Source: a virus. From it: a DNA stretch of 64,000 bases. Below are positions 1 to 64,000 of the stretch, piece by piece. The stretch covers positions 45,137 to 109,136 of IMG/VR virus record IMGVR_UViG_3300004463_001172; one strand, given 5' to 3'. The notes beneath the pieces are model-generated. The model saw only the letters and a list, made by a program, of their open reading frames with translations, made no database searches and was not told where the DNA came from. Numbering within the stretch: the stretch's first letter is position 1; every line of letters starts with the position of its first letter. A program made the position numbers and the translations under genes.

Positions 1-179
1 ACAAATTCTTGTGTAGTGCGGTTCCAGGCCGTGGTATGCACGTGCCACCGCGTCTGCTGACAGACAATCCGTGCGCCCGGCATATAGGTCTCGTAGAGGG
101 CTAAGCGCTCTTCTGCCGCAAACTCTTGGGTTTCAATCGTGTGACCATTGTCGCGGTTGCGGATTGTGAGGTGTGCCAT
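1..179 (-). CDS. Hypothetical protein, partial (runs off window; MAHLTIRNRDNGHTIETQEF...)
   Basis: ATG at 179 after AGGA, directly downstream of the radical SAM stop; open to window edge; not in ORF track. Confidence 0.6.
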   Translation of the reverse strand, partial: MAHLTIRNRDNGHTIETQEFAAEERLALYETYMPGARIVCQQTRWHVHTTAWNRTTQEF

Positions 180-189
180 CGCATCCTAC

Positions 190-1299
190 TTAGACAAAGT
201 TCACGTGGGCCGGCGCCGGGTGAATAGCGTCAACAATCGCCCGATTCTTTTGATTGAACTGGCAGACCTGACAACTCGTGGCCTTGAAGTCGCCATAGGC
301 GGCGTGTTTTTGCTCGGAATGAAACCAGTCGATGAAGCGCTGGTGCGTAAGGTCGCCGACTTCGCCATGCTTGGTATAGGCGGTTGAGCAGCACCTATAA
401 ATTCGTAAATCTCCACCGATATACATATTGAATTGCTGATACCCGCAGAACTCGTAATCGGGGGCATGTTGCTGGAGGTCGCGAATCCGGTCGCCAAACA
501 TATTCACGAGACGAAAGGTATCATCCTGCAGTGTCATGGCCTTCTCAATCGCTTCGCCAATCACGGCAATCATCTCGCCATAGTACGCATCTCCCGCCTG
601 GCTAAACATGGCCGAGAGCCGCACATTATGCGCGCCAGCGTCCTTCATCTGCCGTACTCCGTCGCACAACTCAGCCCAGTTTTCCAGCGTAATCACGTAC
701 CCACAGCCCAGGAGACAGGGACTGTGCGCCAAGTCAATTTGGGTTCGGATCGCCATCACATGGCGCAAGGCCGTGCTAAAGTATCGTGGGTTGACCTGGC
801 GGATGGCGGCATAGGTCTCGGGGCTTCCCGCATCAATCGAGACGCGAATCCACGCCATTGCGGCATAGACCGATTCCCAACCTGGTCGTAAGACCACCCC
901 ATTGGTCACAAGCGCTGTTTCCATCCCTAACCGCTGTGCGTTGGTAAAGAGGTGTAAGTGGTCCGGATGGACGGTCGGCTCCCCACCACCCGTAAATTGG
1001 ATCGCCTTGACACCCAGTGTGGCGCAATCCTGAAGAATTTCGAGGGCCTTAACCGTCGGAATCATCCGGTTCGGATTGACATTGAGCTGGCCATGTTCAT
1101 AGACGCCAAACTGTTCCGAGGATAGGCCATCTGGACGCCTGTACGCACAGAAACGGCAGCTTTGCTGGCAAAAATCGCTCAAAATTATTTGACATTGCGT
1201 CGGAATGATTTGTTGTCCTTGACGTAATTCAGCAATCTTCTCTATATGCCATAACGCTTTCTCGCTTGAATAGGCTTGATCGGATCGAGAAATACTCAT
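190..1299 (-). CDS. Radical SAM protein with C-terminal SPASM/twitch domain
   Basis: CQQSCRFC (CxxxCxxC), TGGGEP, VTNG, RVSIDAG; C-terminal C...GD-RCC...CQVC. Confidence 0.92.
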   Translation of the reverse strand: MSISRSDQAYSSEKALWHIEKIAELRQGQQIIPTQCQIILSDFCQQSCRFCAYRRPDGLSSEQFGVYEHGQLNVNPNRMIPTVKALEILQDCATLGVKAIQFTGGGEPTVHPDHLHLFTNAQRLGMETALVTNGVVLRPGWESVYAAMAWIRVSIDAGSPETYAAIRQVNPRYFSTALRHVMAIRTQIDLAHSPCLLGCGYVITLENWAELCDGVRQMKDAGAHNVRLSAMFSQAGDAYYGEMIAVIGEAIEKAMTLQDDTFRLVNMFGDRIRDLQQHAPDYEFCGYQQFNMYIGGDLRIYRCCSTAYTKHGEVGDLTHQRFIDWFHSEQKHAAYGDFKATSCQVCQFNQKNRAIVDAIHPAPAHVNFV

Positions 1300-1312
1300 C
1301 TATCCCTCAAAG

Positions 1313-1380
1313 AGGCTAGTCAAGCGGAGCGGTGCTTAGCTGAGTCAAGCCAAGTCGAGCAAAGCCCAGCATAGCAAAGG
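1313..1380 (+). repeat. Pentamer array, about 14 x AGY-NN (RCT-NN on minus strand)
   Basis: AGG CT AGT CA AGC GG AGC GG TGC TT AGC TG AGT CA AGC CA AGT CG AGC AA AGC CC AGC AT AGC AA AGG. Confidence 0.85.
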
Positions 1381-1385
1381 ATATT

Positions 1386-1424
1386 ACGTATAGGCTGGCA
1401 ATCGGTATTTGCTAGCCTATACGT
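1386..1424. other. 16-bp inverted repeat / strong hairpin next to the pentamer array
   Basis: ACGTATAGGCTGGCAA-tcggtat-TTGCTAGCCTATACGT, one G-T pair. Confidence 0.85.
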
Positions 1425-1425
1425 T

Positions 1426-2007
1426 TCATGTCCTAGTCCAAATAGCATAAAAAGCACCAAACGGCTCTACCTTTCGCCCATGGTCATCGGTATCATGATA
1501 TTTTTCACAGCAAAGACATACCCACTTATCACCATTAAAATCATTTGGCTCCCAGCCACTTAGATGATTTTGCCAGTGACCTCCGCCCATACCCCACGCA
1601 TCTGGACGACCATCATAATTCTGTTCATGAAACCCTAATGGTGTAAACACACAAATTTGTTGTCGTGCCAGGCGTTCGGCTTCACGGAGTAACCGTCGAC
1701 CCTCGGGTTTCTCTAAATGCTCAATCACATCACCTGCCACGACCGTATCCACCGACTGATCGGGAAAGATCCGCATCACCTGATCCCATGTTCCATGTAA
1801 CAACACATGATGTGGGACATCGGGGCAGGCCTCGCGCAGCCGAGCAATATACGGCGCATACGGCTCAATGCCGATATGGAGTTGACAGCGCACCAGCTGC
1901 TGGGGGCGAATGCCAATGCCCACATCAAGCACTACTGGCGCTGGCCGCAACTGCGCTTGCGCCGCATCTACCAATGCATCTGCCGAATACCAGGTTATGG
2001 CCGACAT
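1426..2007 (-). CDS. Class I SAM-dependent methyltransferase
   Basis: VLDVGIG motif I, DTVVAGDVIEHL, VFTP. Confidence 0.85.
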   Translation of the reverse strand: MSAITWYSADALVDAAQAQLRPAPVVLDVGIGIRPQQLVRCQLHIGIEPYAPYIARLREACPDVPHHVLLHGTWDQVMRIFPDQSVDTVVAGDVIEHLEKPEGRRLLREAERLARQQICVFTPLGFHEQNYDGRPDAWGMGGGHWQNHLSGWEPNDFNGDKWVCLCCEKYHDTDDHGRKVEPFGAFYAIWTRT

Positions 2008-2594
2008 CTACCTTTCTCTAGATCCACCAGGCACACATGCATCGGGCGGTCCTGCCGTGCGCCGAGGCGTGAGGTGAGCCCGGTTAGCAACGGCTCTTTG
2101 CGTTCACAGGTGGCCCCGAGCCAATCTTCTAAGACCGGAATACTGACCGATGGCCCATACAGCCGCTCGACATCACACGTGATCATCAGTCGGCCGCCCG
2201 GTTCGACTTGCGCCCACAGATGGTTCAACACGGTCGGATGCCATGCGGGTGGAATCTCTTCCAGGTAACTAATGGCGAGTACCATCGCAAAGGCTTGGTG
2301 AAAGGGCTGACGGATGTCATGCTGACGAAAGTTGGGCATCACTGAAAAGGTTGGCGTGGCCTGACTATCGCTATGCAGCACTTGCGGTACGAGAGCTTCG
2401 ATGGCCTCAGCAAAGGGGCGCTGAAAGGCTTCAAAGCCACACCCGGTATTATGGAGGCTGTGAGGCTTCACCGCTTCAATGACCGCGAGTGCGTAGGGCC
2501 ACTCATAGGCCCGTGACCAATCCTGCCACTGTGGGTCAAAGAGGTCATCTGAGCGAAGTAATCGAAAGGCGTGAATCATGGCATCAGTCGGCAT
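1995..2594 (-). CDS. Class I SAM-dependent methyltransferase-like protein
   Basis: SRAYEWP, HNTGCG, AISYLEEI, VEPGGRLMITCD. Confidence 0.75.
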   Translation of the reverse strand: MPTDAMIHAFRLLRSDDLFDPQWQDWSRAYEWPYALAVIEAVKPHSLHNTGCGFEAFQRPFAEAIEALVPQVLHSDSQATPTFSVMPNFRQHDIRQPFHQAFAMVLAISYLEEIPPAWHPTVLNHLWAQVEPGGRLMITCDVERLYGPSVSIPVLEDWLGATCERKEPLLTGLTSRLGARQDRPMHVCLVDLEKGRCRP

Positions 2595-3415
2595 TAATCT
2601 TCATAGCTCCCCAGCGGTAATTGGCCCCAGCTCTGGTGGTTGCGTACTACATCTTCCGGACGGCCGTCATAGGTCGCCCCCGCATGGGGCCATGTGCCCG
2701 ATTTCGTCCAGAGTGGACAGGGACATCCGCGATAACACAGCGGATCGTGTTGGTCGTGGTATTGATGGGCTCCCCAGATATCAGGCGCATTGATGGCATA
2801 GACACCTTGGGTCTGTAATCTGACCCACGCATCCTCGTCCTCTGGCCAGGGCTCCGTGTAGCTTTCATCATATCCGCCAATCTCTAGCAGGCGCTGTTTG
2901 TGAATCGCAGCGAGCATCGGCACATGCCAGTAGCTGGAATGATGAAAGGGCGAGACAAATAACTCCTCAATCCGCGAAAAATCCTGCGTCCAGGGAATAT
3001 GATCCAGGAGCGCTTCCGTCATTGGTGAATGCACCCGGTAGCAATTGGCGAAGATATACGCCTGCACGTCTGCATCCGCGAGATAACTGGCAAACAGTTC
3101 CAAGGCATTCGGCGCGGCCATGACATCAGCCCCCTGAAAGACGAGGATTTCCGCCTGGGCTCGCTGAATCCCCACGTTCCAGGCTAATGCTGGGTTGCAG
3201 TAATAGGGTCGATGGAGATAGATATAGCGCAGCGGGAAGGCATCTGACTTTCGGGCCTCATCCACCACACGCTTGGTGTCATCGGTCGAGCCGTCATCGA
3301 TCACGATGGCCTCAAAACGGCTGTGTGCGTAGGTCTGCACGCTCAGTGACAAGAGATTCCGTCGTAGGTGCGCCGCCCGATTAAAGCTTGGAATAATGAC
3401 GGAAAAGTCCGGCAT
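2594..3415 (-). CDS. Glycosyltransferase family 2
   Basis: SVIIPSFNR, VIDDGSTD, NVGI...A, GGYDE, ED motif. Confidence 0.92.
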   Translation of the reverse strand: MPDFSVIIPSFNRAAHLRRNLLSLSVQTYAHSRFEAIVIDDGSTDDTKRVVDEARKSDAFPLRYIYLHRPYYCNPALAWNVGIQRAQAEILVFQGADVMAAPNALELFASYLADADVQAYIFANCYRVHSPMTEALLDHIPWTQDFSRIEELFVSPFHHSSYWHVPMLAAIHKQRLLEIGGYDESYTEPWPEDEDAWVRLQTQGVYAINAPDIWGAHQYHDQHDPLCYRGCPCPLWTKSGTWPHAGATYDGRPEDVVRNHQSWGQLPLGSYED

Positions 3416-3852
3416 TACGTTGCGTCCTCCCCCTCTGCTTCCGTCGGTGGCTCCGGGATCGGCAGGGTCATCGGGTCTGCACTATACTGCGCCTGGCGGG
3501 AGCGAAAGAGATTACCGACGACGTTTAATTCATCGGTTACTTGATCGGCCTGGGCTTTAACTTGCTCTCGGTTCGTCTCAAGCCATTCCTGGATTTCCTG
3601 CTGCACCAGCTCCGACGGTTCCACCAGCATCTCTGGGTAGCCATCGGCTTCCAGCGCGTCATAGGCTTGCACCATCGTATCCATTAGGGCTAAGCGCGTG
3701 CGATGGCGGCCGATCTGCGCATTCACTGTGGCCTTGGCCTCATCGCTGATATTCATGGTTAAGAGGCGTTGCAAGCCATTGAGCTGGGCCAGCATCTGCG
3801 CCCGGTCCTGCTCGACGTGCTCATAATTACGTGGGTGGCGCTCCTGCTCCAT
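3415..3852 (-). CDS. Hypothetical coiled-coil protein
   Basis: GGAGGAG RBS; stop/start coupled to the GT2 gene. Confidence 0.7.
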   Translation of the reverse strand: MEQERHPRNYEHVEQDRAQMLAQLNGLQRLLTMNISDEAKATVNAQIGRHRTRLALMDTMVQAYDALEADGYPEMLVEPSELVQQEIQEWLETNREQVKAQADQVTDELNVVGNLFRSRQAQYSADPMTLPIPEPPTEAEGEDAT

Positions 3853-3869
3853 CGTGCACTCCTCCCGGG

Positions 3870-4190
3870 CTAGGTTCGTCGAATGGTGACTAAGGCGCGT
3901 TCGCCGATAATGCGTGCCGTATCCTCGCCATACGCGGCTTTGATCCGGCTCAACTCGGCAATCACCATGTTGAGCGCTGCGGCCACATCAGCATCCCGGT
4001 CAGGGGGTTCTGGCGCGGCTGGGGCGTCTGGTGTCTCAACCGGCCAATCGAGAGTATCTGTGCTGAGCGTGGCATCAGGCATGGGTTCCCCATGGCCTAC
4101 GGCGTGAATCGTGGCGAGGTCTGGTGTCACGCCTTCTGACACCTCTGGTTCATCGCCTTTACTGCGGTCGCGTGATCCGGGGTCTCTCAT
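3870..4190 (-). CDS. Hypothetical acidic protein
   Basis: ATG overlapping the radical SAM stop (ATGA), GGAGGTG RBS. Confidence 0.6.
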   Translation of the reverse strand: MRDPGSRDRSKGDEPEVSEGVTPDLATIHAVGHGEPMPDATLSTDTLDWPVETPDAPAAPEPPDRDADVAAALNMVIAELSRIKAAYGEDTARIIGERALVTIRRT

Positions 4191-5518
4191 GAATTCACCT
4201 CCGTTAAGGTGTTTGGACATTGTACCGATGGCTGCTTTGTGGCATAAAACGCTTCAATCCAGGCGAGGAGTTCATCGCGGAGGACCAACGTCTCATCGGT
4301 CCACCACGGCAACCTCTGATCGCCGCCTTTCCCTTGTACTCCGTTATGGTACAACTGCTCGTAGTGCGGTACCCAGCCGAGGTCAATAGCACGCTGGTAG
4401 ATGGGCGTGCCTGGCAGTGGGATGAGGGTAGAAATCTGTGCGGAATCGGGCTGGGCGTCTTCAATCCAGCGCCTCGTGGCTTCCATACTCTGCCGATCAT
4501 CCCCTTCCATGCCAAAGATGAGATAGGCTTTCACGGCAATGCCCACGTCATGGCAGGCCTGCACCGCTTTGGTATTCAGCTCAACCGTATTTTTGCTAAT
4601 GGCGTCGAGGATCCGCTGGTCTCCGCTTTCAAACCCGAACGAAATGCAATCAATTCCCGCCCGTTTCATCTCAGGTAACAGATCATAGTGCAACACATTC
4701 GCTCGCATGTTGACTCGGAAATGATATGACTCTTTAGCCAACACACGGCAAAACTCTTCCACCCACGACCGCTTCAAACCCCAGAGATCATCAACCGCGA
4801 CAAACCGTTTCAATCCATAGGTACATTCCAGGTCTTGTAGTTCTTCAACCACCAAGCGTACAGACCGCACGCGAAGCTTCCGGGCCGCGTCCCCCAATGT
4901 CCTGACGCAATATGCGCAATTGAACGGACAGCCTCTTGAGCATAACAGTGTGCTACTGAAGCCGTTTCCAACTGTCAAATTACTGCAATAACTACTGAGA
5001 TCCACTAAATCTCTGGCCGGCAGCGGTAACACATCAAGGTTCTGCGGTGCCGACGCATGGAACACCCCAGGCGACCCGCCTTCCTGAATCCAGCGCGGGA
5101 GCACATGATCGGCTTCCCCGACAAACACGGCGTCAAAGCCATCCTGCAGGCATTCATGCGGTAGTGCACTGGCATGGGGCCCACCAATAATGATTCTCCA
5201 ATGTGGATTCTTCCATTTAAGAGCTGTCTGAACGTTGATAGCACTGGAATATTGGGCCGAGGTACAGGTCAAACCAAATACTGTATTATCTGGCTGCTCT
5301 TCAATCCATGCTGGCAACCTGAGATAGCCTTGTCGGACAAAAGCGTCTGGCATGACCCCGAACTGTCGTGCGAGAAAGTCATCCCCTGTCATATCCCAGA
5401 ATGCCACATCTCCACCAGAGGCCCGGACTTCCGCCGCGAGCATGAGTAGCCCTAATGGCGGTGCTCCCTTATCTGAGACCAAGAACGGCGAACATGGGTT
5501 AATAAAAATGATGCGCAA
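4187..5518 (-). CDS. Cobalamin (B12)-binding radical SAM protein
   Basis: PPLGL, IIGGPHAS, GEAD, SRGCPFNCAYC, GFESG, PLPGT. Confidence 0.93.
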   Translation of the reverse strand: MRIIFINPCSPFLVSDKGAPPLGLLMLAAEVRASGGDVAFWDMTGDDFLARQFGVMPDAFVRQGYLRLPAWIEEQPDNTVFGLTCTSAQYSSAINVQTALKWKNPHWRIIIGGPHASALPHECLQDGFDAVFVGEADHVLPRWIQEGGSPGVFHASAPQNLDVLPLPARDLVDLSSYCSNLTVGNGFSSTLLCSRGCPFNCAYCVRTLGDAARKLRVRSVRLVVEELQDLECTYGLKRFVAVDDLWGLKRSWVEEFCRVLAKESYHFRVNMRANVLHYDLLPEMKRAGIDCISFGFESGDQRILDAISKNTVELNTKAVQACHDVGIAVKAYLIFGMEGDDRQSMEATRRWIEDAQPDSAQISTLIPLPGTPIYQRAIDLGWVPHYEQLYHNGVQGKGGDQRLPWWTDETLVLRDELLAWIEAFYATKQPSVQCPNTLTEVNS

Positions 5519-5538
5519 TGCTTCTTATCCTCGTTTAG

Positions 5539-6453
5539 TCATGCCAGCGCCTTCGCCACGACGTCGAGGAACGTGGCACATTGGGTTTGGTACTGGTACT
5601 GTTGATGCACCAGTCGATACCCTGTATCCGCGAAGTCCTGATATGCATCTGCCGCCAGTCCCAGAATCGTTTCCATCTGTGTGGCCAAGGCTTCCGGTGT
5701 CTCCCCATACGCGACCCCTCGCCCGATGGGGAAGAGTTCCGGCATGCTAATCGGTTCACTCACCACCGGCACGCCACACCCCAAGGCTTCGTACAAGCGG
5801 GTCTCGGTATTTGGGCTGCTGGAATAGTGGCAATTGAGCACCACCCGACAGCGGTTGAGGTACTGCACGAGCGCCGCCCCATAACACCGATCAGCAATCG
5901 CATCGGGCCAGGCCCACCGAAACCCGCGTGGCAGGCAGGCGAGTGTATCTTGAATCCACTGAATCCGCCGCGCGCTGGCATAGCCATACACACCGATATC
6001 GATCTCCTTCTCGACCGCGAGTCGCCGATGAACGGTGGCATCGACCCCACTACTCGGACACCAGGCCACCCGGCGCGCGCCTAATGCTGTCACCGTGGAC
6101 AGACAGCAGGAGCAATGGTGCACAACGAGATCAAACGCTGCGGCATTGCGGCTTAGCGCATTGGCTTTGGCGAGCACCACTTCATCCATTGTTGGCCACT
6201 CCGGCGACATGACCTCGGCGTGCCAACAAATCGTGGGGGCTCCCGTGGTCTTGCGGAGGTGCTGAATCGCCACACGGCTCAAGCCATACCCTTGTGATAT
6301 GACATTCAGGTCTGCCGGTGGCAGTCCAGTGAGGTCTTCATCACGCATATTGGCAAAGGTGACCTGATGCCCCAAGGTCTCGAAGCCCCGGTGCATCATG
6401 GACTCACAGCCCCACGCAAGATTTGCTGCTTTGCCAATCAGGTTGATCTTCAT
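5539..6453 (-). CDS. GT-B glycosyltransferase (CgeB / Glyco_trans_1_2-like)
   Basis: VLNCH...ETRLYEALGCGVPVVSE. Confidence 0.85.
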   Translation of the reverse strand: MKINLIGKAANLAWGCESMMHRGFETLGHQVTFANMRDEDLTGLPPADLNVISQGYGLSRVAIQHLRKTTGAPTICWHAEVMSPEWPTMDEVVLAKANALSRNAAAFDLVVHHCSCCLSTVTALGARRVAWCPSSGVDATVHRRLAVEKEIDIGVYGYASARRIQWIQDTLACLPRGFRWAWPDAIADRCYGAALVQYLNRCRVVLNCHYSSSPNTETRLYEALGCGVPVVSEPISMPELFPIGRGVAYGETPEALATQMETILGLAADAYQDFADTGYRLVHQQYQYQTQCATFLDVVAKALA

Positions 6454-6633
6454 TTCACTCTCTGTGCCCGTTTGAGCGCAGGCGTTCGCTGGAGTGCTTC
6501 AGCCAAATATTCTGCAACAGGATAAAGATCATCTGAATGCAGCAGATAAATTATCTCTGTGTCTTCATACGCGGGACGTTTATACGCCGGTAAGCAGAGC
6601 TTGAGCCATTCATAGAGTGAGTTCACTAAGTCT

Positions 6634-7740
6634 CTATCCAAGTCCAATCCTCTCCAACCCTGTTGCGAGCCGCTGGGTAAAGCCCTGCCAGTGGAAGTGC
6701 GAGGTGGCTCGTCTGAGCGCCTGCAGGGCTTTCTCATGCACGATGTCATCACACGTGGCCTGGGCTTCTTGCATGGTCTTCCAAAGGATTTCCGGCCGAA
6801 TGATCGCTTGCTGGTAACAACTGCCATCCGGGTGTGGCTTGGAACCCTCTGGGTCAATCATCCACCCGCAGGACGAATCCACCCACTCATTCATCGGTGC
6901 AGCATTGAGGGTGATCACGGGTCGGCCATTGACGAGCGCCTCAATAAGGCTCAACCCTAAACCTTCCATTTTACTCGGCTGTACCACGACACGCCCTAAT
7001 CCATAGACCCCTCGCGGCGGTGGATAATCCCCTGATTCCCAGACGATATGTGGTGGGAGGGGCTGCTCCCAGCCAATGATCTTCACCGCCACCTCTTGGG
7101 GGAGTTGGCAATGGATCAACACTTCAGGCGGATTCCCCTCCAGCGGTTGACAGGCCAGCGCCGCGAGCAGCGTATCCAACCCTTTCCTGGCGTCGATGCC
7201 AATCCACCCTTGCGAACTGACAAAATCAAACCGCCGGTCCAGGGTCAGCGTTGAGGCCTCGACCAAGTGCTCATCCGGCACGCCCCAGCCGATATAGTGT
7301 GTCTGGGCCTCCTTCCCCCACTCTTGTAAGAGGGTGTACGCTCGTGCCGTGACACAGAGGAGCAGGTCATTAAAGCGTAGATAGGGCTTCTGGGGGAAGC
7401 TCAGGTAATTATCGATTTGTTGAACCGTTTTGATCCCAGCCTTTTGCAACGTCATAGGGAGCTCGGCTTGCAGCTCTTCGACAAACACCACCGCCTCAAG
7501 TCGGTGAAAACTGGCCCATTGCAAGAGCGCCAACGGTGGAATGACCGCATCGGGATAGTCCGTGCGGTTCGGCCAGTCCCATTCCCCAGTGGTTTCCCGC
7601 ATGGGCTGCCCGTAAATCATCCCCTGCCGCACAAACATGAAACACTCGTGATGGAGGTCGACACAGGCCCGACGTAGTGTCTGGGTAACATAGGGAACCC
7701 CACGCGCAAATGAGGTCGTGACAAATCCAAGCCTCGCCAT
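6634..7740 (-). CDS. Glycosyltransferase family 4 (GT-B)
   Basis: RKGLDTLL, PSKMEGLGLSLIEAL-GRPVIT (E-x7-E). Confidence 0.92.
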   Translation of the reverse strand: MARLGFVTTSFARGVPYVTQTLRRACVDLHHECFMFVRQGMIYGQPMRETTGEWDWPNRTDYPDAVIPPLALLQWASFHRLEAVVFVEELQAELPMTLQKAGIKTVQQIDNYLSFPQKPYLRFNDLLLCVTARAYTLLQEWGKEAQTHYIGWGVPDEHLVEASTLTLDRRFDFVSSQGWIGIDARKGLDTLLAALACQPLEGNPPEVLIHCQLPQEVAVKIIGWEQPLPPHIVWESGDYPPPRGVYGLGRVVVQPSKMEGLGLSLIEALVNGRPVITLNAAPMNEWVDSSCGWMIDPEGSKPHPDGSCYQQAIIRPEILWKTMQEAQATCDDIVHEKALQALRRATSHFHWQGFTQRLATGLERIGLG

Positions 7741-8052
7741 TTACCAGCGCCTCCGGGTCCAGGGGTGTGTTTCTTTGAGTCTGTGTATCTCTGCGAGCGC
7801 TCGAAAGGGGCAGATATCTGATACCGTATCAGCTGCGATCTGGGCTCCTATGGTATGGACATGCTGTACTGGCTGTTCATATGTCACTGTATTTCTATTG
7901 AAATCATAAGTGGCCGTAATCGGTGGCGGCTCAAGACAGAGATCAAACCCATGTGCAATGTAGATCTCTTCATAACAGAGATATTGATCGATGCTATACG
8001 GGTGGCCGTAGGGTCGGAGTGAGAGTGTCGCAGATTTCATCACGGGCGCCAT
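7741..8052 (-). CDS. Hypothetical protein bracketed by 27-bp direct repeats
   Basis: Same C-terminus HPWTRRRW as the upstream gene; repeat at 7735-7761 and 8047-8073. Confidence 0.65.
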   Translation of the reverse strand: MAPVMKSATLSLRPYGHPYSIDQYLCYEEIYIAHGFDLCLEPPPITATYDFNRNTVTYEQPVQHVHTIGAQIAADTVSDICPFRALAEIHRLKETHPWTRRRW

Positions 8053-8769
8053 TTACCAGCGCCTCCGGGTCCATGGATGTAAAAGAAAGCGTTCACCCCA
8101 CTGATAGGTTTGGCTCGGCACATCGGCGAACACGCCCGCCGCGATCACATCAGCGCCTTGGTCTTCAGGGCCTAACCCGATCATGAGTCGGTAGCGGCTC
8201 CGGTATTCCTTCGCCAGTTCTCGATAGTCGCGCGCTTTACTGGGGGCACTCTGCGAGTCAATGCTAATCATCGGGTCGCCAGATTGGGTGAAGTAGCCGG
8301 CCAGCGCGAGACAGGCATAGGACGCGCCCAGCGTAGCCACGGCCCGATAGATGGGATCTGCAATCGTGCCTGTCGTTTCACTAACGACATGTGGTACAGT
8401 CCATTCCAGGTTCAGCCGTTGGCTCGTGGCAATGCTGCCGCCTAAGTAGCGAATCTGATAGGTGGTACTGCTGGTCGGACTACTGATCAGGAGCCAGTCT
8501 TCGGCCTCTAAGTAGTGCGGGATGTCTGCTCCGACCGGGTATTCGATCTGGCGCACGCTGGAGAACTCATCCACCCAGCCGGTCGGTGTCCCCAGGACGG
8601 CGGTGCCACTCCCGGCTAAGGACCGTCGCCGGGTGAGGGGAAACAATCGGCTATGCTCCGCGACGGCATTCTGGATGGCTTCTTGACGGGCCTCAATGGT
8701 CAGCTTCTGTGCGCTATCCTGAATTAAGGCCGCGAGCACGACTTCATAATCACTGAGGACCTTGGCCAT
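8053..8769 (-). CDS. Putative head-tail adaptor / head completion protein
   Basis: Position after capsid and decoration genes; helical ends with a beta insert (IEYP) typical of adaptors. Confidence 0.55.
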   Translation of the reverse strand: MAKVLSDYEVVLAALIQDSAQKLTIEARQEAIQNAVAEHSRLFPLTRRRSLAGSGTAVLGTPTGWVDEFSSVRQIEYPVGADIPHYLEAEDWLLISSPTSSTTYQIRYLGGSIATSQRLNLEWTVPHVVSETTGTIADPIYRAVATLGASYACLALAGYFTQSGDPMISIDSQSAPSKARDYRELAKEYRSRYRLMIGLGPEDQGADVIAAGVFADVPSQTYQWGERFLLHPWTRRRW

Positions 8770-9125
8770 CAGTAACTACCCTTCCCAACAAAATAGGCGG
8801 AAAAATTCAGGTTCGGACTACTCCCAGCCAAGGTATAATTTAGGCGCCCCCATTTACCAAAAGGGGGTAACGTCAAGACGGCGAGCCCGGTTGCCGTGAG
8901 CGCCGCCATGCTTTTGAGGGTCAGGAACGCCCCGCCCGTGCCATAGGTGGCATTGGGGGACCATTGCCAGCGCGGCGTCACGGATGCCCCCGTGCCAGAT
9001 TTGCCCCGCACATAGATCCAGAGTTGTGCTTGGATGTACTCACCCACCGCGATATTCGCGCTGTTGCCAGAACTCGTGCGCGTGGCTTGACTCAACAGTG
9101 GAATACTATCGGCGCGTGAGGACAT
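8769..9125 (-). CDS. Small beta-rich virion protein (probable paralog of 9106-9516)
   Basis: Shared pattern S-N...hhhhV...P.h..SP...G.h.Rh.Y.h.G..F. Confidence 0.55.
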   Translation of the reverse strand: MSSRADSIPLLSQATRTSSGNSANIAVGEYIQAQLWIYVRGKSGTGASVTPRWQWSPNATYGTGGAFLTLKSMAALTATGLAVLTLPPFGKWGRLNYTLAGSSPNLNFSAYFVGKGSY

Positions 9126-9516
9126 CCCCAGGGTTCTCCGGTCCTACGATATAGGATTTACCCACCCATTCCATCCCAAAGGAAAGGCTCCCCTGAATGC
9201 GATAGGATACGCGCAGGAACGCCCCGAGATGACTGACGGGGATGCGATAAAATCCGATGTCGGTCAATGGCACTCCGACGACATGCTCGGCCCACCGCTG
9301 CACATCAGGGCTCACTTCCACGATGGGCCAGAGACAGGCGCCCTCGGGCCCGACCCCGTAGACATCGAGAAACACGAGTCCTTCCGCCCAGGTGGTGACG
9401 TTGCGAGGGCTCGTGCAGCCATCCACTTGGCGCCACGCGAGATCGAGGAGGGTCACTCGTTCACAGTGACCCTCCAGTCTCGGAGAGTGTCTGCGCAGCC
9501 GCCCCGGCCGATACAT
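9106..9516 (-). CDS. Small beta-rich virion protein (probable paralog of 8769-9125)
   Basis: TSPRNV...FLDV...VEVSPD...GAFLRVSYRI. Confidence 0.55.
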   Translation of the reverse strand: MYRPGRLRRHSPRLEGHCERVTLLDLAWRQVDGCTSPRNVTTWAEGLVFLDVYGVGPEGACLWPIVEVSPDVQRWAEHVVGVPLTDIGFYRIPVSHLGAFLRVSYRIQGSLSFGMEWVGKSYIVGPENPGDVLTRR

Positions 9517-9519
9517 GCG

Positions 9520-9960
9520 CTAGAGCGTCCAGCCGTGCTGATACATGGCGGCGAACGTCAACCCAGCGGGGAGACCCGTGGCGAGCCCTGCCGCACTCGT
9601 CATCACCCCCACGGTCCACCATGCATTAGCCGGCGCCGTCATGACGCCTGACAGCGTGTAGGCTTTGGCCTTAGTCGCCCCCGCAGGACAGGTCGCGGCC
9701 CCTTTGACGCTGCCATTGACCCAGACGCGCAGGCGCGGGGCATTGAGGGCGCCACCGGCTGTCGCGGCGTAATGCCGCAGCTGCAAGAGCCGCGATGGCT
9801 TCGCCACAAAGAATTTAAGAGCGCGCTCGGTCGCCGTTTGTGCGGCCAGCACCCCAGGTAAAGCGTTATAGACTTGAAACACATGCGAGGGGGCCCCGGT
9901 CGCCCCGGCGGCCATCCCAGGATACCCCGCTACGATTGGCCCAGAGAGATGTGTTGCCAT
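9520..9960 (-). CDS. Putative capsid decoration protein (paralog of 9975-10358)
   Basis: Ala/Gly/Thr-rich; shared RLRVWVN...KG, PAN, Y.HG motifs; strong RBS. Confidence 0.6.
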   Translation of the reverse strand: MATHLSGPIVAGYPGMAAGATGAPSHVFQVYNALPGVLAAQTATERALKFFVAKPSRLLQLRHYAATAGGALNAPRLRVWVNGSVKGAATCPAGATKAKAYTLSGVMTAPANAWWTVGVMTSAAGLATGLPAGLTFAAMYQHGWTL

Positions 9961-9974
9961 CGCGCCTCCTCCCC

Positions 9975-10358
9975 CTAAGCCTTAAAGCCATGATGATACC
10001 GATATTGAAAACGAATCCCCGCCCCTGCGGTGCCAGGGGCTGACGCCACCGACAGCCCTAGCACGGAGTTAGCCGGGCCAGTAATGGCAAAGCGATTACC
10101 GACGCTGACCGCCCCACCCGCCCCAGGGGTCATGGTAATTTGCCCGGTGCCTTTGCGCACATCGTTCACCCAGACGCGCAGGCGTGCGGTCTGACCGGCT
10201 GGATACGTGGTCGCGCCATAGACCGCCACGCCTACGAGCGTAAAGGGCTTAAACATCAAGATCCGGGTCGTCGGTTGCTGCACCGTACTGGCCGCCGCCA
10301 TCGTGGCTAGCGTGCCCCAGGTATCGGCGGTGCGAATCCCTGCAATGTCTTCAAACAT
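9975..10358 (-). CDS. Putative capsid decoration protein
   Basis: First minus-strand gene after MCP; RLRVWVNDVRKG; AAAAGGAG RBS. Confidence 0.6.
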   Translation of the reverse strand: MFEDIAGIRTADTWGTLATMAAASTVQQPTTRILMFKPFTLVGVAVYGATTYPAGQTARLRVWVNDVRKGTGQITMTPGAGGAVSVGNRFAITGPANSVLGLSVASAPGTAGAGIRFQYRYHHGFKA

Positions 10359-10423
10359 CGAGTCTCCTTTTCACGCCGGTTCTTTGTCCTGTCTGCCCGT
10401 AGCGTGAAGGATTGTGACTTGCC

Positions 10424-10452
10424 TTGACATTAGCAAATCTTTTAGGTATACT
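10424..10452 (+). promoter_or_regulatory. sigma70-type promoter for the inverted HNH module
   Basis: TTGACA-17-TATACT. Confidence 0.8.
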
Positions 10453-10492
10453 TATAACATCAACTACTAAACTCACCATTCTGAGAGGGGTC

Positions 10493-10750
10493 ATGATGGA
10501 AACGAACTTCGACGTCACACGTGATGCCCGCCTACATCAGGCGGCTGATGCCCTGCTCAGTGCCGCTATGGCGTACTGGCAGGAATACCGACGGGTCACC
10601 GGTGGTGCCGCCGTCATTTGGGTATCCGATACGGATGGACGCTTGGTCATTCTCACCCGCGGGGAATACCGTGAAACGCTCTTCCGCAACATCGACGCAC
10701 TCAAGCAGGACACCCAATTCCTCAAACCCTTTGAGGAGCCTACGTCATAA
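10493..10750 (+). CDS. Hypothetical protein
   Basis: GAGAGGGG RBS; coupled to the next gene (TAATG). Confidence 0.7.
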   Translation: MMETNFDVTRDARLHQAADALLSAAMAYWQEYRRVTGGAAVIWVSDTDGRLVILTRGEYRETLFRNIDALKQDTQFLKPFEEPTS

Positions 10751-11244
10751 TGGCAGCCAACTGGAGCGATGACACGAATCAGAAACGGAGTAAAGCCCTC
10801 AAAGGCCGTAAGCAGACGCCGAAGCATATTATGGCCCGTGTAGCAGCTCGGAAGGCCAAAGGTCCATGGTTTCCGAAGAAGATGAGTCCTCCATCGAGTG
10901 CCGATACCCCACCACGCACGGTGTGTGATATAGGATTTTATCGAGGACATCCCACGATCACGTTTAAAGAAGAGCAAGAATCTGAAGAGTACCCAGTGAA
11001 ATGGCGTTACGCTGATACGTTGGAGCAGACGCCCCAAGATGGCGAGGGGATCGAGCGGCCCTGTATTGCCTGTCATCGCCGGGCAGCAATTGATGGTCCT
11101 GATCCATGTCTGGGATGGATTCCAGAGGTGACCTTTGCCTGTTGTGGGCATGGGAATGTAAGCCAAGCGTATGTCGTGTTTGACGCCGGTCATTGCCTCA
11201 GAGGACCAGAGGCAGTCGCTTTCTTTGAAACGCTGCACGAATAA
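10750..11244 (+). CDS. NUMOD3-like N-terminus fused to a Cys-rich phage domain
   Basis: SKALKGRKQTPKH...; CIAC...DPCLG...ACCGHG. Confidence 0.65.
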   Translation: MAANWSDDTNQKRSKALKGRKQTPKHIMARVAARKAKGPWFPKKMSPPSSADTPPRTVCDIGFYRGHPTITFKEEQESEEYPVKWRYADTLEQTPQDGEGIERPCIACHRRAAIDGPDPCLGWIPEVTFACCGHGNVSQAYVVFDAGHCLRGPEAVAFFETLHE

Positions 11245-11253
11245 GGGAGCCCC

Positions 11254-12291
11254 ATGGCCAAACGAGTCTTTACCGACGAATGGCGTCGCAAGATTAGCGA
11301 GGCGGCGAAGGCCAGAGCGCAGACGCCCGAAGGGAAAGCCTTGCTGAGCCGGATGAGCAAGGGCAAGAGTCCCTTGGCTGAGACACGGCAGAAGATTAGT
11401 GACGCTGGGAAGGGTCGTGTGCAATCGGAGGAAACCAAGGCCAAGCGTGTGGCGTCGAGACAGGGGTATTCGCATTCGGAGGAGACCAAGCGTAAGATTA
11501 GTACGGCGAATAGTGGCAAAGTTCGAACCGACGAAACGCGGCAGAAGTTGAGTGCTGCGGGTAAGGGACGTCCGCATACGCTGGAGCATATTGCCGCTCA
11601 GGTCAACGCCAGAAAAACCAATGGTCCGTGGTTTAAAATCGATGACATCGGTGAGCGTATTAGTCATGGCAAGAAAGCTGCATTTGATGCTTTGAGCGAA
11701 CCAGCAAAAGAGATGATCCGCGCCCATGCGAGAACTATCGGTAAAGCTCGACAAGTCTGGTCTGATATCAACTGCGAGGTTTGTCATGCTGTTGTGCCTG
11801 GGCATTTGAAGCGCTTGCGCTTTTGCTCTGATGAGTGTAAAGCCCTCGGCTTGTCGGGTGCTGGTGCGCCGAATTGGCAAGGTGGGAAGACGGACGAAAG
11901 TACGAAACAACGCCATAGCTTTGAAGCAGGTATGTGGCGTTACCTCGTCTTGCACCGAGACGAGCTGCAATGTCAAATATGTGGGACTCGTGAAAATTTG
12001 CATGCACACCATATCAAATCGTGGAGTCAGTATCCCGATCTTCGCTTTGATCTAGAAAACGGGATAACCCTCTGCATCGACTGTCATGAAACCACGCATG
12101 GCCGAAGCCTCAATGGTAAAAATACAGGCACGTATCAAGTACAATGTCAGTGTGCCTGGTGTGATACGGTGTTCCCTCGTGAAAAGAACCGCGTCCGGGA
12201 CTTGAACTATTGTGACCGGGTCTGCTCTGCACAACATATGCGTGTGAAAGCCCTACTTAAGCATTATGGGAGGGCCAAGGCACTCGCTTGA
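11254..12291 (+). CDS. Free-standing HNH homing endonuclease with NUMOD3 repeats and zinc ribbons
   Basis: Repeated SEETK-KIS; NWQGG; RDELQCQICG...LHAHHIK...NGITLC..CH. Confidence 0.9.
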   Translation: MAKRVFTDEWRRKISEAAKARAQTPEGKALLSRMSKGKSPLAETRQKISDAGKGRVQSEETKAKRVASRQGYSHSEETKRKISTANSGKVRTDETRQKLSAAGKGRPHTLEHIAAQVNARKTNGPWFKIDDIGERISHGKKAAFDALSEPAKEMIRAHARTIGKARQVWSDINCEVCHAVVPGHLKRLRFCSDECKALGLSGAGAPNWQGGKTDESTKQRHSFEAGMWRYLVLHRDELQCQICGTRENLHAHHIKSWSQYPDLRFDLENGITLCIDCHETTHGRSLNGKNTGTYQVQCQCAWCDTVFPREKNRVRDLNYCDRVCSAQHMRVKALLKHYGRAKALA

Positions 12292-12309
12292 CCCACCCAT
12301 ATTATTAGA

Positions 12310-14178
12310 CTATATAGTGAGAGAAGAAGCAGAAGTTGATGCAACAAATCCACGATAGTCTAATATTGATAAACCCCATATGTGCCGTATTTTATACGTT
12401 ATTTTATCTGCGTCCATCATTGCAGATCCACTGACGTTCTCTTGATCGCTCACAAAGATTTCCGGGTCTTCGTTACCTCTGAAGAATCCGACTTCAAACG
12501 TGGGCACGTCCCGAGGGTCAGCAATGAGGTACCATCGGTTTCCGTTCGTCCAATAGGGGATTTGGACCGGTACCATGCCGAACCGTTGAAACAGGTTGGC
12601 ATCGTTATCTGTGGTAAATGGCTCTCCCCGTGTGGTTTCAGTAAGCTTCCCTGCCGCTCTCCAGAGCTGCCGAGGATGAATCAGGAAGCGTGGGGTTAAG
12701 CCTAAGAGTTCCACGCTATTGCCATAGGCGGTTTGTCCACCCAAGAGCTGAATCGCGGCGTCGAGACCATCCGCATTCAGCGGGTTATTGACCGCCAAGT
12801 TCGCATGTCCTGTGGTAAATACAGAGGTCGTATCTCCGTCAAACGCCAGGGCAATATTCTGATCCAACATATCGAAGAACCCACGGAATAAGGTTTGTGC
12901 TGCCGCACGGCCTAGACGCTGAGGAATCCGACGAATGACTTGGATGTCGTCGTTCGCCATGGCTTCCATGGTGATGGTCTCTAGCCCACCACGTTTGACC
13001 AGCCGATAGGTGGACTCCTCATCATCAGGCGTCGGCAGTGGTGTGTAGCTGATCCCTTCAGGCACGACGGGTAGTACCCCATAGCCCCCGAAGCGGAGCC
13101 GGCGTTGCAGCCGGAAATCATTGATGGTACTAATTTCCGAGGTGAGCTGGCGCCATAGCTGCAATTCAGGAATGCGATACTCGGCGAGGACACGCCTGGT
13201 AATACTGTCCCCCATCATCTGCGCCCAGGTCGTGGTCGAGATCGCTTCTGTTAAGCGGCCATCCGCCTGTGCTCCATAGCGGCCATGAGAATCGTACTTG
13301 CCGCCTTCAATGGGCACCTGCATTTCGCGCATGACTCGTAGCGGATCCCACCGCTTGCCCATCATGCGCTCATAGGCTTCTTGGAGCGACCGGAAGCGCT
13401 TGACCGCACTTCCATCCTTACCCTTTTGATCTTCACCTGCCCAGAAGCCGTCAAAGGCAGTACAGAGCTTATCGAACTCGCTCTCGATGATCTTTGCCCG
13501 CAGCCGCTCTTGCCCGGGGAGGTAGACTTCCCCATCGCCATTGGTGCCGAGGGGGCCAATCACGTCCCAGTAATCGTTGATCGCTTCTTCCAAGGCGGCT
13601 TCGCTAAAGACCTGCCCCTTGAATTGTTTCTCTAGCTTTTGCTGCGCCTTGGGAGGCAAGCCCGAGTCCATCAGCTTTTCCTTCAGCATGACGGTACACT
13701 CCGCGAGCTTGACCCGATGCTCCCAGCGCTCTTCAATCGCTTCAATGGCGGTTTGGCGGGTTTTATTGGTTTGGGAAAGCTGTAAGTCTGCCACGGCTTC
13801 CGCCTCATCTTGTGTGGCACAATTGGCAATCAAGTTGCCTTCCTGCAAGACAATCCAGCGATCCTGGCGGGGTTTCACTTCGATACCGGCTTGCAAGCGG
13901 CTGAGATTCGGCGCGACGTCGTCTTCGCTGCGCTTGGCGGGTAGGGTTTCAGGCTTGGCCGATTCCTTGAGAGACTTCTCGGCTTCGGCAATGGCATCTT
14001 CGAGTTTGTCGAGATCAAAGGCTACGTCTTTGAAGGCCTTTTTGAGGGCTCGTTGGGTATCGAGCGGCAGGCTACTTTCGCGGAGCCGTTCGCTCATCAG
14101 CATCTGAGCGCGGAGCGCGTCTTGCTCGGTTTTCATCTGCTGCAACAGCTCTAAGACATTGGTATCCGTTCCTGGCAT
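12310..14178 (-). CDS. Major capsid protein (Mu gpT-like HK97 fold) with N-terminal scaffold region
   Basis: Coiled N-terminal ~250 aa, then NDF...LP.VPEG..Y, IT.E...NDD, P..L, WYL.ADP, GF..G.E.P, DYRG. Confidence 0.9.
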   Translation of the reverse strand: MPGTDTNVLELLQQMKTEQDALRAQMLMSERLRESSLPLDTQRALKKAFKDVAFDLDKLEDAIAEAEKSLKESAKPETLPAKRSEDDVAPNLSRLQAGIEVKPRQDRWIVLQEGNLIANCATQDEAEAVADLQLSQTNKTRQTAIEAIEERWEHRVKLAECTVMLKEKLMDSGLPPKAQQKLEKQFKGQVFSEAALEEAINDYWDVIGPLGTNGDGEVYLPGQERLRAKIIESEFDKLCTAFDGFWAGEDQKGKDGSAVKRFRSLQEAYERMMGKRWDPLRVMREMQVPIEGGKYDSHGRYGAQADGRLTEAISTTTWAQMMGDSITRRVLAEYRIPELQLWRQLTSEISTINDFRLQRRLRFGGYGVLPVVPEGISYTPLPTPDDEESTYRLVKRGGLETITMEAMANDDIQVIRRIPQRLGRAAAQTLFRGFFDMLDQNIALAFDGDTTSVFTTGHANLAVNNPLNADGLDAAIQLLGGQTAYGNSVELLGLTPRFLIHPRQLWRAAGKLTETTRGEPFTTDNDANLFQRFGMVPVQIPYWTNGNRWYLIADPRDVPTFEVGFFRGNEDPEIFVSDQENVSGSAMMDADKITYKIRHIWGLSILDYRGFVASTSASSLTI

Positions 14179-14187
14179 GTACGGCGA

Positions 14188-14280
14188 TCCTCATGCATCG
14201 AGGACTGGTCAGCGACTGACAATGTGGCGCTCCGCTGACGAGCGCAGGGTAAAGAAAGGGGAGGGGCCTCTCCCTCTTCC
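14188..14280 (-). promoter_or_regulatory. Structured MCP leader, four consecutive hairpins, last one covers the RBS
   Basis: TCCTC/GAGGA, GTCAG/CTGAC, GCGCTC/GAGCGC and a GGGAG/CTCCC stem. Confidence 0.55.
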
Positions 14281-14407
14281 CTAGTCACTACTTATGGATG
14301 TCTTCTCTTCCATTCTATGCCGTCCATGCTATAATCTTAGATAGCCAATGAGATGAGCTGCGGCATGATGGCACAAACTGAGACATCTCATGATGAGACC
14401 TTACAAG

Positions 14408-15910
14408 CTAAGACCTGTTACCTTCTGGGATCACCGCGAGAATCCTGCTGGAGACGGCTCGTTTCTCCGCTGTGGTACCTGGAAGGTCATCGAGTGCTTC
14501 CTTGATCGTCATCTCAACTGTCATCCGCCGTAAATCTCTTCGTAGCCCTTCAATGAGTGCCATCTGTGTTTGCTCAGCTTCCCGCTCACGTTCAGCCTGG
14601 GCAATCGCTACACTTGCGACGATTCGTAGGAACTGTCCACCAGCTGCGGCGTGGGTTACGAGATCGACACTATTGACCTGACGAATGGCATCGACATGCA
14701 AGACTTGCTTTCCACCCGATTCTGTATGATGGGCGTCCCCAGATGAATCAATACTCAGCCCGTAAGGGAAGACGTACCCTTTCTCCGCTAGGTAGCGTAA
14801 ATTGTTGCGAAGCCAATCGGCGGAAGGTAAGAGCCGTAATGTCCCCACGAGTCGAGAGCCCTCAATCATTGGTTGGGTGAGCACACCAATCAGGTCACGG
14901 CTATAACCTTTTGGATTGACACGATACTCTTCATCACTCAGATGATCAAAGACCGGCTTTCCCTTTAAAGTCCGGTCATACGCATAACAGCGTGCTCCTT
15001 CAAACAATGGCGCCGCTTTCCGCAGCACATCGAGTGAATACAGCCGATCATTCTTCGATATGCCTGCTTCGATAATCGCCACTTTCCACTCGCGGCCATC
15101 TGCACCAGACTCTTGCAGAATCGTCATCGTTTCATGGAGCGCTAACGGTTCGCCGTCGATATAGGATTCTGTAATACTGACCGTCTCGGCTGGCTCTCCA
15201 TGATACCCTTGCAACATTTGCTGTTGCGGGTCATTTGCTTGGGCTTCTTCAGCTTGTTTCTGCTGTTCGGCCTGAATCTCTTTGGGTGACTGCCCGCGTA
15301 ACCGCTTCAGAATATCTAAGACCGTATCAAACTCTTGATAATCCGAATCTTTATGGCGTTGTCCGGCCTCTTGAAGCGCATCCTCGACCTTTATGGCTTC
15401 GATCGCTTCTTGTATCGTATCGTACCGTACCGATTCCTCCATCTCCTGTGCCGCACCAATCTTTGGCACCAAGCGATTAATCAGGCTCGTCAAGGCATCA
15501 CGCTCGCCCGAGGTCATTTCTAATTCCCGGCGTCCCAGGAGGTTCAGTGCTGAGTAAATGGCTTCCTTGTAGCACTCTTCATGGTGCTGCCTGACAGGTT
15601 CAGGCATGTCATACTGTTCGGTGAGCGGAACAGGATCTACCGCTGTCAGTGCCGCGACTGTTGCATCCACCCATGCTTGCGCCGCCGCATCTAAGATCAC
15701 ATCTGGCTCGGACTCTTTGATCCGGTGCCACTTTCCCTCTTTGTCTTGTTCGTAGAGCTTCTTCACGGCGGCGAATGCCACCGCAAATTGTCGAGACTCA
15801 TCATCATACGACTTCGCCGCACTGTTAAAGGCCGCCATAAAAATACGCTTAGCATGCGCTGGCATATCCTTTGTGCTGGCAGGAAGCTCTTTGACGCTTT
15901 TATAAGGCAT
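14408..15910 (-). CDS. ChaB domain fused to prohead (capsid maturation) protease
   Basis: N-term MPYKSVKELP...HAKRIFMAAFN...AFAAVKK.Y.....W (ChaB); C-term GISKNDRLY, H, GLSID, SVDLVT.AAAGG. Confidence 0.85.
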   Translation of the reverse strand: MPYKSVKELPASTKDMPAHAKRIFMAAFNSAAKSYDDESRQFAVAFAAVKKLYEQDKEGKWHRIKESEPDVILDAAAQAWVDATVAALTAVDPVPLTEQYDMPEPVRQHHEECYKEAIYSALNLLGRRELEMTSGERDALTSLINRLVPKIGAAQEMEESVRYDTIQEAIEAIKVEDALQEAGQRHKDSDYQEFDTVLDILKRLRGQSPKEIQAEQQKQAEEAQANDPQQQMLQGYHGEPAETVSITESYIDGEPLALHETMTILQESGADGREWKVAIIEAGISKNDRLYSLDVLRKAAPLFEGARCYAYDRTLKGKPVFDHLSDEEYRVNPKGYSRDLIGVLTQPMIEGSRLVGTLRLLPSADWLRNNLRYLAEKGYVFPYGLSIDSSGDAHHTESGGKQVLHVDAIRQVNSVDLVTHAAAGGQFLRIVASVAIAQAEREREAEQTQMALIEGLRRDLRRMTVEMTIKEALDDLPGTTAEKRAVSSRILAVIPEGNRS

Positions 15911-15913
15911 ACG

Positions 15914-16042
15914 CTATGCCTCCACTTCTTCTTTCTCATCGTCGTCGGGCTTCTCGGCGGGTGTTTGCTCGGTATGCTCGACGTGATGCTCTTCATGATG
16001 CGTTTCGTGGGTTTCTTCCTGGGGATATTCGTGCTCAGGCAT
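15914..16042 (-). CDS. 42-aa His/Glu-rich peptide MPEHEYPQEETHETHHEEHHVEHTEQTPAEKPDDDEKEEVEA
   Basis: AAGGAGG RBS; stop 3 nt before the protease ATG; below the ORF-track cutoff. Confidence 0.75.
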   Translation of the reverse strand: MPEHEYPQEETHETHHEEHHVEHTEQTPAEKPDDDEKEEVEA

Positions 16043-16067
16043 GAGCGGCCTCCTTACAGGCTAGACA

Positions 16068-16114
16068 TAAAAAAAGGGGCGATGCGTCCTGATAACTCAG
16101 GAAAACATCGCCCC
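16068..16114 (-). terminator. Intrinsic terminator upstream of the capsid genes
   Basis: GGGGCGATG...TCCTGA/TCAGGA...CATCGCCCC followed by a T-run on the minus strand. Confidence 0.8.
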
Positions 16115-16139
16115 TCGGTTCTTCCGTTAGGCGTGAAAG

Positions 16140-16319
16140 CTAATCGAATTTAATCGTTTGGGTCACTTCCTCGACAAATGCCGGCAGTCCATCCCGAACC
16201 ACCAGCCGCTGAATCGTGCCGAACCGGAGCTGCCGCACTAGTGCTAAGAGCTTCTGCTCCGCGGGATGCAGCCCCAAGACTTGCAATTCTAGCGGAATCT
16301 CGATTGGACACGGCTTCAG
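16140..16319 (-). CDS. DUF2292/YezD-like small protein (non-ATG start, CTG or downstream TTG)
   Basis: ...EQKLLALVRQLRFGTIQRLVVRDGLPAFVEEVTQTIKFD; AAGGGGA RBS 6 nt before CTG; TTGACA upstream. Confidence 0.65.
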   Translation of the reverse strand: MKPCPIEIPLELQVLGLHPAEQKLLALVRQLRFGTIQRLVVRDGLPAFVEEVTQTIKFD

Positions 16320-16384
16320 TGGATATCCCCTTTAGTAAAGAGGTATAACCGTTAATTTGTCAAGGAGTATTTTCAACAATACTC

Positions 16385-17308
16385 TTATGCTGCCTGAGAA
16401 TGATCGATCTCGTCCTCTAAGGGAATCGGCAACCCTGATACGACAGGGAACCGTTCTGCGTTCGAAGCCGGCCAGCGTATCTGCCTCACATTTTCACCAC
16501 AGAAATACGCATTCCACCCTTTGATCACCAACGCCCAGAGATATTTGGGCGGTAATTTTGCTGTAGCATTTGCATTATCTTGCAACCGTTCCCGCAGCGC
16601 ATAAATGGCATTACCTTTTTGGAGATTTTCACCTGAGATCAGAAACTCGAAAAACTCATCTGCAAGTTCGGCATCGGCACGCTTAAACAAGTAATACAGA
16701 AAGGCTGCATGCGACGGTTGCAGAAGATGTTTTTTGGAGACAGCATACCCAATTCGAATACTCTCGTGGATGCTAGGATTCCCCCGTAAGCACTCAAATA
16801 ACTGCGGGATACTCCCTCGCTGAAAGATATCTGGCCATGTGCCTTGCTTAAATGCCCATAAGAGCTTTGTCGCCGCTCCAGTTGGGCTTGCGTTATTATA
16901 TCCCTGGATTGCAATTGCGTCGGCGAATGTCCGACTCTTCCCTGAATCAGCAATCAACCGAGCTTCAGATGGATAGCCACGCCCGACGAGCATTTCTACT
17001 TCAATACCAGGCTGCAACTTATCCGCTTCAGAGACAGCATTAAGGCGATGGAATCCATCAATCAACTCTTCCTTCCCAGCGTCATCGAATGAGAACTTAA
17101 TGATCGATTCATAGGGTACCCACGGCCCCTCCACCATCATTTCCGCTAGGCGTCTAACCCGTGCTTTCTCTAAATATCGATTCTTTCCTCCAGAGGTTAG
17201 ATACTTTTGTGCAGTGGCTGCATTGATACGCTCTAGCTGTAGGTTTTGCAGGTTTTGTAACGCTTCTTGCGCATCGATTACTTTAGGCATATCTTTACCC
17301 TCACGCAA
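16385..17308 (-). CDS. ParB/Srx-fold (DGQHR-like) protein
   Basis: NR, LIDGFHRLNAV, D.G..RT..D; lower GC than flanks. Confidence 0.75.
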   Translation of the reverse strand: MREGKDMPKVIDAQEALQNLQNLQLERINAATAQKYLTSGGKNRYLEKARVRRLAEMMVEGPWVPYESIIKFSFDDAGKEELIDGFHRLNAVSEADKLQPGIEVEMLVGRGYPSEARLIADSGKSRTFADAIAIQGYNNASPTGAATKLLWAFKQGTWPDIFQRGSIPQLFECLRGNPSIHESIRIGYAVSKKHLLQPSHAAFLYYLFKRADAELADEFFEFLISGENLQKGNAIYALRERLQDNANATAKLPPKYLWALVIKGWNAYFCGENVRQIRWPASNAERFPVVSGLPIPLEDEIDHSQAA

Positions 17309-17338
17309 CGAGTTTAACCCTTGAGCCCACTGAATGTG

Positions 17339-17965
17339 CTAGCATTCAATGGGCTCTCTTATTTTAGGGACTTCCTCTTCTAGGCTCATTAAGAACCCAA
17401 GGGTTGTTTCAAGTCTTGTATGCCCCATTTCCCTCTGTAATAGACGGAGTACTCTCAGCATAAATTTGAGGTCCATGCCCTCCTTTCTCGCCAGCCGAAT
17501 GGCTCGCGTTTTCAGTAGAGACATTGGCACCACGCGCCCAGATAACCCAGAAGCCTTCGCTGCACTTGATACAATCTGCCATATCTGAGTTCGGCTTATA
17601 GGTGCCGAAAACCGGCCTTTACGGCTACCCGCCATAAACGTCTTTGGGCCAAACCCTGCACCAACCCGTTTCCGTAACTCCGTAATCCATGTATGTGTTA
17701 CAAGTATTCCATCCGGTGATAGTGTGACAAAAGGCTGCATGAGCCCATCAGTATTTATGACGTCTCCAACCTGAATTTTGGCTACCTCGCTATTCCGATA
17801 TCCCAATTCCAGCATCACATGAATAATCCATTGATCTCGCCGCCAATATTCAGAAGACTTTACGCTTGAGAGAACTGACTTAACCTCTAGACGTGTAAGG
17901 CTTTTAGCTGGACCAGGAAGGTTCTTCATGACATTTAGTTTCCTCCTATGTGTGATATAGGGCAA
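17339..17965 (-). CDS. Tyrosine recombinase-fold protein with degenerate active site
   Basis: RD...LGYRNSE...DV and LQREMGH...TT present; HxxR reads MSLL and the catalytic Tyr reads Phe. Confidence 0.75.
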   Translation of the reverse strand: MPYITHRRKLNVMKNLPGPAKSLTRLEVKSVLSSVKSSEYWRRDQWIIHVMLELGYRNSEVAKIQVGDVINTDGLMQPFVTLSPDGILVTHTWITELRKRVGAGFGPKTFMAGSRKGRFSAPISRTQIWQIVSSAAKASGLSGRVVPMSLLKTRAIRLARKEGMDLKFMLRVLRLLQREMGHTRLETTLGFLMSLEEEVPKIREPIEC

Positions 17966-18037
17966 CTAGTTATATTCACAGCAAACCAGTAGAATAACCG
18001 TAATCTCATGCGCGTTGTACCGCACACTCACTGGCCT

Positions 18038-19760
18038 TTATCGCCCCTCACGTCGATAAGCCTGCTCTCGCCGCCACGCGGCTTCCATTTGCCGAAAGAG
18101 GGGTTGCGATACTAAGACATAGTCACCGACGGGCGTCCCAATGACACTGCTGGCATCCATCACCTCGACAAAGATCGGCCAGCCGAATTGCTGCGGGGGG
18201 TCCAAGAGGACTTGCGTGCGCTCGCTCGCGGCGGCCACGACCGTCAGGCGCCGCAGCCATAAGGGCTCCCCATCCAACTGAATGCTTGTGCGGGTTCCAT
18301 AATTGCCAATCTGGATCCGGATGCATCCCTCAGCCATTATTCCCTCGGTCATGACGTAAAGAGTGTGTCGAGATCACCTTCCCCCAACCGGCTCAGATCT
18401 GGATTATATGCCACCAACCGGTTCCATTCGGGTCCTGGGCGTACAGCATCGGCTTTCATCAGGAGCCGTAAGTCTTCCTTCGCGTCTGGTCCCAATGGCG
18501 GTCCTATCGGGCGTACCTCCTCCCAGCGTGGCCCTACCTGAAGGATGCCTACCGCCAGGCAGTAATGAAGGAGGAGCATCCCCTGATATGGAATATGGGG
18601 TATCGGCGTCTTCCACGTCGGATTCATCGCCACTCCTCTGCATAGTGCATAGAGCCTAGCCCTTCACATGCATCTCGCGTCAGGCGTCTTGGTGAGCGTG
18701 CAGGCCTTCTGGAGCTGATTCACGATCCGCAACAGGAACGTCACATCTTCCGCATAACATTGTGGCCAATTGCCATCGTCCGCTAACGCTCGTGCCTGAA
18801 TCGCTAAGGCCTTTATCTCAGTTAAGCGCTGTACTTTATCCTTCAAACGGCCTATGACTAATGGCTGCATAATACGTTTTCCTGCGGAGGTCATCCCATT
18901 ATTCCGAGCCATCGTCCACGTCCTCTTCATCCCGGACATAGCCAAGTGCATTAAACTCGTCATCAGATTCTCTACTATGTGGGCAGTGGGTGTGTGCCGG
19001 TCACTCCCACCGTGACCCCTTCCCGCGAGCCATCTTCGCTTGCCCCTAACGCCTTGACCAGAACGGTGATTAGTCCCTCTCCCGGCTGAGGGAGCGCCTC
19101 AAGGTTCTGGGGATCATCTGGTGCATAGCGCCGCGGCTGGGAATCAATGGTGATGTCTACATAGACACCAGTTCTCCATCGTGTGATCATATAGACATGG
19201 CCTACATAGCCATTGACCGTGACCTCACACCCTTCACGAAGGTCCTGAAGCCATCTCGAGGTTGGCTTGAACGCCAACTGAAGGCTTCCTGCAATCATGT
19301 GACTCATTCTAGGTTCTCTTCATACCGGATATACCCGAGTGCATTAAACTCGTCAGCCGTTAGTGTCCGGCGGACACTATTATAGACTGGCGGTTCGGTC
19401 GATAGTATGAGTTGTCCAACTGACGCATCCGTCGGGCCACTGATCCATGTGATCCGCATGGGGCGATAGGGTGGCTTGGGCAGGCAATAAAGGTCACTGG
19501 TGCCTTGGCCAGATAGCCATCGTTGTAAGATCTCATCATAGCTCACGGGAGTCATGATAGGCTCCTTTGCACTAACGCCCACTGTTCTGGTGTGAGGTCG
19601 GTCTCATCAACATAGAAGACTAATTCCCACCCTAGCGTCTCCCCAGGTGTCTGTTCGAGGCACAATCGACCTGGGACCGTCCACGTCGGCCCAACTGCAG
19701 GCGTATGGAAGGTCACCAAGGCTTCAGGGTCACGGATCACGAATCGATGGAGCATTCGAT
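18038..19760 (-). other. Run of about six small hypothetical genes inserted in the head operon
   Basis: Overlapping start/stop ORFs 18038-18352, 18349-18633, 18664-~18900, 18975-19307, 19304-~19555, 19552-~19755. Confidence 0.65.
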
Positions 19761-19765
19761 CCCCC

Positions 19766-20218
19766 TCAGAACGGCACATCATAAGGTGCGATCTCAACAC
19801 TCAGCCGCCCATGATCCATCTCAGTGGTTTCCTCCCAGGCCCGTTTTAAGCGACGATAGGGCGATAACTGACACCAGTCACAATGACAGGAATCCGCGCT
19901 TTCCTGCTCGGTATCCCCGTCATTTTTTGCCACTATTCCTGCCGCTGTTGATATCGTACAGGCCTTGGCTGGAGCCGGTTCAGACTGGAATATCGCGGAA
20001 AAGTTCGCGGAATGATGTGATGGGGATGCCTCCGCGTTATGTTCCGCGATATTCCGCGTTATTTTCCGCGATATTTTCCGCGATTGATGGGTCGTTAAAT
20101 GCCGGTGGAGCGCATCGGCCGAGACCTGATACCGCTGCGCAATCTCTTTCGCAGTACCGCGTGCCCGCTCCATCGTAGCTCGATTCGGATGTCGACAAAT
20201 GGAGCATGGGCGTCCCAT
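19766..20218 (-). CDS. Zn-finger/HTH protein resembling small-terminase-type N-termini
   Basis: MGRPCSICRHP.R...EIAQRYQVS.DAL.RH; internal TTCCGCG repeats. Confidence 0.6.
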   Translation of the reverse strand: MGRPCSICRHPNRATMERARGTAKEIAQRYQVSADALHRHLTTHQSRKISRKITRNIAEHNAEASPSHHSANFSAIFQSEPAPAKACTISTAAGIVAKNDGDTEQESADSCHCDWCQLSPYRRLKRAWEETTEMDHGRLSVEIAPYDVPF

Positions 20219-20340
20219 CCCGTTCCCTCTCTCACACCCGCTAGGTGACCCGATCTCGGGTGACCCTGGCTCTTGGTATGTCCCAAGGCCTAATCGTGTC
20301 ACCTGGCGTCTCTATGACCATATACTCTACGTCATTCCCG

Positions 20341-20398
20341 ATGCATACTTTGCGCGTGTGCGCTATTCATACATAGCGCTATTGCGCAAAGTATGCAT
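20341..20398. other. Nested palindrome (15-bp outer and 7-bp inner stems)
   Basis: ATGCATACTTTGCGC...GCGCTAT-tcatac-ATAGCGC...GCGCAAAGTATGCAT. Confidence 0.85.
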
Positions 20399-20497
20399 TC
20401 TCTCTGGGTATCTGACACCCACACCATCTCTCTAACATATTGTTCATAGAGAGAATAATCGACTATTTCCCATAATATGTATTCTGTTACGTCGTCC

Positions 20498-21409
20498 TTA
20501 CTCCCCGTCGAGGGCCGGTCGCAAGGATTCGACATCCACGACGCTTCGGCATCGACAGCTAATGGCGAGTGCGGCCGGTAATCTAGGATCGTGAGGCCCC
20601 TTCGCTTGATAGGTCGCTCCATCCGTATCCTGCAAGGTAAAGTCGCCCGTCAGCACCGGACGTTGGGCTAACAACGCCGGTCGGCGGTGTGCCGGTCTCA
20701 CCCGCGCATCGCCCGCATTGAGCCATTGCTTGCGCGGGGTGAGTTCCGGAAAGACCTGAGAGGCTCGCTGCTGTAGTTGCTCCTGTCGGCTCTGGGTGGC
20801 CAAGCTGAACGACCGATTGAGTTCCGTGCGGGTTATCACCTCCGCACGTGTGGCGATAGACCCGAAGCGTCCCGCCGCATCAGCTTGGGTCCGCAGCACC
20901 TCGGCCACCTCACGCTGGATCTGAAACGGGGTTCGCCCGCCAAGTGTCCCTAATTGTAGTTCGGTTGAAATTTTTCGGATGGCATCAGCACTCATGTTCG
21001 TAATAAGCTCTGCTTGATACCCCTGAAGAATACTGACGAGCCTTGGTTCAATGCTCGGAATCGCCGCCATGATATCTAAACCAACAGCCACGAGCGGCTG
21101 ATCAACACTTGTCAGACCGAAGTCCCACATGTGGCGTGATTGCTCATCAAAATAACGATGGTACGTGCGGGAAAATTCGGCCATAGTTTCTTCAACTGAT
21201 CGTTGTAGTCGTGGCAGGAATTGGGCAAGATAGCTGCTTTCATCAACTTCACTGATGGCATCGATAATCCGCCGCCTCGCATCGGCCAATAGTTGTAAAA
21301 CTCGTTTAACGGATGCCTCTTCAAGGTTATCAACCTCCTTAAGCAGCGCTGCCAATGTATCAGCATAACGCTGCTCAGGAGATTGAGCCGCAAGTAAGCG
21401 GTTAGTCAA
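20498..21409 (-). CDS. Minor head / head morphogenesis protein (Mu F / SPP1 gp7-like)
   Basis: RAEVITRTE, KQWLNAGDARVRPAH, P.DP.LPA...I.CRC. Confidence 0.88.
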   Translation of the reverse strand: MTNRLLAAQSPEQRYADTLAALLKEVDNLEEASVKRVLQLLADARRRIIDAISEVDESSYLAQFLPRLQRSVEETMAEFSRTYHRYFDEQSRHMWDFGLTSVDQPLVAVGLDIMAAIPSIEPRLVSILQGYQAELITNMSADAIRKISTELQLGTLGGRTPFQIQREVAEVLRTQADAAGRFGSIATRAEVITRTELNRSFSLATQSRQEQLQQRASQVFPELTPRKQWLNAGDARVRPAHRRPALLAQRPVLTGDFTLQDTDGATYQAKGPHDPRLPAALAISCRCRSVVDVESLRPALDGE

Positions 21410-21414
21410 AGTAA

Positions 21415-21499
21415 AACCCCTAGCTCACCTCACCATAACTAACCATACCCCACCCCAACTAACCCAACCTCGCCAAAGCCGACCGCACCAACCCTCACC
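21415..21499 (-). repeat. Pentamer array, 17 x GGT-NN
   Basis: GGT GA GGG TT GGT GC GGT CG GCT TT GGC GA GGT TG GGT TA GTT GG GGT GG GGT AT GGT TA GTT AT GGT GA GGT GA GCT AG GGG TT. Confidence 0.9.
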
Positions 21500-21650
21500 G
21501 GATTTTCTGTCGTTCCGCTTTTTCTCGTATCGATAACTCAATAATAGCCGTCATTGAGATACCATTTGCTTCAGCTAACGCTTTTAAGAGCCGTTGCGCT
21601 TCAGCACTCAAACGGAACGTCATGGGCTTAGATTCACCAGTCTCAGCCAT
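21495..21650 (-). CDS. Ribbon-helix-helix (CopG/Arc-like) regulator, probably leaderless
   Basis: MTFRLSAEAQRLLKALAEANGISMTAIIELSIRE; TTGACG-18-TATAAT ends 6 nt before ATG. Confidence 0.8.
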   Translation of the reverse strand: MAETGESKPMTFRLSAEAQRLLKALAEANGISMTAIIELSIREKAERQKIR

Positions 21651-21725
21651 ACCAATATTATACATACTGAGACTGTACAACGTCAATACAATTCTTGCGG
21701 TGTCAAGGCTTCACGGATCAGCAGC

Positions 21726-23252
21726 CTACCGGCTATAGCGCTGTTCCCGTTCGGTGACGTCTCGCCCCAGCACTCCTCCTGGCCGCTGTCGTGACGCGGC
21801 CGCCAAGCCCCGCGCCTGGTCTAGCTGGAGTGGTGTCTGGGGCTCCGGTAATATTTCTGGTTTAGGAGCCTCGGGAATCGTCTGGGCCTCCTCGGGGAGT
21901 CCTTCGGGTAAGGGCGGTAGCTCAATCCCCAGTTCCGCCGCCACGCGCCGGGCCAGACTGGCCGCCTCCGCTTTCGTAAAGTAGTGCTGTTGCTCCCCGA
22001 CCAGCACCGCCGCCGTTACATCTTTGAGCGTCGTCGCCGCTTGCGCGAGGTCTGGCGTACTAACTTCCGAGGCTTCAACCGTAATCTGCTTGGCCTCGTT
22101 ATTCAGTGTTTTGGGCAGACGTCCGGCCAGTATGGCTTGATCCCGCACAAACTCCAAGATCGATTGCATCATTGCCTTCACTTCTTTTTGGCGCTTACTG
22201 AGGGACTTTAGAATGGGCAGGGATTGGGAGTCGAGGGTGGATCGATTCGTATCGGCTCCAGAAAATACCCATGCCTCTGGGAACCCATTGGAAATCATGG
22301 TTTGCATCCGCATCGTGCGGGCTTGCTCGCTGATATCCGTGGCATGGAGGTCAGGCGCAATCGCTTGCCAGTGCACATTCTGGTTATGGGCGCGCATGCT
22401 ACTGCCCCGAGGAATCGAGTTGCGCGCGAGCCAGGCTTTGATCTGGTCTTCGCTCATATTATCAAGCGTCACATCCCAGAGCATATCCGTATAGTAAGTA
22501 GCGCGTTCGGCCTGTCCGAACAAGAACCGGTCGTAGAGGTCGAGCCAATCAAAGCTACAGAGGAGGTCCGAGCGCCCCCGGGCCGCATTGCTCAGGTTAT
22601 TAATCGCAAAGAAGAAGGTTCCGACCGGCCGCTCGTCACTGACCCCTCGCGTGCCGATGAGCAAGCCGTGCGTGGGCGAGCGCTCTTGCTCATCCACATG
22701 AATAATAGGGATGGGTGGGGGCTCAAGGCCTTGGCGTGATTTGAGGTGCACGGCGGTGAGGATTTCGGCGTTATTCGGGTCTATCGCCACATGCTTGACA
22801 TTGGCAGGGTCGATATAGCCCAGCCGTACCCGGCCATCCGATGCCCGGACAAAGGCCGGCCAGATACTTTCCCCAAAGATAAAGAGCTGCCGCACTCGCT
22901 TGAATTGCTTGATCGGCCAGGCGTTGATGGGGTCATGCCAGAACTCGTCCAAAACCTCCTGGAGCGCGTCATTCCCGGCTTTATAGGTAAAGCCTTCGCC
23001 GACGACAAAATCCACTAAGATTTCGATCATCCGGTGCGCGAGGGGGTTGCTATCATACTGCCAGGCCGCAATCTCGAACATGCGGTCTTGCTCAAGAGGC
23101 TCTAAGCTGCGGTCCCCTTGGCTGGTGAGGCTCCGGTACGCCCGTGCGGGATTAAAGTTATCGCCCGCCCAATCTGGATCAGGTCCCAGCAGTGGCCCCG
23201 CTTCGGTCAGCCGCACGCCTTGGGACGTGAGCCACGTCTGCATCCAACTCAT
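21726..23252 (-). CDS. Portal protein
   Basis: NPLAHR..EI..DFVVGEG, FGE, RGRSDL; position after terL. Confidence 0.88.
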   Translation of the reverse strand: MSWMQTWLTSQGVRLTEAGPLLGPDPDWAGDNFNPARAYRSLTSQGDRSLEPLEQDRMFEIAAWQYDSNPLAHRMIEILVDFVVGEGFTYKAGNDALQEVLDEFWHDPINAWPIKQFKRVRQLFIFGESIWPAFVRASDGRVRLGYIDPANVKHVAIDPNNAEILTAVHLKSRQGLEPPPIPIIHVDEQERSPTHGLLIGTRGVSDERPVGTFFFAINNLSNAARGRSDLLCSFDWLDLYDRFLFGQAERATYYTDMLWDVTLDNMSEDQIKAWLARNSIPRGSSMRAHNQNVHWQAIAPDLHATDISEQARTMRMQTMISNGFPEAWVFSGADTNRSTLDSQSLPILKSLSKRQKEVKAMMQSILEFVRDQAILAGRLPKTLNNEAKQITVEASEVSTPDLAQAATTLKDVTAAVLVGEQQHYFTKAEAASLARRVAAELGIELPPLPEGLPEEAQTIPEAPKPEILPEPQTPLQLDQARGLAAASRQRPGGVLGRDVTEREQRYSR

Positions 23253-23625
23253 GCTTTACTCCGACTTCCCGGCGCAAGGCCGAAGAGAGGTTGTGGGACT
23301 TCTTGGGTATAGATCCCATGTTCCTGTTGCGCACTGAGATCCTGCCCCATGATGGCCTTGAGCCAGGCATACCCATCTGCGGTGATTTGTGACAGATTGC
23401 CTTGTGCGTCCGCGCGGTGCCAATCCTCCCAAGTACTGAGCTGGCGGAGACATTCGGCTTCATCGAACACCTCACGCCAGCGCCCACCCCAAAAGACGGG
23501 ATCATAGAGCCCATAGCGTGGGGGCTCATCAGGGACAGAGACCAGATCGGTATACTCAGCATGGAGGCGCTCCCGGCCCTTCCGGTCCTTCAGCGTGTGC
23601 ATCGTCACCCGTCGAGCATAAATAA

Positions 23626-23865
23626 TCAGAGGATGACCCTCCAAGCGATCCGCAGTACTGTTAAAGCCCCAGCAAGCGCTACGACCAGGACCAATGCAAC
23701 TGAGACGCCAACCCCATGCCAAAATAAGCATTTAACGACCCATGGCGCCTGATCTTGCTTCTGAATATCCCTAATATGGATCATGGTCCAAAAAGAGAAC
23801 CCTGCCAATCCTGCATAAGCGAGCATGCCGAGGCAGAGCGCGAATTGCACGGGAAACGTCATCAC
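23626..23865 (-). CDS. Small two-TM membrane protein
   Basis: Two hydrophobic segments; coupled to the terL stop. Confidence 0.55.
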   Translation of the reverse strand: MMTFPVQFALCLGMLAYAGLAGFSFWTMIHIRDIQKQDQAPWVVKCLFWHGVGVSVALVLVVALAGALTVLRIAWRVIL

Positions 23866-25439
23866 ATCCCTCGACGGAAGAAACTGCGCCCTCGGTTGAT
23901 CTCTGGCTCAGGGCGCGGTTGTGAGGTCTGCGCTTCACGCCAGATGCGCTGCATCTCGTCAGGGCTCACATCCTGGGCCGGGCCGCCATCTTCCGTGAGC
24001 GCTAAAAACCCATGCCACGCACCTTCGATTTGATCATCATGGCCGCCGGGGAAGCCATCCGCCTCAGTTAACCAGGCCGCATTCCATGCCCCGGCGACTA
24101 ATCGCACATTGCCCGCCTCGGCTTGGGACGCAAAGGGCCTCGCGGTGGTTTCTTTGTTGATCGTTTGTGGCCGCATCACAACCGTATACCCGGCGAGTTG
24201 ACGGACGTGATATTCCACCTCCATTTTTCCCGCTTGGCCAGGGTCTTTGAGCAACACAATCCGAACATCATGGCCGTCTTGTGCGGCCGTATGGTGAATC
24301 ATCGCCTCAACGCCAGACGAGGAGACGCGATCCCGCTGGACATCGGCCACATAGATATAGCCGGCGGGGTCCCGGCCTACGAGCACGCCCGCCGTGTAAT
24401 CCGGGTCTGGATTCTGTGGGCTGGGCTCCGTCCCCGCCCGATCCCAGACCCGCACCCACTGGCAATCGGCTGGCGCGGCTGGAACAACATCAAACCAATG
24501 TCGCTTAAAAAATTGTCCAGCAGTGGGCCGCGCTTTCCAGTTCCCATAACGGAGGCGCTCCCGGAGATACCCCACTTGAAGCATCAGGTTGGATTCATAG
24601 TGTGGGTCGCGCTCGCGCCCCACCGGGTTATCTTCGAGCGTGCCAGGGATAAACGCGACAGACTTAGGAAAGATGCCCGGTCCATACGTTTCATAGAGCT
24701 CCGTATCGGTGTTTGCCCAGGCGAAGTCATCATTGGGCGTGCGAATAAACCACCGCGTGCAGCCCGCCCGTGCCGCAATGGGAAACCCCTCCGCATCAAT
24801 CCACCATGATAAAAATGTGGCCAACCATGAATCCGGATCAGGGTTGCACGTCGCCCGACAATACGGGCGCACGCCACAGGTGGACCGATTGCGGCCAAGC
24901 ATATAAAAGAATTGACTACTCGAAAACTCTTCGAGCTGATCAAAACAGAGGAGACAAATCTGTGAACCATAGTAGGCAAACTCATCGCCCGCGTGCTGCA
25001 GATGGGCAAAGTTGACGGACGCGCCCTGCGGAAAGGTCCAATTCATTTTTGAAGGTACCGCGCCCAGCGGCCGATACAGCTTTTGGCTCTCATCCCACAT
25101 ACCGCCTTCGACGGTAATCCGTGAGTACGTTCGGCGGAAAATCGTCGCACCAAAATCGCGGTTCGCAATATGGTGGAGCGGTTCAAGTAAGAGCGCAAAG
25201 GTCTTGCCAGCGTAGGCCGCCCCGCCAAAGATGACAATGTCCGCCGTCTCGTGGAGTACCTGGACTTGCTTCGGTTGTGGCGTAATCCCTAAGCGCTGCA
25301 GGCTCTCCGATAAACTATCGAGCGGTAGCGCTGCTCGATCCGGCTCTGGCGGCACCAACTGCTCAGAAAATCTCTGCCGCCAGCGATCCATCACCGACAG
25401 CTTGCGCGCCACCCCAGGCCCCAGGCTATTCATACCCAT
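23862..25439 (-). CDS. terL: Terminase large subunit
   Basis: Walker A GGAAYAGKT, RATCNP, WD.A...DYTAG, HDDQ nuclease motif. Confidence 0.93.
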   Translation of the reverse strand: MGMNSLGPGVARKLSVMDRWRQRFSEQLVPPEPDRAALPLDSLSESLQRLGITPQPKQVQVLHETADIVIFGGAAYAGKTFALLLEPLHHIANRDFGATIFRRTYSRITVEGGMWDESQKLYRPLGAVPSKMNWTFPQGASVNFAHLQHAGDEFAYYGSQICLLCFDQLEEFSSSQFFYMLGRNRSTCGVRPYCRATCNPDPDSWLATFLSWWIDAEGFPIAARAGCTRWFIRTPNDDFAWANTDTELYETYGPGIFPKSVAFIPGTLEDNPVGRERDPHYESNLMLQVGYLRERLRYGNWKARPTAGQFFKRHWFDVVPAAPADCQWVRVWDRAGTEPSPQNPDPDYTAGVLVGRDPAGYIYVADVQRDRVSSSGVEAMIHHTAAQDGHDVRIVLLKDPGQAGKMEVEYHVRQLAGYTVVMRPQTINKETTARPFASQAEAGNVRLVAGAWNAAWLTEADGFPGGHDDQIEGAWHGFLALTEDGGPAQDVSPDEMQRIWREAQTSQPRPEPEINRGRSFFRRGM

Positions 25440-26094
25440 TCTGTCCCTGCCGCATCAGCACCGTCCCTTGCATATCCGCGGCAATCGCCGCTAAGACTTT
25501 TCGGTCGGTCACATGGCGCTGAATAATCTGAACCGTCTGTGTCAGCAGGAGCATGGCTTGATCCATATTCAGCACTTCATGGGCTTGCGTGAGCCGGCGA
25601 TTCTCACTATCACAGAGCTTGCGCCGCAGCTCAAATTGCTTACTGAGCTCATCCCAGGCGGCATAGTCATTGGCGCCTTGACTGACGTAGCGCTCGGCCT
25701 GCGACAACGCGATCATCATCCCATCAATGTTCTTGCGAGATTCTTCCATCCGCATCTTCGCAAAGGCCTCTTGAGCCTGGCGCCAGAGGCTCCCGGCTTC
25801 CCCGGCATCCACACGCTTGAGCAAATCGATAATGCGGGCATCGGTCGCCGCAATCGCATCGCGGAGTTCGAGGAGGGTCTCATCCTTGAGCGACGCTTCC
25901 GCATCAGCAGCCATGCGCGAGGGAAGAAATTTAGAATATTTCCCGGTGCGGAAATGGGGCGAGCCTGGCCCTATCGGTGATTTACCACCATGGATATAAC
26001 AGACTTCACGGCCTCGTGAGGCGCGGCGTTGACAGGGTTGCTGAGAGCGTTTCGATTTCGCCTTACACTGCATCTCGGCTATCCATAAGGTCAC
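25426..26094 (-). CDS. terS: Terminase small subunit-like protein (HGGxSTG domain)
   Basis: C.AKSKRS...C...C.IHGGKS, G.YSK; directly upstream of terL. Confidence 0.75.
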   Translation of the reverse strand: MTLWIAEMQCKAKSKRSQQPCQRRASRGREVCYIHGGKSPIGPGSPHFRTGKYSKFLPSRMAADAEASLKDETLLELRDAIAATDARIIDLLKRVDAGEAGSLWRQAQEAFAKMRMEESRKNIDGMMIALSQAERYVSQGANDYAAWDELSKQFELRRKLCDSENRRLTQAHEVLNMDQAMLLLTQTVQIIQRHVTDRKVLAAIAADMQGTVLMRQGQNGYE

Positions 26095-26114
26095 TAAAAA
26101 CCAAGAGGTTATAT

Positions 26115-26490
26115 CTAACGCTTCGGTACAAGCGTCATCCCATAGTCATTGATCCCGCGAGGAATCTCCAACCCTGGCTTACGAATGAGTTGGTTATGCT
26201 TGAAAGGTCGATAATCCACTTGATGCAGCCAGCGCTGCCATTTCCTCGTAATCTTCACGACGTCAGGATGTTGCTGTTGCAGAGAACGCGCCATTTCGAG
26301 TCGGCCATCAAAGTCAAGTGTTTTGCGATACAGTTCATCAGTATTCCCACCACGGATCGTCATAGTTGGTAGTTTTGCTGCTAAAAACGCATTAAACAAG
26401 ATAGTGCAGTAGCCATCTTTGAGAAACCGTAGCGACAAATCCGTATCTTCGTTATACCGTCCTCTCCAGCGATACGTAACTGTGTTACTG
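26115..26490 (-). pseudogene. C-terminal remnant of a TET-associated/GREB1-like DNA glycosyltransferase
   Basis: YRWRGRYNEDTDLSLR.LKDG.CT..FNAFL..K..T...GGNT..LY; N-terminal part absent. Confidence 0.75.
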
Positions 26491-26586
26491 TTGAATTTGC
26501 GGATGCACACGAATGTTCATCGGGTGCGCGAGGAAATCCTTCGCGGGCAGGACATCATGCTTTACGATGCGATTTTCCCAGGCCAT
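26485..26586 (-). pseudogene. N-terminal stub of a ParB-like protein (MAWENRIVKHDVLPAKDFLAHPMNIRVHPQIQQ*)
   Basis: GGAGG RBS; W.NRIV...LA.P.N.R.HP..Q motif stops abruptly after 33 aa. Confidence 0.65.
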
Positions 26587-26741
26587 CCAACCTCCGCCAA
26601 TAACGTGGTTCCCATCGCCCCAAGATCCTCCATCGCATGGTTATTATTACATAAATGACAGAGCGAATCCGCCACGTCAAGTCCGACCACACGCCAGCAG
26701 CGGAGCCGCCAACTCTTTTTTCAGAGACGTGTCATATTTAC

Positions 26742-26770
26742 TTGACAAATTTGCTATCATGAGATACATT
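26742..26770 (+). promoter_or_regulatory. sigma70 promoter
   Basis: TTGACA-17-TACATT. Confidence 0.75.
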
Positions 26771-26813
26771 ATAACTATCAGATACAGGGTCATCACACGA
26801 GAGAGGAGCGCAC

Positions 26814-27218
26814 ATGGCCGCACGAGGGTTAGGCAGTAAGTACCAGGGCTCGAAGTGGATCACTCGCGAGCGGCGATTAGGTATTTATCTGCGAGATGGG
26901 CTGGCATGTGCGTACTGCGGTCAGGGGTTGGAAGATGGCATCCTACTGACGCTGGATCACCTTGTCCCTCATATTGCTGGGGGTAGCAACGACTCCGCGA
27001 ACTTAGTGACAGCCTGCAGAACGTGCAATAGCGCCCGCGCCGAGCGCCCGATTGAAGAGTTTGCCGCACGAGTCGCCGGATACCTGAATCATGGCATCAC
27101 GGCTGAATCGATCGTGAAACACATTACCACCACGACGCAACGCCCCGTTGATCTTGCTGCGGCCAAGGCGCTCATTGCGGCTCGCGGGAGCTTTCGCAAC
27201 GCCTTATACGGAGCGTAA
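26814..27218 (+). CDS. HNH endonuclease
   Basis: RDGLACAYCG...TLDHLVP...GG....NLVTAC..CN. Confidence 0.9.
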   Translation: MAARGLGSKYQGSKWITRERRLGIYLRDGLACAYCGQGLEDGILLTLDHLVPHIAGGSNDSANLVTACRTCNSARAERPIEEFAARVAGYLNHGITAESIVKHITTTTQRPVDLAAAKALIAARGSFRNALYGA

Positions 27219-27222
27219 TCCG

Positions 27223-27702
27223 ATGGACCCGTCGCAGACGCACCCATGGCTGGCCTTGCGACTACAAGGCTGGACCTATCGACAAATCGGCAACAAATTT
27301 GGTGTAAGCGGTCAAGCCGTCCATCAGGTTCTCACTCCCCCACCACCGATTCGAGCCGTTGTCGCGCAGCGGGCGCACGAACGCTGTGACGTCTGTCGTG
27401 TGGACCTCGGCCTGACCGGTGAGGTGCATCATCCCAGTGGCGATGATCCCCACCATTGGCAAGATCTCGACCAGCTTCAATACCTCTGTAGGAACCATCA
27501 CTGGGAAGCCCACGGATTGTGCCTCCCCAGTCGCCAACCTCCTAAAGGGCTCCTGCTTCGGTTATCTCCAGCATTGATGGCTCGCCTGAAACGCGCTTCG
27601 ACCGCTCATCACCAATCCCTCCAAGCCATCGGGATACAAGCGCTAGAAGCCTGGCTCGCCAGGCAAGAACCCCCACCGAAGTACCAGCCGGGTGAATCTT
27701 GA
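27223..27702 (+). CDS. HTH + HNH-like + RHH-like protein
   Basis: GWTYRQIG.KFGVS.QAVHQ; CDVC...VHH...LC..HH; LLLRLSP.L..RLK. Confidence 0.65.
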   Translation: MDPSQTHPWLALRLQGWTYRQIGNKFGVSGQAVHQVLTPPPPIRAVVAQRAHERCDVCRVDLGLTGEVHHPSGDDPHHWQDLDQLQYLCRNHHWEAHGLCLPSRQPPKGLLLRLSPALMARLKRASTAHHQSLQAIGIQALEAWLARQEPPPKYQPGES

Positions 27703-27806
27703 CAGATATGATTGCAACGATCCTTACGCACCGTTTAGAAAAACTCTCTCAGGCATATATGGGCGAGAAATCTTTTGACGACTCACCCATAAACATAAAA
27801 TAAGCC

Positions 27807-27835
27807 TTGACTAAAACATAACTTTAGAATATATT
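27807..27835 (+). promoter_or_regulatory. Early sigma70 promoter (shares TAAAATAAGCCTTGAC with the 30747 promoter)
   Basis: TTGACT-17-TATATT. Confidence 0.8.
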
Positions 27836-29398
27836 AACTAGTGACAACAGAGAGAGGAGAACCCCACACGAATAGGAGCGCACACATAGAGATGATACCA
27901 TTACCACCACCTGATCAAATTGCTCAACGCCACCACGGCAGCCAAGATCGATCGCTCACACGTCAAGAGCTTCACCCCAGGCCTCATTATACGCGGACCG
28001 TCTGTGGTCTCGTTGTGCTGACCATGGAGTTATTAGCGCCCTATGTCGCCAGTCAACCAAATTGTAAAATCTGCTATCCCAAATGATTAAAGGAATACAG
28101 TCCATAGCCTCAGAGACATCACCATGAAAGACAAAGGCCTTACCAGTGTTCCTGCACTAGTAAGGCCTCATACGCTCATAGGCTGTGGTACCCAGACGTT
28201 AGAAGCGTCCGGTCTCCTCGAATCACCACATTTTCTCATCATCCGCTCGCTTCGTGATACCTTTGCGACCTGTCGGTGTGGTGCCTGGGAACTCACCCGA
28301 CCGACAGGAAGCCTTTCATCACCACATCTCCACGAAAGGAGCTACCCGATGCCCACAGTGAAAGAACTCGCCTTGGGAATTGACCCCAATGGTGAATGGG
28401 ACTTTTTTTACATGGCCGATTCGCCAGCATCCGCGCTGTATTACGCTGGCCCGTCCGCCTGTGAGCCAGAGCAGGAGCGCTACTGTGAGGCCTGCCGCCG
28501 TGTCCGTGAAGATGGCTGGCCCTACATCACAGAGTCTAAGCAGGAATATGTCATTATCAGGGAAGATGAGGAAGCCTGGCACACTGCCGTAGAGGCCATG
28601 CTCCACCGCATGGCCGAAGAGGACGCTGAATAACACAAAAGGCCTGCCGAGACCGAGCATCTCGACAGGCCCATCCGACACCCAAGCACGATAGCAGGAG
28701 TCTACCATATGCGCGCCTCCACAGGCAATGGTTCAGTGACGTTACTCTGCTCTGGGTCACTTGGTCAACGCTTTGCTGATCGACTAGGCCCTGCACTCGC
28801 CGCCAATGGCGTCACCTATCGCTCAGACTATACCGACGATCTCACGCCGTCGCTCACCATTCAACAACACACGTACAAGGAATGGCGCCGGATTAAGCGA
28901 TTGGTTCGGGAAATCCGCGCCACGTTAGACTACGTGCGCTGCCGCTGTGGTCACACGAAGCCGGAACATCCTCGCATCCCACGGGGGACCCATCCACTTT
29001 ATAAGTGCATCGAGTCATGTACCTGCAACGGTTACCGCGAAGCATACAACACTCCAGAGGAAAATTAACCATGCCCATCTCTCTCCGTGCGCTCAATCGC
29101 ACCTATGCCCGATATAAGGCATCTTGGCCCAGCAGTGTCCCTACTCGTTTTGTCGCTGTCACCGATCCGTCTACTGTTCAACGCATGCTCGCGTCTACGA
29201 TGTCTTGTTGCTGGGGCGCTGGCCAGACCATTGATGACACGGGCTGGGTTCAACTCTGTAGTCCTAGTCCCAGTCACAAGCATGATCCTCGTATAATCTT
29301 CGTCTGTCGGCAGCATTTACTGCCAAACAAAGACTAGGCTACTGATCGTAACGAGACTCTCTCGTCTTAATCGGTGGCAACTTAACGGAGAAACAACA

Positions 29399-29818
29399 TT
29401 GAACGAGCACGTAAGTTTTCAAAAAGAACTGACAGCACTCATTAATAAGCACAGCTTAGAAAACGGCTCGAACACGCCGGATTTTCTTCTGGCTGGATAC
29501 CTTCATGAATGTCTCCTCGCATTTAACTCCGCCACCCGCACGCGAGAGGATTGGTATGGTCGTACATATGATTCACCAGCATCCACACCCGCTGGATCAT
29601 CACTCGAACACATACCTTTCAACCAGAGTCAATCCATCGTGGTGAGTTGGGATTACCGCGAGCAACCCAATTGGATCGATATTCAGGCAGCACTACGGGC
29701 GTTTGACCACCCACAGATAACCACAGTTGAACATACAGGAGATGACCAAATCGCCGTGATTATCAGCAATCGACTGTTTACCCAAGAGGAAGCCGCCGCA
29801 CGATATTCCCTCGAATAA
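29399..29818 (+). CDS. Conserved phage hypothetical protein
   Basis: INKHSLENGSNTPDFLLA.YL motif; GGAGA RBS. Confidence 0.65.
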   Translation: MNEHVSFQKELTALINKHSLENGSNTPDFLLAGYLHECLLAFNSATRTREDWYGRTYDSPASTPAGSSLEHIPFNQSQSIVVSWDYREQPNWIDIQAALRAFDHPQITTVEHTGDDQIAVIISNRLFTQEEAAARYSLE

Positions 29819-29827
29819 GGAGCCCCC

Positions 29828-30181
29828 ATGGACGAGCAGATTAAAGATCAATGGATTCAAGCCTTACGCTCTGGAGTCTATCACCAAACGACCAAGACCC
29901 TCAAAGATGCGGCCGGATTTTGTTGTCTCGGGGTCCTGTGTGAGCTCCATCGCCAGATGACAGGCCGTGGTCGCTGGGATACCAACGGAGACTATATTGC
30001 AAACGGCGAGCGAAGCGACGGCGGATTACCCATCCCCGTTGTGCAGTGGGCCGGTGTCAGTAGTAAAAACCCCCTCTTATGGACCAGCCCAGGCCGCTGG
30101 GAAACCGCCGCCGCCTTAAATGACCAGGGCATGTCCTTCCTAGACATCGCGTCGTGTATTGAGGCTGAGCCTCACGTCTGA
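29828..30181 (+). CDS. Conserved phage hypothetical protein
   Basis: W..ALRSG.Y.Q...CCLGVLCE...LND.G.SF..IA..IE. Confidence 0.7.
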   Translation: MDEQIKDQWIQALRSGVYHQTTKTLKDAAGFCCLGVLCELHRQMTGRGRWDTNGDYIANGERSDGGLPIPVVQWAGVSSKNPLLWTSPGRWETAAALNDQGMSFLDIASCIEAEPHV

Positions 30182-30746
30182 GAGCCCAACGCCCCATAGC
30201 CCTAGTTGCCCCCAGGAGCCACGATCACCTGGGGGCCTGACCCGTTCCCTTGGAGGTGTCTCAATGCCCACACCCCTTGAGGTCGTCGTCAGCGCCGCCA
30301 AGAACGTGGCGTTGACGGCCGATATGGTGGCAAATGGCTATGCCCTCATGGCGGCCCTGGAAGCGGACCTCGAAGCGCTTGAAGAGGCGCTCGCGGCCTG
30401 GCGCCAAGCGACCGCCCTGGACGACACGACCCGTTCGCGTCCATAACCTTCTCGCGTCCGTGAAAGGAGTGGTACATATGGTGTTAGTCACTCGCACCAG
30501 ACGACTCTTGCTGGCTCGTGGGTGGATGCACGACCCCTATACTACCCATTATCGCATCACCAAGCGCCAAGCCCGGGGGCTTACCGTCCAAGATATCCCT
30601 CGTGGCGTGTCCCTGCATATCGACACCCCGGAGGATACCGATTGCCCGCATTGCTCGACACACATCCACCCCGTGCTTACTGGACTCATGTCTTGATCGG
30701 TCGCGTCCATCACCTGCTCGCGTCCCTCATTAATATAAAATAAGCC

Positions 30747-30775
30747 TTGACATATACATCATCATGGTATATATT
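30747..30775 (+). promoter_or_regulatory. Early sigma70 promoter
   Basis: TTGACA-17-TATATT. Confidence 0.85.
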
Positions 30776-31001
30776 AAACACCGTGAAATACACAGACAAT
30801 AACTCATAAATAATGAAGATCACCACCCATGAGAACACTATCGAAACGTGTACATCGGTGCCCAACTCAGGCGTGTTGCCGATGTGAGGGGCACCAAGGC
30901 AATCATTGGTGCTCCGTCTGTAACTCTCAAGATTTATCAGGCAAAGCCTACGAGGCACACGAATGTTATCAAGCCCCCGATGCTCAATAATGAGGTGTCA
31001 T

Positions 31002-31499
31002 ATGCCACTAATTCACCACAAGGCCACCAACCTCCCCCAGAGGCTGGTGCGGCTCCTGGAATTTTTGAAGGATACCAAGCGGACCACGGAAGAGATTCGC
31101 GTCCATGGGGGGCCAACAGGAAAACCATATAAAAATGCCCACACCGCCAAGAATGTGTGTTATGACGCGGCTAAGCTGGGCTTCAACCTCCACCATGATC
31201 TCACCAGTGATCAGTGGTGGATTAACTCAGATGACCTCCCCAAGGACCTGAACACCCTGGGTGTCCGCCAGCCTCGGCTTTTTAAACCCACGGCGCAGAT
31301 CAGAAAGCTGCGAAAGCTGCTCATGGTCAGGCCTCGTTCGGCGGAAGAAATCGCCGAGGTGCTCGGGTATTACCAAGTGTCCTCAGCACGGGACTTGTGC
31401 TACCGAGCCCGGCGGCCGCCATATAACTTGCCGCTCGTCCGTGACGCCAACACCAAGCTCTGGACCATCGACCAGGAGAAGGGGACAAACCATGACTAA
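31002..31499 (+). CDS. Tandem winged-HTH-like protein
   Basis: Two related repeats L..LL....R(T/S).EEI...CY.A....NL......W.I. Confidence 0.6.
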   Translation: MPLIHHKATNLPQRLVRLLEFLKDTKRTTEEIRVHGGPTGKPYKNAHTAKNVCYDAAKLGFNLHHDLTSDQWWINSDDLPKDLNTLGVRQPRLFKPTAQIRKLRKLLMVRPRSAEEIAEVLGYYQVSSARDLCYRARRPPYNLPLVRDANTKLWTIDQEKGTNHD

Positions 31500-31979
31500 A
31501 GCCGAAGCCATCCGACAAGTCACTGCCCTCAATATCCCTTTTATAAATCTGGTCGATGGCCAATGTAGCCCAGAGGCCACCCGGCGATCGATGTCCGAGG
31601 ATCATTTTGCCTGTATGACCCCTCGCTGCGGCGGAGAACTACTGGTCGTCTCCACCGATGCCCGCACGATCGACACCTTCGGCAGTGGGACTTTCACGTG
31701 CCCATGATGCACCTCAGCGCCCGTGCTGCTGCGCGGCTTGGTGTCCCCTTCGGCACACCCGTCCCGCATTTGGAACCAGCATCCATGTGGGATGTCATGC
31801 AGCAACGCCGTCATGGTGATGCCGTAATCGCCCTCATCGGGGATGATCGTGGCTATGCCCCCGACTGGGAATATTTCATTGCTGTGGCCTGGGCACCTCA
31901 AGCAATTACCACAGAATATGGCGATCCGCATCATGTCCCAGGACTGTATTGAAAACACCAAAAAAACATAATATATACC

Positions 31980-32008
31980 TTTACAAAAACACAGTTATGG
32001 TATATATT
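31980..32008 (+). promoter_or_regulatory. Early sigma70 promoter
   Basis: TTTACA-17-TATATT. Confidence 0.75.
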
Positions 32009-32824
32009 AAATATCAATGAATCACATCAATAACTACAACAAGGAGAACACATCATGGTACCCATCGACATTCCAGAACAGAGCGGCTTGAGATGGTTAA
32101 AAACCGCTCAAGATTTTCAGGTGTTAAAAGGAATCACCTTCGCTGCCATGTCGCCTGACGCGGAAACGGCCCGCGTCCTCGGCAGCTCGGCTCAACTTAT
32201 TCCTGATTCCATGGCCGTCAGTGTTGTCGCCTACGGCCACTATTGGTCCAGGGAAGCAAGGCCCTGGATTGATAAGGGCCAGGGCATCCGTGCCGACTTC
32301 TGGCGCGGGAAACGTCTCGAAGGCTAACCCTAATCGCACCCAACAAGGAGCATCATGAAAATCTACTCAGAGTTTTTAAGAGGGTATCTCTCGCCTCTCA
32401 CCAAAGCCGAGAAAAGGCGTGTCCGCCAAGCCGCGCAGCACATGGCGCGCGAGGGGAGAATCTTGGCGCACGCTAACCCGAGGGGCTTTTCCCCAGTCTA
32501 TCCATCAGGCCCAGGGTTCAAATATACGATTAAGGCATATTACCCTGCCGAAGCTGACGAGGCAGGAGGCTATCAGGCCGCCGCGCCTGATCTCAGGTAT
32601 GTCAAGTGCTGGGAGTTCATCACGGTCGATGAACTCTACTGCCGCGCCCCCGGTGCCGACATCTTCGCGGCTGCAAAGGCCGGCGAGGTCTATCGGGAGG
32701 AGTAACCCTAAGTGTGCGAGAGGGCTCCGGCCCTCTACCTGAAATAACAGGCCTGGCACGGTGCCAGGGAGGCATAGGGGTTTAGCACCCATCACCGCCA
32801 ATGGGGCGGTAGAGGAGAGACATC

Positions 32825-33817
32825 ATGACCGGCCATCCCACCCGCACATTAACGTGTGCCATTACCTTCCATTTAAGCCAGTTTGGGCAGAAACACGCAC
32901 TCGCCAATGGCTTCGATGCCAGCACCCCACAAACCCGTACCGTGGAGATCACTACGGACGATCTCCCATGGGTTGAGGTGTCCGCTGACGGCTCCCTCGC
33001 TGCCATGCTATTTACCTATCGTCCTGATACGTGGGGCCAACTCCTCCGTGACCCTCTCGCTCTCGACGCCTACCCTTCAGATGAGACATTACTCGACCTC
33101 TGCCGGGCCATGGCGGCCGACAAGGCTGCTATCAAAGCCTCGATTAAGGCGGACGCTGCCGCCAAAGCTGAGCAACAAGCGGCGGAGCAGCGAGCGCTCC
33201 AAGCCAAACGGTCTGCCGTGGCCGCTGCGTTCTTCGCCAACCCCGCTGCCAGAGGCTCCTTTGCCATTGGCGGCAACGTCTGGATTGAGGATGGCACAGA
33301 CACGAGGCTGGAATTTCCCCAAACCGATGAAGTCTATCAAGAAGCCGCTCGCCGCCAAGCGGCCGACGAAGAGGCTGCCCGGCAACGTGAGGCCCTCCGA
33401 CAAGAAGAGATTGCAAAGTTTCTCGATGAGTATGCTGACACCAATGTTTTGGCTAGGTACCGAGCGGGCGTCCTTGACGCGAAGGAACTCATCGAAACGG
33501 TGTCAGACGTTATCTTCCAGGTGCTCGATTCAGGGTATCCCCACTATCGCCGCCTGACGCCAGAAGACGTATTACATGACGAGGCGTGCTATACCGCTGC
33601 CGAACCCACCTTTCACCGGAGCCCCCCATCCACCCTTACGGCGGCGCAGTGGGAGCGGCTGCAAGTCATCACGGCGCTCACGCCCCAAGGGGCCAGCGTT
33701 GAATACCGGCGGCATGTTGGCCTCTGTAAAGCCTGTGGTGCCACCGTGGAGCGGTTCGGGGTCTTTATCAAACTGGAGTGGAATGGCCTGACGCTTCGGC
33801 GTGAGTACGAAGGTTAA
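32825..33817 (+). CDS. Hypothetical protein (330 aa, central coiled coil)
   Basis: GAGGAGA RBS; hairpin CCCAAGCCTG/CAGGCTTGGG follows. Confidence 0.75.
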   Translation: MTGHPTRTLTCAITFHLSQFGQKHALANGFDASTPQTRTVEITTDDLPWVEVSADGSLAAMLFTYRPDTWGQLLRDPLALDAYPSDETLLDLCRAMAADKAAIKASIKADAAAKAEQQAAEQRALQAKRSAVAAAFFANPAARGSFAIGGNVWIEDGTDTRLEFPQTDEVYQEAARRQAADEEAARQREALRQEEIAKFLDEYADTNVLARYRAGVLDAKELIETVSDVIFQVLDSGYPHYRRLTPEDVLHDEACYTAAEPTFHRSPPSTLTAAQWERLQVITALTPQGASVEYRRHVGLCKACGATVERFGVFIKLEWNGLTLRREYEG

Positions 33818-35588
33818 CTAATGCGCCCAAGCCTGCCGAAACAGGCTTGGGTTCTCGCATCCTGGAGTCACCCACGCGGCTGGAGCCGCAGAAAGGTCTC
33901 ACATGCGCACCGGCAATCTTCGCAACTGGCGGCCCCTCACCATTTGTGTTCAGCTCACCACGGCCGCTCAAGGAAATCTCGCAACGAATGCCGCCGGGGA
34001 AACGTATCTCGCATCGTTTCTCGGCTGGCATCGCGGCACGAAAATCGTGGCCGATGGGCCAACGGAGGCTGCCGCGATCAGGCGTCTCGGCCAACTCACT
34101 GAGATCCCCTCAGCTTCCCTCGCCACGTGCCCCATACTCCACGACGAGCCCTAACCTCTTTCCCTCGTGCCCATCCATCAGCCCTGCGAGGCTGTGGGTG
34201 GGCCATCGACCCCCGTGGCGCGAAGTGGGATGCTCTAGCAATCCCCGCAGCGCCTAGAAAGGCCAAATCGATGACGCCTAACAAGGCTTGCTCAGTGGTT
34301 CCCCCGATCGGCACGGCTAAGAGCGCCATCACCGAGATCATTGCTCAGCTCCGGGCGCATCCCCCCGCGCCCTCTCCGGTAGACGATACCGTTACGCTCT
34401 ACGTCGGCCCAGGGTCCAGCCAGCTCACACCAAAGCAGGCTGATCTCGTGGCCGCGTATCAATATTGTCGCTATCACCTTAGTGATGGTGTGACCTGGGC
34501 CGTCGTACTCCCGTCCAGTCGCCTCCCAGAGATTCAGGCGGCCGGTTCCTCAAACCCTTCGCATCCCTGACAGGAGTGCATCATGAATACTGCTCAACGC
34601 CCTGACCCTTTACGAATCCGCCGTGCTTTCTACCAGGGCTACCATGACGGCCGCTTCTGGAGAGCCCAAGGCTGCCGATTCGATGCGCACGACCTGCGCA
34701 TCTGCCCCTATTCGACGTTTATGCCGGGTGTGCAGTGTCGCGTGGCCTGGAAACTCGGCTATGAGCAGGCGTATCAACTCGGCCGCAACTCATGGTCGCT
34801 CCGGCGGCTCTATGCTATCTAACCTCGTCGCATCCTTGAAAGGATCGAGTCATGAAACTCCAGCTCCCCTCACCACGTCGGAAGCGAAAGCCAGCAAAGA
34901 CTGCACCACAACAGGCCCAGGCGCTGCTCCGCTTGGCCTTTGGCCCACGACCGCCGAGACGCGGTTTCCGGGCAAACCCTTCGCGTCCATAAGAGGAGAG
35001 TCATGACTACTTCGCCAGCAGAACCTTTGGATGATCTGTACTGTTTTTCCCTGTACTGTGAAGGGCACGGTGTCACGAAATCCAAGCCCTTCGCCACGAT
35101 TCGGCCCTCAGCTGAGGAGGCCACGGCACAAGCCTTCCGCGTGTGGCTTGAGGAATTCCCCCAAGCCGCGGGCTGGTGTAACCATCAAGTTGCGCTATTA
35201 CTCATTCCCCGTGACCGAATTCTCCAACTCGTACAGTCATGGTCTGTGACCCCCTCGCACCTGTGAAAGAGTCGTATGGCCGGGCAGAAATATCTTCCTA
35301 GTGTCTGCTATAACTCGCGTCCTTGCTGTCGGGTGTGGTAGCTCTCTAATACAGTACGAAGGGGTTCCTGACTTGCGAGCGGCGTGTGTTCGAGGTGAGC
35401 AATGCAGGGGGCCAACTGGGCGAGATCAAGTGAGGTCACGAGGTGCAGGACTTGCGCCAGCACGCCAGGAGGCCACGGCGCCCCCTGGCGAATCCTCCGA
35501 TTCCATGGGTTGTCGGTCGATGTAAGTCATGAGGAATAAAGCGTTTAATATTCTTCGCAGTGAGAAATGACGGTAGGTTGTCGGTCGA

Positions 35589-35951
35589 CTACTGATCTAA
35601 CGGATAATGCTCATGAGCCCACTCCACCAATCCCGCAATGGCGCTCGCGTCCAATTGCAGGGCGATCACCACCAGCCGCCGCAATACTGGGTTGCGCAGT
35701 TCCGGCTCAATGCGTCCCGCGGCTGCCAGCAACTCCGTGCGCTCTTCCGGCGTACACCCAATGCCCGTGGCAAAGGCTTCGATCTGGGCGCGACTGGGCA
35801 GGCTCTCCGTGGCGCCCGTTTCGATCTTGGAGATATACGCGGTGTCGCGGTGGATGGCGCGGCAGAAGGCTCGCTGGCTCAGGCCATGGGTCTGCCGGAT
35901 ACGTCGTAGGGTGGTGCCAAAGGGCTCGACGACAGGCTCGTGTGTCGTCAT
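35589..35951 (-). CDS. XRE-family HTH regulator
   Basis: FGTTLRRIR...GLSQ......YISKIETG. Confidence 0.88.
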   Translation of the reverse strand: MTTHEPVVEPFGTTLRRIRQTHGLSQRAFCRAIHRDTAYISKIETGATESLPSRAQIEAFATGIGCTPEERTELLAAAGRIEPELRNPVLRRLVVIALQLDASAIAGLVEWAHEHYPLDQ

Positions 35952-36397
35952 GTGCTCGCGTCCTCCACTGATCCAACGCCTCGGAGCATGCCCCAGCCCT
36001 CGCGTCCAAAGACCTCAATACCCTCAGAGTCCATCGACGGCCCCTCGGGGTATTGCTGCTCATAGGCTGCGACCTGCCGCATGAGTCGTTGCAGCTTCGC
36101 TTGGCAGGTGATCATGTCCGCATGCAGATACCATCTCTCTACCCACCGTTGGTGCGTTTCTTCCCAGTCCTCATCTGTCATAGTTCTCTCGCGTCCTCAA
36201 CCATCAAGGCTCGTTCCAGTGCCTGTTGCTTCTGCCGCAACCCGCCGTCAGGATCTCCGTCAATCTGGTCCCAATACGGGCGCTTCGCGTTCTCATCCTC
36301 AAGATCGGCAAAATATTGCTTGATCTCTGCCAGTAACACGACCCTCCTAGCCCTCAGTGCCTGCCGTGCTTCATCCATCGTGAGCCCCTCGTCCTAC

Positions 36398-36823
36398 TTA
36401 CTGATAATGTGCCCGCTGGCAAAACGTCGCCAACAGTAAGGCATCTGCAATGGTATGGGTAATTTTGAGATAGGGATACAGTTCCTGCGCCCGTCGTTTG
36501 GTGATATTCTTGTCACCCTTGGTGAGACAGCCCAAGCCGCGTTGCCAGACGCCCGGTGGCACCATCTCAAAAGGAATATCGCAGGCATGGAGTGCCATCC
36601 GCAGGCCATGATAACTACCAGAAAACCCCCACACGCTGACCACCCCTTGCTTCGGCATCGGCCCCACTTTTTCCAAGATCGCCCGACACGGCTGCACACT
36701 CAGTTCGCGGAGCAAGTCCAAAATATCGCGTTCCGTCCCAGGCATCGCCCAGGCCTGCGCTTTCCCATCCTGAATGCGGGCGATGCCCCCAGATTGACCA
36801 GGATCGATGCCAAGAAAGACCAC
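36398..36823 (-). CDS. RuvC-like Holliday junction resolvase
   Basis: GIDPGQSGGIA, ILEKV, P..W, ADALLLA. Confidence 0.88.
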   Translation of the reverse strand: MVFLGIDPGQSGGIARIQDGKAQAWAMPGTERDILDLLRELSVQPCRAILEKVGPMPKQGVVSVWGFSGSYHGLRMALHACDIPFEMVPPGVWQRGLGCLTKGDKNITKRRAQELYPYLKITHTIADALLLATFCQRAHYQ

Positions 36824-36852
36824 AGCTCACCCCTCCTCGCGCCCACCGCTTC

Positions 36853-37620
36853 TTAGGCTGTCGGAAATGCTTTCAACGCCCATAGGTCGTCAGGTAGGCG
36901 CCCCTGCTGACCGGGATAGCGCCCCCTGTCTTGCTTCACAAAGAGTTGGCACCCAGCCCCCTGTGCTTGTGTCACAATGCTTTGTACCCAGGCGATTTCC
37001 ATTGGTCGCGCCTTGGCTCCTGTTTCTCCGCCGATAATGACGAGGTCGATGCCTCGTACATCCATCTCCCCTAAATCTTCGAGTAATGGCTCACAAGAGA
37101 GAAATCGTTTAGCGACCCTGGACTGCTTCAGCAGGTCAATGCGTCCCATCGTGGCTCGGTTCTCCACCGTGACCCCGACGAAAAGGTTATTCGGTGCTGG
37201 AACTCGAAATGGATGGAAATAGTCTGGAAGGCGCTCGGCTCGCTTCGTCAGCGTCATCACTCGATGCCGTGGGTTGAGTGTCGCCGCTAGGAGTATCATA
37301 TCAATCCATTGATCTGGCACTCGCTCATGCCAGATATCTGTCATACTACCGAGAAAAATTGTGGCGGGTCCCCGATGCGTGCGGAGTTTCTGCAACTCTG
37401 GCTCATAGAGTTCCCAGGTCACGACATCTTCGCTGGCGCGGTTGTAGGGGAGCCTTGTCCCCAGCCGGAGATTCAATTCCTCGGCATAACATGCAGTGCA
37501 CCCATCACTAATTCGCGTGCAAACCCACCCACGTTTCCCTGTCTCGTGGTGTCTTCCGATAATTGGATTCGCTGTATGTGAACACCAGCCGATGTTCGTC
37601 TTCTGCATGAGGCTCCTCAC
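36853..37620 (-). CDS. DUF5131 (phage Gp37/Gp68) radical-SAM-like protein
   Basis: T.I.W...T.NP, C...S.GC..CYA, SMTD.WH, LTKR, FLSCEPLL, IGGE.G..AR, FVKQ. Confidence 0.9.
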   Translation of the reverse strand: MRSLMQKTNIGWCSHTANPIIGRHHETGKRGWVCTRISDGCTACYAEELNLRLGTRLPYNRASEDVVTWELYEPELQKLRTHRGPATIFLGSMTDIWHERVPDQWIDMILLAATLNPRHRVMTLTKRAERLPDYFHPFRVPAPNNLFVGVTVENRATMGRIDLLKQSRVAKRFLSCEPLLEDLGEMDVRGIDLVIIGGETGAKARPMEIAWVQSIVTQAQGAGCQLFVKQDRGRYPGQQGRLPDDLWALKAFPTA

Positions 37621-37959
37621 CTAGAATGGCACGCCAGCATCCAAAAAGGTCTCCACCGGGACGCCAAACTTTTCGAAAAAGGTTTTCGCTAAGTTCCACC
37701 GGTGCTCCATGCCTGCGATCGACCGTTCTAGGTCACGCTTTTTCGATTCAAGGGTATAGATCTCTTTGCGCAGCCCTTCATGGTACGGCACCACGCGCAA
37801 TTGGCTCTCCACAAATACTTGTAAAGCTGCTAACGCCGCTTCTGGGGTCTCTCCCACGTCCACCTGGGCCACCCCACCGATCTGTTCATTCTCGTAATTC
37901 CCGAATGATTGGAGCCGTGTGTACGTCACCGACGTGATATGCATAGTTACCCCCTCCAT
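37621..37959 (-). CDS. Hypothetical protein with SSB-like VPF tail
   Basis: GNYENE motif, coiled coil, ends DAGVPF. Confidence 0.65.
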   Translation of the reverse strand: MEGVTMHITSVTYTRLQSFGNYENEQIGGVAQVDVGETPEAALAALQVFVESQLRVVPYHEGLRKEIYTLESKKRDLERSIAGMEHRWNLAKTFFEKFGVPVETFLDAGVPF

Positions 37960-38461
37960 CGTGTCCAGTCCCCCGCCCTAGCTCGCCAATCACCAGGGCG
38001 GGGGCACGCTCTCTACGATAGCCACTGACTACTCGCTTACACCCTGCGCAGCATTCCGCTGCTCATCTGGGTCCAATGCCACCTCCCTTCTCTGAGTCTG
38101 CTTATTCATTAAAATCTTCATCGGCGTGGAGTTATGGTGTCATGCGCTCCGCTTCCGCTGATAACTGCTCGATCAACGCCTTGATCTGTTGTTCTACCGC
38201 CACGGCCCGGCGTTCATCAAATTCCCCCAACATCTCCCCACTGGCGAGCCCTTGCTGAATGGCCTGGATGGCCAACCAATAGGCACATTGTTTGGCATGC
38301 TCTTGTTGCACGGCCTCACACCTCCCCTCCCTGCGTCGGTCGATTCGGTACTGGTTTGGGTTCCCACCAGCCCTGTTTCGGAAAGGGCCAGCGCTCCCGC
38401 ATGCGCACGCGCCTGGCCTCCCGAGCGGCTTTCACGGTATTCTGTGGCTTCGCGGTCGAGG

Positions 38462-39601
38462 TCATCCAGCCACCTCTACCGCCTTCTCCGTTTTCGGTAG
38501 GCGTCCTTCGAGCCGCATCTTCACCATGTCATAGGTCTGGAGCGACACTCCGGCTGGATAATGATCGAGCAGATCTTGGACATCCACCTCAGCATCCGTG
38601 CCTACGCGCTTCGCTAATCGCCTCAAGGCGGCAATTTGTTCAGGTGTGGCATAACCCGTTCGTGTCGTGGCGGCGGCTGTCCCTGTGCTCACCGCTGGTT
38701 CTTGCTCCTGCTGACGAGGTTCCCCCGTCGTGGCCGGGTCAATCAACTCGTCAATCTCCGGCATCAGCTCTTCTCCGGTCTCCAGCGCTCCTGGTGTTTC
38801 GACCCACTGCATGTACGTCTTGTAACCTTCCTGAAGGTCAGCGAGTGATTTCCCTTTCAGCTCCGCATTGCGCGTAATCTGAAAGGCGCTTTTATAGGCC
38901 TCCATCTGCCGTGTTTTGGCATCACCCTTCGGCAGGGCCAACACTTCCGCCCATTTCGCCTGAATCGTGTTTATCAAGCTATTCCATCTGGCGGTCTCCG
39001 GCGGGGTCATTTCCGGACGCTTCGGTTCCTCTTTGAGCTCCTCCTCGTGATTTGCTTCCTTCAAGACACTCCCCAGTAATGGCGTGCCGAGGCGTGGATC
39101 CCGGTCCTCTTCCCCAACAATCCCCTTCGCCACTGTCGGAATCGCCTCGACTTCGGTTTCGTCCAACATTCCTAATCCACAAATTGATAAGGTCGTGCGG
39201 TTTTTCCCTTTCGTAATAGCTTTCAGCACCGCATTCCCTAGCGCCTCACCCTTGAGGTTGCCCACAATGGCAAATCCGTAATCTTCATCCTCACGTCCCA
39301 GCCGATCCTTCCCCCGGACATGTACCATCACGAGTTCTCGTTCAAACTTGGGTTCGTCGACCCAGAGCGACACGCCGTTCAGCTTCCGTAACTGCTCAGA
39401 GCACCCTTTCAGGGCATAGAGTTGTAGTTTGCCATTTAAGGCCAGCCATCGAAACGGCTGTGTCAGTGGATTCAATCCAAGGCTCCGACATTTCTCTTGG
39501 TAAAACCACTCTTTATCGTCTTCATTTACCGCTGTGAAATCTCCAAATGCCAGGGCATGAGCGACAGCTTTAGGCATTTGCACAGTCATTCGCTCGTCCA
39601 T
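38462..39601 (-). CDS. RecT/Redbeta-like single-strand annealing protein
   Basis: C..LGLNPL, NA..KAITK...R..L...GL..LDETE. Confidence 0.75.
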   Translation of the reverse strand: MDERMTVQMPKAVAHALAFGDFTAVNEDDKEWFYQEKCRSLGLNPLTQPFRWLALNGKLQLYALKGCSEQLRKLNGVSLWVDEPKFERELVMVHVRGKDRLGREDEDYGFAIVGNLKGEALGNAVLKAITKGKNRTTLSICGLGMLDETEVEAIPTVAKGIVGEEDRDPRLGTPLLGSVLKEANHEEELKEEPKRPEMTPPETARWNSLINTIQAKWAEVLALPKGDAKTRQMEAYKSAFQITRNAELKGKSLADLQEGYKTYMQWVETPGALETGEELMPEIDELIDPATTGEPRQQEQEPAVSTGTAAATTRTGYATPEQIAALRRLAKRVGTDAEVDVQDLLDHYPAGVSLQTYDMVKMRLEGRLPKTEKAVEVAG

Positions 39602-39992
39602 CCCCTACACCTCCCCGATCGAGGCATCATAGGCGCGCAACACCTGCGCTAACTGCTCCCAATTCGTCAGGTACTCTTCCGGTATCACCTGTGCCGGGAA
39701 GAGCCCCACACTGACGGCTACCCGCATGGCCGCCTGCATCCGAGCCGTATCCACCCGCTCCCCAGGCAAATCTCCTGCACCCTGGAGCCGCGCCCGCCGC
39801 TCCGCATCGAGCACGCCCCAGACCTTATCGCGCTCCTCGGGCGTCAACCCCCCAACCACCGGCCACTGAGCACCGTTATACGTGAGCCGCAGCCGCATCT
39901 CGCCAGGCTCCGGGCCATAGGGCGCTTCAATCGGTTCCAAGATCACCTCGAAGTGCTCCCGGCGGTGTTGTGATCGCTCTACACGTGACTGC

Positions 39993-40196
39993 TCATCCAT
40001 GACTTATGTCCCTTCCGTACGAGCAAGCCCGCCAGCGCATATGTGCCAACACACAAAACTCGTCACAGTACACCCAGCCCGTCGTGAGCTGATCAACCAT
40101 GACGCGCTCGCCATCCCGGTGCACGGTTCCACATCAGGTACAGCGCAGGGCCGGATCTGTGACGAGCGCCACGAATGGCTGTGTCCTCTCACCCAT
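39993..40196 (-). pseudogene. Small Zn-finger gene with an in-frame TGA (RCT*CG...YCDEFC)
   Basis: RBS plus ATG at 40196; TGA at 40134-40136; frame continues to a stop overlapping the next ATG. Confidence 0.55.
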
Positions 40197-40199
40197 GGC

Positions 40200-40802
40200 T
40201 TACCCCCACCACACAGCCACCCGAGCCCAGACTGGATCGGGTGGATAGGCCGCGATACACGCCCCACACAAATGTCCACAGGGATAGACATACTCCTCGG
40301 GATCAGGACTCATCTGGGCGGGTATTGGCCCCAGATAAGCCAGCGCCCCCGGATGCAACCACCCTGTACCAATCATCGGCGCTGTATAGTAGGGCCGTTC
40401 GACAATCAGATAGACGCCCTGGCGACTCTTGACCGCCTTAGCATCGATGACCACCAGGAGCCGATGCTGGTCGGCCGTGCGGGCATAGTCCCTACACTGA
40501 ATACAGAGAAAATCGAGCGCGTCATGCTCACACTCACTGCACCACCAGCAGAGATCGCCATCCTCATCTTCCACCGGATATGCCCGCTCGTCACTGGTGA
40601 GGGCTGTCCCACAGCCTTCACACTCCGTCCACGCCACCCGCGCATGTTGGCGGCAGAGCCGGATGTCCTCTCGCGGCAAAACGCCCCGGCGTCGACATTG
40701 ACGCATCCCCTCCTGCGCTTCCACCGCCCACTGGCAGGACGCCAGATCAATCGGTGCCTGCACCGCGCGCGTCGGTGTATAGAGTTTCAGGGTCTCACCC
40801 AT
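40200..40802 (-). CDS. Cys-rich (multiple CxxC) protein bracketed by 25-bp direct repeats
   Basis: CEGC, CSEC, CIQC, CGHLC..C; repeats at 40187-40211 and 40793-40817. Confidence 0.7.
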   Translation of the reverse strand: MGETLKLYTPTRAVQAPIDLASCQWAVEAQEGMRQCRRRGVLPREDIRLCRQHARVAWTECEGCGTALTSDERAYPVEDEDGDLCWWCSECEHDALDFLCIQCRDYARTADQHRLLVVIDAKAVKSRQGVYLIVERPYYTAPMIGTGWLHPGALAYLGPIPAQMSPDPEEYVYPCGHLCGACIAAYPPDPVWARVAVWWG

Positions 40803-42100
40803 GGCCTACCCCCACCAGTTGACAGGCCTGCAAGGCCTCATTGTCAGCCACGAGCTGGAGGTTCATGCTCGTGAGCGTCTGGATACGGCGTTGGTAATAA
40901 GCAATGAGGCAGTCCCGGCAATAACCCAAGCCGCCCGCCAGGCGACTGGTATAAAAGGGGCAGCCTCGCGTGTGACACCGTTGCCATTCCATTAGGCGTC
41001 CTCCCGTCCTTGGCGAATTTCGCGACGTACATAGCGCATGAAGTGCCGGCAGCAGCTCAACGCTAAGTCGTGGTCATAGACCACGTAGTAGGCTTCACCG
41101 AAGTCCAACCGCCGGCATCCACAATCCACGGGTAGCCGTACAAAGGGCAACCCCGGATAGAATCGCGCCTGCACCATCGGTCCCTCGGCGTCGAGATAGT
41201 CATGGTCGAGAACATCAAGCCCTCGCGTCATGGGACACCTCCTTGGGCAGCCCTGCCATCAGCAGCTCTCCCAACGGTGACAGCCGGTAAAAATACTCAC
41301 CGCCGCCATCTTTTAAGCCCACCCATCGCCGTTCGAGGAAGATATGCTCTTCCTCGTCAGTCACGGGGTTCTGGAGTGTTTCACGCCATAATTCCAGCAG
41401 GGCGCTTGATGTACTCGCAAGCCCCCGTTGCTCAACGACTTCAACCTCTCCAGAGGTGACTTCGCCATCCCCCAATGCCACCGTCCGCAAGACGCTCCCC
41501 AGGCGCCTATCCTGCCGGAACGCCTCACGTAAGATCGACAAGGCGCTCACCCGATTCTCCACCGCATTTTGGATCGAAAAGAAATCCCCAGGCTCCACGA
41601 CCTGGCAGAGCTTGCGATAGTAGGTCAGCGCCGTATAGGTTGCATCCTGTTCATGCATCGCCTAGTCCCCCATCGTAGGATATTGATCCACCGCCGCCAT
41701 GATGTGCTCGGTAATCCCACGACACACCCGGATCGCATCAGACGGGGGCACCCGCGGCGTGAGCCCTCGTGCAGACGGCTGCCCTAACTCGTTGTCAATC
41801 AAGATATAGAGCGGAGAGTCATCGGCTCTCAGGCTTTGCAGAATCATTTCTAAAATGTCCTGGCGCGTTGCGGTGGTCTGCCCCACGGCTTCCTCAACCA
41901 CGTCATCCTCATCTTGCTCGAAATCGATAAGAGCCTGTGCTGATAATCCAATATGACTGTAATTTCCTATTGGCATGACCCATGTCCTTTGGTACACTTT
42001 GGATTACGTGTAACTGCGCATGGCTCAATGGCACTACACGGTGGTTGCCCGTCGCAACCCAGAGGCTCCAGGCTCGCATCCTGGGGCCTCACCTTACCCC

Positions 42101-42619
42101 CTATGACATCCTCCGTAACTGCTGCGCCAAGTAATGAAACTGCCCTGGCGCTCCATCAATGATCTCCCCATAGACATCAATTACTTCTGTCGCGAGTTTC
42201 CCTGCTACCGCTCGGAGACTGGCCACCCCACTATGTGTGCAGAAGACCGCCACATCCGCGTGAAGCTGGCCCACAAACTCTTCAGCCGCTCCGAACAAGT
42301 ACGAGACATGCTTTGACTTCACAGCCCAGAAGTGTGCCACAAAGAGTGACGCCCACACGGGATTGGCTTCAACGCAATACACCCGTGCCGCCACCTCTCC
42401 CAGGTGGAGCGACAATAAGCCGATCCCGCCCCCGACGTCGATGACCGTTTTACCCTCGATCCGAGGCCAGAGATATTTCGTGATTAGCGCGGCGGTCTCG
42501 TCATCCATCACCGTCAACCGAGAGGCCGATTCGATCCCATGCTGTGCTGCGTACTGCTGAAACAGTTCCAACCCTTCTAGTGCGCCCATCTGGTCAGAGA
42601 AGCCCTTCAAGTCCATCAC
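42101..42619 (-). CDS. Class I SAM-dependent methyltransferase-like protein
   Basis: GKTVIDVGGGIGLLS...VYCVEANP. Confidence 0.8.
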   Translation of the reverse strand: MMDLKGFSDQMGALEGLELFQQYAAQHGIESASRLTVMDDETAALITKYLWPRIEGKTVIDVGGGIGLLSLHLGEVAARVYCVEANPVWASLFVAHFWAVKSKHVSYLFGAAEEFVGQLHADVAVFCTHSGVASLRAVAGKLATEVIDVYGEIIDGAPGQFHYLAQQLRRMS

Positions 42620-42634
42620 AACACCTCCAGCTCA

Positions 42635-42844
42635 CTAAAAAGGCACATCATCATCCGATGGTGCCGATTGGCGCCCCGACGCCCCTGATATGCCAATCCG
42701 GTAGAGGCTTACACCACTGTCGAAGGTCACCTCTAACTCCCCCACCATCTCGACTTTCTGAGCTCCACCCTTTTTGGTTACCGTGACTTGTGACCCTGGG
42801 GTGAGTCCACCTTCCACCCGCAAGCCCCAGTCCCCTGATTTCAC
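42635..42844 (-). CDS. Small beta protein with SSB-type C-terminal tail (start possibly frameshifted)
   Basis: KSGDWG.RV...VTVTKK; ends SDDDVPF; the strong-RBS ATG at 42860 is out of frame. Confidence 0.6.
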   Translation of the reverse strand: MKSGDWGLRVEGGLTPGSQVTVTKKGGAQKVEMVGELEVTFDSGVSLYRIGISGASGRQSAPSDDDVPF

Positions 42845-42966
42845 CGGCCTTCTTCTCCATCGCTCACCTCCCCAATCTATCTACCTAAAATGTAATTCAT
42901 TATGTTGACATAAATAATATACGTCATGCCCTTGAAAATGTCAACACTTTGGTATACATTTATTTT

Positions 42967-43233
42967 ATGGTGACAACAACGTATACTGGAGGGATGACAT
43001 TGCACGAACTCTTGCGCACGCATGGGATTCACCGCCCAGCCGATCTAACCACTCGCGTCACAGGCTTGTCCCGCCAACGAGCTTCCCTACTCTGGACCGG
43101 CCGACGGCCGCTGAGCCGCCGCCTGGGGCAGCTCCTCTCGGAGACACTGGGGATTCCCTTTGGAGACCTCATGGCCGCTGAGTCGAAGCCCCCTCCCACT
43201 CCAACGCCCCGCGGACGCCCAAAGAAAACGTAA
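42967..43233 (+). CDS. HTH regulator with AT-hook-like tail (paralog of 50721-50981)
   Basis: GLSRQRAS.LW.GR.PL; PRGRPKK; TTGAAA-17-TACATT ends 6 nt before ATG. Confidence 0.75.
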   Translation: MVTTTYTGGMTLHELLRTHGIHRPADLTTRVTGLSRQRASLLWTGRRPLSRRLGQLLSETLGIPFGDLMAAESKPPPTPTPRGRPKKT

Positions 43234-43665
43234 ACCCGTCATCGCCTCTTCGGCCGCCTGCTTCAGCGTCGGCCACCCATTCTCATCGCAGAGCTGGCAC
43301 TTGACGCACTAGCTCTCCCAGCGAAATTCCCCACGCCCCTCCCAATCAATCCACACCTCCCCACCACAGTTGATATGCTCTAACCCGACGACCTTGTAGC
43401 GTCCTGCTCGAATCTTCTCTAGCCTAACCGTTCCCATAACCATCACCCCACCTCATCATCCCACCGCGCCCTCGAAGCTGGATAGTCTGGTAACTCCAAC
43501 GGGTCCATATCTTCTTCGGCCCGCACCCTCGCCAGCACATCATCCAGGTCCCCTGAATGCTCCCGCTCAGCATGCGCTTTTGTAGACCCTGGCCGTCTCG
43601 TCCCATCACTCCGAGTGACCCACCGAGGCCCCCGGTAGTCACACCATCGACATTTGAGCCGTCTC

Positions 43666-44088
43666 TCACTCGCCATGACTTGTCACCCTCCGGTACGCCT
43701 CCATCAAGCACAGGAGAAACGCTGATTCCGTCCCCACCCCTTCCCAGCGCCCGCCATTCACCTTATGCCGACAGGTCTCTAGCCACGCAACACCACCCTG
43801 CCGACGGATCGCCCGCACCAGGCGCGGATACTGAATCAGCTTCGCCACCAGGACCTCGATCATGATTTCTTGCAGCGCTTCAAAGCTCAAGCGCGGCTGC
43901 CCCCGCTTCTGCGCCTGATACGCCGCTTCAGCATCTGGGTAAGTCACCCCCCGATACCGCACCGGATAGCCCTGCTGAAGTCGACCTTTGCGCTGCGCCA
44001 GGGCGGTTGGATTCGTCAGCGCCGCCGCTAACCCGTTCCCCTCCTCCGACCCGGAGTAAATATTCATCCCCACACTCGTGCCTCTCAT
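43666..44088 (-). CDS. NADAR (YbiA/DUF1768)-like protein
   Basis: YPDAEAAYQAQK, M..VL.AKL.Q.P.L, W.G.G. Confidence 0.6.
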   Translation of the reverse strand: MRGTSVGMNIYSGSEEGNGLAAALTNPTALAQRKGRLQQGYPVRYRGVTYPDAEAAYQAQKRGQPRLSFEALQEIMIEVLVAKLIQYPRLVRAIRRQGGVAWLETCRHKVNGGRWEGVGTESAFLLCLMEAYRRVTSHGE

Positions 44089-46485
44089 CGTGACTGCTCG
44101 ATAAACTCTCGGAGGTTCTGGAGGTCTTCTGCCGAGAGGTCATCACCCGGATCGGCTTCCCACCACGGCCCATCCCATGCCTCCCGACAATATTCCCTAA
44201 CCAGCTCCCGTTGCTCAGGGGTTGCACCGCCTGCCAGCCAGGCCCTCACTGCCTCTGACAGCGCCCCTGATGGTGCACCGGCCCACACCACCGGGGTCTG
44301 GTACGGTCGGACATCGATGGCCTGTGACATCACACGTCCCCTCTCGAAGCGACAACGGAGCGACCCCGTACCACCTACGCTCACACCACCACTACACAAA
44401 CCATTTCACCCGACCCGCTCCTCGCTCCCCCCTGGGGCGGGGAGGGCTGAAATGTATGCCTGACCCTTGTCCACTGACCGTCCATGGCTCTGACGTCACG
44501 CCCCCACCTCGCGCGCAGGGTCTAGTGCCGTCGCGGTTGACGGCACGGCCCTGCTACTGGAAGCACTCGCGCCTACATTCTCGACCGTTCGTTCCACCCA
44601 TAGGAGCGTGCCATCTGCGCTACGGCACATGACTTCGGGATGCCCCTGTGGGAGTGCACACCGGATAATCGTCCAGCGCGGCCAGCGAATGGTGTTCGGG
44701 CAGGTGGCTTCACTGGTCTGTGATGGCTCAGGCATCTTTTCCCCTATCGTCTTAGCCATCGATACGATGGCTGCTCGTGTCCAGCTCATGACGCTTGCCG
44801 TGCCTGTGGGTGATGGGCTTCGTAATGCCGCACGCGCCACCCGTCCTCGCGCCAGGTTTGCTGTGCGCGAGGACGATGATGTGGATTGAGGAGCTGGGCT
44901 TTGAACCGGGTCAACGCATTCACCGGTTGCCCTGGGATGCGCTGGAGCTGCTCTTGCAACCAGTGCAGCAACACGGGGATATCCTGCTCAGGGATGTCAA
45001 TGGTCTGCGCCATCACGGCCCCTTTCTATGGGTTCCATCAGTAGCGCCCCCTCAAGCGCTCTCCAAATTTCCCGTAAATCCAGGTCGTGAATGGTCTCCG
45101 GAGACACGAGGGTCACTCCCATGGCAGCCTCGATCCCATCGATGGCTTCTTGGCGTGTGCAATACCGCATCCCACCCTCTCTTTCTCGTTGTCCTCAAAC
45201 GCACCAGTTTGCCCCAGGTTATCCGTTCGTGTCCTCATGACTACCAAACATCACCTTTTCTAGCCGCGTGTCTCCTTGCGGCTGCCAGATGCCTTTGTTT
45301 TGATGTACGCCGAACATCCCAAAATTTTGGTGGTTGAACCGGCTGGTGCATCCATTTGTGGAGCTTGGTGGTGAGGAGCGCGATCTCCTCAGCAGTGAAT
45401 TCGGCGATCCCACGCACGGCGTGTTGATACGGGAGGGTCGCGAGTAAGGGCTCACGGCTCGTGTGTTCGATGGTCGCCCCACCCTGGCGAATCTTGGGCG
45501 CGTAGGTATGCTCCGGGGTCGGTTGGCTCTGGAGCGCTTCTTGACACGCTTGGCAGAGCCGGTTGCTGAGGCCCTGCCCGACGAATTTCTTATCGCACCG
45601 CAAGCACTCGCGCTTGTAGGCTTTGCCCCGTCGCCTGACCGTTCGCCCCCGCGCATTACCCATGATGCCCCTCCCGATGATTCACTTTACTGACAAGGTC
45701 TTCCTTCTCCTGCCGGGTCAGGTTCTCGCCAGGTTCTTGGATCGTTCCCCGATAGACTTGGAGGTTCGGCGGGCGTGTCCAGCGCCGCCGTTCCAGGAGA
45801 TGCGTGGTGATGACCCACACTACAGCTAATCCAAAAACCACTCCGATCACCACCCACACCAGCATGCCCTTCATCGCCGCCTTCCTTCTCGCTGCAGGCC
45901 ATGCAGCGCTTTGTGGTGAACACATAACTCGTGCCTAACATCCCAGAAACCCTTGTGTAAATGCGCCGGGTATCCCGACACTGGGTGCACCTCATTTCGC
46001 GTCCTTGTTGTAGCCTGCCGCCGCATCGCAGATCGCCACGATGGTGGCTCGCGGGAGGTGCGCGGCCATCCAGATCAGCACCTCGGCTTGGGCAAAGCTC
46101 GTGTCGTGCTCACGGCGAAATGTACGCCAGGCATACTGTTGCTCTGATGTCATCATTGGTGTGCTCCTTTCTATTCGTGCTGCTCATCGGCTTGGCGAAA
46201 GAGTACGTCAACCTGCGCACTCATCAGCCCTTCTTCTTGTTCCAATTCCGCACGACGAATGATCGATCGCATCTCCGTGATCTCTGTGCGTAGAGCTCCG
46301 AGATGCTCCTTATGGGCTTTCTTTGCCTCTTCAAATGCGCATACCGCGATATCGACTGCTTCCAGCAATTTAGCCATCCGATAGGCTGAGGTATTGAGTT
46401 CCGCTTGTGAGATTGGGATGAGTTGCATCTGACGGTCCATTGTTGTCTCTCCTTTCCTGGTAATCAGCCCTATACCTAGTGATCG

Positions 46486-48591
46486 TTAGCATGTCTCAAA
46501 AAAGTGCTGTACCTCTTTCAGGTCTCCCACGAGTGGTGCTGGCGGTAACCCTTTCAACAGCCACGTGCCATAGGATTTGCTTCGTAACCTCGTATCGAGT
46601 ATGGCCACGACCCCGATATCATCCATGCGCCGCATCAAGCGTCCAAAGGCTTGTTTGAGGGCGAGTAACGTCGTGGGTAACGCCAAGTCGCTAAACCACG
46701 CTTCGCCGACATCCTTGCAGCGGGCCTCCCACAAGGGATCGTCAGGCACGCCAAAGGGGATCCGGTCGATGATGACGAGTTGGAGCGCTTCTCCGGGGAC
46801 GTCGACCCCTTCCCAAAAGGTTCGCGTGCCAATGAGCACACCCTCACCGTCGTGCTTGAATTGCCGTAAGAGTTCTATCGGTGGCGCTTGCCCTTGGACA
46901 TAGATTGTGTGCGCGCTGGTCTCGTGCAGTCGCTCAGCCACCAACCGGAGCATCCGGTGAGACGTACAGAGTACAAACGCGCCTCCCCGTTTGATGGCCA
47001 ATAATGCCTCGGTCTCATCGATGACTCGGGTGTGATAGTGCTCTTGCGCTTCGGTATCATTCCACCGGGCTTTGGTAGGATCGAACGCTTCTACATCCCT
47101 CGGCACATAGAGCCGCGTCGCCACCCGAAAGGGAAAGGGCGAGGGCAACACCAGTGAAGTGCCACCCTCGGCTCCCACCCGATCGCGCCAGTAGGTAAAG
47201 GGATCACCGCCCTGATAAGACTGTTTCCCTGTTGCCAGCGTGGCTGAGGTCGCCAGGACAATCCGCTCATTCCAGAGATACTCTTCTAAGAGCTGACTGA
47301 CCCGAATCGGCTTGACGTGGAGGGTGACTCCCTGCCGCCCTCGACCTTCGCTGCGCTCGATATACCGCACCATTGGTGTCTCAGCCTCGGCGTCTCCCGT
47401 CCCGAGCGCGAGATCGATCCACGCGGCGGTGCGTTCGCACAAGTCCGCCAGCTTGCCCCAGCGCTCCGCATCGATGGCATCCGCTTCATCTGTGCCGGAT
47501 TTGAGCGATTCCTTGACGGTTTCCATGGTGCGTCCCAGCGTCCTAGTGCTCTGGTAGAGGGCTACGCCCGCTTGACTCAAGGCTTCATGGAGAAAGCCTT
47601 CGAGGTTGCGCACCTTGGCGTCTTGCATCTCCTCCGTGAGCCGGGCATACCAGGCTTCGGCCTGTGCGGTGAGGGCTGCCGCTTTAGGCTCCAGCCCGAC
47701 AATACGGTCAAGGACAATCTCACCAAAGGCGGTGCCGCGCAGGCGTTCACGGGTATGATCGGCGAGCGCTCCGACTTTGCGTTCGATCACTCGCCAGCGC
47801 CCAGCGGTGAGTTCGGCACCAAAGACTTGGGTCGCGGTTTGCTCAAGAGCGTGTGCCTCGTCGACGACCACCACCGGATGGGTCGGAAGCAAGCCCACGG
47901 ATTTCCCAAGGAAGAGGTCGAGGAGGAGCAAGCTGTGATTCACAATGACGATCTGCGCTTGTGCCGCGTGCTCTTTGGCTTGTTGGCTATAGCACTCGGC
48001 TAGGAACGGACATTTACGGCCCAGGCACCCATATCCATCCACGGTCACTTTTTCGCGTAATTCGTCGCTAATCCCGAAGGGGAGCTGGTCGAGATCGCCA
48101 TGGGTGCCGTCGGTGCTCAGCCACTCCAGCAACTTGGTATACTCGACGGCGGCACTTTGGGTGACAAATAGGTCTTTCTGGCGCTCGTCGGTCTGCACGC
48201 GGTGCATGTGCTCTACACACGCATAGTTGCTGCGCCCCTTGAGCACTGCCGCTTTGAGATCGGGGAAGACGTGCTGCAGTCGGGGGATTTCCTGCTCGGC
48301 CAATTGCTGCTGCAGCGCCTTCGTGTGGGTGCTAACAATCGCTTTGGCGCCAGATGCGGCAATCGCCATGAGATACGCGAGCGCCTTCCCGGTGCCGGTT
48401 CCGGCCTCTCCTATGAGGTGTTGCTTGGTGGTGATTGCATCGGCCATGGCTTGCGCAAGCTGTACCTGGCCTTCACGGGGTTCATAGCCAGGGATGACGC
48501 GGGCTAATAGGCTTGTGGGGGAGAAATAGTCAGCCATGTGAGGCATGGTGAGTGCTGGGGTGGTGTGGCGTGTCTTGGCTTGTCGTTTCAT
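46486..48591 (-). CDS. dinG: DinG/YoaA-family Fe-S helicase
   Basis: REGQ, EAGTGTGK, KGRSNY.C, CLG..CP...C, DEAH, TSATL, FWEGVDVPG, QAFGRL.R. Confidence 0.93.
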   Translation of the reverse strand: MKRQAKTRHTTPALTMPHMADYFSPTSLLARVIPGYEPREGQVQLAQAMADAITTKQHLIGEAGTGTGKALAYLMAIAASGAKAIVSTHTKALQQQLAEQEIPRLQHVFPDLKAAVLKGRSNYACVEHMHRVQTDERQKDLFVTQSAAVEYTKLLEWLSTDGTHGDLDQLPFGISDELREKVTVDGYGCLGRKCPFLAECYSQQAKEHAAQAQIVIVNHSLLLLDLFLGKSVGLLPTHPVVVVDEAHALEQTATQVFGAELTAGRWRVIERKVGALADHTRERLRGTAFGEIVLDRIVGLEPKAAALTAQAEAWYARLTEEMQDAKVRNLEGFLHEALSQAGVALYQSTRTLGRTMETVKESLKSGTDEADAIDAERWGKLADLCERTAAWIDLALGTGDAEAETPMVRYIERSEGRGRQGVTLHVKPIRVSQLLEEYLWNERIVLATSATLATGKQSYQGGDPFTYWRDRVGAEGGTSLVLPSPFPFRVATRLYVPRDVEAFDPTKARWNDTEAQEHYHTRVIDETEALLAIKRGGAFVLCTSHRMLRLVAERLHETSAHTIYVQGQAPPIELLRQFKHDGEGVLIGTRTFWEGVDVPGEALQLVIIDRIPFGVPDDPLWEARCKDVGEAWFSDLALPTTLLALKQAFGRLMRRMDDIGVVAILDTRLRSKSYGTWLLKGLPPAPLVGDLKEVQHFFETC

Positions 48592-49379
48592 CCGCGTCCT
48601 TTCGCAAACTGGGTGAGTAATTCGAGGCTCGGAAACCCGTCAATCTGTTCTTCCGTCAGCCGCTGCCGTTTTCGGACCCAGACCGCATTTTCGGCGTCAT
48701 AGTGATAGCCCCCGGCCCGGACGATTTCCCGACGAGCTTTGTGATTGTCCATCCAACTACGATCCTCGGTGACTTTGCCGTTGAGGAAGACACTAGGATT
48801 CACGCCAGGCCCCGTGGCGGTGGCTTCAAAGACTTTGGCACGTAGGGGAACGGCGTCAGCATCGGTGATCGCCTGCTCTTCTGGGGTGATGGGGATATCT
48901 TCCATCAGCTGCGGGAGCACTCCTCGCAAAAAGGCTCGTCCGCTTGGTGTCGCTTCTTCGAGGATCTCGTGTTTTTCTGCTGGTGTGACTCGATTGGCTC
49001 GATGTTTTTCATCGGACCATTCGGCTTGCCAGGCAGGCTTATGACGCGGACAGTAATAGCTATGCTCACTGATCAGGCCCGCCGGCGGCCAGGCTAACAA
49101 TCCTTCACAACCCTGATGTTGGCAGGGGAGATAGCGTTGGATATCTGTGGATTCCAAGTGCTGCGCTAGGGCTTTAATCTCGGCTGCCGTCGGCATGATT
49201 TGTCGGCGGCCATCATCGCCCAGGATGCGCAGCATCGCCTTACTGACCGCTTCGAAACTATACGTTTTCAGCACCCGGTAGTAGGCGTGAACCAGCACCT
49301 CGCTAAAGGGCCTGCTGTAAATGGCGCACACCTCTTCGAGCATCTGGGCGAGTTTGGGTTGTTCCTGGAGATTCATGGG
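48588..49379 (-). CDS. Helicase loader/inhibitor-like (G39P/P-type) replication protein
   Basis: Y...L..Y....V..A.......MPT.AEI; directly after the initiator. Confidence 0.6.
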   Translation of the reverse strand, partial: PMNLQEQPKLAQMLEEVCAIYSRPFSEVLVHAYYRVLKTYSFEAVSKAMLRILGDDGRRQIMPTAAEIKALAQHLESTDIQRYLPCQHQGCEGLLAWPPAGLISEHSYYCPRHKPAWQAEWSDEKHRANRVTPAEKHEILEEATPSGRAFLRGVLPQLMEDIPITPEEQAITDADAVPLRAKVFEATATGPGVNPSVFLNGKVTEDRSWMDNHKARREIVRAGGYHYDAENAVWVRKRQRLTEEQIDGFPSLELLTQFAKGRG

Positions 49380-50407
49380 TTCTCCCACTCGACATAGGGC
49401 CTTGCGGTGGATTCCGTGTCGTCTTTCCACTCGCCCGATACGACTAAGACATAGTTGGCCGTGCCTTTCGTGTGATGTTGGCTCAGCAGCCAGGGCAGGC
49501 TTGCTTTAAAGCGTCTTTTCCCTGGGGGAGGCTGGCATTCCCCCCGGAGGAACTGTGATTCCTGAAAGCCGAGTCTGACGCGATCCCAATACCCTTTTGA
49601 ACTTTTGGCCTGTATGGCTTTATTGGCTTTTGCGATGAACTTGTCATCGGCATCGTCCAGCGCAAACGGCCGTCCCCCGAGTGGCACAATCTGCTCGTTC
49701 CACCACAAGACAAATTTTGCTGCCGGCGTATCGATGCTGATGGGTTCCCCCAACGGGGGAACTAAAGGGGGAGATCCTTGGTTTTTGTTTTTCTTTCTTT
49801 CTTTATCTTTATTTTGTTGGTTCACTTTCTGAACCATTTCCGGTTCACTTTCTAAACCATTCTTTAATGGTTCACTTTCTAAACCATTTCCTTCTTGTGC
49901 CTTGAGTTTCTTGGCTTCTCGTCGTATTTGGTTCACTTTCTGAACCATTAATCTTTTTTGGTTTAGATACTGAACCATTTCATCCCTAGCCGTTTCAGGG
50001 TTTTCGAGACAATGGTTTAGTTTGTAAACCATTTCACAATGGCGATTCAGTCGGTAGAGTCCTGTGCCCCCACGCCCTGGATGTGTTTTCCCGGCCGCAG
50101 CATCGAGCCGTTGGATAATGCCCGTGGCTTGATGAAAGGCTAATGCCTCTGTCAGCTTGGCCCGGCTGACCCCGCATCCAAAGTTTAGTAGACGTCCATC
50201 CTGGGAGACTTTTCCGCCAATGAATTGCGAGAAACTGATATAGTCCTGCTCTTTCTCGTTTCCCTCTTTATCGCGATAGCCGAATGTACTTCGGAGCACG
50301 TAGAGCAAGACCTTTTCTTCGGATTCGCGCAGCAATGGAATGATGTAGTCGATGAGTTTGTTGGGAAGCTGCGTAAAGTTCGGAAAGAGGTCTTGTTCAG
50401 ATGACAT
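49373..50407 (-). CDS. Replication initiator (lambda O-like)
   Basis: FTQLPN..D, E.KVLLY..R.TFG, D.IS.SQF; internal iterons. Confidence 0.85.
   Translation of the reverse strand: MSSEQDLFPNFTQLPNKLIDYIIPLLRESEEKVLLYVLRSTFGYRDKEGNEKEQDYISFSQFIGGKVSQDGRLLNFGCGVSRAKLTEALAFHQATGIIQRLDAAAGKTHPGRGGTGLYRLNRHCEMVYKLNHCLENPETARDEMVQYLNQKRLMVQKVNQIRREAKKLKAQEGNGLESEPLKNGLESEPEMVQKVNQQNKDKERKKNKNQGSPPLVPPLGEPISIDTPAAKFVLWWNEQIVPLGGRPFALDDADDKFIAKANKAIQAKSSKGYWDRVRLGFQESQFLRGECQPPPGKRRFKASLPWLLSQHHTKGTANYVLVVSGEWKDDTESTARPYVEWENP
49819..50035. repeat. Six palindromic iterons GGTTYA-N5-TRAACCATT, probable replication origin
   Basis: Copies near 49819, 49842, 49869, 49930, 49960 and 50014, next to an A/T tract at 49781-49818. 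Confidence 0.88.
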
Positions 50408-50720
50408 GGTTGTTCCAACCTATGTTTCGAACTTACCAAGGAATATGACTGGATCGGTCTGTTCGTCCAGCCATGTCAGCCATCGGGTGGGTGATCGGTT
50501 CATGTATGGACGACACGGTAATTCCAACTCATTCGAGGGCATCCACGATGTCAGGATCGTTTTGGTCATCTCTTGACGACTGCTCTCCCCTGTGATATAG
50601 TTATATCCGTCATACGAGATACACTATACGTCATGAATTGATCGTTGTAAAGATATATCTTCGGGTTACTTGAAAGAAAAATCTTGCAGGAGATGACTCG
50701 TGGCCCTTATTATTTCGTGC

Positions 50721-50981
50721 ATGACCTTACGTGACCTCCTCCAAGAAAAAGCTGGCGTCCAATCGAGTCAGGAACTGGCCAAGAAACTTGGGCTCTCTCG
50801 CCAACAGGCGTCCGGGTTATGGCGCGGCCGCGACCCCTTGGGTTTACGGTTGATGCGTCAGATCAAAAAAGCCTATGGCCTCTCACTCGACGAGTTGGCG
50901 GAAGTGGCCGAGGCGGTGCCTGGAGAACCTCGCCAGCGCCCGGAGAAACCCCCTACGTCCCCGTCATCTCAGGAGCTGTGA
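50721..50981 (+). CDS. XRE-like HTH regulator (paralog of 42967-43233)
   Basis: ELAKKLGLSRQQAS.LW.GR.PL; TATTAT ends 7 nt before ATG. Confidence 0.8.
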   Translation: MTLRDLLQEKAGVQSSQELAKKLGLSRQQASGLWRGRDPLGLRLMRQIKKAYGLSLDELAEVAEAVPGEPRQRPEKPPTSPSSQEL

Positions 50982-50984
50982 CAT

Positions 50985-51218
50985 ATGTCTCGTCGTCATG
51001 ACCCTTACTACGATCACAAGGTCTATCACTTTGCGGCACTCTTCTCGTCCAATGGGGATGTCTCCGCCTCGTGTTACGCACGACCCCGCCGCATCAACTT
51101 GGCGCGAGGCCAGAGCTGGACGATCACTGAGCGCTTTGTGACGTGCCCACGTTGTCGGAAACTGCTGCCTGAGACTGGTCTTTACCGACCTAGTCACACC
51201 TCACCTCAAGAGCTGTGA
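50985..51218 (+). CDS. Small Zn-binding protein bracketed by 20-bp repeats
   Basis: H...C...VTCPRC; repeats at 50962-50981 and 51199-51218. Confidence 0.7.
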   Translation: MSRRHDPYYDHKVYHFAALFSSNGDVSASCYARPRRINLARGQSWTITERFVTCPRCRKLLPETGLYRPSHTSPQEL

Positions 51219-54200
51219 GGTGGGTGATCATGTTCGTACCCCCACCGATTTGGTGCATCAGCTGGTGCACACAATGGATCTCCTACGACAGCGCGCGGAT
51301 ACCTCTGTCCGTCTCTGTTGATTTGGTCGCTGGCCAGGTGTCATGCTTGGTCCCGCACCAGGGACACCACCAATACCGATGGGTTGGGGAAATGTCTCCT
51401 GTGGTAGACCACCAGAGATGACACCAGCTGCACTGAAAATGAGTTAATATTTCGACCGCGATATGAAGCGGTGTCGTGGCCATCGGTGGACTCCTCTCTT
51501 GCTTCTTGGCCTTACCGCTTCTTGGTATCCCCTCCACAGCTACTACAATCGCATTTGTCCTCTACCAATCTGGTGACTTGTGTGCCATCAATTCGTAGTC
51601 GTTTATCCATGCGCCGGTAGTCATGAATCCCGCCGTTTTTCACCGCGATGATCAGACACCCCCCGACCTCATCAGTGATGGTTCCCGTGCGCCATAGCTT
51701 GTCAATCGGCGGACGCTTCTCGGATGTCTTCCGTTTGTGGGTTTCCATAGGTCTCCTTGTGCACACGACCTGGACACACCATCCCAGGGCTGAGTTGGCT
51801 ATAGATCGCGCACGGCTCAGGTGTCATGCTGCGCTCCATCGCTGTGCCCAACGGCCAGCAGCGCATTGATCAGCGCTGAGACCGCCTCAGCCTCGCACTC
51901 CCAGACCTGGCGCTCTGGTTGCCAGCTCAGCTGCTGGATTAACCACTGTGCCGCAATAATTAAGTCGGTTTGTTGGGCTGACGTCATCGCTCTGGCTCCT
52001 CAGCGCCTCGGCCGGGACGCTGCACTGTCCAGAGCCCCCTACCACCTAGCGCTGTATAAATCTTGGCGGCAAGCTGATCATCCTCTGGTGTGCCATAGGC
52101 TGGATCAGTTTGTTGCAGGGCCTCGTACCATCGCCGAATCAGGTGCAGCTCTTCGGTGGTCAGCACATGACCCTGGACCTGGCTCGGGTGGGGTTGCTGC
52201 GCATACGCCCGGAGAAAGCGCATGGTTTGCTGCAAGGCGGCGGGATTCTGGTCTGCATCGCCCAGGTGCTCGACTTGATACCAGAGGCTCTGCAGGAGCT
52301 GCGACAGCCATTGGTCAATGATGGTGATGGGGTCGTGCGGTTCAGCCATGGTGTGGTCCTTTCACCTCCCCTTGCGCGTGCTCATAGGCGTTCAAGGCCT
52401 TTAGCGCTTCTAGGAAGGCTGCAGCATTGCCTTCGATAGGGAGTGAGATCTGCTGCGCCGCGATCCAGAGGTTGAACAGTAGGGTATAGAGGTCACTATC
52501 GATTGGTCGCATCGGCTAGTCCTTTGCCCATGGGCTGCACTCAATCAGCCGCGCCAGGCTCAACTCGGCGCAGCGCAAGAGTGCGACCCATTCTTTGGGG
52601 GCGTGGGTCAGCATCTCGGGCTGATCTTTAATCATTTTGCAGAGGTGGACGAGCTGGTGTAATTCTTCAGCGGTCGCTTCTACACGCTTTAGATAGGCGT
52701 GATACTGCTCCGTTAACGTCATGGAGCCTCCTCATGATGATGCAGCGCCTCTGACTCCGCATCCCAGGGAATCACCACCTGGGCCTTATCATGCATGCCC
52801 CATATACCCGGACAGGTGCGGCAGCCGAGCTTCCGGCTATACGGACTGAAGGTTTCAATGACGTACCACCGATGATCACGACGCAACCAGCACCAGAAAC
52901 GAGCTAATGCTTGGATCATGAGCGTTTCTGCGCGTTCTCACGTTGCCGCAAGATGTGCCCGCTATGCCCCCACAGATACCGTAGGGGTTGTCCCTTGACC
53001 CAGCCGCGTTTGGTATCGGTTTGCCGGGCTAGCTTGGTAGGGTCGCCACAGCCACAAGCACATAATGGCATTGGTAGGCTCGACTCCTCAGCACGCATCG
53101 GATTGCCTCCATACCCAGATTGTGTCACCTTTGCTGTTGAGCTGATATTCATGGCCATGTCGGTATATCCAGTTTTTCAGCGCTTGAATCGTTTTCCGTG
53201 ACACTGGATGTACACACTTGGCTTGCCCTGTGGGAAGCGCTTGCACGCTCCGCAGAATGGCTTGGGCGTCGAGGTCTAAAAGCTTGTTGCCTGCGGTAAA
53301 GACCGGGCGTGGCACATCTTCGATGTCAATCGTCGTCATGGCGCACCTCCTCATATTGGGTCTGTTGGAGTGCCATCAGGTGATTCGCTGGATGTCCCAA
53401 GGCCAGCCCAAGATAGGAGGCTGTCACCAAGTCGATCCACATCTCCGGGTCGTCCATTTGCCGACACATCGTGACTATGAACAGATGAAAGCCGGGCATC
53501 GGCTCTGGTCCCATACGCTGGGCAATATCCTCATCCGTCCAGACCCGCCGATCGAGTTCGGCTTCAATGAAGCGCTGCAGTTGATTCAAGGCATCTCCTC
53601 CGGTGGTGGGGTGGCCAGCCATGCCCAGATCACGCGCTTGAGTGCGGTGCCACAAGTATTGCGGTGGCGCAGCGCCGCCTGGTATTGCGCTAACACGTCA
53701 TGCCGGACGGCCTGTACCAGCCAGTATTGGACCATGGCCTCGGCTTGGGTATAGGCATCGAAGGTCGGATGGCCATCCATCCAGCGCTGCAGAGCCTGGG
53801 AACAACGCTCACAAATGCTGGTGTCATAAACTCCACCCAGTTGGCCCCAGATGCCTGGGGCCTGGCAGCGTTCACAGAGATGCACTGGTTTCCTCCTGAC
53901 TCTCCACCTTGCACGGCCCTCCGAGCAGGCGTGGGCGTCGTGTCTGGCGTCGAGCTGTGCGTGTTGGTGGTGCTGGGGGTGTTTCTGGTAGCCGCAGCAT
54001 CTCTAAGACCAAGCCATGCGCCCGGTCTAGGCTATGGCGTTGACGTTCGATCAACTGCTCCAGCGTTTTGCGACTATGCGGACTTGACCCTGCCTCATCG
54101 AGCCATTGCAGCCAGGCGGCCATCGTGTCACTGGCAACCGTCCACTGCCGCTGCAGCTCTGTGAGTCGTGCACGATCAATAGGGGTGGGCATCGGGGGGT

Positions 54201-54222
54201 TCCTTTCTCTTCGTCATCTGCT

Positions 54223-54948
54223 TCATGGTGATGTTGTCCAGTCGAAGACGTCTTGTGCTGGGGCCCTACGGGCGCTCGTACCCTGCTGTAAGCGTTCTAC
54301 GGTGAGCGCACAATAGGCGGCTGACCGCTCAATCCCAATAGCCTGACGTCCCATATCTCTTGCTGCCTGTAAGAGCGTGCCTGTGCCACAGAAGGGATCA
54401 CAAATGATGTCTCTTGGTGCACTCAAGAGTCCTACCAGCCATCGCATCACCTTCAAGGGTTTCGGGCAAGGGTGGGGTCCCTTGAAGGGGTCGCCATGGA
54501 TTGCATTCACCACGAGAAAGTCTCTGCCTGCTTCACCAAAGATGGTTTGAAATGGTGGATGCATAACTCTGGTTGCCCAAATAATCGGCTCCCAAGAGAG
54601 CGGTGGTCCAGAGGTCCAACGATCTCCAGCGAACTCACGTTTATGCCAGCCGAGCTGCCGATATGGGCGTAGATCCGTCATCCGTAAAACAGTAGGGACG
54701 TCAAACGCATTCACGACACCAGGGAAGTACACCACGTTTTCTCCAGGGCACTGCTTCAAGATGTCGGCCAACCATACCTGATACGTTTCTCGTGGCATGT
54801 GGTCGTTGTGCTCGTCATACGACATCCCGACGTTGTAGGGCGGATCAGTAATCGTTACATCGGCGTGACACCTCGGGAGGAGGTCATTGGCGTCTCCATG
54901 CCAGAGCGTAATCCCCTCCTGCTGGTAGTAAGGTGTCTGAGGTGTCAT
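54223..54948 (-). CDS. Orphan N6A/N4C DNA methyltransferase (beta class)
   Basis: TDPPY, HPCPKP, DPFCGTGT, GIE. Confidence 0.93.
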   Translation of the reverse strand: MTPQTPYYQQEGITLWHGDANDLLPRCHADVTITDPPYNVGMSYDEHNDHMPRETYQVWLADILKQCPGENVVYFPGVVNAFDVPTVLRMTDLRPYRQLGWHKREFAGDRWTSGPPLSWEPIIWATRVMHPPFQTIFGEAGRDFLVVNAIHGDPFKGPHPCPKPLKVMRWLVGLLSAPRDIICDPFCGTGTLLQAARDMGRQAIGIERSAAYCALTVERLQQGTSARRAPAQDVFDWTTSP

Positions 54949-55663
54949 GCTCTCTCCCTTACGCTACGGACATACGAGCTACCAGACTTGATGATCCGCG
55001 GGGTGTAGATCCTCGAGCCGCAACACCTCCGCGCGTCTGGCTTCTGCTATGACCTCATGGGCTTGGTTCCAGGCGTCATAGACGACGCTCTCGCAGCGCC
55101 GGCAGAGGGTGACGATCAACAGCGGATGGTCCATACACGGACACTGGAGCAGCCGCTCGGCGCAGAGCCCACAGGTGAGATCGATATGGCCCGTCGTAGT
55201 AATATGGCCCTTCATAGTGCCTCCTCTGCATTATGAGTGAGATAGGCCCATCCTCCACTGCCATCCAAGGGGTCTAATTGCCAGTGGTCGATCAGCATGC
55301 CATCGTCATAGGCGATGATCTCAATCAGACGTCCCCCCTGATAGTGCAACTCATAGCCGCGGGTTCCACGGGCATAACGCTGGCGCAGCTCGCCCGGGGT
55401 GAGCCCGATTTGTGTCTCGCCTGGCACCTTCGGCCAATGACAGAGATCCCTCGGGATACCTGGGGGCATCCAGTTGACGGACATTTACCCTTCCTCCCCG
55501 TCATAGCAAAACGCCTGACGCGGCGAGCACGAGGCGCAGCGCTGGCGCCGATAGCTGGGCTGGGGGCAATCTGTCACGGTGCAGCGCCACGTCTGCCGGC
55601 AGGTCTGACAACGGTGATCGTGCCGTGTGCACTCTTCGGGCAGTATGGGACTCGGATCGAGAT

Positions 55664-56068
55664 TCAGGGACGTGTGGGGTCCTGCGGTGCCGCGAGCGAG
55701 CTGACTACGAGCATGAGGGTTTTGAGCTGCCCACCAGCCTGGCGTAATAACTCGTATAAATACTGGTGAGCTAAGGGGTCGCGGCTCTGATGCAGGAGGA
55801 GGCTGTCGAATTCGGTGAGCGTGCTTTTGATCTGGTTGGAGGTGAGCAGGATCCGGCTGCGCTGGCTTTCGATGGTTTGTGGCCCCACGCTCAAGGCTCC
55901 TACAATCCACTCCACCGGAAAGCCGAGAATCGTGGTGCCATCGAGCCGATACCGCATCAGGTCGGAGAGACTGTGATGAGTTAACGCGCGGAAGCGCTCG
56001 AAATTGTCTCGCGTCTGCCCACTGACCCGAGACTTGAACGTAAACGGAAACTCGGTGTCTTTGGGCAT
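55664..56068 (-). CDS. CII-like / DNA-binding regulator
   Basis: RHH-like N-terminus; position downstream of the cro-like gene. Confidence 0.45.
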   Translation of the reverse strand: MPKDTEFPFTFKSRVSGQTRDNFERFRALTHHSLSDLMRYRLDGTTILGFPVEWIVGALSVGPQTIESQRSRILLTSNQIKSTLTEFDSLLLHQSRDPLAHQYLYELLRQAGGQLKTLMLVVSSLAAPQDPTRP

Positions 56069-56224
56069 ACGGCCTACTCCGCGTGTGGGTCCGCGCCCCA
56101 GCGTCTGCCCTTCCGCTCATGCCCGCTAGGGAGTCTGCTAAGAAACAAGTAGCGTTTAATCTTTTTTTGTGGTACAGTACCTCTTGCATGATTGTTCTCC
56201 GGGGAAAGAGAACGAAGCTTCACG

Positions 56225-56260
56225 AACGGTCGTGGGTTGCCGCCTACGACCGTTTTTTTT
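56225..56260 (+). terminator. Plus-strand intrinsic terminator inside the leftward operon
   Basis: AACGGTCGTGGG-ttgccg-CCTACGACCGTT followed by a T-run. Confidence 0.75.
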
Positions 56261-56265
56261 ATGGA

Positions 56266-56622
56266 CTACCCTGCTGGTGGTTCTACCTCACGACCGGCCT
56301 GCTTCTCGACGAGAGGTCTCCAGTGATGATGATTACCATTGATATTTTTTGATAAATCATGTAATATATGTTCAATCTTCGCTTGGCGCTGCTTGTGTGA
56401 CCGCCTCAAATACCGGATGAGCTGGTCGGTACTCTCCAGGATATGTTTGACGTCTGCTGATTGAATCTCTCGTGGGCAGACTTTCCCGCAGCGCCGTTTC
56501 AACGTCGTCGTGAAGTTATAGGGGGCTACCTGCAAGCGCCGAGCGATCTCACGCATGGACAATCCAGTGGTTTTGAGGAGGGTTTGGATCTCGGAATAAC
56601 TTGCAGTTTCCCACCTGATCAT
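56266..56622 (-). CDS. Cro-like HTH protein
   Basis: TGLSMREIARRLQV; divergent from the repressor; TTGACT-17-TAGTAT promoter at 56687-56659. Confidence 0.7.
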   Translation of the reverse strand: MIRWETASYSEIQTLLKTTGLSMREIARRLQVAPYNFTTTLKRRCGKVCPREIQSADVKHILESTDQLIRYLRRSHKQRQAKIEHILHDLSKNINGNHHHWRPLVEKQAGREVEPPAG

Positions 56623-56702
56623 ATAAAGTCTCCTAACATGTTCTGGTATAGGGTCTATATACTATGCCATTTGGCGCACGAAGTCAAGTACAATTTGGAC
56701 AT

Positions 56703-57182
56703 ATGGCCCATAATCACGCCAGACCTCGCCGAGACCTCACCCGCCATCCGACGCTACAGCGCTGTATGGACGCGGTTCAAGCCTATTTACACCGCGATTA
56801 TTTGACCGACCGAGAGTTTGCCGAGTGGTCAGGGATTGGGGTGCGGACGGTGAATCGTTATAAAAATCGGCATACACCACCGCCCCAAGCGACGGTCCGG
56901 CTGGTGGCAGCGGAGTGTGGGGTGTCATTGCATTGGTTGGAAACGGGGGAAGGTCCGCAATGGCGGGAGGCCAGCCCGGAGCTGGCAGAACTGCTCCGGC
57001 TGGCCCGAGAGTTACCCGTGGCTGATCAAGCGCATCTCCGCACGCTCGCCCGCGTGCTCTCCCATCGGGATCAGGCGAGCTGGAGAAATATGCTCATCCA
57101 ACTCGCGATTGCGATTGATGAGCATATCCGCGAGGGCCCAGCTGCTGATCGTGTGGTCCCCCGCCGATCCCCACCAGGCTGA
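56703..57182 (+). CDS. CI-like XRE repressor
   Basis: EFAEWSGIG..TV.RY....P...V.L.WLETGEG. Confidence 0.8.
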   Translation: MAHNHARPRRDLTRHPTLQRCMDAVQAYLHRDYLTDREFAEWSGIGVRTVNRYKNRHTPPPQATVRLVAAECGVSLHWLETGEGPQWREASPELAELLRLARELPVADQAHLRTLARVLSHRDQASWRNMLIQLAIAIDEHIREGPAADRVVPRRSPPG

Positions 57183-57580
57183 TGCATCCGAAGCGGGTAC
57201 ATTGCTCCGGTCAAATCGACATGCAAATGCTGCCGCATGGGCACATTGGCGGCCGCTGCGGTCTCCCACATCCAATGAAAGCGCATGACGACGTCGTGAT
57301 CGGTGATCCAGCGGTGCGGATGGTACCGTAGGCTAAACAGGGTTGAGGCCCCCTGCGCTCGTGCGACCGCGAGCAGCGCCAACCAGCGATCCTGATAGTC
57401 AGGTATCTCACAGCGGATGCCATGCCAGAGCGGGATGGTCCGCATCGCCCGGCACTGCGCATCCAACAACGCAACCGTCCACCATTCTCCTTCCGCATCG
57501 CCTCCCATCGCGCGCTGCGCGTCCGTCAAGCGTTCCGTCCAAATCTGCTCATGTGAAGCCAAAGCCCCATTGGGCGTCAT
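57071..57580 (-). CDS. Degenerate RadC-like JAB domain protein
   Basis: E...VALLD.Q.R, A...GA......YHP, D, V....HL. Confidence 0.55.
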   Translation of the reverse strand: MTPNGALASHEQIWTERLTDAQRAMGGDAEGEWWTVALLDAQCRAMRTIPLWHGIRCEIPDYQDRWLALLAVARAQGASTLFSLRYHPHRWITDHDVVMRFHWMWETAAAANVPMRQHLHVDLTGAMYPLRMHQPGGDRRGTTRSAAGPSRICSSIAIASWMSIFLQLA

Positions 57581-57782
57581 CGGTGACCAAGCTCCTCTCT
57601 AAGCCAGCATGCCTGCCAATTGTTCTGCGCAACCCCTAAAGTCTCTCTTTTATATCATACGTTCATTATTGCGTCAATAATACGACATACTATGATTAAT
57701 TATGACATTATGTATCAGTGTTACACTTGCGCAGCATGAGATGTGTGTTGCAGGTCTCGTTGGGTCATGGTCAGATGTGGTC

Positions 57783-57811
57783 TTGACACGTGGATAGCCA
57801 ATGGCTATAAT
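57783..57811 (+). promoter_or_regulatory. Perfect consensus sigma70 promoter (leaderless RHH gene)
   Basis: TTGACA-17-TATAAT, ending 7 nt before the ATG at 57819. Confidence 0.9.
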
Positions 57812-57818
57812 GATAAGC

Positions 57819-58076
57819 ATGGCACGCGATCAACAACTCAATGTGCGCCTCACCACAGAGGAACATCGGCTCTTGCAAGCGTTAATAGCTCGGACGGGAT
57901 TAACGAAGACGGGGGTGGTCAAGCTGGCATTGCGGCATCTGGCGCGCGAGGAGCATATTACTGAAGGAGTGATGAGGGATGACGCAAGAGATGTCGATCA
58001 AGGAAGGAACCCTCACGGCATGGCAGACTGCTACAATAGATCAGAATCTTTCTCCCCTGATGACCACCATCGGTGA
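57819..58076 (+). CDS. Ribbon-helix-helix regulator
   Basis: QLNVRLTTEE..LL..L....GLTKT.VV..AL. Confidence 0.8.
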   Translation: MARDQQLNVRLTTEEHRLLQALIARTGLTKTGVVKLALRHLAREEHITEGVMRDDARDVDQGRNPHGMADCYNRSESFSPDDHHR

Positions 58077-58812
58077 TAGCCGGCGGGCGAGGGCTGGGCG
58101 CTGATGGGCTATGCGCCGGTGGCTTCACCCGTGGAGGATTGAACCTCATGGATCATTTTGGCATTGGCCTCACCCTCTATGGCATGGCCTTGAATTACAC
58201 GCTGGCCGCTCGGCAAACCGGACGGACCACCTCGTTAGTGGAGAGCGTGAAGGATGGCGATCGGATTGTATGTTATTCACCCCAGGAGGCTGCTCAGCTG
58301 AAGCGTCTCTGTCAGGCACGCGGGGTGACGGTTGACTGTGTGGTGATCAACCTGCGGTCTCCTGAGACGATATTTCAGTATCCAACCCCTTCTGGGCGGA
58401 CGATCTTTGACCATGTGTGGGTTGAGCACTATTATCTTCGTGTCCTCGCACAAGCGCAGCGCGACCTTGATTTCTGGGCCCGCGAAAGTTCTGCCAATGG
58501 CGCCGCGCACCGGGAGACTCGACAGGCGTATGAAGCCCTCGCGCGCTGGGGTCACTTAGGGACTCCTGCTGCAGAGCAAAACCGTGATGATGCTTGGTGG
58601 CCCTTGGACCCGCTGGAGTCCGCTTTGCTGCTCGCTCTTCGGACATCAAGCGCTGGGCTTGGTGACAGGCTTCCGGGCCTCTGATGGCGCGATGATCTCG
58701 CGCTGCGCCTGCTGTGGCGTGCCTGTTGTGTCCAAGCACTGGCGGGCTTCCCCAGCGCTCATGCTGCAGTTATATAGCGATAGCGCGCCCACGAGTGCGC
58801 AGGATGCGTCGG

Positions 58813-59505
58813 ATGATGATACTAAGTCATAAGAACATCTGCTTCCCTCTCATGGCCCTGATGGTCTTGCTATGGTCTGTCGTCTCGCCCACAGCGCACC
58901 AAGACGCCTGTCATACCCAGCATCGCTGTCCCTCTGATCATGACACGTATGTGTGTGGGGACACAGGCCACTGCGAGCAATGCCCTGATAACGACTTCTG
59001 CTTCTCCCATGCCCCACGTCAATCGAGCTCCGATCCTGCCCTTCCGGATGGGATGACGGTGTGCTTCACCCCAGGTGAGCCGTGCACTGATCAGATCGTT
59101 CAGGCGATTGCGAGCGCCCAGATGAGCATCTACGTCCAAGCCTATAGCTTCACCTCAGCCAAGATTGCCCAAGCACTGGTAGCCGCGTATCAACGCCAGG
59201 TGGAGGTGCGGGTGATCCTGGATAAGAGCCAGCGTACAGAGAAATACTCTTCAGCGGACTTCCTGGCGAATCATGGCATCCCGACGTTGATCGACGCCAG
59301 CCATGCCATCGCGCATAATAAGATTATTATCTTGGATCTACAGACGGTGCTCACCGGCTCGTTTAACCCTACAAAAGCAGCGCAGGAGAAGAATGCGGAG
59401 AATCTGCTGCGCGTCCAGGACTACGGCTTAGCGGCCCGCTATCTGCGCAACTGGCACGTCCACGCGGCGCATAGCCAGCCCTATGTAGGTAAGCTGCTAC
59501 CGTAG
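58813..59505 (+). CDS. Secreted phospholipase D / Nuc-type endonuclease with Cys/His-rich N-terminal module
   Basis: Signal peptide; HQDACHTQHRCPSD...CGD.G.C..CPDN; single HKD HNKIIILD...TGSFN, NAEN. Confidence 0.88.
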   Translation: MMILSHKNICFPLMALMVLLWSVVSPTAHQDACHTQHRCPSDHDTYVCGDTGHCEQCPDNDFCFSHAPRQSSSDPALPDGMTVCFTPGEPCTDQIVQAIASAQMSIYVQAYSFTSAKIAQALVAAYQRQVEVRVILDKSQRTEKYSSADFLANHGIPTLIDASHAIAHNKIIILDLQTVLTGSFNPTKAAQEKNAENLLRVQDYGLAARYLRNWHVHAAHSQPYVGKLLP

Positions 59506-59677
59506 CTCTCACACCCATCAGCTCACTTCGAGCACACCCTCTCTTCGCCGTCTGACATACATCCCCGCAAAAATATTTGCCATGTGGCCGATTGGCTATG
59601 GCTCACTTCTGATGACAAACCATGATATTTTGATGAAGAATATCCTAATAACTGATGATGAAGTGTAAACTTTTCTC

Positions 59678-59706
59678 TTGACGTGGGGGATATGACGGTA
59701 TACATT
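59678..59706 (+). promoter_or_regulatory. sigma70 promoter
   Basis: TTGACG-17-TACATT. Confidence 0.75.
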
Positions 59707-59707
59707 A

Positions 59708-59770
59708 TGTCTAGTACAGTCTAAAAGAGTCTAGTACAGTTTAGCATAGGTGGTTACTGGTGAGGTTTTA
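59708..59770 (+). repeat. Pentamer/decamer array (AGT-NN) starting at the predicted +1
   Basis: TGT CT AGT AC AGT CT AAA AG AGT CT AGT AC AGT TT AGC AT AGG TG GTT AC TGG TG AGG TT. Confidence 0.7.
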
Positions 59771-59847
59771 TTTTGATTTCAACCAATCCTCCTCTTATGA
59801 TACGCCCAGTGGTGTACGCACCCGGGCGTCTCAATGGGGGAGGGTTG

Positions 59848-60048
59848 ATGGAAGAATCAGGCGAGGTATTAACGCTCAAAGAAGTGGCTGCTAAGCTTCA
59901 GGTAAGTCTCCAAACTGTCTACCGGATGGTTTGGACTGGACGTCTCCAAGCCTTTCGCTTCGGCCGGATGTGGCGTGTGAGACGCAAAGATCTTGATCAG
60001 GCAATGGAACCCCATGGACCTTCACGCAACCGGGATTTACGCCATTGA
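59848..60048 (+). CDS. Excisionase-like HTH_17 protein
   Basis: LTLKEVA..LQVS..TVYR....G.L.A.R.G..WRV...DL. Confidence 0.9.
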   Translation: MEESGEVLTLKEVAAKLQVSLQTVYRMVWTGRLQAFRFGRMWRVRRKDLDQAMEPHGPSRNRDLRH

Positions 60049-60613
60049 AAATCTCTTGAACGGTCGGGTCTATGTCGGAGCTACTAAAGCTGGTTTACAG
60101 CAGCGATGGCATGCTCATCTTTCAATGTTATTTCAGCGCTCACACTATTGTAGCGAAGCTTTCCGAGCGGATGCTCATATCTACGGTGCGTGCGCGTTTC
60201 GATGTATCCTCTTGCAGTCTCTTCCTTCATCTACACAGATGGCTCCATTTGAAGCTTTCTGGATTCACTATATTCGATCGCTAGGTGTGGATTGTTATAA
60301 CAGTGCCCCACCATTTGAGCAGCGATTTCCTGCTAATCGTTGGCGTGCTGTACCACCAGTCTATCAGTACACTACACGTTCTGCCTATTCATATTGTCAG
60401 GCCCACCACGGATTAGAGTTTTGCGAAAATCGCCTACAGGCATTGGCTCGGATCGGCAAACTTCCAGCTTTTTTTGATGGCCAGAGGTGGTACTTTCGTG
60501 CTGATGACTTGGACTTCCTGTGCGCAGGCTATGAACCCGCCAAAAGTGGGCAACGCCGGGCCAGGAAAAAGCGCATCACTACTAGTTCTGGAGCCACATT
60601 ACAGAAGTTATGA
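60014..60613 (+). CDS. GIY-YIG nuclease with C-terminal HTH_17-like domain
   Basis: GIYAIEN..NG.VYVG.T...R...H; E..WI; YN; GKLPA......W.F...DLD. Confidence 0.85.
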   Translation: MDLHATGIYAIENLLNGRVYVGATKAGLQQRWHAHLSMLFQRSHYCSEAFRADAHIYGACAFRCILLQSLPSSTQMAPFEAFWIHYIRSLGVDCYNSAPPFEQRFPANRWRAVPPVYQYTTRSAYSYCQAHHGLEFCENRLQALARIGKLPAFFDGQRWYFRADDLDFLCAGYEPAKSGQRRARKKRITTSSGATLQKL

Positions 60614-60673
60614 TGCCCTAGAAGAGATTGAAACATCTCTTATTACGCTTAGCGGTCCACAGTGGAGGCTGAT

Positions 60674-60967
60674 ATGCCTGTCACGATTGAAACGCTCCCT
60701 CCCTATCATCGGATTTATCATGTGCGGCCGCTCTTGGCGACGCGGGTGATGTTCTTTGCGAAGTGTGCTGATCCGAGCCCGCATGCATTAGCGGCGCTCA
60801 CGAGTTTTGGCCAGCGGATTCTCCCGATGCTGATGTCGATTCCTGGGGTGGATAATGTCAGCTTCGAGCGCTATAGCGTGACTCTCAAGCGGGCTCATGC
60901 CTTTACGTGGGACGAGTTAGAGCCCCAGATTCTGGAAGTCTTCCAACGGCTGCTCGACGGCGAATAA
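60674..60967 (+). CDS. Nfu/NifU N-terminal domain protein
   Basis: L..IPGV..V......VT.......W..L.P.I..V. Confidence 0.7.
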   Translation: MPVTIETLPPYHRIYHVRPLLATRVMFFAKCADPSPHALAALTSFGQRILPMLMSIPGVDNVSFERYSVTLKRAHAFTWDELEPQILEVFQRLLDGE

Positions 60968-61225
60968 CCCCGCCAGTGCTGATGGTCAGGTGCCACGACC
61001 TTGTACCCATGTTTGGTAACCCATCGCGGTCGTAGAGATATGGCATGACCCCTCGCGAGAACTGGATGAACATTTACGCACCGCGGCTCGAAAGCTTGGG
61101 CTGCATTCGATTGATGCGCCTGACTGGCCCACAGAAAAGCTCGCGGCGGTGGAGACGTTGCGGCGGCTCTGCCCCGAGGCGACGATTACCCTAGATGAAC
61201 CTTTAGATGAGGTCATTGCGCGGCT

Positions 61226-64000
61226 ATGGCCAAAGGCATGATTGACCGTGTGCTATCCCTTGGATGTGGTTTTCTCGGGTCAGCCCTGAGTGGATGGTTG
61301 TTTGCTGATGCGCTATTTGGCCACGGCTTCTCATGGGTTCGGATGCTGCTGCTGATCTGGTTCATGGTCTGTTCTTTGACTTGGGTGGGTGGTTGGATGC
61401 CCTGGAGATCTGCGCGATGACTGTGCAAGCCTCCGTTGATCTGCTCCGCCAAACCTTCTGGTTGACGTGTTTCGTTTTCCGGTTCGTGTTCTGGTTCCAT
61501 GCGCTTGTATTTAGCTTGGTGCTGGTCTATTTCATCAACCTTCTGGTCCCTGCTTTCTGGCTTGATGACGATGCGCCCCTGGGTTATCTGGGCTACTACA
61601 CGCTGTGGGTGGTGCTCGCTGGGGTGTATCAGGGGATGTTCTAACCATCCGTTCTGAGAGAGCGTGTGTCGGAGAGAGGATGCCGATGTGCTATTCGAAT
61701 GGGGCTCCGAGTATCAGTGATCAGGTCGATACCTTGCTCCGTGCGGCGCAACCTCAGATCCAATCGGCGCTGGTGGCGCTGAAGTCCTACACCCCAACCT
61801 CTCGGCAGGATTGTTCTGAGCTGCAAGCGCAGCAAGCGTTGCAGTATCTGCGCAATGCTCTGAGCGAATTACAGGAAGCGCAGGCGGTGCTGCATCGCCA
61901 TTTACCCCCATGGACTTCAGAAGAGTACCCCTGATGCGCCTCATGGGTCGCACGGAAGGAGGGCTGCTGCCGTGGTTGAAATACTCTTGCTCTTTTGTTT
62001 TCTCGCATCGCCACCCTCTCAGCAATTGGGTGAAAGCCGATGGTTCGCTGTCGATGCCGATTCCCTACCAACCATTCAAGCCTGGCTTGACGATGCTCGG
62101 CTGAAAGAAGTCGGCATTGGACATAGTTATATTCAGTCGAACCCTCCTCATGTGCTCCCGGATACATATTATGATGCGGGCCCCTGTGATCTCCCAGACG
62201 ACGCATTCACACATGCCCCATAACTTTGCGCGAGGAATACCGATGAAACGCACCGTGATTGAACCATGCCATGACTGTGGCTCTTTGGTCTTTCATGATG
62301 ATGCGATGGGTCTCGTCCCTGTGAACACCGTCTCGGCTCGCGTGTATATCGGCCTCGCGCTTCAAGCTATTCGGGCCGAGCCGGCGCTCCAAGATCATGG
62401 GGACATCATTGATTTCCTGACCCGCGCCCGTAATGAATTACCTGAAGGCTTTCCTCGCTTCCCGGCCCATCAGTCTCGTGTGCTGGTACTCACCCGCCGG
62501 GCGCTGCGCTGGGGTGTGAACCATCTAGGCGGTCTGGCCCTTGGGGTTATCGGGGGACTTCTGCTGACGTTTCAAGGGCTGGTCTGGCTCAACACCTACT
62601 ACGGAGATGTGGTGAAGGATACGTGGTCCTATACCGATGCCTCGGGGACGTGGGACTGCTCACGGTTGATCGGCCTGCCCCCGCACTGTTCTCGGATGGA
62701 GGCGGGCTACGTGACCTATCTGCATGAGGGTCGGCCCGAGTTCAGCGCGTGTACGGTCACTACCCAGTTTACGATGCCGGAATAGCTTCGGAGGATATAG
62801 AGAGGTATGCCACGATGTGGCACGTCTTTGACATACTCTGCATATTCGTTGGGGGCGTACTCATGATCGGTGGCGTGGGTTACGTGACATTTGAGTCCCC
62901 TAGCTCGTGTATTGGGCCGCTCATGTGTCTAGCAGGTTGTGTGATCCTCCAGCTTCCACGGTATTTTCCTTTACGTTGAGGATTAATGCGAAGATGCTGG
63001 GACTTCTCTGGTCTACCATTGTTCTTCTCGGGGCGATGTTACCACCGACGTTTCAGGGGCCTTCGTATGAGCCAGCCTATGTCACGTCTCGTCAGCTCAC
63101 TGAGGGCGATCCTCGTGTCGTGTCCTGTTCTGGCCTATTTCTTGATCACGATGGCGGTCTCTGGTTGCGCGCCCACTGGCCCCTCTGGTCGACTCGTGAG
63201 TTCCGACAAGATCCCGGACTGCTGATTCGGCGTGAGGGGTCTTCGCTCATTCTCGATCTGCGCCGGCAGTGTTCCTGTCGGTTTCAAGTGATCTCGTCGC
63301 CCCCAGAAGCCTTAGTGGCCATTGATCGTATCGAAGGGCTCGACATCTGTCAGCGGCCATGGTGGCGACGCTGGCTGCCTTAAATACCTCATACAGGTCT
63401 CGGAGCGCATGATTCCGTCCTGGTCGGTCCTTGAAGCGTCCGTTGCTGCTATCCTGCTTCCCCATTGTGCGCATGATCAGCAGCACTTGACACGCATTGT
63501 GTTTTGGCTCCGGGAACACTGGGAGCTGATCGCTCGGGCCTGGTCTCATTAGCATGATGTGCGACCCGATGACCTCAGCGTACATTGCCTCCTTCAGGAG
63601 TTGTGCATGGATAGGCCAGACGAGATTATTTTCGTGCTCAAACTCGCGACGCACCACTTTGATGCAGTGTTTCCTAGCGGTTCGCCACGTCAATATGCGG
63701 TAGTTGACAGTCCCGAGGACGCGGCGATTGTGCTCTGGCTCCGGTAGCGAGAGGAGGATTGGCATGGATGAGGATGCATCTATTTCGTATGCCGCGGCGT
63801 TTACCAGGGTGCGCGCTGGCGGGCTCGAATTTCTTTTTGTCTGCCCACTCTGTCAATGGATGCTGGTGGGTGGGGTTACTCCAGCACTTGGACCTGTCGC
63901 CCGATCAAGCGCATGGCTGGCTCAGGTCTCCTCGCATCTAAGAGGGCATCATGTGCCGGACTCAACGGAGGTGGTTCAGGAGTCCGACCATGGCCTCTAA
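61226..64000 (+). other. Accessory cluster of small hypothetical and membrane proteins
   Basis: Coupled ORFs 61417-61644, 61680-61934, 61934-62223, 62243-62785, ~62810-62979, ~62990-63383 and others; several hydrophobic. Confidence 0.55.

What the first reader, a model, noticed from the sequence alone, without database searches (positions are those of the whole stretch)
21415..21650. GGT-NN pentamer code array transcribed behind a leaderless RHH gene, inserted between portal and head genes
Seen: 17 perfectly phased 5-mers with a near-fixed GGY triplet and variable dinucleotides (GA TT GC CG TT GA TG TA GG GG AT TA AT GA GA AG TT). The array starts at the RHH stop codon and ends GGGGTTTT, and the module has its own promoter. 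Slippage would copy whole units; here only positions 4-5 vary freely, as in a scaffold plus information-bearing code. Knowledge (recalled, not verified here): GGY-NN repeat RNAs have been reported as non-contiguous guides for phage RAMP/Cas7-like proteins (VIPR). Inference: this is a guide-like ncRNA aimed at a competing element. No RAMP-like gene with a G-rich loop is visible in the window, so the array is an orphan or its effector lies elsewhere.
Basis: partly seen in the sequence, partly recalled or inferred. Interest (0 to 1): 0.85.

Follow-up and report, generated by a model that had tools for sequence, protein, structure and literature searches.

The report
Anti-VIPR guide RNA cassette in phage
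A small inserted cassette in a phage head-gene operon encodes a repressor and a five-base-repeat guide RNA of the newly described CRISPR-like VIPR system, and the guide's code spells the most conserved part of rival phages' VIPR protein gene while sparing the phage's own copy.

Summary
The array is real. It has 17 phased pentamers on the minus strand (21499-21415), starts inside the RHH stop codon and ends GGGTT+TT. It is the top 5-nt-periodic tract of the 109-kb virus record.

Outside the window, at bases 1-570 of the record, lies a 189-aa protein that matches the solved SUSP1 Vipr protein (E=3e-25). Two further arrays follow it and end in the same GGGTT+T unit.

Read by the published one-base-skip rule, the 17 dinucleotides spell E-L-A-R-L-E-W-Y-G-G-(I/M)-Y..., the most conserved block of Vipr proteins. 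That site is the best hit, in frame, in 23/24 and 74/80 independent vipr loci. None of 1000 shuffled guides reaches this; other skip lengths give nothing. The best natural targets score 27/34; the phage's own vipr scores 18/34.

Close relatives lack the cassette, so it is an insertion.

Verdict: a distal ("solo"-type) vrRNA aimed at rival VIPR systems, coupled to an Arc-like repressor. Anti-vipr solo vrRNAs were published in October 2026 for enterobacterial phages, so this is a new member with an unusual architecture. This scan has noted VIPR arrays before on other DNA. Expression, loading and repression are untested.

The parts
21657..21686 (-). Sigma-70-type promoter of the cassette: TTGACG (21686-21681), 18-nt spacer, TATAAT (21662-21657). 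The predicted transcription start is at or next to ATG 21650, giving a leaderless mRNA.
   Evidence: 11/12 consensus match; 2 sites found against 0.4 expected in shuffles. Sequence.
21638..21675 (.). Perfect 9-bp inverted repeat CAGTCTCAG / CTGAGACTG (arms 21667-21675 and 21638-21646, 20 bp apart). It brackets the -10 box and the start codon and is the candidate operator of the RHH repressor.
   Evidence: repeat I4, 100% complementary. The operator role is inferred.
21495..21650 (-). Ribbon-helix-helix (Arc/CopG-like) gene, 51 aa from ATG 21650. The stop codon TGA (21497-21495) lies inside pentamer 1.
   Evidence: translation. Pfam RHH_1, E=6e-5, above the cutoff. PHROG 3180, Arc-like repressor; one relative, P0074, 76% identical, with the N-terminus conserved upstream of MTFRLS.
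21415..21499 (-). vrRNA-type array of 17 phased pentamers (G1 G2 Y3 N4 N5). The guide dinucleotides are GA TT GC CG TT GA TG TA GG GG AT TA AT GA GA AG TT. The terminal unit GGGTT followed by T is shared with the vipr-adjacent arrays.
   Evidence: array and shared end. (target code).
21407..21421 (-). New translation start of the MuF-like head-morphogenesis gene: TTG at 21409-21407. Its Shine-Dalgarno AGGGG (21421-21417) is formed by the last two pentamers. There is no terminator between the array and this gene.
   Evidence: 0 terminator-like sites. PHROG 2468, head morphogenesis, E=1.4e-21.
21683..21736 (-). Decayed remnant of the ancestral 5' end of the MuF-like gene. Its ATG has become ATA; it reads ...LLIREALTPQELY and then a stop. 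It marks the left edge of the insertion at about 21691. A diverged second copy of these codons (LLAAQSPEQRY) heads the functional gene, and homology with relatives resumes near 21369.
   Evidence: alignment with L003/L004.
21726..23252 (-). Portal protein gene, the upstream neighbour.
   Evidence: PHROG 10963, E=3e-32.
20498..21409 (-). MuF-like head-morphogenesis gene, the downstream neighbour.

Best explanation
The 21691-21370 segment is an inserted cassette. It carries a promoter, a small Arc/CopG-like RHH repressor gene and, fused to that gene's stop codon, a VIPR guide RNA (vrRNA) of 17 GGY-NN pentamers.

Proposed mechanism:
- The RNA is made from the cassette promoter. Because there is no terminator, it is also made from late-operon read-through.
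- Protomers of the phage's own Vipr protein (189 aa, bases 1-570 of the record) bind one pentamer each. They flip out G-G-Y and present the NN dinucleotides.
- The filament reads double-stranded DNA with one base skipped per unit.
- The DNA it reads is the block E-L-A-R-L-E-W-Y-G-G-x-Y (codons about 50-66) of vipr genes belonging to other VIPR systems, with the skipped base on the codon wobble position.
- Binding blocks transcription of the rival's vipr and so disarms a co-infecting phage or resident prophage.
- The phage's own vipr (EMAKIEFFASVY at this site) differs at 16 of 34 informative positions and is spared.
- The RHH protein most likely autoregulates the cassette through the 9-bp inverted repeat over its -10 box and start.

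Shown here by computation: the array, the Vipr homologue, the shared array end, the code match and its statistics, the self-sparing and the insertion. Inferred: transcription and processing, loading onto Vipr, repression, and the RHH role.
For: Array:
- It is real and unique in the record.

Effector:
- P0001 matches PDB 36pp 'SUSP1 Vipr protein' at E=3e-25 over residues 8-187.
- The residues the structure paper names for G1/G2/Y3 and the skip pocket are kept: H17->H19, K33->K35, R138->R137, W178->W, R179->R, D177->E.
- The AF2 model has pLDDT 94, and Foldseek's top hits are Cas7-family RAMPs (Csm3, type VII Cas7).
- Two arrays follow its stop codon and end GGCAT GGGTT T. Our array ends GCTAG GGGTT TT. 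Vipr-adjacent arrays in relatives L014, L020, L010, L006 and L009 end the same way.

Target:
- In 23/24 vipr loci from genomes and 74/80 from IMG/VR, the best hit over the whole locus and both strands is the same in-frame site.
- The mean per-locus best score is 21.6/34, against 18.6-18.7 (sd 0.22-0.25) for shuffled guides. 0/500 unit-order and 0/500 base shuffles reach it. Skips of 0, 2 and 3 and the reversed guide sit at the null level.
- The best natural sites are L032/L036 at 27/34, with 19/20 in the first ten units.
- The own vipr site scores 18/34, and the best hit anywhere in the own genome is 21/34, which equals the null.

Controls:
- The three other arrays of this genome, and 947 windows from 130 arrays of relatives, do not hit vipr loci above chance.

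Insertion:
- The cassette is absent from relatives with 81% portal identity.

Precedent:
- Solo vrRNAs that target relatives' vipr genes, with lower self-match, are described in 10.64898/2026.10.15.759431.
Against: - No transcript, loading or repression data exist.
- No natural target reaches the authors' >=80% identity threshold when all 34 positions are counted (best 27/34 = 79%). It passes only if the constant terminal unit is dropped (27/32), which is a post hoc choice.
- Unit 11 (AT) calls for Ile/Met where 75/77 sampled vipr genes have Leu. The exact intended target is therefore unsampled, or the guide has drifted.
- 6 of 17 scaffolds are not GGY.
- The scaffold's third base is T in 14/17 units. 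The 41 units of the resident arrays never use T (C or A in 39, G in the two terminal GGGTT units). Compatibility with the resident Vipr is therefore assumed, not shown.
- There is no pseudoknot-type 3' tail as in the SUSP1 clade, and no significant RNA structure (z = -1.1).
- No orthologous array was found, so 'conserved scaffold, variable NN' could not be tested across relatives.
Confidence: 0.7

Rival explanations
1. Trojan or decoy guide. The array is a vrRNA meant to be loaded not by the resident Vipr but by a rival's Vipr. Either it makes the rival effector silence its own gene, or it simply soaks the effector up, as satellite solo vrRNAs do.
For: The scaffold is GGT in 14/17 units. The 41 units of the resident arrays never use T at position 3. 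Rival-clade loci such as L034/L038 use mostly GGT. Satellites use solo vrRNAs to redirect a helper's Vipr. The cassette is foreign to this backbone.
Against: The terminal GGGTT+T unit matches the resident arrays. It does not match the ends seen in the ELARLEWYGG-clade loci, which end GGATA/GGATG/GGACA followed by gcaatcat.... Related Vipr loci mix GGC, GGT and GGA within one array (L027, L035), so T is probably tolerated by the resident protein. The code match to vipr is expected under either reading, so it does not separate them.
Confidence: 0.15
2. Decaying or non-functional vrRNA relic. It was carried in with an RHH moron and is now kept only because its 3' end supplies the ribosome-binding site of the MuF-like gene.
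For: 6/17 scaffolds are degenerate. The best natural target scores only 79%. The 3' half of the guide matches poorly. The AGGGG Shine-Dalgarno of the downstream gene lies in the last units.
Against: All 85 nt remain in perfect 5-nt phase without indels. The resident arrays are equally degenerate. The first ten units still match a sampled vipr gene at 19/20, which is not expected after drift.
Confidence: 0.08
3. DNA-level element: an operator array for the RHH protein, a G-rich or G-quadruplex regulatory tract, or a chance simple repeat in front of the MuF-like gene.
For: The array abuts an RHH gene. Some RHH proteins (omega, MetJ) bind tandem short repeats. The tract is G/T-rich and contains several GGG/GGGG runs.
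Against: The array lies downstream of the RHH gene, not at its promoter, and a perfect inverted repeat sits on that promoter. A 5-bp period with two free positions is not a known RHH operator format. Neither an operator nor a G4 reading explains why positions 4-5, read with a one-base skip, spell the Vipr motif (0/1000 shuffles). Neither explains why the array ends like the vipr-adjacent arrays.
Confidence: 0.05

Closest known systems
Solo vrRNAs that target relatives' vipr genes in SUSP1-family (Felixounavirus-like) phages (Lopez et al., bioRxiv 10.64898/2026.10.15.759431)
   Same: Both are stand-alone GGY-NN arrays far from any vipr; that paper calls an array 'solo' when the nearest vipr lies beyond 20 kb. 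In both, the predicted target under the 1-nt-skip rule is the vipr coding sequence of competing phages, and the self-match is lower than the match to rivals.
   Different: This phage keeps its own intact vipr and adjacent arrays. The Vipr is only about 31-35% identical to SUSP1's. The array is not at a deleted vipr locus but in a roughly 320-bp cassette inserted into the 5' end of a head-morphogenesis gene. It is fused to an RHH gene's stop codon and driven by that gene's promoter. There is no 40-nt pseudoknot tail, only a terminal GGGTT+U-run. The target is the mid-gene conserved block (codons about 50-66), not the first codons or the end of the gene.
Type II VIPR systems (Vipr + Vap + vrRNAs; Escherichia phage SUSP1, P. 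fulva prophage; bioRxiv 10.64898/2026.04.26.720920 and .720927)
   Same: Both have a Vipr homologue with conserved G1/G2/Y3 contacts, vrRNAs of 9-16 or more YNNGG units directly flanking vipr, a one-base-skip code aligned with codon wobble positions, and no self-targeting.
   Different: The resident arrays here use GGC/GGA rather than GGY. No vap gene was recognised next to vipr in the held record. An extra guide sits 66 kb away. The 3' end is short rather than a pseudoknot.
Satellite-encoded solo vrRNAs (F5 satellites) that redirect a helper's Vipr to REP elements
   Same: Both are vrRNAs used as a counter-measure against someone else's VIPR system.
   Different: The satellites act by diverting the effector to host decoy sites. 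Here the code points at the vipr gene itself, and no multi-copy host target was found.
P22 immI-type Arc/Mnt cassettes (small RHH repressor controlling its own promoter and a downstream anti-competitor function)
   Same: Both have a small Arc-like RHH gene at the head of a short transcription unit with an operator-like inverted repeat over the promoter. The downstream product acts on a competing phage's regulation.
   Different: The downstream product here is an RNA guide, not an antirepressor protein. The analogy comes from general knowledge and was not tested.

Membership tests
VIPR vrRNA (GGY/NN tandem-repeat guide RNA) | At least 4 tandem YNNGG/GGYNN units in unbroken 5-nt phase (typical vrRNAs have 9-16) | tested here: met
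   17 units with no indel. G1 is present in 17/17, GGN in 13/17 and strict GGY in 11/17. It is the top period-5 tract of the genome.
VIPR vrRNA (GGY/NN tandem-repeat guide RNA) | Constant scaffold with hypervariable NN, seen across homologous vrRNAs | tested here: inconclusive
   Within the array, positions 4-5 use all bases while positions 1-3 are constrained. No orthologous array could be fetched. Relatives L003/L004 lack the cassette.
VIPR vrRNA (GGY/NN tandem-repeat guide RNA) | A Vipr (minimal RAMP with G-loop and thumb) available to bind it | tested here: met
   P0001 lies at bases 1-570 of the same record. It hits the solved SUSP1 Vipr at E=3e-25 with key residues conserved. It has a Cas7-like fold and matches PHROG 4652 at 2e-46.
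VIPR vrRNA (GGY/NN tandem-repeat guide RNA) | Invariable 3' tail shared by the vrRNAs of a system (a pseudoknot in the SUSP1 clade) | tested here: inconclusive
   No pseudoknot or significant fold was found. However, the terminal unit GGGTT followed by T is shared with both vipr-adjacent arrays and with arrays of several related loci.
VIPR vrRNA (GGY/NN tandem-repeat guide RNA) | [quoted passage not shown] | tested here: inconclusive
   The family-wide signal on vipr genes is strong and appears only with skip 1 (0/1000 shuffles). The best single site is 27/34 = 79% (27/32 without the constant end). There is no self-target: the own-genome best is 21/34, equal to the null.
VIPR vrRNA (GGY/NN tandem-repeat guide RNA) | Expressed as a discrete ~100-nt RNA that co-purifies with Vipr | not testable with these tools
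   Only a promoter prediction is available.
Solo vrRNA (Lopez et al. definition) | [quoted passage not shown] | tested here: met
   The array is at record bases 66,551-66,635 and vipr at 1-570. The distance is 66 kb, or 42.5 kb if the record is circular.
RHH operator array (omega/MetJ-type tandem sub-sites) | Tandem 7-8-bp sub-sites located in the regulated promoter | tested here: not met
   The period is 5 bp with two free positions, and the array lies downstream of the gene. The promoter carries a separate perfect 9-bp inverted repeat.
CRISPR array | Direct repeats of about 21-48 bp separated by unique spacers; cas genes nearby | tested here: not met
   No such repeats were found by TRF or by inspection. 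There is no Rfam hit.

The most novel reading that the evidence does not exclude
The RHH-vrRNA unit is a self-contained, mobile anti-VIPR cassette. It carries its own autoregulated promoter and a guide written against the least mutable block of the Vipr family. It inserts into conserved head genes while rebuilding their start. Because its GGU scaffold differs from the resident GGC/GGA arrays, it may be built to be loaded by the rival's own Vipr, so that the rival effector silences its own gene.
Probability: 0.2. Interest if true: 0.8.

Novelty: new member of a known kind. Interest (0 to 1): 0.6.

Why it matters
VIPR was described only in 2026. Experimental work and the survey of solo, vipr-targeting guides are so far confined to SUSP1-like enterobacterial phages.

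- **The code generalises.** This locus gives an independent, purely computational confirmation that the one-base-skip code holds in a distant Vipr clade (about a third identical). Only skip 1 gives a signal.
- **VIPR-against-VIPR conflict is wider.** It extends beyond Enterobacteria, and a VIPR-positive phage can carry an extra guide against rivals while its own gene has diverged at exactly the targeted codons.
- **The target choice is informative.** The guide is written against the most conserved block of the family, with skips on wobble positions. Such a site is hard to escape by synonymous change and may be broad-spectrum.
- **The architecture suggests new biology.** The guide is fused to a repressor gene inside a small insertion that rebuilds the neighbouring gene's start. 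This suggests that guides can travel as regulated cassettes, and it gives a simple construct to test.

Tried and rejected
- **Rfam, permissive, 20000-23000:** no family.
- **Tandem Repeats Finder:** does not call the array, because only three of five positions are fixed.
- **RNA fold of RHH plus array:** not better than shuffles (z = -1.1), so no tail structure is claimed.
- **Self-targeting:** none. The best hit in the own genome is 21/34, equal to the null.
- **Exact guide sub-patterns in IMG/VR:** units 1-9 and units 9-17 gave 0 hits. The back-translated ELARLEWYGG pattern gave 0 hits in IMG/VR. The same code in pentamer form, a search for sister arrays, gave 0 hits.
- **Full pattern with <=3 mismatches in 401 cyanobacterial genomes:** 0 hits. 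The host is unknown, so this only says 'not found in those searched'.
- **Neighbour-gene idea:** earlier notes on other phages suggested a guide may spell its neighbouring gene in rivals. Tested and rejected here: relatives' portal/MuF loci score 18-19/34 and the own 16-27 kb region scores 20/34.
- **RHH relatives carrying an array:** none in IMG/VR, JGI metagenomes or GenBank phages.
- **RHH as a general Vipr accessory gene:** only one weak RHH-like ORF was found upstream of a vipr (L076, E=0.7), so no claim is made.
- **Single-sequence AlphaFold of Vipr:** uninformative (pLDDT 46). It was replaced by the alignment-based model.
- **Registers that include the constant Gs:** these trivially match GG-rich arrays and were discarded as controls.

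Full report
**Observation**

On the minus strand, window 21499->21415 reads as 17 pentamers in unbroken phase: GGTGA GGGTT GGTGC GGTCG GCTTT GGCGA GGTTG GGTTA GTTGG GGTGG GGTAT GGTTA GTTAT GGTGA GGTGA GCTAG GGGTT, then TT.
G1 is present in 17/17 units, G2 in 13/17, and strict GGY in 11/17.
- Unit 1 contains the TGA stop (21497-21495) of a 51-aa ribbon-helix-helix ORF that starts at ATG 21650. It hits Pfam RHH_1 (E=6e-5) and the PHROG Arc-like repressor family.
- A near-consensus promoter, TTGACG-18-TATAAT (21686->21657), ends 6 nt before that ATG, so the mRNA is predicted to be leaderless.
- The window is bases 45137-109136 of a single-contig virus record of 109,136 bases. In that record the array is the only place on either strand with >=7 of 10 in-phase GGY.
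- It has the highest score of a motif-free period-5 scan. Periods 4, 6 and 7 give nothing comparable.

**Context**

- Upstream lies the portal gene (PHROG 10963, 3e-32). Downstream lies a MuF-like head-morphogenesis gene (PHROG 2468, 1.4e-21). The large terminase lies further upstream.
- Two IMG/VR relatives with 81% portal identity pass directly from portal into the MuF-like gene, with overlapping stop and start codons.
- Alignment shows that our phage keeps a decayed copy of the ancestral MuF 5' end (ATG->ATA...LLIREALTPQELY, then a stop; 21736-21683). The cassette follows, and then a second, diverged copy of those codons (MTNRLLAAQSPEQRY...) heads the working gene.
- The new TTG start (21409) uses an AGGGG Shine-Dalgarno formed by the last pentamers.
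- No terminator-like site lies between the array and this gene. Late-operon transcripts should therefore also run through the array.

**The kind of element**

The VIPR literature exists and was read.
- Vipr is a minimal RAMP. vrRNAs are 9-16 YNNGG repeats. DNA is read with one skipped base per unit. Natural targets are competing mobile elements (10.64898/2026.04.26.720920).
- One protomer binds per repeat, and named residues hold G1, G2 and Y3 (10.64898/2026.04.26.720927).
- Satellites and VIPR-null SUSP1-family phages carry solo vrRNAs, some aimed at relatives' vipr genes with lower self-match (10.64898/2026.10.15.759431).

**The effector**

- Bases 1-570 encode a 189-aa protein (P0001). Its only PDB sequence hit is 36pp 'SUSP1 Vipr protein', at E=3e-25 over residues 8-187.
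- From that alignment, H17, K33, R138, W178 and R179 of SUSP1 are conserved, and D177 is Glu.
- With a 25-sequence alignment, AlphaFold gives pLDDT 94. Foldseek's best PDB matches are Cas7-family subunits such as Csm3 and type VII Cas7.
- Homologues occur in 130 GenBank phages, including the Felixounavirus group, and in 274 IMG/VR contigs.
- Two arrays of 22 and 19 units directly follow the stop codon. Both end GGCAT GGGTT T. Ours ends GCTAG GGGTT TT.
- Arrays that follow vipr in related loci (L014, L020, L010, L006, L009) end the same way.
- Arrays of the clade that the guide matches best end differently.
- One contrast stands out. The third scaffold base is T in 14/17 units here, and never T in the 41 resident units.

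**The target**

I applied the published rule (NN joined by one wildcard) to the loci fetched for their vipr genes. The top hits all fell at one homologous position inside vipr.
- Read as codons, the guide spells E-L-A-R-L-E-W-Y-G-G-(I/M)-Y-(I/M)-(D/E)-(D/E)-(S/R)-(F/L). This is the most conserved block of the family (alignment), with every skipped base on a wobble position.
- In 23 of 24 loci from genomes and 74 of 80 from IMG/VR, this in-frame site is the best hit of the whole 5-6.5-kb locus on both strands.
- The mean per-locus best score is 21.6/34. Shuffled guides give 18.6-18.7 (sd 0.22-0.25). None of 500 unit-order shuffles or 500 base shuffles reaches the real value.
- Skips of 0, 2 and 3 and the reversed guide are at null level.
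- A metagenome scan for genes encoding E-x-ARLEWYGG returned ten hits, all vipr genes. The best, L032/L036, match 27/34, with 19/20 over the first ten units.
- At the peptide level, P0021 (ELARLEWYGGLYLSDGL) allows up to 29/34. The phage's own Vipr allows at most 19. Its actual DNA scores 18/34.
- The three other arrays of this genome, and 947 fourteen-unit windows from 130 arrays of relatives, show no such match. One hit reached the threshold against 0.4 expected. The vipr match is therefore a property of this array, not of VIPR arrays in general.
- Per-unit frequencies show that the guide specifies the W-Y-G-G variant. They also show Ile/Met where nearly all sampled genes have Leu, so the exact rival is not in the collections searched.

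**Mechanism**

The best reading is a distal, solo-type vrRNA that the phage's Vipr uses to bind, and so transcriptionally silence, the vipr gene of competing VIPR systems. The phage's own gene has diverged at 16 of 34 informative positions.
- The RHH protein probably autoregulates the cassette. A perfect 9-bp inverted repeat (21667-21675 / 21638-21646) brackets the -10 box and the start codon.
- How the 5' end of the guide is freed from the RHH message is unknown.

Rivals considered:
- A guide meant for the rival's own Vipr (Trojan or decoy). The foreign GGT scaffold supports this.
- A decaying relic kept for the ribosome-binding site it provides.
- A DNA-level operator or G-rich element. This does not explain the code match or the shared array end.

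**Limits**

- There are no expression or binding data.
- No target reaches >=80% over all 34 positions.
- No orthologous array is available for a conservation test.
- The host is unknown. Named Vipr relatives at about 45-49% identity include cyanobacterial MAGs. 401 cyanobacterial genomes gave no near-perfect site.
The one RHH relative (P0074, 76% identity) and the P0021 gene therefore could not be read.
- The protein index lists P0001 and the RHH on a contig of 130,940 bases, longer than the held record. The record may be trimmed.

**Novelty**

VIPR, solo vrRNAs and vipr-targeting guides are published, so this is a new member of a known kind. New here are:
- the clade, about a third identical to SUSP1 Vipr;
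- a VIPR-positive carrier with a self-sparing anti-vipr guide;
- the mid-gene conserved-block target;
- the RHH-fused, promoter-bearing cassette inserted into a head gene.

This scan has already reported VIPR-type arrays on other DNA.

Noticed in passing
L001:1-813 (record bases 1-813, outside the window): This is the phage's VIPR core: the vipr gene (1-570), then two arrays of 22 and 19 pentamers (574-683, 718-812). They use GGC/GGA scaffolds, never GGT, and both end GGCAT GGGTT T. Neither array finds a target in the loci held.
   Followed up: partly
window 1313-1424 (+): A fourth period-5 tract: 14 AGY-NN pentamers on the strand opposite to the flanking genes, followed by a 16-bp-stem hairpin. 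It fits the 'YNNNG' alternative repeat mentioned in the first VIPR preprint. No target was found above chance.
   Followed up: partly
window 21683-21736 and 21370-21409 (-): The first ~10 codons of the MuF-like gene are present twice. One is a decayed copy close to the relatives' sequence, upstream of the cassette. The other is a diverged working copy after it. This suggests the cassette arrived by recombination with a donor that already had it in front of its own MuF gene.
   Followed up: partly
window 17339-17965 (-): A 208-aa ORF with a C-terminal tyrosine-recombinase (Phage_integrase) match (E=1.7e-7) sits inside the structural-gene region.
   Followed up: no
window 20031-20084: A 12-nt tandem repeat (TCCGCGATATTT, 4.7 copies) lies inside the 178-aa ORF 19766-20302, which has no family match.
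   Followed up: no
L076:2063-2191 (+): A weakly similar RHH-like ORF (tblastn E=0.7) lies about 300 nt upstream of a vipr gene in an IMG/VR contig. It hints that RHH genes may accompany VIPR loci elsewhere.
   Followed up: no
L029:3488-4135 (-), L034:2696-3037 (+): Relatives' vipr loci carry long multi-guide arrays with constant separators, for example ...GGCAG GGATA gcaatcat... or GGATG caattattc. Array ends are therefore clade-specific.
   Followed up: partly
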